Assembly: GCA_030264375.1 (NCBI GenBank)
Contig: JASCQW010000132.1
Coordinates: 122,422,472-122,486,471 of the forward strand
Origin: Carcharhinus longimanus
Taxonomy: Eukaryota
Direction of reading: 5' to 3'
DNA length: 64,000 nucleotides
Of the stretch, positions 1 to 64,000 are shown one piece after another. The position numbers were made by a program, and so were the translations under genes. The stretch's first letter is position 1. Each line of letters opens with the position of its first letter. The notes under the pieces are model-generated. The model had not been told where the DNA came from, ran no database searches, and saw nothing but the letters and a program-made list of their open reading frames with translations.

Positions 1-870
1 TGCTAACCATTGTGTTACCGTGTTTTAAAATGTTTTCCCTCTTGTCAGCTGAGATTGGTGTTCTGTGGTTCCTGACCCTTCTGCCCAATGGGAACAATTT
101 CTTCCAATCTACTCTGCCCAGATCGCCAGTTTGAACACTTTTATCAAATCTCCTGGAGAGCTGCCAGCCAGTTTCTGAGGCAGAGTGAGGGGTGGAAGTC
201 CCTTCTCCAGTTAGTTAATGGACATTGAAGTTTAAATGGTTGCAAGACGGTCACTAAATCTTCAAATGGCCTTGTCCATTGTAAAAATCCTGTCCCACTC
301 TCTTTGTTCCTGCACCCCTTTAGAATTCTGTCCTTTCTTTATACATTGAGAATTGGTGCAGACTCAATGGGCTATATGGTCTCTTTCTGCACTGTAGGAT
401 TGCATAGACTCAATGCATTTCCTCCTTGTTCTGACCAAAAGTATAATTTCACATTTCTCTGCATTAAATTTAATCTGCCTGTTCCACCGGCCTACCTCTG
501 TCTTCTTGAAGTTTGACACTATTCTCCTCACAGTTTACAATACTCTCAAGTATTTGTAGCCTGTACACACAAGTCCGAGTCATTAATAAGCATCAAGTAA
601 AGCAATGGTTCCAGTGTTGATACCTGGAGACCCTCACTGTGTGCCTTACTTGGGTGAACAGGCACCAGAGTGGTGACTAGAGGAATTTCATAGTAACTTC
701 ATTGCCGTGTTAATGTAAGCCTTACTTGTGACTAATAAATAAACTTTAACTTTTTCAAAAACATCTATTCACCAGTATTTTCTGTTTCCTGTCACTCAGC
801 TAACCTAATCTCCATGCTGCGACTGTTCCTTTTACTCCATGGACTTCAACTTTGTATCAAGTCTATTATA

Positions 871-1305
871 GTGGCATGGTAGCACAGTGGTTAGTTCTGC
901 TGCCTCACAGTGCCAGTGACCCAGGTTTGATTCCCAGCTTGGGTCACTGTCTGTGCGGAGTCTGCACATTCTCTCCGTGTCTGCGTGGGTTTCCTCCAGG
1001 TGCCCTGGTTTCCTCCCACAGTCCGAAAGGTGTGCTGGTTAGGTGTAATGGCCGTGCTAAATTCACCCTCAGTGGGCAGAATTTTACCAGCATGTCTGCC
1101 TGAGGTTTGTACAATCCCACCTGAGGCCAATGGAAAATACCATTCTCTGAGCCTCACCCACCCTCGGAATCGCGGTGGGTATGCCAGTAAAATTCTGGCC
1201 AGCGTATCCTTGCTGGAGTGTGGCAACTGGCGGATTTTCATAGTAACTTCATTGCAGTGTTAATGTACGCCAATTGTGACACTAATAAATAAGCTTTAAA
1301 CTTTT
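871..1305 (+). mobile_element. HE1-type V-SINE, tail-B variant, interrupted by a MITE
   Basis: tRNA-like head with Pol III A box (TAGCACAGTGG) and B box (GGTTTGATTCC); V-domain GTGTCTGCGTGGGTTTCCTCC; tail CATAGTAACTTCATTGCAGTGTTAATGT...AATAAATAAGCTTT. Confidence 0.85.
1074..1200. mobile_element. PIF/Harbinger-like MITE nested in the SINE
   Basis: TIRs GGGCAGAATTTTACC / AGTAAAATTCTGGCC; flanking trinucleotides AGT/AGC consistent with a 3-bp TSD; SINE sequence resumes on both sides. Confidence 0.75.
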
Positions 1306-1759
1306 ATCAAACTAAATTATAAAGGCTAGGATAGTCCTAGATTTGTTGCTTGGAAGAATGGATCACGTAACAAGGGGTTTTAGAAAGCTGTTCCCATAGA
1401 AAGAACTCCCAATTTAAGACACATTCCTTAGATTCCTTAGAAGGGAGTTCAGGAAAGTGGGGTGGGGTGCAAACAAATGTTCATATTTTTGATTTACTGA
1501 ATTCATTTTTTTTGTTTAGATTAAGAGAGAGCAAGAATACCATTCAAACCTTGAAAGCAACATTTACAAATTTGCAGAAAACCATGGCCAAACTGACTCA
1601 GAGAAGAATATTGTTGAAGAAGGAGTGAGTACAATACAGATATCTGCACACTGCATTCCTACATAACCTGCAAACATGATATCCCAAATTGGTCAAATCA
1701 GAATAAAACTCCCTTTACCCTGTTCGAGCTCGCTGTCTGAAGCCCAACCTAAGAACAAT

Positions 1760-1884
1760 GGGCGGAATTTGCTGGCATGTCTGCCCGAGGTTCGGACGTT
1801 CCTGCCTGAGGCCTACGGAGAATGCCGTTCTCCGAACCCACCCATCCCAACTCCGGGGCGGGTGTGCCAGTAAAATTCTGGTCC
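1760..1884. mobile_element. PIF/Harbinger-like MITE, same family as 1074-1200
   Basis: GGGCGGAATTTGCTGGCATGTCTGCCCGAGG...GCCAGTAAAATTCTGGTCC; colinear with the 1074-1200 copy. Confidence 0.75.
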
Positions 1885-2141
1885 ATGGCTTTGATTGCAC
1901 CAGTATGATAATTCTCCATTTCCCAAATGTTATATTTGAGGAATCTCTAACTGAATTGTCTGTTTCTATCAAAATTGTGAGGAATTTTGCGTTAGGAAGC
2001 TGAACTCATTAAAAATCTGGGTGGTACTAAAAGTCCAATTATTAATGATGGGATTCAAACCCAGGCCTCAAAGGTAAATGAGCCTACTCACGACCTCATC
2101 ACAGTACTTATATGACCAAAAACTGTTGTATTTGAAGATTT

Positions 2142-2470
2142 GGGTGTCATGGTAGCACAGTGATTAGCATTACTGCTTCACAGCTCCAGCGACCTGGGTT
2201 CAATTCCCGGCTTGGGTCACTGTCGGTGTGAAGTTTGCACATTCCCCTCGTGTCTGCGTGGGTTTCCTCCTGGTGCTCTGGTTTCCTCCCACAGTCCAAA
2301 GATGTGCGGGTTAGGTTGATTAGTGATTAGTGTCTGAGATGCGTAGGTTAGAGGGATTAGTGGGTAAATGTGTAGGGATGTGGGGGTAGGGCCTGGGTGG
2401 GATTGCGGCCAGTGCAGACTCAATGGGCCAGATGGCTTCTTTCTGCACTGTAGGGTTTCTATGATTCTAT
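2142..2470 (+). mobile_element. HE1 V-SINE with CR1-type tail (tail A)
   Basis: A/B boxes, V-domain, tail GGTGGGATTG...ATGGGCCAGATGGC...CTGCACTGTAGGGTTTCTATGATTCTAT. Confidence 0.85.
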
Positions 2471-2654
2471 AACAGTTATAGCTTAGTGGCTGGTTTCCAG
2501 CAAGTCCATGGTTACATGTATTTTCAAAAGACCAGGATTTAGTAAGCATTTGAGTTCTCAATCAGGAAATGGAACTCAGAATCATAAAAATGTAAAAAAA
2601 AAGTTGCATATATTAATGAATAGAATAGGAAATATATTTAATACTATGCATCTC

Positions 2655-2885
2655 AGTGGTAGCACTGTTGCCTCTAAGTCAAAAGGTTCCTGACCCCAGA
2701 AACCTGAACAGAAAATATAGTTGAACACTCTGGTGCAGTAGCAGGAGAGTGCTGCACTGCCTGAAGTGCTGGTGTGTGGCAACTAGAGGATTTCACGGTA
2801 ACTTCATTACAGTGTTAATGTAAACCTACTTGTGACAATAATAAATAAATTTTTAAAAAACTTTAAAACTTTAAACTTTAACTTT
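2655..2885 (+). mobile_element. Chimeric SINE remnant: DeuSINE/SacSINE-like head joined to V-SINE tail B
   Basis: GTGGTAGCACTGTTGCCTCTAAGTCA...GAGTGCTGCACTG resembles 62975 onward, then GTGTGGCAACTAGAGGATTTCACGGTAACTTCATT...AATAAA(CTTTAAA)n. Confidence 0.6.
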
Positions 2886-3184
2886 ACTGAGCTGCGGTGC
2901 CAGTCTCAATTTTTGCATTCAAATCCTGGAGTGGGACCCTAATTTGTATACGTATTTGCAAGTAATCTCCCACTTGTTTTGGGAGGAGAGCTGCAGGCCT
3001 GTTTGCAACTATTTGCAAAACACAGTAGGAGGGCCTTGGGCAGCCGAGGGGCAGATCCTGTTACCAAGCAGCTGCAACGCAGGCCAGGTTAAAAATCAAG
3101 CTCTCCCAGAAAATTCTGATCCATTCTGCCAGCAGGGACAAACAAATCACTTCCATTCTGGAAGGGGAAACACTTTGATATACA

Positions 3185-3321
3185 GGCCGGGATTCTCCAA
3201 TCTCGTCTATGGTTGGGATTCTTCGGTCCCGCTGCAACGAATAGAGATTTGGCCGATCGCCAAATTCTCCTTTCCTCGCTGGCCTCAGCGGCGGGGCTTA
3301 TGACATCAGAGAATCCCAGCC
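3185..3321. mobile_element. Harbinger-like MITE
   Basis: TIRs GGCCGGGATTCTCC / AGAGAATCCCAGCC. Confidence 0.65.
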
Positions 3322-3597
3322 ACTCTCTCACTAGATTGTCATCCTTAATGTTGTTTAATGTTTTAGAATTAGGTTCATTGAAGAACTCAGGACTAACCTA
3401 AATCTCTTCCCATTTTTAAATAGAAACCGGACTATCAGAATGGGCGCCATTCTCCAACTCCTCGATATTAGCCCTGAAGTAGACTTTGGAACAATGCTTG
3501 ATTCGATCGACCATGACACAAAGGTTTTAGAACCACCTAAACATCCACCCCTCTGGTAAGCACTCTTCTCATATGGACTGTTAATATTAACTGAAGT

Positions 3598-4128
3598 GTG
3601 GAGATCCCGGCATTGGACTGGGGTACAGTAAGAGGTCTCACAATACCAGGTTAAAGTCCAACAGGTTTATTTGGAATCACAAGCTTTCGGAGTGCTGCTC
3701 CTTCATCAGGTGAGTGGAGAGGTAGGTTTCACAAACATGGCACATATAGTCAAAGACACAATGATAATGGTTGGAATGTGAGTATTTACAGGCAATCAAG
3801 TCTTTACAGATACAGACAGTGCGAGTGGAGAGAGGGATGATCACAGGTTAAAGAGGTGTGAATTGTCTCAAGCCAGGACAGTTGATAGGATTTTGCAAGC
3901 CCAGGCCAAATGGTGGGGGGTTACATCTGGTGTGACATGAACCCAAGATCCCGGTCATCCTAATGTGTGTGGCATTTGGCCATCATTGATCGCATCCCAA
4001 CCATTATCTTGCAATTGTGTCTTTGTCTATATATGCTGTGTCTGTGAAACCTACCTCTCCACTCACCTGATGAAGGAGCAGTGAAAATAAACCTGTTGGA
4101 CTTTAACCTGGTGTTGTGAACCTTCTTA
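3598..4128. mobile_element. Penelope-like element remnant with inverted terminal (pseudo-LTR) copies
   Basis: 3626-3762 (AAGAGGTCTCACAATACCAGGTTAAAGTCCAACAGGTTTATTT...AAAGACACAAT) is the reverse complement of about 4013-4128, apart from a deletion in the right arm; family assignment from the hammerhead-bearing terminus. Confidence 0.7.
3672..3719 (-). ncRNA. Minimal type I hammerhead ribozyme motif (Penelope-associated)
   Basis: Minus strand reads TCAC-CTGATGA-A-GGAGCAGCACTCC-GAAA-GCTT-GTGA: conserved CUGAUGA and GAAA boxes, stem II GGAG/CTCC, stem I TCAC/GTGA, palindromic AAGCTT in place of stem III. Confidence 0.7.
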
Positions 4129-4860
4129 AAATTAACTGAGGAACTCTTCTAAAAATAGTTTCATTTGCAGATTGTTACAAATTTTCAAAGTTAAGCCAAT
4201 CATTTTTAACTCTGTAAGTAAGCAGCAACCTAGCAATTGACTCATGTCATGGACCAGGATTTTTTTGTTTTTAAAGTGGAAACTCCTAATTTTGGGCTGT
4301 TTTGGGGCACTTTGCCATTCTCTGAAAGTTTGAGAAATAGAAATGGCCGGTATGATTTCACACACTGAGACCCTGCCTTCAGAACTGTGCCTACTGGAGA
4401 GAGAATGTAATCTGCTTCTGCCCAATCTCCACCCTTCAGATTACAACCACGATAAGGTGGCGGTGCTTTTGGGCACAGGTCCTCAGTGGGTGTCACTCTC
4501 GCACTGCAGTTTTGCACATTTAGAGGTAGTTTACAAAATTTGTTGAAAATGTAAAAGGAAATCTCAATAATGAAATAATGGATGTTCCCTCAGAAAAATT
4601 GCTAGCTCCTGTGTTGTTAGGGGCTGGATAGTGAGGATGTACAAAAGGAAAGGATGGAAGCCAGAAGAGTGCAGCTCTCTCCAGGCAAACAATCTGTGAC
4701 TCTGGACTATCGACCACCCGAGATCCACTGATCTTGCAAGACACAAATGGATATTTCCTTTAGGCAGGGTCTGAAAAATCCCCCTGACCCCATTAGAGAA
4801 ACATGTTGGGCCCTAATTTGCAGCCTCGTCCATCAAGACACTGCCTTGTTGGCAGCTCCC

Positions 4861-5480
4861 AATCATAGAATCCCTAAAATGCAGAAGGAGGCCATTCTGC
4901 CCATCAAGTCCACACCAACTCTCTCTGACAGAGTACCTTACATGGTGGCACAATGGTTAGCACTGCTGCCTCACAGCGCCAAGTACCCGGGTTCGATTCC
5001 CAGCTTGGGTAAGTGTCTGCATGGAGTTTGCACATTCTCCCTGTGTCTGTGTGGGTTTCCTCCAGGTGCTCCAGTTTCCTCCCCATAGTCCAAGAATGTA
5101 CAGATTAGGTGAATTGGTGATGATAGATTCTCCCTGAGTGTACTGGAAAAGGTGCCAGACTGTGGTAACGAAGGGATTTTTGCAGTAACTTCATCGCAGT
5201 GTGAATGTAAGCCTACTTCTGACTAATAAATGAACTTTAACTTTCTACCCAGGCCCTTTTCCCCCACCATATCCCCTAACCCCACACATTTTACCATGGC
5301 TAATCCATCTAATCTACACATCTTTGGACACTAAGGGGTAATTTAGCATGGCTAATCCACCTAAGCTGCATATCTTTGGACTGCGGGAGGAAACTGGAAC
5401 ACCTGGAGGAAACCCATGCAGACACGAGGAGGATGTGCAAATTCCATACAGAGGTAACCCATGCAGACATGGGGAGGTAC
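4861..5480 (-). mobile_element. HE1 V-SINE (tail A), split by a nested + strand SINE
   Basis: AATCATAGAATCCCT... tail at 4861, resumes about 5246 (ACCCAGGCCC...GCACATC..TTTGGACTGCGGGAGGAAACTGGA). Confidence 0.75.
4941..5245 (+). mobile_element. V-SINE tail-B copy
   Basis: TGGCACAATGG A box, GGTTCGATTCC B box, V-domain, tail ...GACTAATAAATGAACTTTAACTTT. Confidence 0.85.
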
Positions 5481-6204
5481 CAAGAGCACGTTTATGCATT
5501 TTATACATTAGGATGCTTCATTAGTTATACCCATCGGTCAGCAACTCATTTGTGCAGTTCATTGTTGTCAGGCACATCTCAAAGTTCCTTCGTTTCCACG
5601 CCTGGCTCATAATATCTCAGAATCCTGTTGGGGTCTTGTGTACACCATGGTTCCGTGATTTCCTTATTACAGGTCAGCCACAATCTATACTGATGCTGAT
5701 ACATTCTCACTGACATGATGAAACAGTAACATACGTGTCCACTCCTTTCAGACTACAGGTGCAGGGCACAGGCTCAGTTGGGCTAATTATAAGCATGAGA
5801 TAAGTTCAAATTGTCCCAATTAATTGCTGAGAGCCCTCTGGAGATACCAGACTGTTAATCAGATGCTTCCTCCTGTAAGATTTTGGCATCGGTGGTCACA
5901 AAGGGGATTAATTTTAAGAAGATTATCTTTGGTGAATCAGAAGATGTGGCTGGGCAATAGCAGGAGGCCAATTCTGTTGGTGCTCCATCCTAATACCATT
6001 CGGAACCTGAAAGCTCGATTCCAATGTTTCTGTCTTCTATAATCTCTCTCGTGTAATTGCCCAAACGTTCTGGAACTTTCTCTTGATGTCTACTCTCGGG
6101 CTGATGGTGGCCAATTCTCTTCCCATTTCAGCTCCTTGTCTCCGGGTGTGTGCTCTTTTGGAAAAAACGCAAAGATTTGGACATGAGACAGACTAATCCT
6201 CAAT

Positions 6205-6356
6205 TAGATTAGGTTGATTGGCCATGCCAGATTGACCCTTAGTGACAGGAGGATTAGCAAGGTAAATACGTGGGGTTATAGGGGTAGGGCCTGGGTGAGA
6301 TTGTTGTCAGTACAGGCTCGATGGGCTCGAATGGTCACCTTCTGCACTGTAGGGTA
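6205..6356 (+). mobile_element. HE1 SINE 3' half
   Basis: TTAGGTTGATTGGCCATGC...GGCTCGATGGGC...TCTGCACTGTAGGG. Confidence 0.75.
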
Positions 6357-6751
6357 AAATTCAATGGCTGTAAAATTAATTTCCACTGGTTTTGCTGCTA
6401 CAAAGGCCCAGAAAGTAAAAGATGATAACTGAGTCATATCCAATCATTTTCCCATTGTGATGGTCCTCATGCATGAGTGTTATGCCTGCACTAGAAGCAT
6501 GCTGAGTGGGCAGATGATATCATTCAGGGTCTAACACTGATTGCATATTCAACTTGGCATTCTGGACTTTGCCAGTCCTTGTTGAATAAAGGTTTAATCG
6601 CTATTGCGCCAATAGCTAATATAATCAGTGATATCAGATCACACAAAACAGGAACTTAGAGACAGAGGCTTCTGGAAGAATCTCATGCTTTTTTATCCCA
6701 GTATAGTGAATAAATGTTTGTAAATTCCTAGATACCAGATTTCCAGTGTTG

Positions 6752-7252
6752 TCTCATTTTGTACAGGGCAGGATTTCAATGAAATGCCACACTTGGTGAA
6801 GGAGCAGCGCCCTGAAAGCTCATGGTTCCAAATAAACCTGTGGATTTTAACCTGGTGTTGTGAGACTCCTTACTGTGCCCACCTCAGTCCACACAAGTAT
6901 CTCCAGCTCATGTCAGAACTTTGAATTAGGTATGGGAACTAAAGAGCTCTATCTTCCGTGCCTTTACCTCTCCAAGCATCATTTCCATTATTGTTTATGA
7001 GGACCTTGATCTTTACTTTGGCATTGGGCATTCCCAGATTATGCACCCCCCTTCTTCCATTGCTTCTCTGCATTCAAGTACAGATCCATATTTTCTTCTC
7101 TGGCTTTCTCTCTTCCTGTCTCTTCCCCTTCACGTCCCCTGGGTCACTAAGGTACTTATGTCTATTTAAATTGTCACAGTCTTCAGCCTAACAGTGCAGA
7201 CACAATCAAGAGTGACATTTCATTGAAATCCTGCCCTGGATACGAAATGAGA
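6752..7252. repeat. About 45-bp terminal inverted repeats (probable old non-autonomous DNA transposon) enclosing a Penelope-like end fragment (about 6796-6905)
   Basis: TCTCATTTTGTACAGGGCAGGATTTCAATGAAATGCCACACTTG (6752-6795) vs CAAGAGTGACATTTCATTGAAATCCTGCCCTGGATACGAAATGAGA (7207-7252). Confidence 0.65.
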
Positions 7253-7628
7253 ACCTTTCTCCCATCAGGGAAATGTGCTCATGGGTTTTTAAGGTTGATG
7301 CAAACAATGTTAATGTCTGACCAATTGAGAAGAGATTATATAGCTTTGGAGGTTTACAACAGAGCTATCATCCACATAGTCAGCCTCGATACCATTCAAT
7401 AACTAAAGGTCTATGCTATGTGGCAGCATTAATTTATTTACTCTTTCCTAACAGATAATAAACTAAATACCATACTCTATTAATATTATCAAATATTATC
7501 ACATCAAACTTCTGATTTTGTATGGATAATTTTGACTTCAAGTTCAATTTATTTTTCTTGTAAGAGTTCAAATACAAACTACATCAAGACCTTTGTAAAT
7601 GTATCTCCATCCATCTGTGTTTTTGCAG

Positions 7629-7746
7629 GTTCACTATACTGATGAATGAATCATTAGAATTTGGCATCCCAGAAGAAACCAGTCCCCTATTACAGAAACT
7701 TGCATTTTTTCACCACTTCACTGCAAGCTCTGTACCTTCTGCTGAG
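7629..7746 (+). other. Candidate exon (possibly a 5' UTR exon of the GPCR or of another transcript)
   Basis: Acceptor TGTGTTTTTGCAG| and consensus donor GAG|GTAAGT; internal ATG opens MNESLEFGIPEETSPLLQKLAFFHHFTASSVPSAE up to the donor (phase 0). Confidence 0.45.
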
Positions 7747-10732
7747 GTAAGTTAGAGTCATGGGGGTGGAATTTTTCAGTCCCGCCCATCACTAGAGTCG
7801 TAGAACAAGAACATGCAAAGGTTCGTTGACCTCGGGCAGAATGTTCTGGTCTTGAGGCGAGCACAGCAGGAAAATCATGCCCATAGAGTCATTGGCTGGA
7901 ATGTTATGTCCATTCATGCCGAAGTATTTTCCCATCCCACTGTAGTGAATGGAGATGTGGCTGGGTGCCAAATTCTCCAACCTCGCTACGGCAGGAGCAT
8001 GGCGTGAACGACCGCTAAGAGTGTGCCCATAGAGTTTTCTAGCATGTTCTAAGTCATAAACAGAGAATGTGAGAAAACCCATGTAGTGTATTGAAACTTA
8101 CTTGTTCAGAGACTGCCATATACACGTACCAGCAGAGGGAGTCTGCTAGGAAGGGATAATAGAAGATCATTGTTTAACAGCTCATCTTACTCTAAATGCC
8201 TCTGTCCAAAAATTCCAGAACCCAGCTTTCCAATTTTCCCGCATCATATCTGGTCTTCCTATTTCTAACATCTTAGAATGTTAAAATCCCTCGTGGTTCG
8301 GTATCTGACAAAAAAGGATGTGAGAACGAGTTAAAAGGAAATTAAAGGAGGGGAGGTTCAGGGGACCGATGGCTTCTCACCAGGCCTCCCCTTGTGGAAA
8401 ATGAGTGGGAAAAAAGTAATTGGAGGACTAAGGGTGAGGTAGATATCAGCGGAGACAAGTGGAAAGAAGAATATTAAGATTATCAGGTAATTAAACCAGA
8501 AGAAATGAGCAAATGATGGGAATGAGTTGGGACGGCAATAAGAAGGACAGAGAGTAGTTGTCAGATGAAGGAGTAAGTGACCCAATAGAAACAAAGAAGT
8601 GGGAGGAGGATGTGTAATTGGGGGCAGCTAAGAAGAGAACTACTAAAAGCCTATTTGCATTGAAAATGTAGTCAACAGCCATATTGTGTGTCTCTATTCC
8701 CCAGTGTACCACCTTGCACCTACCTCCTACCTAAAAAAGAGAGAAGACTGAGAGAAGCAAAAAAGGCTTGGGTAAGAAGAGTAGTGATTAGATATAGAAG
8801 TAGAAACAGGTCAACACAAAAGATGTCAAAGAATGAGGAGAATCCATATTCTCCAACTTTCTTGAACCTAAAGTTTATTAGTGTCANNNNNNNNNNNNNN
8901 NNNNNNNNNNNNNNNNNNNNNNNNNNNNNNNNNNNNNNNNNNNNNNNNNNNNNNNNNNNNNNNNNNNNNNNNNNNNNNNNNNNNNNNNNNNNNNNNNNNN
9001 NNNNNNNNNNNNNNNNNNNNNNNNNNNNNNNNNNNNNNNNNNNNNNNNNNNNNNNNNNNGCAGATACGTGAAAAATGTGCAGAGTCTGCACAGACAGTGA
9101 CCCAAGCTGGGAACCAAACCCAGATCCCTGGTGCTGTGAGGCAACAGTGTTAACCACTGTACCACCATGCTGCTCACTATGTCACTGTGCCACTTATCTG
9201 CATATGCTTTCTGCCAATTAGCTCCATTATTAATTCTTACATCTTAATTTATAATGGAAACTTAATGACACTCCCCAATAATCCTGCTCCCTCCGCCCAC
9301 TTCCTCCACAAACACACCACAGAATCTGGAAATTAATGAGGCAAATAAAAATAATGATAGAATCCTTGAGTTTAAAGTAGGTCTGAATGATTGTGTGTGT
9401 ATCTTTCTGTATTTGTGTGTGCATGTATGTGTAATAGAGAGTGTTAACCGCTTTCTTTGTACTTTTCCATTCAGGAAAAGCTATGTCTTTTGGCAGTCTC
9501 CCTTCCAGCACACCAGCTCCTCAAGCTCGCAGTTCAGGATGCTCTCCTCTTTATCGTGCAGTGTATTTTCAAGTGCTCCTCGAAACATGTGAAGCAGTGG
9601 TTCCAGTACAGGAAGTTGCCCTTTACCCTCATTTGTGGACAATAGAACAGAGCACACTTTGGCTGAAGCAGACCCAGATTATCGAGCACACCAATAAGTT
9701 TGGAAAAGTACACCTTTCCACTGTTTCTGCAGTTTCACATGGGGTGGGGGGGTGGGGCTGGCTAGTGGTGGAGGAGCCTTTAGCATTAGCTGTGCTTGTA
9801 CCATATTCTCGAATTGAAAATAAAGTCTGACTTGCCATTGGAAAGGTTTCTTTTGTTTACTGTTTGAAGAGGGGAATACTTTTACCCGTGAGTACTTGGT
9901 TTCTCAGCAACAACAGATTTAACTCATCTGTCCTCAGTAAAAGTTTTAAAGTTTAAAGTTTGTTTATTATTGTCACAAAAGGCACAGTGGTTAGCACTGC
10001 TGCCTCACAGTACCAGGGACCCAGGTTCAATTCGGGCCATGGGTCACTGTCAATAATCTTACAGATAATTCACAACCACCAGATTCAGCAGTTCACAAGT
10101 CTTCATGTAGGAGGGTGCAGATACTCGCAATCACCTCATGTGACAACCTCAGCCTTCAGGAAGAACTGCTTTTCCGTGAGGGCAAGGAAGCTCTCACACG
10201 TCATTTGACATGTTATCCAAAGCAGCCATGATACCGACCAGCTATATGTCCCCCATGTGAACTCTTGCAAACTGCAAAATTAAACCTCTTCCAATGAGTA
10301 CTATTAACAAACTATTTCCCAAAGGGAGCTGGGAAAACAATTGCAAGCACTGAGTCTTTATTCATATCGGAATTCCTGATCTTTCACCATGTCCATGAAA
10401 TGTCACTCAATTTCACCTCCATTTTATTACTGAGTTTTGCCCCGCCCTCCCTTTTTGGAGGCATTACTTCCAAATCGCTGCCAAAATTTCTAGAAAGACT
10501 CTTGATTTAAATATTATAGTTTTCAATTGACCTCGCCAGAGCCCTTCACCCAAATCTGCCATGTGAAATAGGATGGTTGCTGAAGTAACGCAGCAACACA
10601 TCCTCATTATGTGATTTATTCACCCTCTGCCTAAAATGTCTAAAGTACCCACGTAGAGTGTCTCCATGTTTGTGATGTAAGCATTGTTGGCTAGGCTAGC
10701 ATTTCTTTTCCATCCTGAGTTGCCCTGCTTTG

Positions 10733-10950
10733 ATGTCCAAAGATGTGCAGATTAAGTGGATTGACAATGCTAAATTACCCCCTTAGTGTCCCAAAATGTG
10801 TGGGTTAGGGGAATTAGCGGGGTAAATGCATGGGGTTATGGGGTGGAGCAGGGGTTGGGCCTGGGTAAGATGCTCTGTCAGAAAGCTGACATAGACCCGT
10901 TGGGCCAAATGGCTTCTTTCTGCACTGTAAGGATTCTATGGTTCCATGAT
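10733..10950 (+). mobile_element. HE1 SINE 3' part
   Basis: GTCCAAAGATGTGCAGATTAAG...CTGCACTGTAAGGATTCTATGGTTCCATG. Confidence 0.75.
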
Positions 10951-11254
10951 GCAATTGAATGGCTTTCAATGCTACATCAATCAAATTGCCATGCAACTGA
11001 AGTCAAATAGAGACTAGACGAGGTAACAATGATAGTCTTTCTTCCCTAAAGGATATTAGTGAACTGATTATTTTAACAGCAACGCTAATAGCATTTTAAC
11101 CATTCTTATCAATACTCGCTGCCAAACATCAAATATTTGAAGGACAAATCAATAGAAGATACATTAATACATAAATCCTTTTGAAGCTTCATGGATTAAT
11201 TGTTATTTTGTTCTTCCTTTAACAAAAAGGGAAGAATCATAAAAATCTTTTCAA

Positions 11255-11675
11255 TAATTCCGAGGCAAATGGCTACAAGTTATGTTGTTGAGAGGGAATT
11301 AACAGGTCACCTCATTAAAACACAAACATGTCTCATTAAAAATTAAATCTCTCATTTTTCCTGTTTATCTGACAAATCCTTTGTAAAAAATCTCGCAGGA
11401 ACACTTCTCTATTTGCATTATCAGATGATGGCTGATAAGCCAACCTGTGGGGTTTTTTTATTTGGACACATTTTTCACTCTGCTTGCAACAAAATTTCAT
11501 GTTGGTGATAATTTTTCAGCATAATTAGAAACAGGTAAGCGCATAAATTTTTTGTACAACATATTCAGTGTCTGCTAATCATTGCTTCCTTTGTTAGACA
11601 ATTACATTTAATCCACATGCACTTTCTGAAATCTATGTCTATTTCCTCAAGTAAAATAAAGTCAGTGATCCTGTA
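11255..11675 (+). promoter_or_regulatory. Candidate promoter + non-coding first exon, copy 1 (GATA/ETS/octamer cluster, donor at 11535)
   Basis: TTATCT (11365), CAGGAA, ATTTGCAT (11411-11418), TTATCA, CAGATG, TGATAA (11433), TGTGGG, another TGATAA (11506), donor CAG|GTAAGC; paralogous to 14853-15270. Confidence 0.5.
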
Positions 11676-11872
11676 TCTGTGGAGTCTGCACATTCTCCCC
11701 CGTGTCTCATGGATTCCCTCCGGTTTCCTCCCTCAGTCTGAAAGATGTGCTGGTGAGGTGCATAGGCTATGCTAAATTTTCCCTCAGCGTACCCAAATAG
11801 GTGCTGGAGTGTGGCAACTTGGGGATTTTCACAGTAACTTCATTGCAATGTTAACGTAAGCCTGCTTGTGAC
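11675..11872 (+). mobile_element. V-SINE tail-B copy (5' truncated, ends at gap)
   Basis: V-domain plus TTTTCACAGTAACTTCATTGCAATG tail. Confidence 0.75.
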
Positions 11873-12129
11873 ANNNNNNNNNNNNNNNNNNNNNNNNNNN
11901 NNNNNNNNNNNNNNNNNNNNNNNNNNNNNNNNNNNNNNNNNNNNNNNNNNNNNNNNNNNNNNNNNNNNNNNNNTACTTCCTTGTCAAATTACTCCTTCCA
12001 AAGTGCATCACCTCACACTTTTCAGGGTTAAATTCCATCTGCCACTTATCCACCTATTTGGCCATCTTGGCTATACCTTCTTATAACCCAAGACACTCAC
12101 AATTGTTCCACTAGACCCACAAGAAGAAG

Positions 12130-12785
12130 AGTGCAAACCTCAAGAAGAAAGGAGCATCCTGCTTCATCCACTAGGGCCTTGAGGCCTTGATCAGAGGAGT
12201 GTGGGTACCCAGGCTAGTCCTGTATCTCAGAGATGGGTCCAAGAAGCAGACCAGCTTGCCTCTCTGACCTGGGAGGTCATTGCAGAAAAGGTCAGCATGG
12301 TTGACAATCATACCTGAAACACCATCCAATGCAAGAAGAGGATGACTAATCTCATCTGCTCAGCCACAGTAAATCATCCTTCAACTCCCTCCAGTATTAA
12401 ATACTCATCATTGCATCATGTACTCAAACAGCTTCTCTTTGTGGGGATCTCCCACAACCATTAGCAGGGGCCACATATTGACACTCATTCTCTCAGGGAC
12501 ACTTTCACATCACCACCATCTCATTTAACATGTTGTTCATACTCTTCTGGCCCTTCTGGGGAGAGATCACCACGCACAGAGAACATGCATTTCACCCAAT
12601 CAATGCTCCACCCCTTTTCATTACGTGTCTTTCAGGGCAAGCTGACAGACAACAGAAAGAAAAGAGCACAGACTGGGGGAGGGATGGTCGAGATCATTGC
12701 TCTCACTGAGTTTGAGAAGGCTGCTATTGAACTGGCAGGTTAGGGATCATTCCTGTGGGGAAGGGGAGATTGGTTTGTCTGACCA
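12130..12785 (+). mobile_element. Harbinger transposon Myb/SANT-like (NAIF1-type) gene remnant with its intron
   Basis: Degenerate translation ..GLEALIRGV..VLY..WEVIAEKVS..IQCKKRMTNLI, donor near 12369, acceptor TTTCAG near 12635, then KLTDNRKKRAQTGGG; contains stops and a frameshift. Confidence 0.65.
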
Positions 12786-12888
12786 ACCAAGAATGGATCA
12801 CATCTCCAGCGGTTCATTACATCCTGATTGTTATAGTGAGTCACATGCAGTCTTATGTTGCTCAAACTTAAGAATTGAAGCTGACACA

Positions 12889-13170
12889 ATGGCACGGTGG
12901 TTAACACTGCTACCTCACAGCACCAGGGAACCGGGTTCAGTTCCCAGTTTGGATCATTGTGTAGAGTTTGCATGTTCTCACTATGTCCTTGTGGGTTTCC
13001 TCCGGGTGCTCCTGTTTCCTCCCATAGTCCGAAAGACGTGTTGGTTAGGTGCATTGGCCACGCTCAATTCTCCCTCAGTGTATTCGAACAGGCGCCAGAG
13101 TATGGTGATTAGGGGATTTTCACAGGAAGTTTGTTGCAATGTTAACGTAAGCCTGCTTGTGACACTAATA
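12889..13170 (+). mobile_element. V-SINE tail-B copy
   Basis: GGCACGGTGGTTAACACTG head, V-domain, GTAAGCCTGCTTGTGACACTAATA tail. Confidence 0.8.
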
Positions 13171-14139
13171 TATATGTCATGCTATGTCATAATTAAAGTT
13201 CTCCATTCTTGGCAACATGTAAACCTCTACCTTCCCTAGTGACCTCTAAGTATCTCCATTACCCAATCTCACCTCTATTTTAATGAAAGACTTACTGAAG
13301 GCTGGGGAACTCTATAGTGGAAGAATTAATTTCAAATTGTTGCAAATATTTTCAGAAAGAACTCTCATTTGAAAATTAGAATTACATGCTTGCTTCTCTA
13401 CATCCTTCCTGTGGTGTGGTGACTCGAACAGTATGCAATACTTGGAGCTGCATTCTTACTAATGTTTTATATAGCTCTGGCATAACCTCCCTTTTCCTCT
13501 GGGCTTCAACCAATTAAGGAAAATATCCTGTGTACTTTCCTGACCACTTTAGCTACCTACCCTGCTACCTTCAGTGATCTCTACACGTACATTCAAGGTC
13601 CCTTTATTCCTCTGTGATGTGGTCCAAATTTTCAAAATTGAGATGGATAGGAGTCAGTAAAATCCTTGGCTTGGCTTGTCCGCCTCGGGAGAAAGTGCCG
13701 ACAAAGATGGGATTTTTATTGTTGGGACAATGAGGCTGCAACTGGAGTACTGTGTGCAGTTTTGGTCCCCTTATTTGCGAAAGGATATANNNNNNNNNNN
13801 NNNNNNNNNNNNNNNNNNNNNNNNNNNNNNNNNNNNNNNNNNNNNNNNNNNNNNNNNNNNNNNNNNNNNNNNNNNNNNNNNNNNNNNNNATTGAATGGCG
13901 GGGCAGGCTCGAAGGGCTAGGTGGCCTACTCCTGCTCCTATTTCTTATGTTCTTATGTTCTTATGAGTGAGGCTGGAGTCAAGGCAGCTGACCTGGGAAT
14001 AAGGTTGGAGGCAACCCCAAGGGCCGCCGGCTGCTGAAGTGGCCTGCCTTTGCGCCGTGAAATTTGCCCAGTTAAAATAAAAACACAAAGGCTCGCTTGC
14101 TCTCATCCCTCCCAGAGTGTTTATGGAGGGATGGAGACA

Positions 14140-14775
14140 CTGTTACATGAATGGACAAAAACTTGGCAGATGGAATATAATGTAGGAAAGTGTGAGGTTA
14201 TGCAATTTGATGGGACAAATAAAGGAACTGAATATTATTTAAGTGAAGAAAGACTGCAGAAATCTGCAGCACAGAGGAATCTGGGGGTCCTTATGCATAA
14301 AAAGCCAGCATGTTTGTTCAGCAGGTGATAGGGAAGGCAAATGGAACATTGATCTGTATTTCAAAGTGGATGGAGTACAGAATCCCCACAGTATAAGGAG
14401 GCCATATGGCCCATCGAGTCTGCACCAACCACAATCCCATCCACGCCTGATTCCCATAAACCCCAATAGTTACCCTGCTAATTCCCCTGACAGTTAAGGA
14501 GAAATTTAGCATGGCCAATCAACCAAACTCTCACATCTTTGGACTGTGGGAGAAAACTGGAGCACCTGGAGGAAATCCATGCAGACATGGGGAGAATGTG
14601 CAAATTCCACACAGACAGTGACATTGACCTGTGGCCAGAATTGAACATGGGTTCCTGGCACTGTGAAGCAGCAGTGCTAACCACTGTGCTACTGTGCTGC
14701 CCCTTGCTAGCCTTACTAAGATTATACAAGGCGCTAGTTAGACCACACCAGGAATACAGTGAACAGTTTTGGTCA
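14140..14775 (+). mobile_element. CR1 LINE RT 3' fragment interrupted by a minus-strand HE1 SINE (about 14380-14700)
   Basis: EWTKTWQMEYNVGKCEVM...LRLYKALVRPHQEYSEQFW typical of the CR1 ORF2 C-terminus. Confidence 0.75.
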
Positions 14776-14852
14776 GCCAGTACTTGGTGCATTTTGTTTT
14801 TAGCAAATTGTGGCATTGTGCCCTTCATGGAAGTCTTTAACCTGTTTTACTT

Positions 14853-15270
14853 AGTTCCGAGTGAATAGTTGCAGGTAATGAAGTTAAGAGAAAAGTAACA
14901 GGTCCATTTCATTGATACGCAATATCTCATTAAAAACGAAAATCTTCCATTCTTCCTGTTGAGCTGGCAATTTTCTTTATTCCCCCAGGAGCCACTTGTT
15001 ACTTGCGTGACCAGATTATGACTGATAAACAAACCAGCACTTTTTTACTTGCAGAAGAGTAAGTATTCTTTCTGCTTGCAACAACATTTCGAATCGGTCA
15101 CAATTTTGCAGTACATCCAGAACCGGGTAAGCAGGTTAATTTTTGTTCAGCATTATCAATGCCTGCTAAACAATCATTATGTCTGTATCGTTTGTTAAAT
15201 TTATTATGTTTAATCTCTTCTCAAAATTCTGGCTGGTCCTCTAACAAAATAAAGCCAGTGGCTCTATAAA
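14853..15270 (+). promoter_or_regulatory. Candidate promoter + non-coding first exon, copy 2 (donor at 15127)
   Basis: Colinear with 11255-11675 (AACAGGTC, TCTCATTAAAAA, CTGATAA, TCTGCTTGCAACAA, G|GTAAGC, AAAATAAAG.CAGTG). Confidence 0.5.
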
Positions 15271-15964
15271 GTCATCTGGTCAATAAAGGACTTGTTAGTG
15301 TTAATGCATAAAATATAATAGTCAAACATATTATGTGCAAAACAATGCGTATTGAAGTTTTTGCAGCCTGAGTAAAACTAATCCCCCAAATAAATTTTAG
15401 CTTAATTATCACAGCACTCTTTTTCTCCTATACAAGGACCATTAGGGAATAGCTGCAATCCTAGCTTTCAGCATGATCTCTAGCAGAATGTTGAAGGCTA
15501 AATAGTGCCATTTTTGTGTAAATACCTACTATTGTCTTAGGCAGTGTAGCAATCAGCCTTCAGATCAATCATTTAGATTACTCAACAGCTCTTGATATTT
15601 CATCTGTATTCTTACCAGTGCCTGAATTCTACTTTACCCACCTAGATCTCAACCAAGGACTAATTTGGATACACGCTCAAAATTCCACATGGTCCTCACC
15701 GATGAGTCCTGCAAATTTAAGTTGCTCCCATCTTGCACTTGCAAAATGTAAAGTTAAAGGGATCTCAGAAGAGCAATAGCTGAGCTTTATTTTTGTCCTA
15801 AAATATCTCTGTGATCTCCTCCAGCTTCATCACCTCTCCTAGACCGTCTTCCTCTGACTTCTTGTACACTGCAACTGCTTGTGCCATGTGGAGACCGTGT
15901 CTCCAATCGCCTATGTTCTAATCTCTGGAACGTCCTTAGCTTTCTCACCTCCTTTCCCTCTTCG

Positions 15965-16262
15965 GGGCAGTACGGTGAAACTGCTGCCTAACAGTGCCAA
16001 GGGACCCAAGTCCAATTCCCGGCTTGGGTCACTGTCTGTGTGAACTTTGTACTTTCTGCCTGTTTCCTCCGTGGGGATTCCTCCGAGTGCTCCAGTTTTC
16101 TCCCGCAGTCTAAAAGATGAGCTGGCTAGGTGCATTGGCCGTGCTAAATTGTCCCTCAGTGTACTCAAACAGGTGACAGAGTATGGCGACTAGGGGACTT
16201 CACAGGAACTTCATTGCAGTGTTAATGTAAGTCTACTTGTAACACTAATAAATAATCTTTAA
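15965..16262 (+). mobile_element. V-SINE tail-B copy
   Basis: Head remnant, V-domain, ACTTCATTGCAGTGTTAATGTAAG...AATAAATAATCTTT. Confidence 0.75.
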
Positions 16263-16729
16263 AATGTTCTCTTCACCTTTTTGCTGACTGAGTGATCATT
16301 TCTCACAATCCCTCCCTCACTGACTCACTGTCCATTTCCTACCATGACTTTGTGATACTTTTTATATGTTAGTTGATATAAATCCAAGCTGTTACTGCAT
16401 GTGTTGTATGTGGGAGTGCAGTAGGACAGCCGCAAAATGGACCAGGAGTTGGATATATTGGGTCTCAGCTTCATTCAGAGAACTCCCAAGCCACCTCTGC
16501 TCCTCCTTTACAATGTCCCTGATGTGAAAAGATTGTGGACTGTTTATGGGAGTTTCCACTTTCCTGGCTTGCAGGAAATCACTCTACATGTCTTGTGAGG
16601 TAAAATGCACAAACAATCACTTAAATCAGGGAAGCAGCCTGGATCCCTAAAGGTAAATGAAAGGTTAAATTGTATATTTGGAGAGAGAAGTGAAATCAAG
16701 AGGTGAAAAGGCAAGATGTGAGTCATTCA

Positions 16730-17430
16730 TATGAATATACGAACAAGGAACAGGAGTAGGCCATTCAGCCCCTCAAACTCGCTCTGTCATTTAATAAGAT
16801 AATATCTTGATCTAATAGTAACCTCAAATCTGCATTTTGCCTACACCCAATAACTGATTACCCCCTTGCTTACTGAGAATCCACCCACCTCTGTTTTCAA
16901 AATATTCAAAGTTCCTGCTTCCATAACCTTTTCAGAAAAGGTCAAGAAGGATGAACAGTCAAATGTCGTGGTCCATATTGGTACCAATAACATAGGTAAA
17001 AAGAGGGGTGAGATGTTGCAAGCAAGATTCAGGAAGCTAGAAACTAAATTACAAAGCACGACCTGAAAGTGATCTAGGGGGGGATTGAAACCTGAGCAGG
17101 GAGACACAAAAAAGGGAAACAAAGATAGAAATGAAAGATAGAAAAGTAAAAAGCAAAAGTCGAAGGTGGAGGAAACAAGGCCAACAGCAAACATGGCCAC
17201 AGTACAAAGTAAGACGTGTAAAATTGTTAAAAAGACAAATTTAAGGATACTGTATTTGAATGCACAGAAAATTCGCAATAAAGGTAGACAAGTTACAAGT
17301 TAACTAGTTAGTTAAAGTAATTAGTTGCAAATGGGTACAATATATTGTGATTATGGAGACATGGCTGCAGGGTGACCAAGGCTGGGAGCTAAATATCCAA
17401 GGATATTCAACATTTAGGAAGGACCAGCAT
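16730..17430. mobile_element. CR1 fragments (minus-strand 3' end, then + strand ORF1 esterase and ORF2 endonuclease start)
   Basis: VVVHIGTNNI (SGNH esterase-like ORF1); LRILYLNAQKIRNK and IMETWLQ (APE endonuclease start). Confidence 0.7.
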
Positions 17431-17664
17431 ATTCTTGATTAACAAGGGAGTGAAATGTTATTAGGCTACCAATAACTGGTTATAATCAGATCAGCCATGA
17501 TCTTAGTGAATAGTGGAACAGGCTTGAGATATTGAATGGCTTACTCCCGCTACAGGAGCAGTTCAGAGATTAGGATTTCTGTGGCAAGTAACTCACATAC
17601 TGATTCTCCAGAGATTGTCTATGAAGCACAAGTCAAGCATGTGATGGAATATTTTCCACCAAAG

Positions 17665-18447
17665 TTCAACTGGAGTGCTGTTAACAGTTTGGTTGATGTC
17701 AAAGCAGACCTATAGCAGCTTCTAGATAAATACAAGAGTCTACCTGAAGAGGCACTGGGCTCAATGAAGTGAGATTAAGTGAAACAGAAAACCTTATCGT
17801 CAACCAAAAAGTATCAGAGCAAGAGTGGTGCCAAATGCAATTTGTCCCAAGGTCGAAGGAGCATTAGTACGGCCTGTTAACAACACTGGTATGTTAGAGC
17901 CAGTTGCAATGAGTGACTGGGCTATCCCTATTGTACATGTTGTGAAACCAGATGGTTCAGGTCATATTTGTGTTGATTTTAAAACAACTGTTCATCCAGT
18001 GCTGTGGGCTGATCATAATCCACTTCCTTTAATTAAAGATTTGTTTGCTGGGTTGCCAGGTGGACAGAAATTCAGCAAGATTAATCTTCCATGAATATAT
18101 TTACAGATAAACATAGCCACTGAAACTCAACCAATGCTTACCATCGCTACTCGCAAAGGTCTTTTTTCATCCGCACAAGTCCTATTCTAAAGGTTGATAG
18201 CTCAGATTTCAAATGATTTCTCTGATGTACAATGCTACCTGGATGAAATTCTAATTACAGGGTTCAGTGAACAAGAGTATTCAATAATTTAGAAGCACCA
18301 AAGGAACATCTTCAAGAACATGGCTTGTGTATCAAAAAAGAAAAGTGTGACTTTTTCCAGATGTCGATCCAGTATTTGGGTCACATTATTGAGAGTAAAG
18401 ATCTAGACAAAACACCTAAAAAGGTGGATGCTATTTTGGAAGCACAA
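17665..18447 (+). mobile_element. Gypsy/Ty3 pol (RT) remnant
   Basis: SDWAIPIVHVVKPDGSGHICVDFK..PLPLIKDLFAGLPGGQKFSKINL and QCYLDEILITG (YLDD-like) with stops/frameshifts. Confidence 0.85.
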
Positions 18448-19045
18448 GAATAGAATCCCTACAGTACATAAAGAGGCCATTTGGCCCATCAAATCTGCAC
18501 CGACCACAATCCCACCCAGGCCCTACACCGATATCCCTACATATTTACCCACTAATCCCTCTAACCTACGCATCTCAAGACACTAAGGGGCAATTTTAGC
18601 ATGGCCAATCAACCTACCCTGCACATCTTTGGATTCTTAGCCCTCTTAGTCCAAAGATGTGCAGGTTAGGTTGATTGTCTTGCTAAAAGAAAATGCTCTT
18701 AGTGTTCTGAGGTTAGAGTCCTNNNNNNNNNNNNNNNNNNNNNNNNNNNNNNNNNNNNNNNNNNNNNNNNNNNNNNNNNNNNNNNNNNNNNNNNNNNNNN
18801 NNNNNNNNNNNNNNNNNNNNNNTTGGATTCTTAGCCCTCTTAGTCCAAAGATGTGCAGGTTAGGTTGATTGGCTTGCTAAAAGAAAATGCTCTTAGTGTT
18901 CTGAGGTTAGAGTCCTGTAGATTAGAGGGATTAGTGGGTAAATATGTAGAGATATGAGGGTAGGGCCTGGGTGGGATTGTGGTCGGTGCAGACTTGATGG
19001 GCCAAATGGCCTGTTTTTGTACTGTAGGGTTTCTATGATTTCTAT
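18448..19045. mobile_element. Inverted pair of HE1 SINE 3' halves around a gap
   Basis: Minus copy 18448-18635 and plus copy about 18650-19045; the sequence flanking the gap is duplicated. Confidence 0.7.
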
Positions 19046-19059
19046 GAAAATACTGTATG

Positions 19060-21470
19060 AGATGTTAATTAAACATCTTTCAATCATCAGCAAGTGGCAC
19101 TTGTTAAGTGATAACCTATTCACTGAAGCTCACTTTGGGTTCTGCCAGAGCCACACAGCTCCTGACCTCATTACAGTCTTGGTCCAAACACGGTCAAAAG
19201 AGCTGAAAAGCGACGAGGCAAGAGTGATTGCCCTGGATGTCAAAACTGCATTTGACCGAGTATGGCATCAAGGAGCCCTGGCAACACTGGAGTCAATGGG
19301 AATCAGAGGAAAATCTCTCCACTGGTTAAAATCATACCTCGCACAAAGAAAGTGTTACAACCAAATGAAGAGAAGTTAACTCACACAACTCTATCCTGCC
19401 TCCTTGATTAACCACAATCAGGGGTGGATTTACAATGAATCACATCTAGGCACAGGGCTCCGACCAATGGGAAAGCTAAGGGCCGGCTAGTGTGTTTTGG
19501 CACCAATCAGAGCCTGATAACTCTGCATTTGCTCATTGCCTACCATCAGGCAATGCAGAGCGATATCAGATTCTGGGTTGAGCCCCCTTAGAACAGGAAA
19601 ACAGACTGGTCTGAACATTGATGAACAAGAGGCAACTAGGTGAGGAGGGAGAGAGGTAGAAGGTCCTGGGTTTTACTTTTGTGAAATGAAGCACATCCAG
19701 CAGGTTTCTCAACCTAGGGCTGAGGGCAGGCCAGCCAGCAACATTGAGGCAAGGCACGAGGTGCTGGGCAAAACCCACAAGCCAAGGTGAGTCAGCCAAT
19801 CATCAGCCATTGAGCAGTGAAGGCAGCAGGCGAGGTGGTGACTCAACCCAGCTAGAGCAGAGGGCAGGCCATTCATTAACAGGGAAGTGTAAGGCAGCAA
19901 ATCAAGCCTTACCAGAATGAGGAGATGTCGCGCGAGGCAAGAGGCTGCCATGAAAACCCCAGGCGAATGATGTTAATGAGATTGTGAGAATGGGAGAGCG
20001 TGAGGGATGGGGGTTGGGAAGCAAAAGTGTGAGTATGTTGGTGGGAGGGATTCCCTCCATAAGGTTAGATGAGGGAATACTTGCTGATCATTGTACAATG
20101 CTCAAAACCATTCGTGACGCCTTAGATACTAAAGAGGCCTGTGTCCATAAGCAACAAGACCGTGGCATTCAAATCATAAAGATGCCAGACAAAGACCACC
20201 CCCAAGAAGAGAATCTAGCCATCTCTCCTTGATGTTCAGCAGCATCACCATTACTGAATTCCCCAATCTCAACATTCTGGGACTTACCATTGAGCAGGAC
20301 ATAACTGGTTCCTGCTGTATAACTAGTGTCACCACAAGAGCAGGTCAGAGATTAGGATTTATGTGAAAAGTAACTGACCCCCACTCCCGCCAAAGACTGT
20401 CTACAGAGCATAAATCAGGAATATNNNNNNNNNNNNNNNNNNNNNNNNNNNNNNNNNNNNNNNNNNNNNNNNNNNNNNNNNNNNNNNNNNNNNNNCGTGA
20501 TGCACTGCATCTTGTAGACGGTGCACATTGCTGCTACTGTATACAACACCAGTATACAGTAGCAGCAATGTGCACCATCTACAAGATGCAGTGCATCACG
20601 CAACTCAGGAAGCCTCCTTTGAGAATACCTTCAAAACCTGCCAACTCCAACAACTAGACGGGCGGTATAGAATCATTGAATACCTTTAAGGTAGGTAGAT
20701 TTTTGACCACCAAGGGAGTCAAAGTTTACCGGATGTCGGTGAGAATGTTGAAGCATCAATCAGGTCAGCCATTATCTTATTGAATGGCAGGGCAGATTTG
20801 AGGGGCTTTTTTTCTCTATTCATTCTTGAGATCTGGGTGTCACTGGCTGGATCTAACTGTCTTCCACCGAATGAATTTCAGAAGCCATCTTTATTTTAAA
20901 GAGTCAACTACATTGCTGTGGATCTGGAGTCCCATGTAGGCCCGACCAGATAAAGGTGGCAGGTTATCTTCCCTAAAGGACATTATTGAACCAGTTGGGG
21001 CTTTACAATAGTTTTTTCATGATCATCATTAGACTTTTAATTTCAGATTTTCATTGAATTCAAATTTCACCATGGTGGGATTTGAACCCAGCTCCCCAGA
21101 GCATTACCCCTGGGTCTCTGGATTACTAGTCCAGCAACATTATGCCACCACGTCCCCTGAATGGCCTACTCATGCTCTGAATTCATATGTTTGCCTATTC
21201 ACCCAGATGCTGGAAACATCACCACATGCAAAGTCCCCTCTAAGCCACATACCATCCTGACTTGGAAATATATCACCATTCCTTCATTGGCACTGCGTCA
21301 AAATCCTGGAACTCCCTCCCTAACAGCACTGTGGGTGTACTTACACCGCATGAATTGCAGCTGTCCGAGGTAGCTCACCACCACCTTCTCAAGGACAGTT
21401 AGGGATAGGCAATAAATGTTGGTCAAGCCAGTGATGCCTATGTCCCAAGAAAGAATAAATTAACAAAAAA
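19060..21470 (+). mobile_element. Fragmented second CR1/L2-group LINE family (RT and 3' end) with insertions
   Basis: HFGFCQSHTAPDLITVLVQ..VIALDVKTAFDRVWHQG (RT); 3' end GGCAATAAATGTTGGTCAAGCCAGTGATGCC..AAGAATAAA near 21410-21460. Confidence 0.7.
20815..21160 (-). mobile_element. tRNA-derived SINE (family C)
   Basis: Minus-strand B box GGTTCAAATCC; body CCTTTAGGGAAG..CTACATGGGACTCCAGA; related to 44580-44830 and 38450-39003. Confidence 0.65.
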
Positions 21471-21732
21471 AAAGCCTTACTTCTATAGCAGGCCTGCCTT
21501 AGGTCATGGGAAAACCCAGTGCTGGAAGTGCAAATGTATCCAATTGCAGATATTTTTCACTGTGTCTGGTCCACCTGAAGGCAACAGCGGTGAGGTGGAA
21601 GTTTCCATTCAAAATGGACTGATATTTTCTGTTCATATGAAATCTGTACTGCAGCATGCTGTGTGGTGTATTCGCTAGCCCTTTAAAGTCTATTGTGGAT
21701 ACTGTTTCTATTTTGTAGGGTTGGCAACCCCA

Positions 21733-22734
21733 ATGAAAATGGACACAAATCCTCTGGTTTCTACTGCGGCAAAGGATGGAAACTCGAGCGCAAACTGCAC
21801 CATTCTGAGGAAATACCTAGTCCCACTCATTGCTTTAGATACCTGCCCGCTGATTGACAGAAAGTTGTCGATAATCCTCTCAATCCTCTCTTACATCTTC
21901 AGCCCAGCCGGAATCTTCATTGGCCTATTCCAAGTCATTTATATGTTCAGGAGAACAAAAGCCTGGACCATTATCCAAACGTTAAAGCTAAATTTGATAT
22001 TGGTAAGCCTAATCTCACTACTAGCTTACTTACCATGGACAATGTACGTCAACACTCAGTACAACTGGCAACTAGGAAAAATAATGTGCATTTGTACCAA
22101 CTTTGCCTATTACTTAGCAGAAACCGCAGAGCTTCTGTTCATCTGTGCTCTAAGCATGTTTACATATAACGCTGCTGTACGATCAATGACCCCCGTAAAT
22201 CTTCAAACAAAAAGGTCAACAGTGTTTTTAACAATACTGATATGGCTCCTGGCCATCGCAGTGGCTTTTATCGGTGTTTCAAACATATTGTACCTTATCG
22301 GGGATGACCAGTTTTACTGCGGTGCAATTGTCATCTCCAACATGACCTCCCTTTCTGGCTTGGGCTCATTGGTGCACTTATGCATTCTGCAGTTCCTGAT
22401 ACCATTACTGATCGTGATTCCATGTCATGTTAAGATAGTCGCGATGCTGTTTCTGTCTAACAAGAGGAATTCAACAGGAAAAACGAACAACTGCCTTAAA
22501 CCACAAGCAGCCGAGATAACTTCCTTCCTCCTCTTCTGGGTGTTTGGTCAATTATTACTCATAGTTTTCTTCATCATCTACCGGACAACAGTCAATTGCA
22601 GAAATGTGTGCTTTTGGGCAAAGCTGATCAATAATATCAATGAGGTGGCCCTGTTCCTGTCTGCCTTGAATGTCTGTCTCTGTCCACTGACCTATAAGTT
22701 ATATATTCGGGTTTTTCAATGCTGCTCTCCCTGA
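21733..22734 (+). CDS. Class A (rhodopsin-like) 7TM GPCR, chemokine-receptor-like scaffold with degenerate signalling motifs (atypical chemokine receptor / ACKR1-like candidate), 333 aa
   Basis: Intact ORF with seven hydrophobic segments; N-terminal sequons NSS/NCT; WQLG..C (ECL1-TM3), W4.50, ECL2 Cys, FLIP (P5.50), CPLTY; splice acceptor TTTTGTAG| at 21718 just upstream; ATGs at 21733 and 21739 (aaaATGg). Confidence 0.92.
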   Translation: MKMDTNPLVSTAAKDGNSSANCTILRKYLVPLIALDTCPLIDRKLSIILSILSYIFSPAGIFIGLFQVIYMFRRTKAWTIIQTLKLNLILVSLISLLAYLPWTMYVNTQYNWQLGKIMCICTNFAYYLAETAELLFICALSMFTYNAAVRSMTPVNLQTKRSTVFLTILIWLLAIAVAFIGVSNILYLIGDDQFYCGAIVISNMTSLSGLGSLVHLCILQFLIPLLIVIPCHVKIVAMLFLSNKRNSTGKTNNCLKPQAAEITSFLLFWVFGQLLLIVFFIIYRTTVNCRNVCFWAKLINNINEVALFLSALNVCLCPLTYKLYIRVFQCCSP

Positions 22735-23568
22735 GGTTGCAAGAACAATATAAACGGCTTGTGTTTGCTTGTGCTAGATTCTATGGAAAGACCTTCACCT
22801 ATTAATGCTGTTTCAGATATTTCTGCCAGTTTATAAAGCCTTCATTGTTTAAGGCACCAATTAAAAATGATGAGATTTGACCAGCCCTTTCAGAGTTAGA
22901 GGACATCAGCTGACTCTGTGGTTTGGCACCCAGATTGAGCTGTACTGAGGGAGTTGCTGGCAGAACAATCAAAAGAGACAGTTTCTATTGCTCATGTGCA
23001 CCATTCACCTGCTTTGACATAATGGTGACATCAGTTGACAAATATCCTACTAATCCAATATAACCTTTCAAATGGATAAATCCAGACCAGAATGCCATGG
23101 AATCCTAATGTGCCATCTTTTTAAACTGAAGAGAAAATGTCACTGTCAGGACAAGTCTTTCATGACAGCAGATCAAGAAGGTGGGTTAAGAAAATGCGAA
23201 GGTCACAGTTTGAGGGAAAGCAGCTTGGGTAACTATTTCCCTTATCTCCACATCTTTGGAAATCAAGGTTGGAAACTTTCCAAGATTGCCCTAGAATCTC
23301 CAACAAGTGAATGTTCATCAGCCAGGCACTGCTGCAATCAAAAACTGTCCATCAAAAATATATCTTCTTATTTTCTTTAAACAGTGTTTAATTCATTCAT
23401 TATGAACAAAACTTTGGACATGGGAGGACATGTAATGGAATATCCAGGAATACATTCAGGGAGATCTGATAACTATTCTTGGGGACAGCAGAAATCCTCT
23501 TCCTTCATGACCATTTGGATTGTGGTGTAGAAGAAAACATTCGTTTAGTTAAATTGAAAAATAAATAT

Positions 23569-24396
23569 TGTGATGATACTGTGCCTTTAAGGAATGTATT
23601 TGTGTCATGTATCATGTGCAGCATTTCTTTTAGCAGGCACTTCTATGTATCAGTGTCTGTACCCAGCAGCCTATTTTGTTACTACGCAGCATAATTGTTC
23701 TTAATTGCTAAAATGTTTGTTTTAATCTGGACTAATGCAATTCTGTTATTTTAATATTTTTTCCGTGAGGTTTTTCAAAGTTGAGCTTGATTCAGATTTT
23801 GATAGGAGAAGTCATGTGACTGGGAAGGACTAGGCTGACAGAGAGAAAGCCAGCTCACATAGTTTTTGAGATTTGTGGAGAGAAGAAATAGCACTTTTTC
23901 TCTCTCTGGATTTGGAAACTGATATCTGCCAGAAAATAGGTGTCCTTCTCTGAAGTTTTGCTGCTTGAAAGTAGATCTTTCTCTGCAAGCTGCTGTTTGA
24001 GTATCAAAAGGCAGGTGTCACTCTGTATCTGTCCAGAAGGATTTAAAGATAGAAATATAGCAAGTATGCGAGCATACCTGTTTTTGGTGCTAATTGTTCC
24101 TGAAGAAGGATTATGTCTATGGAGATATTGATTAAATTGAAACTATAGGGACAAACAACTGTTAAGAATTACAATTTGTCATGTTTAAATATTTTAATTG
24201 ATAAAAGTTATGCTAATTCTTTTTGTTCTATTCTAATTGTGTTTTTAAATAAAGTTCATTTCAATAAAAACTATCCGAGTCAGTGGAATCACATGGAGTG
24301 AACACATTATACTCACACTAATATCAAAATCAAATAAAGTTGGTGTCGAGGCTAACTTCATATTATATCTTGGAGTTTCTGATCTGGTTCCTAACA
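23569..24396 (+). mobile_element. Solo LTR (Gypsy-type)
   Basis: TGTGAT...CTAACA termini, perfect 4-bp TSD ATAT on both sides, internal AATAAA near 24248 and 24263. Confidence 0.8.
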
Positions 24397-24565
24397 ATAT
24401 GCTAATAATATGTTAACAATATATAAATGGAAAGGGCATCACAGAGAGTTAAGTTGGGCTGTGAAGTGCTTATTTTTAGTTGGTCCATAGCCACATATTC
24501 AAAATCTGGGTCCAAGATGCATGCATATTCTTCCAATTGTATGTACACAAGACCTCATAGGAATA

Positions 24566-27020
24566 TGTAATAATTTCACCAAGGCCTGATCTTTTGTCAC
24601 CAGTCGCTGTTTATTTACAGTGGTTGAGAACTGTTCATTGACCACAGCATGTAGATGAGACCTGAATCTGAGTCTATCGACTACTGGCCCAAGTGGAGCC
24701 ACCTGGTTTTAAAACCCCCACTGGGCAAGCCTCCATTCACCTCTTAATCAATAAGGTCCATGAGGAGATCTATTGATGATCCCCAGTGGCCATCAGAAAT
24801 CCTTCCCTCCTTAAGTCCATTTCTTCCCCCGCACACCACTGGGGGAGGGCTTCTCCGCTGCTTGCCGATTGGCCTGAGGTCGATTGGAGGCAGGACTGGA
24901 TCAGGGGATGTGATTTCTGTTTTCTCTGTTATAATTCCAGGCCATCCTGAAGTTCCTTATGTGGACTGGGTCTCCTATTGATATTCCATCTTCCCTCCAG
25001 GTTTAGGAAACGTTTGCATTATCTTGTTCAAAGCCTTTGTCCCATTAATAATTCTGCTGGGGAAATTCCTGTTGTAGTATGAGGGGTAGCTCTGTGGTAA
25101 AATAAAAGTCATAGCAGTTTGGTCTCTATGAATACCATGGCTGGAATTTTACCGGCACACCCACCCCAGGGCTGGCGAGGCTTGCAGAACGGCATTCTCT
25201 GTTGACCTCGGTGAGATCTTATGAGTCTTGGGGGGCAAGGTGGTAGAATTCCAGTATATAGGTTGCTTCTTCATGCTGAGCTTAAAAATCAGCGCCGCTC
25301 ATTTAGCCAATCCATTCAATAATGGGTGATAGTGTGCTGTCCTAATGTGTTTGACTTCATTGAACCCATGAAGGTCCGAAAGTCAGTGCTAAAGGCAGTG
25401 CTATTGTAAGAAACCAGGAGTTCAGATATCTCAGGCATGAAAAAATATTGTCATAGTTTCTTAATGGCAACTTGGGAAGCGTTGGGGTTCATCCGATGTA
25501 TCTCCAACCACTAAGAGTGCACATCAACCATGATCAGGAATATGGAGCCTAAAGAAGGCTCGGCAAAGTCAACATGCATTCACACCCAGGGCCAACCAGG
25601 CTACTGCTATAGATGTAGGGAGGCTGGGTGGGCGGGCGGGGGGACAGAATTTTGGATTTTCTTGCCATGATCCACACTGTTGAACCAAGTTGGTGCTGTC
25701 TGCAATAAGACTGGGCCACCAGACATAGCTTCTGGCTAACAATTTTCATCTTTGAAATCCCAAGGTGCCCATGGTGTAATTCCATTCATATCGGAGGATG
25801 ATGCCAACCTCAATGTCTTTCTTTCACCTTTCTTCATTTCATCTGAGGGCCATCCTCTGAATCACCCGTACAAAATTATGTTTTTAATTTTGATAGGATT
25901 GGGTCCTTTTGCGTCCAGTCCTTGAATTGCGTAGCAGACACTGGAATGGTACCTGGAAAACTGAAGCCATCATGACCTCTTCCACGACAGGTGTTGCAGC
26001 CGGACTTCCAGACAACGACTGACAATTCAGTGCTTCAGTGTTAGCTATCTGAGTCCCAGCGCAGTGCCAAAAGAAGTATTGATAAGCTGCCAGTAACAAG
26101 CTCCAAAACTGCATCCAGGTGGAAGCAATGGGGGTATTGCCTCGTCTTCATTAAAAACTTCCAGCAGTGGTTTATGATCAGTCACTATGAAAAAGCAAGT
26201 GCCATAATGAAAATTTTTAATGCTGAGGACCATTGCTTATCTCTTTTTGTCCATCCAGGAATACATCCACTCTGCATCCGAGGGGGTCCTGGATGTATAC
26301 TCACTGGGGTCTCTGTCTCATTTCTCCAGTGACGTACCAGTACTGCCCAAATCCCAGTAAGGGGAGGAATTGCATGTCAGTGAAGCCTGCTGACCAGACT
26401 CCAAAGGGCAGACGAGTGTACTAGTATAAGCCTTTGTGCATATCGTTTGAGTCGTAATAACTTTTAACCAAGTCTACTAATTCATTAAAGGTTTTGAAGT
26501 CACGGGCATTTGGGTAGGTCAAGCTTTTGATTACACTGAAAGTTGGGACCCCTACACGGTGTCAACTTTCTGTTTCTTATCTCCCTGAATATTGTGGCCT
26601 GAAAAAGGTAAGGCGTACGATCTGCGTATTGGGCCCTGGCTTCTATGCTTGTATTGTAGGCATCAAGTTTCCCGAAAAGAGGCATATTTCTTACTGGAAG
26701 GCTACTTGTCTTGATAGTAAAGATGGTCCAAAGGAAAGAAGAGATTTGCTTTTACTCCTCGTTGCCAATGTAATAATCTCACCAAGGCCTGTTTTTCTGT
26801 CACCAGTCACCTGTTTATTTATAGTGGTAGTTGAGTGTTGTTCAACAGCTACAGTGAGTAGGTAAGACCTGAGTCAATTGAAAGTTGGCTAAAGTAGAGC
26901 CAACTGGTTTTAAACCCCCTGCTTCCCTATTAGGCAAACCTCCACTCACCTAATTGGCAAGCTCATAGTCATCGAGGTCCACAGGGGGATCTATTGATGA
27001 TTCTCTATGGCCATCATAAT
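24566..27020 (-). mobile_element. Internally deleted Gypsy LTR retrotransposon with both LTRs
   Basis: Diverged LTRs about 24566-24798 and 26769-27020; PBS-like TGGCAACGAGG next to the 5' LTR; PPT AAGGAGGGAAGG; gag start MPLFGKLDAY; RNase H (VTDHKPL) and integrase zinc-finger (ELHHGHLGISKMK) remnants; MITE inserted at about 25138-25255. Confidence 0.85.
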
Positions 27021-27639
27021 GGAATACATTTGACAAAATCAATTCCAAACCAATATAAAGCATTAATTCTGTTCTTTGGCGGTATCAAGCAGATTTAAAA
27101 TGCTCATTTTGCCAGCCATTAGTTATTATAAGTTAAACTGATGCATGCTTTTGAATGGTTCCTATTCCGTGTAGCACATTAGCACCCTCTTGTGGTACTG
27201 ACTGGATGTTTAGCACTAAATGAACTGATTCAACTGCTGTGCAGACGTAATATGGGCAAATGTTCATTTTTGTGTGGTTCAGCTTAATAGCCTGGCCATT
27301 ATTTATATCCCACATGAAAAGGCACTCAGAGGTAGTTCACTACTTTTCAGCCCATGAAGATTGAATGGGTTGGAGACAACCAGTTTGAACAAGTAAATTG
27401 GGGGATTGAGGAGGGTTGTGGCTGGAAAGGAGAGAGAGCCAAGTGTTGTTGATCCTGCAGAATTATCCAAGAGTCCTCAGGAATTAAAAACTAATCTCCA
27501 TGACACTGCTGCAAGCATCCCAGAGGAAATATCATAGGTGTATTGAAAAATATTGTGTATTTTTTTCCATTTCATTTAAACACCTCTATTTACCAGTTGT
27601 AAAAATATTGAAGACAGTTTGTCTAATCATATTTTACAC

Positions 27640-29160
27640 AGAAATTACTTCTGCAGCTGAAAAGAGATACAATGTAGGCTAAGTGAGTGGGCAAAAAAAG
27701 ACAGATGGAGCAGAACATGGGAAAATGTGAAGTTTTCCAGTTTGGTGGGTTGAATAGAAAAGCAGAACATTATTTAACTGGAGAGAGACAGCAGAATTAT
27801 ACAGTACAGTGAGGTCTTGGAGTCCTCGTACACGAATCACAAAAGGTTATCTTACATGTGGTAATGTTGGGGAAAGCATTGAACAGGAAGTCAGAGATGT
27901 AGGTGTTAAAGGAACATCTGTGATTATGAGCAATTTTAATCTACATATACGTTGGGAGAGTCAGATTAGCCACAGCACAATAGAGGAAGAATTTCTGGAG
28001 TGCATATGGGATGGGTTTCTGGACCAATACGTTGAAGAATGAACAAGGGATCACATCAGATTGAACTGGGTGTTGTGCAATGAGAAATGATTAGTTGGCA
28101 ATCTAGCTGTAAGAGAACCCTTGAGGGCAAGTGACTATAATATGGTAGAATTCTTTGTAAAGGTAGATAATGATGTATTTGATTCTGAGACCAGGGTTCT
28201 GAATCTCAGTAAAGGTAACTATGGTGATATGAGGCATGAATTGGCCATGGTGGACTGGGAAATCTTACTGAAAGGAAAGATGGCGGAAAGGCAATGGCAG
28301 GCATTTAAAAAAGAATAGGTGATCTCCAGAAGTTGTTTATTCTAGAGTGGTAAGAGGATTAGGGCCAAACCATGGATTACAAGGGAAATTAGAAATAGTA
28401 TCAGATTCAAGGAAGAAGCATACAAATTGGCAAGAAAAAGCATTTGGACTGAGAATTGTGGGCAGTTTAAATTTCAGCAAAGGAGGACCAAAGGATTGAT
28501 TAAGAAGAAAAATTAAGTATGAAAGTAAGGTAGCAGGAAATATAAAAACTGACTGTAAAATTTTCTATAGATATGTAAAGAGAAAAAAAGGGAGAATTCA
28601 CAATGGGGAATACAGAAATGGTTGAGGAATTAAATTTTACTTTGCTTCAATCTTCACAAAGGAAAACATGAATAATGTACCAGAAGTTCTGAGAGAAACA
28701 TATTTTAGTGAGGAGCGGAAGGAAATCAGCATTAGTAGAGAAATAGTTTTAGGGAAATTGATGGGAATGAAGGTGGATAAATCTCCAGATCCTGATAATC
28801 TTCAAGAGTACTTAAGGAAGTGGCCCTAGAAATAGTAGATTCATTTAGTGATTATTTTACAAAATTCTTTGGAATCTGAAATAGTTCCTACAGATTGGAG
28901 GGTAGATAACGTAATCTCACTATTCAGAAAAGGACGTAAAGAGAAAACAGGGAACTATAGACCAATGGTCCTAACATCGGTACTAGAGAAGTTGTTTGAG
29001 TCTATTATCAAGGATTTCATAACTTGGCATTTGGAAGGCAATGGTATAATTAGACAAAGTCAGCATGGATTTACTAAAGGGAAATCATGCTTAGTGAATC
29101 TATCAGAATATTTTGAGGATGTAACTATTAGAGTTGGCTGAGGAGAACCAGTGGATGATC
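27640..29160 (+). mobile_element. CR1 LINE ORF2 remnant
   Basis: EEFLECIWDGFLDQYVEE; SDYNMVEF; VPTDWRVDNVISLFRKG..GNYRP..QSQHGFTKGKSC; many stops. Confidence 0.85.
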
Positions 29161-29183
29161 TACTCCTGCTTCTACTTCCTACG

Positions 29184-29348
29184 TTTCTCCGGGTGCTCCG
29201 GAAGATGTGCTGGTTAATGCATTGGCCATGCTAAAATTTACCCTCAGCGTACCCAAACAGGTGCCGGAGTGTGGTGACATTGGGATTTTCACAGTAACTT
29301 AATTGCAGTGTGAATGTAAGCCTACTTGCGACAATAATAAATAAATAA
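29184..29348 (+). mobile_element. V-SINE tail-B 3' part
   Basis: CTCCGGGTGCTCCGG...CAGTAACTTAATTGCAG...AATAAATAAATAA. Confidence 0.7.
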
Positions 29349-30271
29349 GGGTCATGGGGGCAGGCTGAAAAGTGAGCTCACAATCACGTCAATCATGGAG
29401 AAGGTTTCAGGGGTCAAATGGCCTTCACCCCGATTTTATTTCTTATGTTCTGATGTTTAGAACGACTACCAGTGGTCTGTTCCTATCCCAACTAATTCTG
29501 CACAAGGATGTTTGAATGCCCATTTGCTTAACATTTAATCAATTCAATTGTTGGTTCAAACAAAATAAATAAATCATAAGGCTCTCTACTTTGAGTGTAA
29601 ATCTTTCAGATCCATCTTCTGATTTAGTTATTGTGTATTCCAAAATTAAACATGCAAGATAGAAAGAGCATTGTGTGAAAATTCAAGAACCTTGTATTTG
29701 ATTTCTTCTACTTAGCACATCACCAACATCATCCCACTGGACTAACTCCAAAACTTAGGAAATAGTTTTGTCACCTCTTGCTGCTCAGTTGCTCTGGCAA
29801 CACAGTAATAAGGACTTTGAGTGTCTGCTTGTGGCTTCCCTGCAGTGTCTGACTGAGATCAAAAACACAATTCGTCAAGAACAATCAGGCATATGCTATC
29901 ACCCCAAGATTAATTAAAATATAACAACTACAGGTACATTTGAAGCTATGTAGTTAATGATTCCCACCTTTCAGTCTAGTTCATGGCACACAGAAGCTTT
30001 TCATTACTTGATTGTGAAATTGGTATAGGAAGAGATCTAATGGCCTAGTCTCAAATAATTAAAATCTTCACCATCTGCAATAAAAAGATGGTTTTAGTCT
30101 TTACGATAATGTAAAATTATAAAAAAAACAAAAATTAATCTAAATCTTTGCCTGACATTCAACTAGCATGTATTGGAAAGCTAGAATCAGGCTGATGGAA
30201 GAAGAGTTTGTTCATCAGTTTAAAAACTTACTGAGCTGCAGTAAGACAGTGAAATCTTACCAAGGATGGCT

Positions 30272-30745
30272 GCACAGTGTGGCACAGTGGTTAGCACCAC
30301 TGCCTCACTGTGCCAGGGACTCAGGTTCAATTCTGGCCTCAGATAACTGTCTGNNNNNNNNNNNNNNNNNNNNNNNNNNNNNNNNNNNNNNNNNNNNNNN
30401 NNNNNNNNNNNNNNNNNNNNNNNNNNNNNNNNNNNNNNNNNNNNNNNNNNNNNGCCTCACTGTGCCAGGGACTCAGGGTCAATTCTGGCCTCAGATAACT
30501 GTCTGCATGGAGCTTGCACGTTCTCCCAGTGTCTGCGTGGGTTTCAGCCAGGTGCTCTGGTTTCCTCCCATAGTCCAAACATATGCAGGTTACGTTGATT
30601 GACATACTAAATTGCCCCTTAGAGTTAGGGGGATTAACAGGATAAATACATGGAGTTACGGGAATAGGGCCTCGGTGGGGATTGTGGTCAGTGCAGGCTC
30701 GATGGGCCAAATGGCCTCTGCCTGCACTGTAGGGATTCTATTCCA
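30272..30745 (+). mobile_element. HE1 V-SINE (tail A) spanning a gap
   Basis: Head, V-domain and CTGCACTGTAGGGATTCTA tail. Confidence 0.8.
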
Positions 30746-32090
30746 TGATAAGGAACAGGGTCAGTATAGGTAAGAAGTGACACTGGTATTTGGATTATGA
30801 GGGGTATGCCTTGGAGACTGTAAAACTGAGAAAAAAAAGGCTTAGCATTCTGACAAATTCTACAAACATCTTTAAGTGGAAGATTAATAACAGGCGGCTT
30901 CAAGTGATGGAAAATCACTGAAAGAAATTGAAAGAGAGAGGGAAGGTTTCTGAAATAAAAACAAAGTGCTGGAAAGGCTCAGCAGGTCGGGTAGCATCTA
31001 TGGAAAGAAAACAGGATTCTTCTTCAGAACTAATCTTCTGATTTCCAGAATCCGCAGTATTTTGCTTTTATATTGTGGATAGTTTCTGGGTTGTTATTAC
31101 AGATATATTTATATTACACAAACTCACTCAATGGCTTCCATGCCAGAAAAAGTGTTACGCGTGCCTGCTAGGCCACTATTATTGGCAGGGGACATCCTGG
31201 AGTTTACGCAACTTAATTAACACAATAATAATAAACAGTAAATGCTGGTTGAACTCATCAGGGTCTGGCAGCATCTGACACGGCCAAAGTATTCACTGTG
31301 ATTGGGCATCGCACTTTTAAGAGAAGCTTCATCGGACGATATAGCCCATCAAAAAAAAAACAGGCCCATCCCCTGAAATGGAGTATAAAAGACCAAACAC
31401 ATTGAAGTCCTTTGATGTGGTCAACGAGTTGGATCTCAAACAAGCATCAGAAGGAGAATCTACCATGAACATAGGATCTGGTAATGTGATTGCATGACCA
31501 AATCTACTGGAAACATTCTGATGCCAGACATTGTTGAAGCATCTCTTTGCTGGGATTACAGCTACAACACAGTTTTAGTTTTTTAATGATTATTTTCTTT
31601 TAATCTTCTTTCTCAACCCATTAAACTTTAATTATTTTAAATTTGTAACTGTGGGTATAAATAGACAAATCCCATTACATATAACAACTTTTTTTAGTGA
31701 GTAATATAATTGTTCTCTTGCAATTTAGGGATCAAAATGAATGTTAAACCTGTATTAGCGTTTGAAAGAAAAAGACATAGAAATGGTCTGGGGGCTTGCA
31801 TGAAAAATAATTAAAGGGCACACACACATTTAGAGAGGGAAATATGGATGAAATAATAACTAAGTGTGGAGCAGGAAGATTATCTTTAAATCAAGGGTAG
31901 GTTTGAATGATGTTAAGTGAAGGTAGATTGGTGTGTGAAGCAGAGCAATGGATGCAAGGTCCAAAGTGTCATCTTGGTACGCAAAAGGTTGTCCGGCTTA
32001 TAGCAAACCAGAACCAGCTTAGGGATGATGAATGTGAAATTATTGGGTTATGAAAAGACCTTGAGGAAAAGTGGGCTACCAATCAGGAGC

Positions 32091-32280
32091 AAAAACAGAA
32101 AATGCTGGAAAATCTCAGCAGGTCTGATATCATCTGTGGAGAGAAAACAGAGCCAATGTTTCTCAGCCGGACTCAAAATGTTAGCACTGTTTTGTCTTCA
32201 CAGCTGCTGTCAGATCTGCTAAGATTTTCCAACATTTTTTGTTTCTGATTCAGAGTCCAGCATCCACAATAATTCACCTT
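32091..32280. mobile_element. Palindromic Penelope-derived short element (relatives at about 30955-31075 and 49010-49110)
   Basis: AAACAGAAAATGCTGGAAAATCTCAGCAGGTCTGA pairs with TCAGATCTGCTAAGATTTTCCAACATTTTTTGTTT. Confidence 0.6.
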
Positions 32281-32565
32281 TATCCTAGTAATCAGGAGGT
32301 TGAGCTTAATATGTTGAAGAAGTTGCAAGAAAAGAAAGCCAAAATATGAATGAATAGGGTAATGAGAGAAAGAGGGGAGTATGCTGGAAGATACAGTGAT
32401 TTTACTTTCAAACATAAAGAAGAAGCAAAAACAAAGCCTTAGGTTAAGGTTAAGAAGAAAATAAATTAGTTTAATAAGGGTCAAAGTTAAAAATGTTGTT
32501 CTAATATTTTGATAATGCTAATTTTTAGGATCTGTTTTTGGTCTTGAAGTAACATCTTTGGAGTT

Positions 32566-32830
32566 GCATGGTGGCACACTGGTTAGCACTGCTGCCTCAC
32601 AGTGCCAGTGATTTGGGTTCAATTCCCAACTTGGCTCAGTGTCTGTGTGGAATTCGCACATTCTCCCTGTGTCTGCATGGGTTTCCTCCAGGTACTCCAG
32701 TTTCCTCCCATAGTCTGAAAGAAGTGCTGGTTAGGTGCATTGACCTGAACAGGTGCCGAAGTGTGGCGACTAGGAGAATTTCACAGTAATTTCATTGCAG
32801 TAACCCTTATCGTAACTAATAAATAAACGT
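32566..32830 (+). mobile_element. V-SINE tail-B copy
   Basis: A/B boxes, V-domain, TTCACAGTAATTTCATTGCAG...AATAAATAAAC. Confidence 0.8.
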
Positions 32831-32939
32831 TTTAGATCAGTTTTAATTTCTGCTAGTTACAGGATGGAGCTAATACTTGTAAGAATCTACACTTCTTGGA
32901 TTTATGTCTTTAAGTTGCCTGTCAGTGAGAGAGCATTTC

Positions 32940-35175
32940 AGAGGCAATGATCATTGTAAGGTTCAGGATGATGGGTGAAAAGGACAATGGACAACCCAGA
33001 ACAAGAGTAATTAACTGGGGGAGAGTTGAATTTGATGGGTCAAGAACGGAACTGGGCTGGATAGAACTGGGACAAAAGGTTGGCAAGAAAAACTGTAGCT
33101 GAACATTGGGCTCCCTTTAAAAGACAAATGCTCAGGCACAGTCAAGGTATATTCCTTCAAAAGGCGAAAGTAGGATAAACAAGCCCAGAGCTCACTGGAT
33201 GAAAATGAAGACAAAAATTGAGATTAAGAAGAAGCGAGTTTATGATCGCTGTCAGGTAGAAAATACAATTCAGAACAAAAAGAAATACAGAAGGTTCAGA
33301 GAGGAGATGAAAAAGCAAATTAGAGAAGCAAAGAGAGAGAAAAGACTGGCAGCCAAACATAAAAAGGGGAATCCCAGAGAATCCTAAAGTCTTCTATGGC
33401 TTTATAAATAGTAAAAGAATGATAAAAAGAATAGGGTTGATTAGGGACTAAAAGGGGGATTTATACATGGAGGTTGGAGGCATGACTGAGGTATTAAATG
33501 AATACTTTGCATGTTTCTTTACCAAGGAGGTACATGCTTTCCAAGCCACGGTGACAAAAGAAGAAACTCTGTCACCAGAAGGATTCAAAACTGATAAGGA
33601 GGAAGTGGTGGATAGACCATCGGTGCTTAAAGTTGACACGGCAACAGGACATATCATTGGACGTGAGTGAATATTGCAGGGACACTGGCCATAGTCTTCC
33701 AGTCTTCGCTGCATTTGGGGAGGTGCCAGAGGACTGGAGAATTGTAGACATTATGCCCTTGTTCATAAAAGATTGGAAGGATAAACCCAGCAATCACAGA
33801 CCAGTCAATTTAACTTTAGTGGTGGAAANNNNNNNGAAACAATTATTTAGGATAGAATTAGTAGTCACATGATAAAATATGTGTCATTTAGGAAGAGCTA
33901 GCATGACTAAAGGGAAAATGGTGTCAAACTAAAATGTTGGAGTTTTTTTGAAAAGGTAACAGAAAAGTTTGATGAGGGTGCTGCTGTTGATATGACTTTC
34001 AAAAGTACTCGATACAGTGCCTTACAACAGACTTGTGAGAAAAGTCATAGCCCATGGAATAAAAGGAGCAATAGCAATATGGATACAAAATTAGCTGTAA
34101 GATAGGAAGCAGAGAGTAATGGTTAATGGATACTTTTTGGGCTGGAGGAAGGTTTGCAGTGGACTTCCCAGTGTTTGGTATTGGGACTCTAGTTTTCCCT
34201 GATATGTATTAACAATCTAGGACTTGGTTTACAGGAGATAATTTCAAAGTTTATGGATGACACAAAATGAATAAGCATTGTAAACTGTAAGGAGGACCAT
34301 ATAGAACTTCAAAAGAACTTTAGGCAAGTTGATGCAATGGGCAAATAGACGGCAGATGAAGATTGATACAAAGCAATATAAATTGATGCATTTTGGTGAG
34401 AAGAACTTGGACAGAAAATATAAAATAATGGGTACAATTCTGAAGGCAATGCAGGAGCAGAAGGACTTAGGTGTATATGCGCTTAGATCATTGAAGGTGA
34501 CAGGGCAAGTGGAGAAAGCAGCTAATGAAGTATATAGTATTCTGGACTTCATTAATAGGGGTATACAGTATGAAAGTAAGGAGGTTATGATGAACTTATA
34601 CAAGTCACTAACCACACCTCAGCTGGAACTTTGTGCACATTCCTGAGCATCACACTATAGGAAGGAAGCAAACTCAATGGAGAGAATGCAAAAGAGGCTT
34701 ACAAAAATGGTTCCAGGAATGAGAGAATTCAGTTATGAGGATATGTTGGAGAGGTTGGAATTGTTCTCCTTGGAGAGAAGAAAGCTAAGAGGAGATTTGA
34801 AAGTGGTGTTCAAAATCATGAGGTGGCTGGATAAATAGGGAGAGACTTTTTCCACACCTAAAAGGATCAAGAACAAGAGGGCACAAGTTTAAATCAAGTT
34901 GCAGAAAAAGGATATGTGATATGAGAGAAACCTTTCCACATAGGGAGCTATTCAGGTATGAGCTGCACTACCTGGAAGTGTGGTTGAAACAGGTTCAGTC
35001 AAGGCATTCAAGAGGGCATTTAGATGATTATTTAAGTAGAAACGATGTGCAAGGGTTACAGGGAAAAGCCAAGAAAAAGGCCCCAAGTCATAATGCTCAT
35101 TTGGAGAGCTGGTGCAGACACAATGGGCAAAATGATCTCCGTCTACATTGTAACAATTCTGTGATTCTGAGAGAT
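32940..35175 (+). mobile_element. CR1 LINE, 2.2-kb ORF2 RT + 3' UTR remnant
   Basis: VLNEYFACFFTKE; VPEDWRIVDIMPLFIK; KFMDDTK (YADD-type); LYKSLTTPQLE; 3' tail TGTAACAATTCTGTGATTCTG. Confidence 0.85.
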
Positions 35176-36809
35176 TCTGAGCAGTTGCATGTTGTCTTAA
35201 TTGGATTATGGGCAATTAAGCATCTTTTTATCAACTTTGAAAAATGGCTGAAAGCTTACTTACTACTTAGGATGACACTATCTTTAAACAAAACCCATGT
35301 ACTGATTTAATTGATTTGCCGTATTTGTAGTGTAGAGCATCTGTATTCAAGGGAAATATTTCCTTCTGTTTTAACATAATGGTAGAAAATGTTATTACCA
35401 TTTGCTTATATGCCTTTATCTGTGGGACTTGGGTTGAAGAGTATGTGACATTGTTTCTAACTACTTTGTCTCTAAATGAAGTGTGCCACTCATTCACAGT
35501 GGAATATAAACTCTGGGGGCAAAGACGGATGGACACTTGTCTTCAGTACACATGACTTTAGTTACAGAGGTGGGAGGACACTAGATGATCTGCACCCTAA
35601 GCCAATGGAAGATATTAATTTGGAATATTTCCAAATAATGGATTCCAGAAGAGTGAGAAGTTGGAAAATCAGAGTCTTTGTTGGCACAGTGTTAGAAGGA
35701 CTGAAGGCTTTGTGCTTCAAAATCTGGGTCTTAACATATTCAGGCCATTCGATATCTTATGGCCTGTTGACAAGAGGAAGCATGAGTGTTACCTCTAAGC
35801 TAGCTGCAAGCACTTCTATCAGTAATGTAAAACATCACTAAGTCTAGAAATCACGGGGGTGGGATTTTTCGGCAACAGAGGAGGCTCGCTATTGGCTGTT
35901 GGTAGGATCTTCAGGTCCGAGCAACGTCTGTGGCATTTTGCAAAGTTCTTCCGTCCTGCTGCCGGGGAATCCAACATGTGGGGCCATCTTCAGTGGGACC
36001 GGAAGAAATACAAAGTCTGTAGTCCAATTTGTCACAGCGCTGTGTGATTTGGGGCCAGGTTTTCATGTCCGCATCCACGTCAGATGGAAGGAAGGCTGGC
36101 AAACAAATATGGCTGGCACGATTCTATTCCAAGATTCCCACCCCCATTCCAATTGCCAATAATTTTTAGTAACTTGGGATAAGTGTTCAGGAGCAAGCCC
36201 ACAGGAAGGGCTTTTATAAGTTTCTATCTCAAGCACTCAAAAAGAAAGCTTCAAGGAATAATCAAAGTCTTATTTTTAAAAATGGGAAAGCAATCTAGGT
36301 TGCTTGGTGAAAGCCCAACAATACTGCCGTTTGAATGTTGGCATAAGTTTGAAATGATAAAATGCCAAGCACAATATAATGTGTTCTTTTTGAGAAAGAA
36401 AAGGTCAAATAAAATTACAAACAAGTAAAGTATTTTAGTAGCTGTGTTCATTTGGGAATATATGAATTTTAAAGAGATGCCCTTGGAATAGACGATAGAG
36501 ACAGGAAAATCATGCCAACAAACTGGAATTGGAAAAATCCATTGAAAGGTTTGGGGAAGAAAAATATGTGATGGTGGGTGTATTTGAATCTTGTACAAGG
36601 GGCTACAAGGCCAGCTCCATGGCATACAGGATTCAAGTAACATAGGAAATTAAATGGATTGGTGACACTTCAAACTCAGATAATAATGTACCCTTGCTGT
36701 GCATATGAGGTGGTGCCTACAATATTAAATCCAGCTGTTGTGAGAGTTAATAAATGAATATTGGCAAAAGGCCAGCATAACACTGGCAAAATCAAAATTC
36801 AACATTACT

Positions 36810-37330
36810 GAAAACTTATGCTCCAGAGCTTACTATTTCCACTAGGCAAGCTGTCCCAGTATAAAAAGACTGGCAGTAACGTGGGACATTTCCCACATAT
36901 GTCCTGTACACAAGAAACAGGACAAATCCATCCTGGCCAATTACTGTCCCATCATCTACTCTCGATATAAAGGTGATATAAAGGGTCATCAACAGTGCTA
37001 TCAAGCAACAATTGCTTACCAATAACTTGCTCACTGATGCTCAGTTTGGGTTCCACCAAGGCTGCTCAGCTCCTGACCTCATTACGGCTTTGATTCAAAC
37101 AAAAACAGAATCCTAGATGTGAGGTGAGAGTGACAGCCCTGACTGAATATAGCATCAAGGAGCCCAGCAAAACTGGATTTGATAGGAATCGGGGGGGAAC
37201 TCTTGGCTTTTTGGAGTCATACCTGGCACAAGGAAGATGGTTATGGTGATTGGAGGTCAATCATCTCAGCTCCAGGACATCACAGCAGGAATTCCTCAGG
37301 GTAACGTCCTAGGCTCGTCCAACTTCAGCT
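36810..37330 (+). mobile_element. Second CR1/L2-group LINE RT fragment
   Basis: PVHKKQDKS..ANYCPI; NNLLTDAQFGFHQG; AGIPQGNVLG; same family as 19060-19360. Confidence 0.7.
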
Positions 37331-38075
37331 GAAACAAGACAGAAGAAGGAAGTTCATAACAATTGTACAGTTCATAATATGATAGAGAAACAAGCTGAGA
37401 GGAATCCAAAGAAAAAGAAAATAAGAGGAACAAATAAAAAGAGTATAAAATAAATTGGCAGTAAACACAAAAAAGGGAACCACAAAGTACTTTACAAGCA
37501 TATTAACAATATAAGAATAGTCAGAGCAAGGGATAGGAAAAATTAGGAAACAAAGTGGATTTCTTCTATTAGTGACAGAGGGCATGGCTGAGGTATTAAG
37601 TGAGTACTTTGCATTTGTATTCATCAGAAAAGTGAATTCTACCAACGTAGCAGTAAAGGAAAAGGCACTAGTGGTGATATTGAGTAGGAAAAAATTGATG
37701 GAGAGGAGGTTCTTCAAAGGCTGGCAGTCCTCAAAGTAGAAGACTCACCTGGTACTGATGCAATGCATCCTAGGTTACTGAGCAAGGTAAGAATGGCAAT
37801 TGAAGTTCTGGCCACAATCTTCCAAGACTCCTTGGTTAGGGGAATGGTACCAGAGAACTGGAGGATAGCAAATGTTATACTCCTGTCTAAAAAAAGGAGT
37901 TTTATAAACTCCAGGTCAGTCAGACTAATGTCAGTAGTGGAGAAACAGTTGGAGACATTAACCTGGGCCAAACTCAATAGGCATTGAGGAAAATAACAAA
38001 CGAAGGTCAGATGGATTTGTAAAAGGCACATCGTGTTTGATTAAAGAAGAGAAGGTAGAGAGGAAATTTAATGTG
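37330..38075 (+). mobile_element. CR1 ORF2 fragment
   Basis: MHPRLL..LATIFQDSL..VPENWRIANVILL. Confidence 0.75.
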
Positions 38076-38449
38076 GTGTTCAGTGCTCTGAGGGGTCAAG
38101 CCAGAGTAAACAGCAAGGGTTGAAAATGAACCAGAGAACATCAATTTACAAAGATTGGCAAAAGAATTCAAGGCGGCATGCAGCAAAACTTTTTAAAGCA
38201 GCGAATAGCAAACTCGTGTGTGTTTGTCAATCAGNNNNNNNNNNNNNNNNNNNNNNNNNNNNNNNNNNNNNNNNNNNNNNNNNNNNNNNNNNNNNNNNNN
38301 NNNNNNNNNNNNNNNNNNNNNNNNNNNNNNNNNNGTGTGTGTTTGTCAATCATCTTTCATTTCCTCAATTAAAAGCTTTTTTTTAAAACACTGAGTTATT
38401 TTGACCTGGAAAGGTGATGGAAGCCAGTTCAACAGTAACATGGGCAGGC

Positions 38450-39003
38450 GATTACACAGTGGTATTTTCAGTAGACCAGTAATCTAGAGAACTCTCTGGG
38501 GACCTGGGTTTAAATCCCACTGTGGCAGGTGACAAAATTCAAAGCCTAATGATCATTATGAAACCAAAACCCATCTGGTTCATTAATGAGGCACAGTGGT
38601 TAGCATTGTTGCCTCACAGCTCCAGGGACCTGGGTTTGATTCCCAGCTTGGGACACTGAGTAGGGTTTGCACATTATTCATGTCTGCGTGGAGATACTCT
38701 GGTTTCCTCCCACAGTCCAAAGATGTGCAGGTTAGGTGCATTGGGCCATGTTAAATTGTCTCTTAGTGTCCTGGGATATGTAGGTTAGAGCGATTAGCGG
38801 GGTAAATGTGTAGAGTTATGGGTTTAGGGCCTCGGTGGGATTGTTGTTTGTGCAGACTCATGGGCCCAATGGCCTCCTTTTGAACTGTCAGGTTTCTATG
38901 ATTCTATGCTTTTAGGGAAGGAAAACTGCCATCCTTAGTCCTGATCCACTCTAAAAAAAAATCCCTTCTGAAATGGCCTTCAAGCCGTTCAGTTCAAGGG
39001 CAA
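38450..39003 (+). mobile_element. Family C SINE with a nested HE1 V-SINE (38590-38908)
   Basis: AAACCCATCTGGTTCATTAATG | full HE1 | CTTTTAGGGAAGGAAAACTGCC continuation. Confidence 0.75.
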
Positions 39004-39910
39004 TATATATTGAATGAATATGAAAATTGGATAAATATCTGAGGGCAAAGTAATTATAGTGCCATGGGGAAAGAGCAAGGGAATTAAATTAATTGCATGG
39101 CTCTACAGTAGATTCTGAATGGATATGTTAGGCTGAATGGTTTTTTTCTTGATGATTCTAGTTTTAGAATATCAGCGCTAGCTTAAAACCATTCTTTTAG
39201 AAGCCAGCCAGCATAAATTTATTCATCTTACTGACCCTATCATAGCTGTTCACTCCGTTGTTACTCTCCTACGTTTGGCAAGCAGGACATTGAGTTGTAA
39301 TTTCTTCAATATCTGCAGGCGTACAATAATGACGTATGCCACCATATATATACACCAAACAAGTAGGCATGTAAAACATGTTTCTTCTCTGACTTCAGCT
39401 TGTGAAACCAGTCCTTGCTCAGTTAAGTTGGTTTGTTGACACATCTCACTCCAACAGCGAGCAACTTGAACAGCGTGCATCAAACTACCACAAANNNNNN
39501 NNNNCGATTAGACTGCTTGGGGGAATGGGACGAAGTTATCTCTCTCTTGGAAGTGAGATGAAATTGTCTCTCTCTCACTCGGGAGTGTGAGATGAAGTTG
39601 TCTCTCTTGGGAGCATCAAAGATATTCCTTTGCCACATGTACTGAAAATTGTGGGATGTTGCTTACATCTCCTGGAAGGATCCACATGCAAAAATGTTAG
39701 CGGCTACACTTGCATTATCAGCCACAGGCAGAGCTGTTTTTGCATTGAAGTTTCAATTGTGCATGCAGCAATTGACAGATTTAAGTCACAACCTCTTTGA
39801 TGAAGTGACAGACATTTAATACATTGATCTGGGCTGAGGTTGAAATCGGAGAATTCGTCCTTTAAGATAATACTTTCCGATGATAAGCTCTCTCATCTTC
39901 CTCCTCATAG

Positions 39911-39969
39911 CTTGGCATGTGCTATGGTTTGTCTTCAGTCTCCCAACTATGTTGAACTCCCAGAAAAAG
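39911..39969 (+). other. Candidate exon of a small + strand transcript
   Basis: Pyrimidine tract CTCTCTCATCTTCCTCCTCATAG| and donor AAG|GTAAGA; ATG at 39924 in strong context gctATGg. Confidence 0.45.
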
Positions 39970-40696
39970 GTAAGAAAATAGAACCAGTTAGATCACTCAC
40001 TCTGCACGTATGTATAGAAAAGTTCCAGCAGCCAAAATTAGTAATCCAGCAGCTAACACTTATGATCTCTTAAAATAGCACTTGTGGAATCCTTTATTCT
40101 GTTTAATTCAAGGTTAAGACATGGGATTGTATGGAGTTCAGAATGGCAGCACAACTTCAGATTACACATTGACGGACATCATAATCTGTCTGCTTTGCAT
40201 GTTGACTGTGGTTAGAATGACGTAGACACATACATCACTTTGCCAAGATAGCATCTGGCACCCCATCTGAAATGTCCAGGCACTTCTCAATACCCATTTT
40301 CAAAACGTTGGGTTGCTTTTTAGAGCTTAAAATGGCTGATACATAGCCCAATTTAGATGCCATTTTGTCCCCTCAATTCAAAGTCATCATGAAATAAAGC
40401 TGTAATTATGCAATTAAAATTTAACAGAAGATTCCATAAATATTACATTAACAGGCAGTGCTGTCATAGTACATTAATTTGTGAACCTTTTTTCTGCAGC
40501 ATAGTTTACCTGACAGTTTGCCAATGCTGCTGTATTTAAATCCTACCTACTCTAACATTATTAATATTTTGGAATAGTTGTGCAATTTTTTTTAACCAAA
40601 CTGATCAAGTGCTTCTTGTCCTTAAGCTAGCAACCATTCACTGGCAATAATTAGTACAGTGGAACAGGGAGAGAGTTGCAAATGGGTAGTGAAATT

Positions 40697-40970
40697 CTCA
40701 TAGAATCCCTACAGTGCATTTGACCCATCAAACCTGACTGACAACTATCCCACCCAGGCCCTATCCATGTAACCCCACGTATTTACCCTGCTAGTCCCCC
40801 TAACACTGAGGAGCAATTTAGCATGTTCATTCAACCCAACCTGCACATCTTTAAACTGTGGAAGGAATGTGGAGCACCAAGGGAAACCCATGTAGACATG
40901 GGGAGAATGTGCAGACTCCACACAGCCAGTGACTCAATGCCAGAATTGAACCCAGGTCCCGGGCACTGTG
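40697..40970 (-). mobile_element. HE1 V-SINE (tail A)
   Basis: CATAGAATCCCTACAGTGCA tail, V-domain, GAATTGAACCC B box on the minus strand. Confidence 0.8.
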
Positions 40971-40971
40971 A

Positions 40972-43900
40972 CTTCTGTTTGTTATTGGCTGACAACTTTT
41001 GAAGGATAATGAATTGATGTACGAGATGTCTTCACTTCACAAAAGAGGTCATGGCTTAAATCCGCTGCAGCCAGAATTGCAACCTCAAAGCACAGCAGCA
41101 CAGCCTGTGGCTGCTAATGTAAGTGTGGCCTCTAACATCTGTCTTTCCTGACTTCTACTGGAGGTGCAAGCAACATCTCACTGTTGACAGTGCATTTCTG
41201 CAAAGGAATGTCACGGACTCCCTCTGTACACAGAAAAGCACGTTTGTAAGAGAAAATGATTTGCAGAAGTTTAGCGCATGTGGCTCAAATTGCCTGTTGT
41301 TTTAGCGAGATGTGAAACATTAAATGGGTAAGGACTGGCTTCATAAGCTGAAGCTAGACAAGAAACATAGTTTCCAAGTTGAGACACTCAAGACGTTTGA
41401 TCACCTATTGAAAAGTTGCAGCAACATTTTCAAGTACACCTATGAAGACACAATTGCTGTGAAAGTGCATATCTACAGCAGGCCTGATGCAAAACCAGTG
41501 TGTTGCAAATCTCAGCTGGCTCCTTATGCTCACAACACCAAGATTGAGAAGGAAGTAAAGAGGCTAGAAATAAATGGTATGCTTGTAATAGCAGTAATTG
41601 AGTAAGCCCAATGGTAATATTGCCCGTGTCAGGCAAAACCATTAAAACTGTATGGGCACTATAAGAGCAGTATCCATTACTGCTCTCCCAAGAAGGTAGC
41701 GGAATCCAATAATGGAGGCCATTCATGAAGTTAGATTTGTCCTATGCCTATGCACAATTTAATGTGGACAGAGAGCGTCAGCAGTATCACATGGTATATA
41801 CAGACATGGTATGGTGTTGCATTCCCATATAAAGTCTTCCAAGTTACAATGGATAAGGTTTTTCTAGAAGTGTTGCATTGTTTGTATGATCAGGATGAAC
41901 TGCTGACGACGACGACAAGAGGAAGAGAATCTTTATGTGATGAATGAAATGCTAACAAGGCTCAATGGTCACAATATGAAATTGGAAAAGTGCAAGTGTG
42001 CCTTTCTGCAAATTGTACTTTGCCTTGCAAACCAATGAAAAGAGGTTACAACTAATGTTGGGCTGCCAGACTAGAACCGCAAGACATATCATGAAGCCAG
42101 ACTAGACCCCAACAATTTTTCTATTTTAGCATAAATATGAGCAAAGGATGCTTTACCTCAAGGGTAAATTCCACTTTAATTCCACAATTAGGGATCTTTT
42201 GTAGTAAAACAAACTTCATTCATAACACAGTTTAAGTATAACTCTAACAAAATGAAGCAGTTTAATTATTTACAATTGAACAATCTTTAGGCATGAAAAT
42301 AACCCTTACTTTCAAACTTATCACTATTTCAGTTCTAATTCAGCAACATTTCTCTTACAGACTTAAATCCTGTATAGTTAGCAAACCCAGGCATACTTGC
42401 TTTGACTTGTGCAATAGCCTTGGAGCTTTTAGAGAGGAGTTGGCTTTTCAGGGCAGCCTCTAGGCCTCTGCCTTTAACCTACTTGTCAGCAACTGCTCTT
42501 TTTTTTAAAAATGAAAATAAAAATGTTTTTCTGCTATAAGCCTAGTCCCTCCCATTTCTAATATCACAAGACTTTTTTGACTCTGTATACCTAGCTCACC
42601 TTTGATTACTTTAAATCAGAAAAGCATGCCAGAGTCCTTTCCTTTTGCACATGAAAGCTTTTCTGCTAAATAAACACTTACATGGCTAAAGTGAGTAATT
42701 ACTCTGCTTGCCAGTATCTGCTGCACTCCCTCCTAGAACAAAAAACTGAATCTTCAAGCAGTCTTCCTTAAACATAAATTAAATTAATAGCAGTATCATC
42801 ACCCACCAGCGAAAGAGGAGATAGCGACTATATCAATAACCCAACGCCAACTAATAATGTTTGAGCTTAGGNNNNNNNNNNNNATGGTCCAATACAACTC
42901 TCAATTTCTACCTGAGCTTGCAATTTTGTTAGCTCCACTGTTGAAGAAAGATGTGAAACGGGAATGGTCTTAAGCACAAGATGCTTATGAAGCATGAAAG
43001 AGAAGTTTGACTAATGATGCGCTACTGCACTTGTTTATTAGAATACAAATTGTGACTTGAAACTAGCACATAATGCTTTAATCTAGGAGTTGGGGGCAGT
43101 GATCAGTCATGGATGGAAAAGTCATAAACAGAAGCACATATCATTCACATTGCATATCTACAACAAGAGTGAAACCAATGATCTACGCATAGGAAAGAAA
43201 GCGCTCGAAATCATTTTCAGAATGAAAGCATTTCACCATTTTTGTCAGGTAGAAGCATAGTATCAGATCAGTCTTGCACTGAACTCTGCAATACCAAAGA
43301 TGGCAGTATCAAGAATGCAGTGGTCCACTGCACTTATTGCACAGTATGGCTACAATATCAAGTACTTCCATTCAGTAGAGAATGCAATAGTTGAAGCATT
43401 GTTGAAGTTACTGCATGAAGACTCAAAAGCAATTGTGAAGGTTTCAGCATCAGCTTTCCAACAATTCACCTGACACCATTCTCCTGCCTCCTCCTTGCAA
43501 CCCTGCACATTCTTCCTTCTCAGATAATGATCCAATTTCCTCTCAGAAGACTCAATTGAGCCTGCCTTCATCACAACTTAGACAGTCCATCCCAGGTCTT
43601 AACAACTCACTACCTAAAAAGAACTCTCCTCAAATTTCATGGATCACTTGAGGAGCTAATCTCAGATAATGGTTCCATTCCAAAATTTCATGAAGCAAAA
43701 TTGTATCAAATTCCTCCTTTCCATCCAGCCAGAAATGTAGGAGTTGAAAGATTTGTCAGGATAGTTAAAGAAATATATGCTGTATAAGGCTTCAAAACTC
43801 CATTCAAGATTATTAGCACCTACTGAAATTTTGATAATGAGACAGTTAAGTGCATATCTGAGTAGAATCCTGCTAACTTTGTTAAAATTGAACACAAACA

Positions 43901-44545
43901 GTCCAGTGAAAATCTGCAGTACAACACAAAAAAAGGGGAATGTAGTTTCAAACAAAGTGAATACATTTGTGTTTTGAGCACATCCCCCACCCCCCGCCAC
44001 AGGTCACACAAGTGTTGAAATATGGGAAATATAGTAGAAGTGTGTGGAACCAAAAGATACATGGTTGAATTTGGACAGAAGGTGAAGAAATATTCACGTA
44101 GACCACAAGATCCTGGCAAGGAATGAATGAACCCAAATGTGAGCATGATCCACTTGGCCAAGAGGCCATGTTGATTGCTGTGACTGAAATGCCAATTTCC
44201 CTGTAAGAAAGAAGATCTTCTTTGAGCACTGAATAAAAATCAGTTGAAAATGTGACCCTACACCGATACCTGTGTGGAGATTAAGAAGGTTTCATAAACC
44301 AATTATTAAACTTGATTTGTAAATGTGGTTTAAAAATAGCTGGTTATAATTATGCCAAGTGTGCTATTGAAAGTAAACAAAAATACTTTTCTCTCAGGAG
44401 GGAAAGCAACGTAAACATATTAGATTATGTTAATTAGATAAGATGCCAAAGCATGTGCAGTATGAAATTACTAAATAAACTTTGCCATCATTGGCCATTC
44501 TTCATGTCTGTCTTCTATATTTATGCTGTCCAATATGTTAAACAA
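40972..44545 (+). mobile_element. Highly decayed Gypsy element (gag-pol, PPT, short 3' LTR)
   Basis: MGKDWLHKLKLD; PDAKPVCCKS..PYA..KIEKEVKRLE; LDLSYAYAQ; ISDNGSI (integrase); PPT TCAGGAGGGAAAG at about 44394 followed by an AATAAA-containing LTR-like segment. Confidence 0.75.
42056..42801 (-). mobile_element. Solo-LTR-like insertion nested in the Gypsy pol
   Basis: TGTTG...CATCA ends; pol-like coding (..GLQ | PTS..PTPTNNV) is interrupted at this point. Confidence 0.55.
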
Positions 44546-44574
44546 GCATCTAGAGTGTACAGCAGGTTTGACCT

Positions 44575-44832
44575 TTTTCTAATTCTTCTGTGAGACATGA
44601 GCGTTGCTGGCTGGCCAGCATTTATTGCCCATCGTGAGTTGCCATTGGAGGGCAGTTGAGAGTCAAACTGTGGCTCCGGAGTCACATGTAGGCTCAATCA
44701 GGTAAGGATGACAGATTTCCTTCCCTAAAGGACATTACTGAACCAGATGGGTTTCTCTGCCAATCGACAATGGTTTCATGGTCGTTGGTAGATTTTAAAT
44801 TCCAGATTTTTTAAATAGAATTCAAATTCCCC
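44575..44832 (-). mobile_element. Family C SINE
   Basis: GCTGGCTGGCCAGCATTTATTGCCC tail; GATTTCCTTCCCTAAAGGACATT body. Confidence 0.7.
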
Positions 44833-44836
44833 TGAC

Positions 44837-45090
44837 GTGCAGGATGCCATTGACCACATGAAAATTACTTTGCATGTGCCTAATGTGAATGGTGCCATTT
44901 TCAGGGACTGAAAGGGATTTTACCCCTACAATATGCAGCTAGTGTGTGAGCAGGGGCAAATGTGTTATGTAGGTCAATGCCCAATACTCTAAGAGCAGTT
45001 ACAATTTCCTCATTCAAGACAGTTTTCTATGACTATCTATTTGAACCACTCCGTGGCACTGTGAAAGGTTGATTTCTTTTGGACTGCTGC
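44837..45090 (+). mobile_element. Harbinger (HARBI1-like) DDE transposase remnant
   Basis: VQDAIDHMKI..FRD*KGFYPYNMQLVCE matches the Harbinger GAIDGTHI..NRKGFHS.NVQ.VCD motif. Confidence 0.7.
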
Positions 45091-45174
45091 AGATACAGGA
45101 TGGCTCTCCTATTTTCCACCTCTTGCACTAAGACCTAGAGTGCATTGTCAGAAAACCTTCGTGCTCACTCTCTC

Positions 45175-45695
45175 ATATAAGAACTAGGAGCAGGAGTAGG
45201 CCATTTGGCCCCTTGAGCCTGCTCCACCATTCAACAAAATCATGGCTCAGCTTTTTGTGGATTCAGCTCCACTTACCCACCTGCTCACCATAACCCTTAA
45301 TTCCTTTACTGTTCAAGAATTTATCTTTGCCTTAAAAACACATTCAATGAGGTAGCCTCAACTGCTTCACTGGGCAGGGAATTCCACAAATTCACAATCC
45401 TTTGGGTGAAGAAGTTCCTCCTCAACTCAGTCCTAAATCTGCTTCCCCTTATTTTGAGGCTATGTCCCCTAGTTCTGGTTTCACCCACCAACGGAAACAA
45501 ACTCTCTACTTCTGTCTTATCTATTCCCTTCATAATTTTACATGTTTCTATAAGATCCTCTCTCATTCCTCTAAATTCCAACAAGTACAGACCCAGTCTG
45601 CTTAGTCTTTCCTCATAAGCCAATCCTTTCAGCTCTGGAACTAACCCAATAAATCTCCTCTGCATCCTCCCCAGTGCCAGTAGCCTTTCTCAAGT
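45175..45695 (-). mobile_element. Relatively young CR1 3' end
   Basis: MQRRFIGLVPELKGLAYEERLSRLGLY..RTRGHSLKI..FFTQRIVNLWNSLP; 3' UTR GGCCAAATGGCCTACTCCTGCTCCTAGTTCTTAT. Confidence 0.9.
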
Positions 45696-47339
45696 AGAGA
45701 CAGAGGTGGTGACCTCACCAACATATGCAGCAGCCTTTTGTGAGGCCTTGTTGAAGTTTTGCAGTCCAGATTTACTTTTCAAGACACACCAATCACTTGA
45801 TGCACATTGCCTTGAAGAAGGGTGAACTACTTGCAATATCACATCAATGCATGAAGGCAATGTGTGCTGTCAGCACTACCCAATCATTTAAAACAGCCAA
45901 GTGTCAAATTAAGTACTGTCTGCTAATCACAAACCATGACCCCACAACCATTCTTCAGGGTAGCAAATTTAACTCCAATGCTTTGCATTTGGACTGATAT
46001 TGACTAGAGTGTTTGAAGGTTATTTCCAGTCTTTGAAACACTAATTTGAATCCAGCCTAGACTTTCAATCCTGCCCAAGAGGAAGACGTGTTAGTGAAAT
46101 GCATTTATCACTTGGGAGAGAGGATGTGATGAGTAACCACACAGAAATTGTTTTTAAAATCTGAGGAGGGAGAACAACTGCACATTTATCCAACATATTC
46201 AATCACACTAGGAATGCAAGTTTTTCAACAGAATTTGAAGCTTGCCAAAGACCCTTGATCATTCTTCCTGTAAAACTGGCACTAGGGACATTAAAATAGT
46301 CATTACCGTGCAGTTTATGTTCAAAGCCAAGAGTTATTGGGTCCATTTATTTCAAGGATAATGGGAACACTGAGTGCATTATAGTTGAAGCCATGCACAA
46401 AACCAAGTTCACTCGAGCATAAAATAGGATTTTATCATGTTTCATTTGTCCTTGATTCTGTAGTTGCTAAATGCAAATCTAGTCAGCTACAGAGCTGTGA
46501 TTTTCCAGTCAACCCAGCAGCAGGTTTAATGGTGGGTAGAGGAGGGCAATGGGGCAGGAGCTGAAAAATTGGTTTCCCGTTGACGTAAAATGATGGTGGG
46601 AACTTACGCTCCTGCCCATTGTGATGGGTCAGTGTGAAACTACATTGCATTCCGTTAATTGGATGATGTGAAGCCTTAACCGGAGTTGTGCCTTCCTGTC
46701 CAATTACTCACATTGATCCAAAAAAGCGTGAAATCCTGCTGGCAATGTGACATGGGCATGTCAGAACTCATCTGAAAAGAACGCCTGGGGCAGCTTACAG
46801 AGAGCAACCATAGATCCTGGAGAACCCGCATGCAGAGTGGATGGGTGGAATTTCTAACATATGGATCTCTGGGCTGCAGGAACCCCCAAGACGTGGATCT
46901 GTCCTGAGACTGGATTAGATGGGCAGAAGAGGAATGAAGATGGGGGGAGGGGTGGGGAGGTGTGAAGACCTGATTGAGGGTTNNNNNNNNNNNNNNNNNN
47001 NNNNNNNNNNNNNNNNNNNNNNNNNNNNNNNNNNNNNNNNNNNNNNNNNNNNNNNNNNNNNNNNNNNNNNNNNNNNNNNNNNCAGACCCGAGTGGGAACC
47101 TCATGGGGGGAGGGGGGTTGTGGAGAGGGTTCGTTTATTCACGGAGTGATTGGGGGCAGACATGGGAGCTGGGGATGCCAACAATGGCTGGGGTAAGGGG
47201 TCTGATATTTGGGGGGGAGGTGCTGGCACTGACTGTTGGGGATGAATGCTAGCTCCGGTTGTGGGGGTGGGTGGAATACTGGCTCTGATAGCATGCCAAT
47301 CAAACAGCCCACTTGTTTGGCACCCCATCTGCATACATT

Positions 47340-47810
47340 CACTCACTCCACTACCGACACACAGTGGCAGGAGTGTGTACCAACTACAGAACGACTACAG
47401 CAACTCACCAAGGCTCCTTCAACAGCACCGTCCAAACCAGTGACCTCTACCACCTAGAAGGACAAGGAAAGCAGAGGCCATCATTTTCAAGTTCCTTCAT
47501 TCAAGCCACTCACCATCCTGACTTGGAAATATATCACTGATCCTTCACTGTCACTGGTTCAAAGGGCAGAGTTCTCCAGCTGGTCTAAAAGCTGGAATTC
47601 CAGCCCGATCCTCAATAGCATTTCACATTCTCTGCAACCTGCCTGCTAAAATTCCAGTGGGATGGAGAATTCTAGCCAAATAGCTGAAGACCCCATCCCA
47701 ACAGTGCTGTGGGTGTATCTGCACCATATGGATTGCAGTGGTCAAGAAGGAGAGATAGGAATTAAATAGTGGCCTAGCCAGCAACGCCCACATCCTGGGA
47801 AAGAATAAGG
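47340..47810 (+). mobile_element. 3' end of the second LINE family with a nested MITE (about 47564-47677)
   Basis: CACTCCACTACCGACACACAGTGGCAG...CACCATCCTGACTTGGAAATATATC...GGCCTAGCCAGCAACGCCCACATCC; MITE ends GGGCAGAGTTCTCC / GGAGAATTCTAGCC. Confidence 0.7.
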
Positions 47811-48112
47811 AAATCTGCCTGCCCCATGTGGATTTCCCATGTGCTACAGATTAGCACAATTTAAAGGTGAAAGTCAGTAATTGCTGACAGCTTCCCAGTA
47901 CACTGGCAATTTTACACCTTTTACCTTGTCAAGTTAATATCCACTCTCCCCACCACTCTTCACACACCAAGTATATATTTTAATCAAGGCATTAATCTTA
48001 ATTTAGGGAAACAAGTCTTCAGAGAGTAAAAAAATGCTCAGATGTTTGAACTACAGAATTTATTTTCCTCTCTGGACTGTCTATTTTCTTCCTTTTTATA
48101 TTTCTTGGCCAG

Positions 48113-48460
48113 GTTCTTATCACATCCAGCATTTCTTGACAGATAAGGTCAGAGAAAGAAGAACATTTAGCGCTGATGTTGTCATCATGAGGAGTCTCCA
48201 CTGCCTATCTCTGAAAGGGATTTGACAAGAGTTGATGGACTGGAGATCACGGTCTGTTGCAGTTTCACTGACACCACATCTGCCAGTCTGAAACTAATAA
48301 TGGAACGTGAATGAGAGATAGACTGCTACTACGCTTCTTGCTGCAAGCCTAACATTTAGATGACAATGCCATTTTCAATCAGTTTATTTAGCCACAATTT
48401 ATGCACACAGGCTGTAAAATGAAGTACTTTACAGCAACAATAAATAAATGCATTATTTGT
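48113..48460 (+). other. Candidate terminal exon (ORF end at 48225, AATAAA at 48439)
   Basis: Long pyrimidine tract TTTTCTTCCTTTTTATATTTCTTGGCCAG|; phase 1 is compatible with the 39911-39969 exon; AATAAATAAA about 215 nt after the stop. Confidence 0.4.
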
Positions 48461-50097
48461 AACTACTCCTGATAGCATCAAGAGTTTGAGGGCTCTAAAA
48501 TTGTAATTACATTGGTGATACTGCGCAATATGGAATGTCTGCTAATGGCATTTAGCTGAGTTTGTCTGAGCATCAATTACTTACATTGTGAAAATATAGG
48601 CCAATGGTTTTAATTATTTTACCAGCGGAAAATAAGGGATACAATAGGGACTTTACTTTTGGAATTCTAATCTGTAGCTTTTACAAAGTTCTCTCTTGTT
48701 TCTTATCCTCTAATACAATATTGCTTTGTGGTTCACATCTCAGAGGAGGCTGGCATTGAAGTTATTCCCTTTTATCAGGCTTTCTATTACAACATGCATT
48801 GTTCAGGACTCCTGCATTAACCGTGTCATTATTTCACATTCTTTTTCCAAGGTGATCCCCTCTTTTTTGATTTTTGTATGCCAATGGATCTCATTTACAT
48901 GATATATTCAGGTATGAGACTCATTAGCAGTCCCCGGATCTGGCATTTCTCTTCTAGGAATGCCTTCCCTGAAGAGGTACTGCTCTTCCCTCTGAATTCT
49001 CTTTGCTCTCAGCTCTGACGAGAGGTCATCTGCTGTCAGACCTGCCAAGATTTTCCAGCATTTTCTGTTTAAGTCTCAGATTCCAGCATCCACAGTATTT
49101 TGTTTTTGTCCCCAGAACTGCCTCTGTTAGTGATCTAGAGCTGGTACATGTTAAAAACTTGCAACTGCCTGCGCTAATAATTGCTTAGTGACATGGGCCC
49201 TGGAATTTATGGGGAAGCGGGATGGACCAGTATGACTGTCAGCGACCCAGAAATTATGGAAATACGGGAAAAGTGAAGACCTTGTCCATTTAACAAAATA
49301 CAAATTTTTGTATTTGGTTTCCCAGCAGCTGGCCAGATACAACAGTTGGCTGCTGCATTGCAGTAAAGCCTGATTTCCAAGACCGCAGATGGGAAATGGA
49401 GAGGAGGAAGAGAGAGAGGAAGAAATTATAAGGATGAGGAGAAAGGGGAGAATGCAGAAGGAGATAGGGGAAAAAATTGTCCTGGGGCTGAAGAAGAGAT
49501 TGTTGGAGGAGAGAGATTGTGGGGGGAAGGAATGTGAGGTAAGAGAATGTAAAAAGAGATTGCAGCAGAGAAGTAAGTGTTTTCAGGGAGAGATGGTGGG
49601 AAGAGATGGTGAGGATTAAAAGGGGGCAGTGGGTGCTGGTAGGATGGGAGAGGGAGAGCCGTGTGATGATGGGTGAAGGGTCAAGGGTCATTGAGGGTTG
49701 TTGGAAGGGAAATGGAAGTAAATTCTGGGAGTTGGTAGTATGAGCCAGAGTATGTTTATTGCCATTGGGATGCACACTTCAGGAAGTTAGTGGTCATGCC
49801 CAACACAGAGGGTAATGGGGGAGGGTAGTGCGATGACTTTGGGGATGCCACCGCAAAGACCCCTGCCAGATTCCACTCATCCTGCCAAAGACCCATTTAT
49901 GCACCCTTTGTTTTCAGCCAGCCAGCCAACTTCTATCCATGCTAATATGTTAACTCCTAATCATGAGCTTTTATTTTTTGCAATAACTTATGTGACACCT
50001 TATCAAATATCTTCCTTAAATCCAAATACAGTATGTCTACAGGCTCTGCTTTATCCACAGCATGTTACCTCTGAAAAGCTTGAATTGGTTAAACACG

Positions 50098-50233
50098 ACA
50101 GCTGGAATTTTGCAGCTGTTCATGCCCTGCCACCACTGCAAGTGAGGACAGAGAATTTGGCATTCAGCCAACTCTGTTCACTGCAGCAGAACCAGAAAAT
50201 CCTACTGGCACGAACAGTCAGAAAATTTCAGCC
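50098..50233. mobile_element. Harbinger-like MITE (sister copy at 51710-51843)
   Basis: Shared core GCTGTTCATGCC..CACCACT.CAAG.GAGGACAGAGAATTTGG; TIR-like GCTGGAATTTT / AAAATTTCAGCC. Confidence 0.65.
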
Positions 50234-50289
50234 AATTTCTCTTCCACAAAATTCACACTCTGTTCCCGATTACTTTTAGAATTTCTACG

Positions 50290-50960
50290 TACTCAGCTAT
50301 AACCGCCTTAATGCCCAATTCTAACAACTTCCCCACGTCAGATGTCAAGCTAACTGGTCTATAGTTTCCAGTTCACTGCCTCCCTCCCTTCTTGAAAAGG
50401 GGTCACATTTGCTATTTTCTAGTCTGATGGAACCTTTCCATAATCTAGCGAACTTTAGAAAATTAACACCCACACATCTATTACCTCATTAGCTACCTCT
50501 TTAAGAACCTAGGTTGGAGTTTCTCAGAACCTGGAGGATCGTCAGCTCCATCATTTACTCAGTATTGCTTGCCTAGTGATTGCAACTTCACAAATTAATC
50601 TCTTCTTTCCGACTCCAGATGTAGAGATAAAACTAGGATGCTTCTTGTAACTTCTCTAATGAACACACAAGCAAAATATTTGCAAATTTAATCCATCATT
50701 TCCTTATCATCTACTATTAACTCACCATTGGTTCCCTAGAGATTGCCAACACTCTCTTAATTTACTCTTTTCCTTTTTAAATGCCTGTAGAATATCTTGC
50801 TGTTTTTACTTTCTAACTTCCTTTTGTACTCTAATTTACTTTTCCTGATTAACCTTTAATTCATTCTCTGCCATTCTTTGTATTCTGAAACATCTGTTTT
50901 ATCATTCACGTTTGAGCAGTTATATGCATTTTCTTTTCATTTGATGTTAACCACAGATAG
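50290..50960 (-). mobile_element. CR1 ORF2 fragment
   Basis: Minus strand KIANVT.FQEG..NYRPVSLTS. Confidence 0.7.
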
Positions 50961-53900
50961 TGGGTCTGCCCTTAAGAGTTTTTCAGATAGGCCACCTGGG
51001 GAAAGGCCATTAAGGCAGACTTCAGGATGATGTGCATTTACGATTGTCCTTCCAGGTGTGAGGGGAAGATAAAAAAGTCTTAGTCTGGAGAAAGGCCATT
51101 AAGGCAGATGTTGGGTTGATTTGTGTTCTAACATTCAGACACAGCTGGGATATTTAAGGATAGCTAGGGCAATACCTAATTGATACAATGTGAAATCACA
51201 CACCGACTGGATTTTATATTTAAGCGTATGTAAGCGGATTGTGACTGGTTTTAATATCTGAATGAAGTAACCTTAATCAATAACTCAGAGTGGATAGGTA
51301 TATGCTAATTATTTGTAATAGTATTTGAAACTATAACTGCTTGCGTTTTCCTGAATTCAGGACTCTGGCTATTACAGACCGCGTCCTGTGACTTTCCAGG
51401 GACCTTGCTATATAGCTTGATTTAAACAGCTGTTTACGAGAATTCCATGACTTGATCTGGTTACTTGAAGGGTAAAGTTGTGATTAAAAGGCTGACATCA
51501 TAGCCCGCAACAATGATCTAATGACAATAAAATTTTACATTGACTCTCATTAAATAGGAGCTGGATCCATATTGAGATGAGGAAAAAGTAACTAAATGTT
51601 ATCAATAGGATGTTTATACAATACCAATGCAAAACTAGCAGTTGTAGGTACTTCTGGCGAAAATAATTTCTATTGTAAAAATTTCACTTGTGTGTTTGAA
51701 AATATCCTTGGTCAGAATTCCAAGGCTGTTCATGCCTACCACCACTCCAAGCGAGGACAGAGAATTTGGTGCTCAGCCAAAACTCCATGCACTGCAGTGG
51801 ACCAGAGAATCCTGTTGGTGTGGACAGCTAGAGAATTCTGGCCATTAATGATTAAAATACATTATGTAAGCAATTTCAAAAAGGTAATTGAGTCATACAA
51901 TGGAATCCATTACCAACTTCAGTAACATAATTCACAAGTTATTGCTATGTTCATGGGCAAATGTTTGTTCGTCCACCCATCATATACCTATACGTCGTAT
52001 TGTGTGCCCACATTTCCTGTTGTCACAAATGGTAAAACCACGATGAGGCAAACTTGGATGATAACAAATTCCAGTTATGTCAAAGTTATCAATCATTCCC
52101 ACCTGCAGAATAGCATATTCAACAGGATGATGTCAGTGATAAGCTAACATTCCACAGTAGCAGCTTCAATTATTCTCATTTTATGACTGAGCTGACCAGA
52201 ACAGAACTGGACCACACATGGAGAAATCATGGAGTGCTGGACAAGCCATCATTTGACAAAGATCGAACTGTGAAAGGATGTAAAAAAAAAACTGAGTATG
52301 GCTAAACCTATGAGAAAGTTAAAAATGTTAATCAGGGAGAAGGTGAAGTTGATACAGCAAATGAAAAAATGATCTTGGATGTTTGACTAATAGGCATCTT
52401 CTGTAGCAAAGAAAAGCTACCTATTGTCGAAGAAGCTCTGCTAATGTGTTCAAGGCAGCCTGAGCAAAGTGCATTCCCATCTCTGGTGTAATTCTGCAGG
52501 GAAGGGGTTTCATTATGGCAAAAAAGCTGGAGTTCACTTCAGTGATGGATAGTTGGACTGATTCATGACAAGTCACAATCGTTGTCATTTTCTGCCACTT
52601 GGTTCTTTGAGATTTAAAGGTGAAACACATAATGGTGGAAAATAGAGCAAGGAACACATCACTGCTATTGTCTGCACGAATATGAATGGCATTGAAAGCT
52701 TGTTGTAAGAGGAAAGCCTAAGAAACCAAACAACCGAATGACAAGACACATTTCATTCAGGTGATTTGGAAATTGCAGCAGAAACAAAGGTAAAAATTTA
52801 CACAGAAGTGGTTAATGCTGTTCAATGCACAACTGAACTGACAGATGACACTATCATAAACGCAGTGCAGGATCTCAATTACCCTGAAGAGACCCATGAA
52901 TGCCCGCCCACCTGTTTCCATAGCAGATGATGGCAAAGGCTGTGGAGATGCTCTGGGATTCTGCACTGCAGCATGAAAACACTGAAAACATTAATTGACT
53001 GCATTATCATCATGGACGTCTGAGAACACTACATTAAGCAACACAAGATTATGGAATTTTTCTGAAGCTAATCCCAAGGGCATGCTATTGTAAGGTGTAA
53101 ACAAATTGAATAAAGGATTTTTACATGCATCTATCACTTCACTGTGTTTTAATTTTGCATTTGAATCTGTTGTTTTAGACATAGGAATTGGGGTTTTCTC
53201 TGCTATTACAAACTTTCACTTAACATTAACTTGGAGATGGATCCTCAGGGTTTGAATCATTGAGATTTTACTGTAGTTACAACTCTGGTCAACAGGTGGT
53301 TCTATGCCGCAAGTATCTTCTAGAACTATTGCCACTCTGCATGTATTCTTAATATATGTTGCCTTTGGGTAATTTTACAGGTGATTTGTAAGTACTACAA
53401 AAGAGCTTACATTTCAGTTCTCAAACAATATAGAAACTAGGGAACACGCAATGGCAGATCTAGGGTGTCTGCAGTCTTTTAATTGACCTATGTATCTAGT
53501 GTTTATTGAACAACAATTAACTCTGTGGTCTCTGTAAAGCACGAAAGTTCTGGGGGATTTTACTAGTAATATAACAAAAGTAGGATAGTGTTTAGCTTCC
53601 AGTCTGTTAGATCACGTTTCTTAGTCAAATATCATGCAGCTGATAGCTACTTTTTTTAAAAAAGGGGCACTAATTTGAAAAGCAAAAACTCTTCTGGAAA
53701 TTTGTCTTATTTAAATAAACCTCTAGTCTCATATTGACTGCACTTTCAACTTCAGCAATAAAGCTTTGGGGGTTAACAAGCACAGCCACTTAATCTTAAG
53801 TTCTGATCAGCAGTATGAAAAATTACCTTATCCAGGACACTTTCCTAACAAAATAACCAGTCATCTTCAATTCTCTATTTGATGATTAGGCTTGGCAGTG

Positions 53901-56447
53901 TTAAAGGGATACAATTCCACATTACCACGAGAAAATTGAAACTATATAATGGTCCCTATTGAGATAGAACAGTTGAATATTTCATTGACTCAATGGGTGA
54001 AATTTTCTCAAAAAAAATTCTAAAGTGTCAAATGGGCAAGATAATGATAGGTTTTCTTGGCATTTTTTTCAGCGAAGTAATGGAAATTTACAATACAGAG
54101 GCCATAATGCGAATCTCACCAATGGTTGAGGGGGCTGGTGGTGGTAAAGCCTCAGCTCACCTATGAAGCTGGCTGCTGAGCTTTAGGGGCATTATTGCGC
54201 AGGCACCCTGGTCTGCCAAAGCGCCCTCCCGCCACCACAATCGCTGCCCCGGACTAGTCCCTCTCCACACCCCCCTCAATTGATGATTTCCGTAATAAAA
54301 CCACAAGAGCTGAGAAAGCGGGTGCAAACTTGAATTTTTGACTTTCATGCTGATCAACCAATTATGGTGAGCCTGTAAGATCGCACCCAATCCCTTGGGA
54401 CATCCATTCCCACACTTTTGACAGATATGCTTATAGCATCCACCTGAAGTTACATGCCCAGAATGATACTACATCAAACCCAACACTCAACAACAGTAAA
54501 TGAATAATTAATAACCTAAATAGATTAGTAACCTACCACCTGATTCCACTGGAAAGAACAGTTGCAAGTGTTGCTAACTTTACCTGAGCCAGATTTTGAA
54601 GGAAAATTACTAACCACCGCAACTACGGAAGTGGTCAGTTGGCAGATATACTAGAGGTTGGTTGAATCTGGGAAATTTGAGTGAAGCATCAGCCAGCTTT
54701 CACAGCAAGAGGCAAAAAAACAGGTATATCAGTTTTGCATTTAAGACCAATTGTTTGCTTCTGTCTTTCATTGTAATTATGTATTGTGACTCAAGACAAA
54801 AAACATTTTTTGGGATTTTTCTGTTATCACTGCATGGTACAACTGTGAAATGTTTCCAACTTGTGGCCACTTAACTGATCAGGAATATGTGCAACAAACC
54901 AACATATCGTGAAAACACAGGAACAAAAACCATTTTAGACAGAATCAGCAAACTGTATTTGTTGGTTAAGAATCTACATAATTTAGCAAGACCAAGAAGT
55001 TGGACTGAAACATTTACACAGGTCTAATATATTGTCAAATTCTATCTTATTTTCAACCAAAATAAAAATAAGGAAAGCACTACTCTGCCCAGAACAGAAA
55101 TCCCGACAGCAAGTAATTTAGGCGAGAGAGGTTAAATTTGAGAGCTTTTTAAAAAATATCATTCACAAGAAACATGATCGACAAAGCTATCTAACCATTT
55201 AATTAAATACCTCTTTAAATAAAACCCATTTAGAAACTTCTGATATGTCTTTGGGGTTGTTCAAAGCATGGGGAGAAAAACATCAATACAAATAAAAGCT
55301 TGAAGAGCTGAAGAAGAAACTTCAGATTAACACTTCACGTGAACTAAAATCACAGGATATATATCCATGCTAATAATCTAGATTCAATCCAGGCATTTCA
55401 TGGCCCTGGTGCTTTAGTAGACACCATTTTAAAGTGTTATCAAAATACAGACTTGTAATAAAATAAATGTGAAAATGTTGAAGTGTTTTAGAATGCAAAT
55501 AACATGTGGGCTGGCCAAAATTAGGTTTAGCAATAAATTCCACTCTCATAATTCAGAGAACTAAACAGATCAACCATTCCTCAATTCACACCACTAGCCA
55601 CAGAGCAAACATTTCTTTTGTTTTAAAAGGAATTTAGTTTCTTTCTACACAATCATTGAGACAACTGGATCTTTTTATGTCTGTATTCAAGATGAAAGTT
55701 TTGCTTTCTGAGGAAAGGAGCTTGGAGGGAAGTTAAATCACATAAAACACTTAAAAAAAACACTACTATAAAAAATACTCTTTCGCAGGAAATTAGCAAT
55801 TAATGTTAGGACAGAAAGGTCTTCTTTAAAGTTACATTTTTGTGCACTCCTCTAAAACTGAAAGTGTCCCTTCACATTGTTCATTTTTCCTTTGAGGCAA
55901 ATGATGCAGTCTTGGCAAAACTTCACAAAGTATAGAATGCAAGGAATGACCTTGTACAGACTCTGATAACACTAGCACACTAAATGATCCTAGCGCCCAC
56001 CAGATAATTGCTGCCTCCTCTTGTAACAATGAGCTCGAGATGTCACATAGATTTTGGAATTTGCAGTCTGTCTCCCTGGTTGGCAGCATCTGGTCACATG
56101 ACTGAGTGCTTCTCTTCCACTCTCCAAGACCCCCCACCCCAGCAACCCCCACCGTCCCAGCACAGGGACATGCGCATTGTAGTCACTGACAAGTGTACAA
56201 TCTTTTGAAATGTTGTATTATCCTTTGCCTTGGGCTTTCCTTGGAAAGTGCGATTAAGGTTTACAAAGAGATAAGGTAGTGCTGATAGCAGCAAACAGTG
56301 AACAATACGTCCTGTGTAGTGCATCACTGTAAATGTCTTATAAACTGTACAAAAAAAAAAATCAAATCTTTATAAAACAAAAAAGAATAATTCAGGTGCT
56401 TTGGATTTTTTTTCCATTTCTGAAGTCCCAGGAGGTGGATTTTTTTT

Positions 56448-56671
56448 TCAGACTTGACATGGTGAGCCTGTTGTAGTGGTACTGCCAGTCTCCTGGGCAC
56501 TAGGTGTAGTCACATTATCCTGCTGTTCAGTCTCAACCGATGGGCTAGGAGTGTATGGAGGGGGAGCATCACTCAAGCTGCAAGCATCATACCCTTCTGG
56601 TATAGAGAGGGCACAAGCTTCTTCAATACTTCCAGCTGCATATTCTGTATATGGTGGAGGTTTTAAATCAT
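56448..56671 (-). CDS. Last coding exon of a PPxY-motif single-pass membrane protein (VOPP1/TMEM92/WBP1-like)
   Basis: Acceptor TTTGTTTGCCTCTACAG|, phase 1; (D)DLKPPPYTEY...DAPPPYTPSP...SPCQV then TGA at 56450-56448. Confidence 0.88.
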
Positions 56672-57119
56672 CTGTAGAGGCAAACAAAAAGAAGTTTTCA
56701 GCATTAAAATCGTTATAGCACAAGATCCAGAAATTGGTCTCTCGTTATTTTTTAAAAGGATGGCAGTGTGATAAGGATGGAAAGTACAGGGGATTTTTCG
56801 TTAAATTTCCAGTACCTATATATAATTTATATATATATGTGGGTAGGTGTGTGTGCGTGAGAGAGAGAGAGAGAGAGAGCAAGCGAGCGAGACAGTGTAT
56901 CTGACCACATGAATTTAAACTCAAAATCCACTCTGATGTTTAGGAAATGTAGGCACAGCTTTCAGCAAGTTTCTTGCTTGCAGATCATCAGTTAAATATT
57001 GCTGTAACATTCTCAGTCCACTGAGCAGAAATGAAATTGCTTCTCCAATTGCATGCCTGTCTGATGATATATTTTGTTTCCTTTGAACTGCTGAACAAAA
57101 TATGTTAGATTTCAATGCA

Positions 57120-57300
57120 AAGTAAAGCTGCCATAGTCCCAGATGACCATAGGCTGCAACTGGTTGTGATTTAACCTGAGGGTCACCACATCTCAGGCAA
57201 GCCTTCGTGAATAAACTCAGCCGGTATAGGAACTGAACCTGCACTGATGGCATCGCTCTGCATCAGCAACCAGCTGTCCAATCAACTGAGCTAAACTGAC
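57120..57300 (-). mobile_element. tRNA-derived SINE (family D)
   Basis: Minus-strand head TTAGCTCAGTTG (A box) and GGTTCAGTTCC (B box); ends ..GGGACTATGGCAGCTTTACTT. Confidence 0.6.
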
Positions 57301-57905
57301 TCTGTGCACTATTATTGTCAGACGATGCATCAGTTAAATACTTGAGGTTACTTAACATGAATCATCATGTTAAGGAAGTACTGGAGTGGCCAGGCATGGA
57401 GAAACATACTACTGAAGAGTTGCCAAGGTGCCAATAAAATTAACATTTAAAATGAACTTGAAAGTCAATTTATTTTTATTTTTCAAATATAAATTGAGCC
57501 AACAAGTATCATTTCCAGACTCTGCTTCATCCATATCACTTGCCTGAAAACACTCAGGTTAACACTGTCCAGCTAACATAATAATCCCTTACATACAGCA
57601 AGTTAATTAATACGAGCAACAAGAATACTGGCTCCTCTGTATGGATGACAGATTAAATCTCAAAAGAAACGGACTCTGCTGTGGGAGAGCTTAGGAAGTA
57701 AAGTATGTGGTGACACAAAGACAGTGAGACTTTAAAAAAGCGTTGGCTGCTTTGGTAACTAAGCATGCCACAAAACTTCACATCTTGACAGCAGCTTTAC
57801 CCATTAAAGACAGATATCATTTGTTGAAAGAAAGCAAAACATTTAGTGAAAGAAATGAGATATTTGCATGAACTGAAGTTCCAAAAGTAGGAATTGATAT
57901 TGCAC

Positions 57906-58044
57906 CTGTTTGACCTCTTGACACTGCTTCATACGGAGGTGGTACCTCTAGTTGGCTGTAAGAAGGAGCAGGAGGTAGGGACCCAGAAGGTTCTCCGATG
58001 GAGCTGTCATCTTGACCACCATACCAACTATACCACATAGGATT
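57906..58044 (-). CDS. Internal exon of the PPxY membrane protein
   Basis: Acceptor TTCCTTTTATTGCAG|, phase 0; NPMWYSWYGG...LPPAPSYSQLEVPPPYEAVSRGQT; phase-1 donor G|GTGCAA (alternative G|GTCAAA with the exon ending at 57915). Confidence 0.85.
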
Positions 58045-58404
58045 CTGCAATAAAAGGAAATACTAATACCTTTCACTAAATTTCAATTTTCACCAGGAAG
58101 TTTTCAAATGGTTTTAAATACATTTAATTTATTCAACAAAAATGGAAATGTGCAAATACAGTAACAAATATAAAAACCCATACCTTTCACTACATTAAAA
58201 TCTTCAACTTCAATTTGGAATGATGGGAAATACAGTACTCATGAGACTACTATCTTTCAAACATTCAGATTTAGCTTTAACCTTTCACTGCTAAATTTCC
58301 AATATGAAATTTTTGAACATATTCAAATCACATCTTGGAATGCTATTAAAGTAGACTAATTGCTCTCCAGGTTGTGTTTTCCTAGCAACACGCAATACCA
58401 AGAA

Positions 58405-59262
58405 TGTAACAAAACCAACACGTTAGAAGCCACGGCCATTTCAAAAAGCATTTCACAGGATGAGTATCCAATAAGAGATTTGCAGGTTTAGACAGACGAG
58501 AAGAATACATGATACTAATAGGAATCATCTTAGTTAGACAATTGTTTCATCAAGGGGAGGCACACATATGTCTTTTTTAGAGCCACTGAAGCAGACCAGA
58601 AGACTACATCATCCTGTTATAGGAAACACCTTAGTGAAACGACTGAACCATCAAGGTGAGGCATTGATGTGCTAATTTGTGAGAGCCACAGAAGCCGAGG
58701 GGACAGACAGCAAATATACAGAGAGAACAATCAAAGGGAAAAATAGTATAATTGCCAACAGTCGGGGAAGCAGTGGAGGCAGATTCCACCTAGCAGCCAG
58801 TTCCAACGAACAGACAAAGGCAAAAATGCGGAAACCTTTGTGGAGGCCGTTAAAATTATATCTTTGCTGAGCCAAGGAGAGATGTTTCCCAGAATAACTC
58901 CTCAATTGTGTACAGTGTGGTAACTATAAGCTAGCCTTTACTTAGGGATTTATTGAACTGGAGGCTATTTGGGAAGAGGAAAGACATGAAAGAGTTCAGA
59001 TCTCAAATATACTTTAGATTAAAAGGGGTAATTTCCACATAAACTGCATGTGTGTTGAGTAGTTCCTATATGTAACTGTCTTAGATCATTATAGTCCTGT
59101 TTGTGAATAAGTGTTTTTTCTCAGTTGTAATAAGTAGTCTTTAATAAGTGTTATACTATGACTGGGCTCGTTACCTTCTCACTGGGCCTTGGACCTGACT
59201 TCTCACAACTGGTGTTCCACATTGTGACACCCTTGCAGACAACATCAGTCGGGTTCATGACA
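58405..59262 (+). mobile_element. LTR-like element in an intron
   Basis: TGTAAC...ATGACA termini, AATAA motifs in the 3' part; no clear TSD. Confidence 0.45.
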
Positions 59263-59344
59263 CTGGTTGCAGAGCTCAGACGAAATAATGCTGTAGACAC
59301 ATTATTTATTACAACTGATGAGGTGTTCTGGCATCAGATCAAAC

Positions 59345-60050
59345 ATGAATAAGGAAATTTCATGTGATCACCATCTACCAGCCTCCCTCAGCTGATGACT
59401 GCTCCACATTGAACACCACTTTGAAGAAGTATTGAGGATGGATAGGTCACAGAATGTACTCTGAATGGGAACTTAATGTCCAACAACAAGATGGCTCAAT
59501 AACACCATGACTGACTGAGCTAGCCAAGTCCTGAAGAGCATTCCTGCCAGACTGGTTCTGTAGTTGGTACTAAAGCAACCAACGAACAAGGAGGAAAAAC
59601 CTACAAGACCTTGTCCTCATGAACCTAGCTGCTGCAGATCCATTCATCCATGAAAGTACTGATAGGAGTGACCACCATATAGTTGTGGAGACAAAGTCCT
59701 GTCTTCACACTGAGGATGGTGGAGACGATGGCATAGTGGTATTGTCACTGGACTAGTAATCCAGTGGCCCAGATTAATGCTCTAGAGCTTGGGTTCATAT
59801 CTCACCATGATAGCTGGTGGAATTTAACACAGTCGTGTTTTTTTTAATTTAAAAACCTCTACTGTGTTGTGTGGCACTACCACAGTGCTAAACGGGACAA
59901 ATTAAAAGGTCTAGTAACACAAACTGAGCATCCATGAGGTTGATCATCAGCAACAGCACAATTGTACTTAAACACAACTTGTAACCACATCGCAGGTCTC
60001 TCATTCTACCATTACTATTAAACCAAAGGATCAGCCCTAGTTCAAGGAGG
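59345..60050 (+). mobile_element. Second LINE family endonuclease fragment
   Basis: ICHLPASL../WDLMSNN (GDFN region, degenerate), DLVLMN, RSDHHIV (SDH motif). Confidence 0.55.
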
Positions 60051-60249
60051 CGGGGACAGATTTAAGATAATTGTCACAAGGGCCAGTGAGGAAATGAGAA
60101 ATTGTTTCAAAATTTTGCACAGTGAATTGGCATGATCTGAAAGAATAGTGGAAGCAAAAAATTATTAGTAACTTTCAAACGGGAATTAGATAAACTGTCA
60201 AAAAGAAAGAACATTACGATGATGGGGAAAGAGTGAGGAATTAGGACCA

Positions 60250-60775
60250 ATTGCGGGAGGGCGGGTGACAGCACCAGAAAGAGAAAGGGGCGCCAGAGAG
60301 AAATGTAGAGAGAGGGAGAGAAAGGAGGTGCAGCGGTGCAAGAGGGAGAGAAAGCGGGCACAGGGGAGCGAGATGGAGACAGAAAAGGTGGTATGCATGC
60401 GGGCGCGAGACAGTGAGAGAGAGAGAAAGGCAGTACCGCAAGACAGTGAGAGAGAGAGAAAGGCAGTACACGAGACGGTGAGAGAGAGAGAAAGGCAGTA
60501 CGCGAGACGGTGAGAGAGAGAGGAGAGAGAAAGGGGGCGTGTGAGAGAGAGAGACGTAGACAGAGAGAGGGGGGTGCGCCATAGAGAAATGGAGAGAGAG
60601 GGAGCGCAGTGGTGCAAGAGGGAGAGAAAAGGGGCATGGGGGAGCGAGATGGAGAGAGAAAGGGGTACACACGTGCGCACGAGGGAGGGGAATAAGAAAG
60701 GCGGTATATGAGAGGGTGTGAGAGAGGAAGAGTGAGAGAAAAGGGGCATGTGGGACAGAGAGAGACACACACATG

Positions 60776-60836
<61 letters not shown>

Positions 60837-61190
60837 TGAGACAGAGAGAGAGGGAGTGAAAGGGGGTGCAGCAGTGCAAGAGGGAGAGAAAGCGGGCATG
60901 GGGGAGNNNNNNNNNNNNNNNNNNNNNNNNNNNNNNNNNNNNNNNNNNNNNNNNNNNNNNNNNNNNNNNNNNNNNNNNNNNNNNNNNNNNNNNNNNNNNN
61001 NNNNNNNNNNNNNNNNNNNNNNNNNNNNNNNNNNNNNNNNNNNNNNNNNNNNNNNNNNNNNNNNNNNNNNNNNNNNNNNNNNNNNNNNNNNNNNNNNNNN
61101 NNNNNNNNNNNNNNNNNNNNNNNNNNNNNNNNNAGAACGAGTACCAGAGCGAGACAGAGAGCAAGAAAGCGAGAGCACAAGAACGTGAGA
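60250..61190. repeat. GA-rich compound microsatellite/minisatellite containing a gap
   Basis: (GA)n run at about 60784-60833; recurring units GTGCAAGAGGGAGAGAAAGCGGGCA and GTGAGAGAGAGAGAAAGGCAGTAC. Confidence 0.9.
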
Positions 61191-62568
61191 GCTGTCAGGC
61201 CTCTGTTGCTGGAGGCAGCCTCAATGCAGCCACGCTCCCCCCCGCCAAACCAACATCATTCGAAAATGTAGCCCCCACTGCCTAGACCAATTGCGCCACC
61301 CAGTATAATCGGGCCCCTCTCCCTCCCCCCTCAACACATGCAGAGCAGCAGCAGCCCCCACCCCCACCTCTCCCAATCAGGCCACCCAGGCCTGGCCCTG
61401 CCCTCTTCAGGCCCTTCCTCTATGCCCACTTCAGGCCCTAGCCTCTGGCTGTCTCTGGTGGGCATTGCCAAGGTGCCAGGCTGGCACTGCCCAAGGAGCA
61501 CCCGAGCTTGCCCTCAGCCTCCCTGGGGGGGACCTCAATGGCCTCTGGGTCTACCGACAAAGGCAATATGACTATTCCTAGTTCATGGGGAGCAGGTGTT
61601 TTCCTCGCCAGAGGAAAGTTCTCTCAGCGAGGTCATAAAAGCAAGTGAGCTCAGATGATTGAGCGCTAGGCTTGATAAACAAATGTAAATAAGTATTTAA
61701 ATAAATTCAAATAATTTATTCAGTCTCTCTCTGGAAACAGGCAAGAGGCTGAACATGCCAGAAATCCAGATCTAGTAAGATTGTGAGCGGCGAGAAATTA
61801 GATATGATCTTAAATGTCTTGGCTCTGACATGATTTTACCAGCTCACTCCACAAATCAATGGGCGGGGCATGCCAGTAAAATTATGGACACAGACTTTGT
61901 GCCAATAAGTTGGCAAGGGATGGAAACTATGGTCAGGAAACTGATTACAGAAGCATGATACTAGTTAAGGTTCATAAGAAAATCAACAATGATTTTTTTT
62001 TAAATCAGCAACACATACTGAGAAGTCAACCACTAAAGCAAACCTGAAACCACAGCCAATTACTTTAACATGCACATGACAACATGTATTCCAACTCAAT
62101 AATAGCAAATGCTTTTTTAAAATTATTAAATATTCTAAAGATTAGTAGAAATTAATGAAACAAATTTCACAAAAGACACACAAACTGGTACATTTTTATT
62201 ATTCAATTCTAAAAGCTAAACGAAGACTCATATGATCATTGACTTAAAACTGGTAGGATCTATTTTGATTTCAGCAGTATTGCCAAAAATTAACCTTATG
62301 CAACATCGGCATAGAAGATTGAAGTTGTCAATCCCAGTGAAGCATTGGGGGCAATAAGGAACAAGGAAGCAGCAAGACTGTATTGGCCTTCCTTCAGCCC
62401 TCTTCCCTCCCACCTTCATCATCCATTCTGAATATTGTAGTTAAACTTAATTTAAATGCTTCTGCAGTTACATCCTTGCCTTAAGGTTAGGCTGCAAGAA
62501 TTTGCATTTTGTTCAAATTACATGCAACTCTTAGCTTTACAAGGAAGCAGAAAATCATGGTCACTTAC

Positions 62569-62728
62569 ATTTTGCCGTTCACAGAGTTGATGTAGGTAGG
62601 CTCTGCCCCCAACAATCACTATCTGGGCATTCCGTGGATTGCTCAGGTAAGCATCCAGTTGTCGCTGCCTTGAGCGATACCAGCAGATGTAGAAGAAGAT
62701 TTTGACAATAATAAATATAATCACTATT
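62569..62728 (-). CDS. TM/juxtamembrane exon of the PPxY membrane protein (5' exons lie beyond the window or were not found)
   Basis: Acceptor CTTTCACTCCCAACAG|, donor AAT|GTAAGT phase 0; IVIIFIIVKIFFYICWYRSRQRQ (TM end + basic stop-transfer). Confidence 0.85.
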
Positions 62729-62967
62729 CTGTTGGGAGTGAAAGAACATTCATTAGGAAATGACATTTTAGTAGTAAACATGGAACCTCCAGTAAAACAA
62801 TTTGTTTAATCCTTTAAATTGCATAAAACTTCTTGAAACAACAGAAAAGCATTATAAAATGGACTATATTCTATTACATACACCATAAGCTTGAGGAATA
62901 TCTTGTCTATTGCCAGCCTCACAAAGTAATTCAATATTTCATTGATTTATAATTTAATGTCTTAGCT

Positions 62968-63310
62968 GTTACTTAGTGGTAGCACTCTCGCCTCCAGAGT
63001 CAGGAAGTTGTGGATTCAAATCCCATTCTAGGGATCTGAACACAACATCTGGGTTGGTATTTCAATTCAGCACTGAAAAAGAGTGCTACACTGAGGTGTA
63101 AAGCCAAGGCCCTTTCAGGTGGCATAAAGCATTCCACTACTTCATGAAAGTGAAGGGCAATTATTCCTGGCATGCTGGCCGATATTAATCCTTCAGCTAA
63201 CATCACAAAAACACATTATCTGGTTACTACGACATCGCTACTTGTGGGATCTTACTGTGCCCAAATTGAATACAGTGCCTAAATTAAAGGGCAATTCAAA
63301 AATACCTAAA
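62968..63310 (+). mobile_element. SacSINE1/DeuSINE-like SINE
   Basis: GTGGTAGCACTCTCGCCTC..GGATTCAAATCCCA head; Deu-domain-like CTGGCCGATATTAATCCTTCA..TGTGGGATCTTACTGTGC. Confidence 0.7.
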
Positions 63311-64000
63311 TTAGTAGTTTAGGGCATTCAAGGTTGTAAAAAGCTTTAACTAATTTCTTTAATGGTTACTTATTAAAACAGGCTCCAAATTCCTGCTGCA
63401 ATAGTGTTTGCAATTGGAATAATTGGAAAGCAGTTCTAAGTTACTATTTACATAGGACCAAACTAAGATGATGTAATCAAAGAAATTACAGATCTGAATC
63501 CAGCTACAGAAGCTCATATTGCTAGTTACATGCATGGAATGCCCTTAGGGAAACAGCAGATGTCCATAAATGGAAAGAAAGTAAAAAAAGATTGCAATTA
63601 GATGTCCAAGCTGTCCAAGAGTTAAAATGGCAAGATCAAAGTTTCAAAGATATGTAGCATTACCACTGGGATCTTTATCAAAAACTATAATGACAATTGG
63701 TGATTAAGCAGGATTCTCAGTGAGAGATGTTTTGATAGTTAAGAGCAGTTTGTAAGGAGGGAAATATTTATGAAAAGGAAATAGGGAGCTTTTTTTAAGC
63801 TGTATCTGAATTAATGTGGAAGCAGTGAAGTAAACCCCACATTTTCAAAAAATGATCACTTTTGCATTTGCCACAGCAATGTTTTCATACGATTTAGCTA
63901 ATCTATTTCAGAACCAGCAGGCAGTTTGCATCACCACAAATTCAAAAAAATTAAACAAGAGTTCAGATTAAGCCCAAACATGGATTCACTGCCGCGAGTG

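Follow-up and report, generated by a model that had tools for sequence, protein, structure and literature searches.

An intact shark class A receptor without most activation motifs is probably not a Duffy orthologue

The receptor encoded in the 64-kb stretch of DNA that we analysed (G000:C132:122.42-122.49 Mb; hereafter the window) is real, is unusual and is very probably not Duffy. By its sequence, it belongs to an unnamed vertebrate orthogroup in which sharks have a single gene and whose lamprey and bony-fish members keep the canonical motifs of signalling receptors. Our preferred explanation, at about an even chance, is a ligand-binding, transducer-uncoupled decoy, which would have arisen within sharks out of a receptor that signalled, and independently of ACKR1.

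Coding frame and genomic neighbourhood

Positions 21733-22734 (+) translated into 333 codons followed by a stop, with no internal stop codon, and this was the sole long non-repeat frame among the 30 ORFs of at least 120 aa in the window. The product matched Pfam 7tm_1 (E 1e-16, 61.7 bits vs a cut-off of 30.5), so the open 333-aa ORF described in the initial annotation was confirmed. An AlphaFold model from a 58-row alignment had seven helices at a pLDDT of 83.8, and a single-sequence fold (pLDDT 45.9) was set aside. The 7tm_1 match, the seven helices, the C3.25 and ECL2 cysteines, and TM-scores of up to 0.76 against solved GPCRs identify a class A fold; Foldseek searches with the model returned generic class A matches that did not discriminate between receptor groups.

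The single-exon coding sequence probably occupies 21739..22734 (+, 331 aa), beginning at the second ATG; the ATG at 21733 gives 333 aa. The first ATG is CTG in two of four related organisms' contigs, and the orthologous catshark protein begins at the position of the second ATG. A splice-acceptor-like site (21700..21718, +), made of a pyrimidine run and an AG at 21717-21718, lies 20 nt before the second ATG and suggests an untranslated exon upstream. Behind the stop codon, 33 further open codons (22735..22836, +) bear a weak likeness to the tail of the coelacanth protein, with p about 0.05 in one of eight comparisons, and are a possible relic of an ancestral C-tail. Conserved read-through of the stop was rejected, since a 2-nt insertion breaks the post-stop frame in two of the four relatives' contigs. 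Selenocysteine at the TGA was rejected as well, SECIS families having no match in 20500-27000; the RNA-family scan of this interval gave 21 matches, all to microRNA models below their gathering scores and at one hairpin. This hairpin, at 20496-20600, is near-perfect, with 49-nt arms that are 98% complementary and a 7-nt loop; it adjoins a stretch of N and lies 1.1 kb upstream of the receptor ORF. A Pfam scan of 14 short ORFs of the window found nothing above the cut-off.

Two neighbouring genes were recognised. Exons of PIK3R4 (Vps15) were found at L022:588-977 (+) and L024:292-408 (+), about 60-80 kb to the right of the window, which places this gene about 100 kb to the right of the receptor. 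Within the window, an orthologue of si:dkey-118j18.2, a small PPxY-rich single-pass membrane protein, occupies 56454..62805 (-, outer limits approximate), with three exons near 56.5, 57.9 and 62.6 kb and several PPxY motifs. The piece of its last exon shares 95% identity with Heterodontus and 66% with coelacanth, a conservation far above that of the receptor. Between two of its exons, an open stretch at 59134-59349 (-) that annotated homologues do not have is possibly an alternative exon, or nothing. A motif scan for P-type ATPases found none within 200 kb, and the Pfam PF00689 matches on the same contig are 15 Mb distant.

Loss of activation motifs

We aligned the receptor with 69 other shark receptors, and the results showed that 7 of the 8 scored activation positions are missing from it. 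Among the 69, which were drawn from the top-scoring loci when the genome was searched with four GPCR queries and do not make up the entire repertoire, 38 lacked none of these positions, 25 lacked one, six lacked two, and none lacked more; the earlier statement that nearly all activation motifs are gone is therefore correct. Ballesteros-Weinstein numbers were counted from alignment anchors, and the group labels of unnamed shark rows were taken from their tree position beside named rows and from our recognition of the sequences.

The receptor has G1.50, S2.50, FTY in place of D/E-R-Y at 3.49-3.51 (22159..22167, +), H5.58, FWVF at 6.47-6.50 and CPLTY at 7.49-7.53. The replacements listed previously (D2.50 to S, DRY to FTY, Y5.58 to H, FWVF and CPLTY) all reappeared on the alignment. 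A change of GN(1.50) to GL was right as to the loss, the residue at 1.50 being G, and wrong as to the letters, since 1.49-1.50 reads I-G. W4.50, P5.50, W6.48, P7.50 and Y7.53 are retained. The C-tail, put at about 12 aa before, indeed has 12 residues after Y7.53, whereas the comparison receptors have at least 25 and a median of 49.

An unnamed vertebrate family

A profile-free scan of 1.84 billion representatives with the receptor returned 66 matches, eight of which were set apart from the rest (E 1e-20 to 1e-150; the next match at 1.5e-8). These eight come from catshark, coelacanth, grass carp and minnows, sturgeon, paddlefish, frog and lampreys. Their automatic names are GPR34-, AT1-, P2Y1-, CCR3-, CCR5- and CysLT2-like, so that one family stands in the databases under at least six different names, which this grouping corrects. 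In the reverse direction, the coelacanth member found the receptor ORF as its best match in this genome (8.5e-46, vs 4e-25 for the next of 111 matches), and the lead of 20 orders of magnitude indicates a single-copy gene within the reach of that search. The catshark orthologue, named 'probable GPR34' in RefSeq, is 73% identical over 331 aligned residues without a gap. It is the one annotated shark orthologue found; for the neighbour gene si:dkey-118j18.2, database entries exist from six further cartilaginous fishes and from coelacanth. No amniote was among the eight representatives, and the query was divergent, so that a loss in amniotes is no more than possible. When a word index was searched with the family alignment, two of 8000 candidates came back, neither of them new, and protein-cluster searches with the catshark protein led to generic 7tm_1 clusters.

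Phylogeny, which the initial annotation had proposed as a check, was inferred twice with IQ-TREE under LG+G4, from 45 and 46 rows, on subsets picked by us that contained no ACKR1 sequences; with long branches and a simpler model, deep placement is provisional. The eight members formed one clade in both trees (100/99 and 100/100). The second tree made the family sister to the purinergic group (97/86), and the first left its placement open. The family lay outside the chemokine-receptor clade of 15 (100/99); a sister relation to this clade had p-AU values of 0.115 and 0.113. The check thus bore out a clade of its own, and a chemokine-receptor sister group was compatible with it. One clade, the reciprocal best match, and the common possession of C22, P31 and C38, a YCG-type ECL2, the ECL3 C-x3-C and E7.36 join the receptor to this orthogroup.

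Near-invariant residues in the family are P31, C38, the W-x-x-G of ECL1, C119, P151 (3.57), W171 and C196-G197, together with P224, C289, C293, E304 (7.36) and P318. All eight members carry two cysteines in the N-terminus and two in ECL3, whereas two ECL3 cysteines occur in none of the 69 other shark receptors. The TM3-ECL2, N-terminal and ECL3 cysteines that had been described are present as C119, C196, C38 and C293; a second outer pair, C22 and C289, is conserved in the family and was missing from that description. C22 and C38 lie at 21796..21846 (+), with C289 and C293 as their predicted partners. At position 7.25, which C293 occupies, a cysteine pairs with an N-terminal one in GPR34 and DARC (PMC10850092, PMC11349380), and a C38-C293 disulfide is predicted on the model of C46-C299 in GPR34 (PMC10850092). 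From C22 and C289 we infer a third outer disulfide. A disulfide from the N-terminus to ECL3 had been read as a sign of a chemokine receptor; this does not hold, because GPR34 has one, as do 15% of class A receptors by the figure given in PMC10850092.

The proline of TM2 is at 2.59 in six of the eight members, vs 2.58 in 69/69 shark receptors. Position 7.45 is N in seven members and S in the frog, and is H or R in 18 of the 69 shark rows; R6.55 is absent from all eight. Two blocks stand out in the shark protein. One, aa 94-131 (22012..22125, +), covers outer TM2, ECL1 and outer TM3; it is identical to catshark at 35 of 38 residues and holds the family-typical P2.59 and C3.25 plus a shark-specific E3.36. 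The most constrained block is TM6-ECL3-TM7 (aa 255-322; 22495..22698, +), with C289-x3-C293, N7.35/E7.36 and N7.45 as well as the changes of P6.50 to F and of 7.49 to C.

The number of missing activation positions is 0 in lamprey, sturgeon and coelacanth, 1 in carp, 2 in paddlefish, 3 in frog, 5 in catshark and 7 in this shark. Lamprey and bony-fish members retain D/E-R, D2.50 and P6.50. FTY is found in catshark too, whereas the D/E-R is retained in the lamprey, bony-fish and frog members. Catshark, with five of the eight positions lost, retains N1.50 and Y5.58, so two of the losses in this shark are recent. With no switch lacking in lamprey, sturgeon and coelacanth, a family ancestor with normal signalling is the most likely, and sharks would have lost the switches secondarily. 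On this alignment, motif losses within the family are limited to sharks and, in part, to the frog. The frog member (Gastrophryne, KAM9323927.1) carries H in place of D2.50, C in place of W6.48, S in place of P6.50 and S at 7.49, with D-R retained, a possible parallel erosion independent of sharks.

A literature search, largely outside subscription journals, turned up nothing published on the family or on shark receptors lacking the switches. Among the many GPCR clades without a human orthologue that Rinne et al. (2019) named are GPR204 and CYSLTR3 (PMC6504862). GPR204 spans lamprey, gar, fishes, coelacanth and amphibians, much as our family does; the main text of that paper has no match for sharks, and no motif loss was noted in it (PMC6504862). 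By its species range, the family may already bear a provisional name from these clades.

Selection on the receptor gene

An explanation that we consider unlikely, and that survives best among the alternatives to a decoy, is that the receptor is losing its function under relaxed selection, its frame being kept partly by the slow mutation rate of sharks and a residual folding constraint. Substitutions among close relatives were counted by hand on 40 of 82 rows, on which nonsense changes were also judged. There were 37 in-frame substitutions, 23 changing and 14 silent, and omega was about 0.6-0.76 overall, not significantly below 1 (p 0.11-0.26). Over aa 3-254, with 22 changing and 9 silent substitutions in this partial sample, omega was about 1, as decay would have it; over aa 255-322, a region chosen post hoc, there were no changing and four silent substitutions (p 0.005-0.01), which speaks against decay. 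On the dN/dS check suggested earlier, the frames of the relatives were thus intact on the rows covered, and omega was near 1 over aa 3-254. The stepwise motif loss that continued after the split from catshark (N1.50, Y5.58, P3.57), the early stop with a possible tail relic downstream, and an identity to catshark of 73%, vs 80.5% for one control pair from the same two lineages, are also consistent with relaxed selection. The record of an orthologue in one shark only fits both loss and missed annotation.

Other observations argue against decay. In neutral simulations to the catshark distance, from which indels were left out, 15 and 19 of 2000 sequences were stop-free, less than 1%, and the 331 residues align with catshark without a gap. 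The four related organisms' contigs, one run of them without 22697-22729, have no indel inside the ORF, and the only indel among the relatives falls 23 nt after the stop. TM6 is identical to catshark at 28 of 32 residues and TM7 at 29 of 30. With boundaries that were set after the regional identities were known, the outer half of the receptor is identical to catshark at 117 of 147 residues (80%) and the inner half at 88 of 132 (67%; p=0.02); in 8/8 control pairs, two of which come from bony fish of the family, the inner half is conserved as well as the outer or better.

Proposed decoy function

The initial annotation had offered a novel decoy receptor as one of its readings, and this part is plausible, with support from the loss of motifs and the retention of the outer face. 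According to the decoy reading, the receptor would still fold and bind the ligand of the family at its outer face, where the disulfides C119-C196, C38-C293 and C22-C289 would hold a pocket with the acidic E7.36 and E3.36 and no R6.55. Such a pocket would suit a cationic peptide or small protein, the likelier kind of ligand, better than a nucleotide or lysophosphatidylserine; a chemokine is conceivable too. Without R3.50, D2.50 and P6.50, the proline of TM6, ligand binding would leave the G-protein cleft closed, and a receptor that has also given up its sodium site (2.50, 3.39 and 7.49) and its tail would bind without coupling. The 12-residue tail, with one serine, would offer little for arrestin, and bound ligand would be sequestered or cleared by constitutive turnover. 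ACKR1, which is without these motifs, scavenges without coupling (PMC11349380); DARC serves here as a precedent for decoy behaviour, not as a relative of the receptor. Besides the omega values, the continuing erosion and the single annotated shark orthologue, it speaks against a decoy that TM6-TM7, the block with the highest conservation, takes in residues of the inner half. More tentatively, and at somewhat under an even chance, we propose that an ancient three-disulfide family, apparently lost in amniotes, turned into a pure decoy in sharks and perhaps separately in frogs.

It is rather improbable that the receptor signals non-canonically, either constitutively through the loss of the sodium site and the ionic lock or as a heterodimer partner. 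W6.48, P7.50, Y7.53 and P5.50 are kept, the 45 residues from 5.50 to 6.48 make TM5-TM6 of normal length, inner TM6 and TM7 are conserved, and sodium-site mutations can raise basal activity (PMC6037435), all of which would fit such signalling. However, R3.50, which contacts the alpha5 helix of the G protein in GPR34 (PMC10850092), is absent in both sharks, ICL1, ICL2 and ICL3 are only 60, 60 and 33% identical to catshark, and the tail is very short.

Comparison with ACKR1/Duffy

The first reading of this gene was that of an ACKR1/Duffy-like receptor. We consider it very improbable that the receptor is a shark orthologue or ancestor of ACKR1/Duffy acting as a chemokine scavenger. A similar loss of motifs and the cysteine pair from the N-terminus to 7.25 do speak for it: DARC lacks most of DRY, CWxP and NPxxY, has a P-C motif and has a short TM5 and TM6 (PMC11349380), and the receptor likewise lacks most of the first three motifs. 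That no amniote appeared among the eight representatives, with DARC recorded in 6 of 18 vertebrate genomes (PMC3568907), also speaks for it; the origin of ACKR1 is given as open in PMC10792014, and the AU test did not reject a chemokine-receptor sister relation of the family. In job the two are likely alike, by analogy, each binding without coupling.

In most other respects the receptor differs. Chemokine receptors are recognised by H or R at 7.45, with A3.57 alongside (PMC6037435), whereas the family has N7.45 and P3.57. ACKR1 clusters apart from other GPCRs (PMC10792014), whereas the family profile matches AT1R at 1e-43. The N-terminal P-C motif is present in 0/8 family members and in 7/18 shark chemokine-type receptors, and the shortening of TM5 and TM6 is absent, 45 residues comparing with 41-44 in shark chemokine-type receptors. 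Chemokine receptors have an acidic, tyrosine-rich N-terminus, which the receptor does not: the family has 3-4 acidic residues there in 8/8 members, vs 5-12 in 18/18 shark chemokine-type receptors, and 0-3 tyrosines. The receptor also has the extra cysteine pair, and its bony-fish and lamprey relatives keep canonical motifs. ACKR1 is syntenic with CADM3, and the neighbours found, both on the right of the receptor, are PIK3R4 and si:dkey-118j18.2; CADM3 was not recognised in a rough search for exons over the flanking 200 kb in each direction, a search that overlooked some exons known to be there and identified no gene to the left.

Searches of solved structures agreed with this. ACKR1 was absent from three segment searches (32, 2 and 5 matches, all listed) and from the best 60 PDB matches of the whole protein (of 262), of the family profile (of 851) and of the frog member (of 390), in a set presumed to include the ACKR1 entry 8JPS. 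It was also not among the best 50 of at least 500 Foldseek matches. The segments put forward earlier as echoes of ACKR1, which the segment searches included, found no ACKR1 counterpart, and one of the ACKR1 segments given there has H where the receptor has N. With no ACKR1 among the matches listed, with N7.45 and an unshortened TM5-TM6, and with canonical orthologues in lamprey and bony fish, the Duffy-like assignment is not supported, and the receptor would not push the origin of ACKR1 back to chondrichthyans as had been suggested.

Elsewhere on the contig, at G000:C132:9.02 Mb, lies a chemokine-type receptor with D-M-Y for DRY, H7.45, E7.39 and a tyrosine-rich N-terminus. These residues recommend it, ahead of the receptor of the window, as a candidate atypical chemokine receptor of sharks, and it looks ACKR2-like. 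CCBP2 is absent from the last eight genome columns of the listing in PMC3568907.

Comparison with GPR34 and other class A receptors

Against the family profile, AT1R scored 149.6 bits, B2R 143.8, P2Y1 143.8, CCR1 142.5 and GPR34 141, so that the AT1, B2 and CC chemokine receptors of the gamma branch are about equidistant from it. The family shares N7.45 and P3.57 with the non-chemokine receptors of this branch and differs from the branch in its own clade, its two N-terminal and two ECL3 cysteines, and P2.59 in 6/8 members. With the GPR34/P2Y12-type group, to which the best pairwise match belongs, it shares C-P before TM1, C7.25 and N7.35-E7.36, and from this group it differs in W6.48, P5.50, a mostly present P2.59 and the missing R6.55.

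That the receptor is a divergent copy of the lysophosphatidylserine receptor GPR34 has next to no probability: GPR34 is the best single-sequence PDB match (E 9e-16) and the only match of the TM6-7 segment, has N7.35/E7.36 in common with the receptor, and gave the catshark protein its RefSeq name, but GPR34 and a GPR34-like gene sit on other contigs of this genome, grouping with GPR34 was rejected for the shark pair (p-AU 1e-74) and for the whole family (p-AU 0.002), and R6.55, needed for the agonist response in GPR34 (PMC10850092), is absent throughout the family, on which grounds a paralogue was rejected. The receptor ORF was also absent from the 109 genome matches of a cod GPR34 query, named via its cluster. 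A cluster of at least seven P2Y12/GPR87/GPR171-type receptors lies at G000:C162:10.25-10.48 Mb, with another match pair at 10.404 Mb in two pieces, and is presumably larger than the human cluster.

Significance for the family

ACKR1 lacks recognisable relatives that signal (PMC10792014), which has left the origin of non-signalling receptors an open question. The orthogroup described here constitutes a natural series of uncoupling, from canonical members with 0-2 of 8 positions missing through the frog with three to sharks with five and seven, and its signalling orthologues provide a route to the ligand and to the study of receptor uncoupling. If the explanation by relaxed selection is true, the receptor would be a modest case of gene decay in a shark. 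If it is an independently evolved decoy, it would represent a separate origin of an ACKR1-like scavenger, and the signalling orthologues of carp and coelacanth would make both its ligand and the steps of its uncoupling directly testable.
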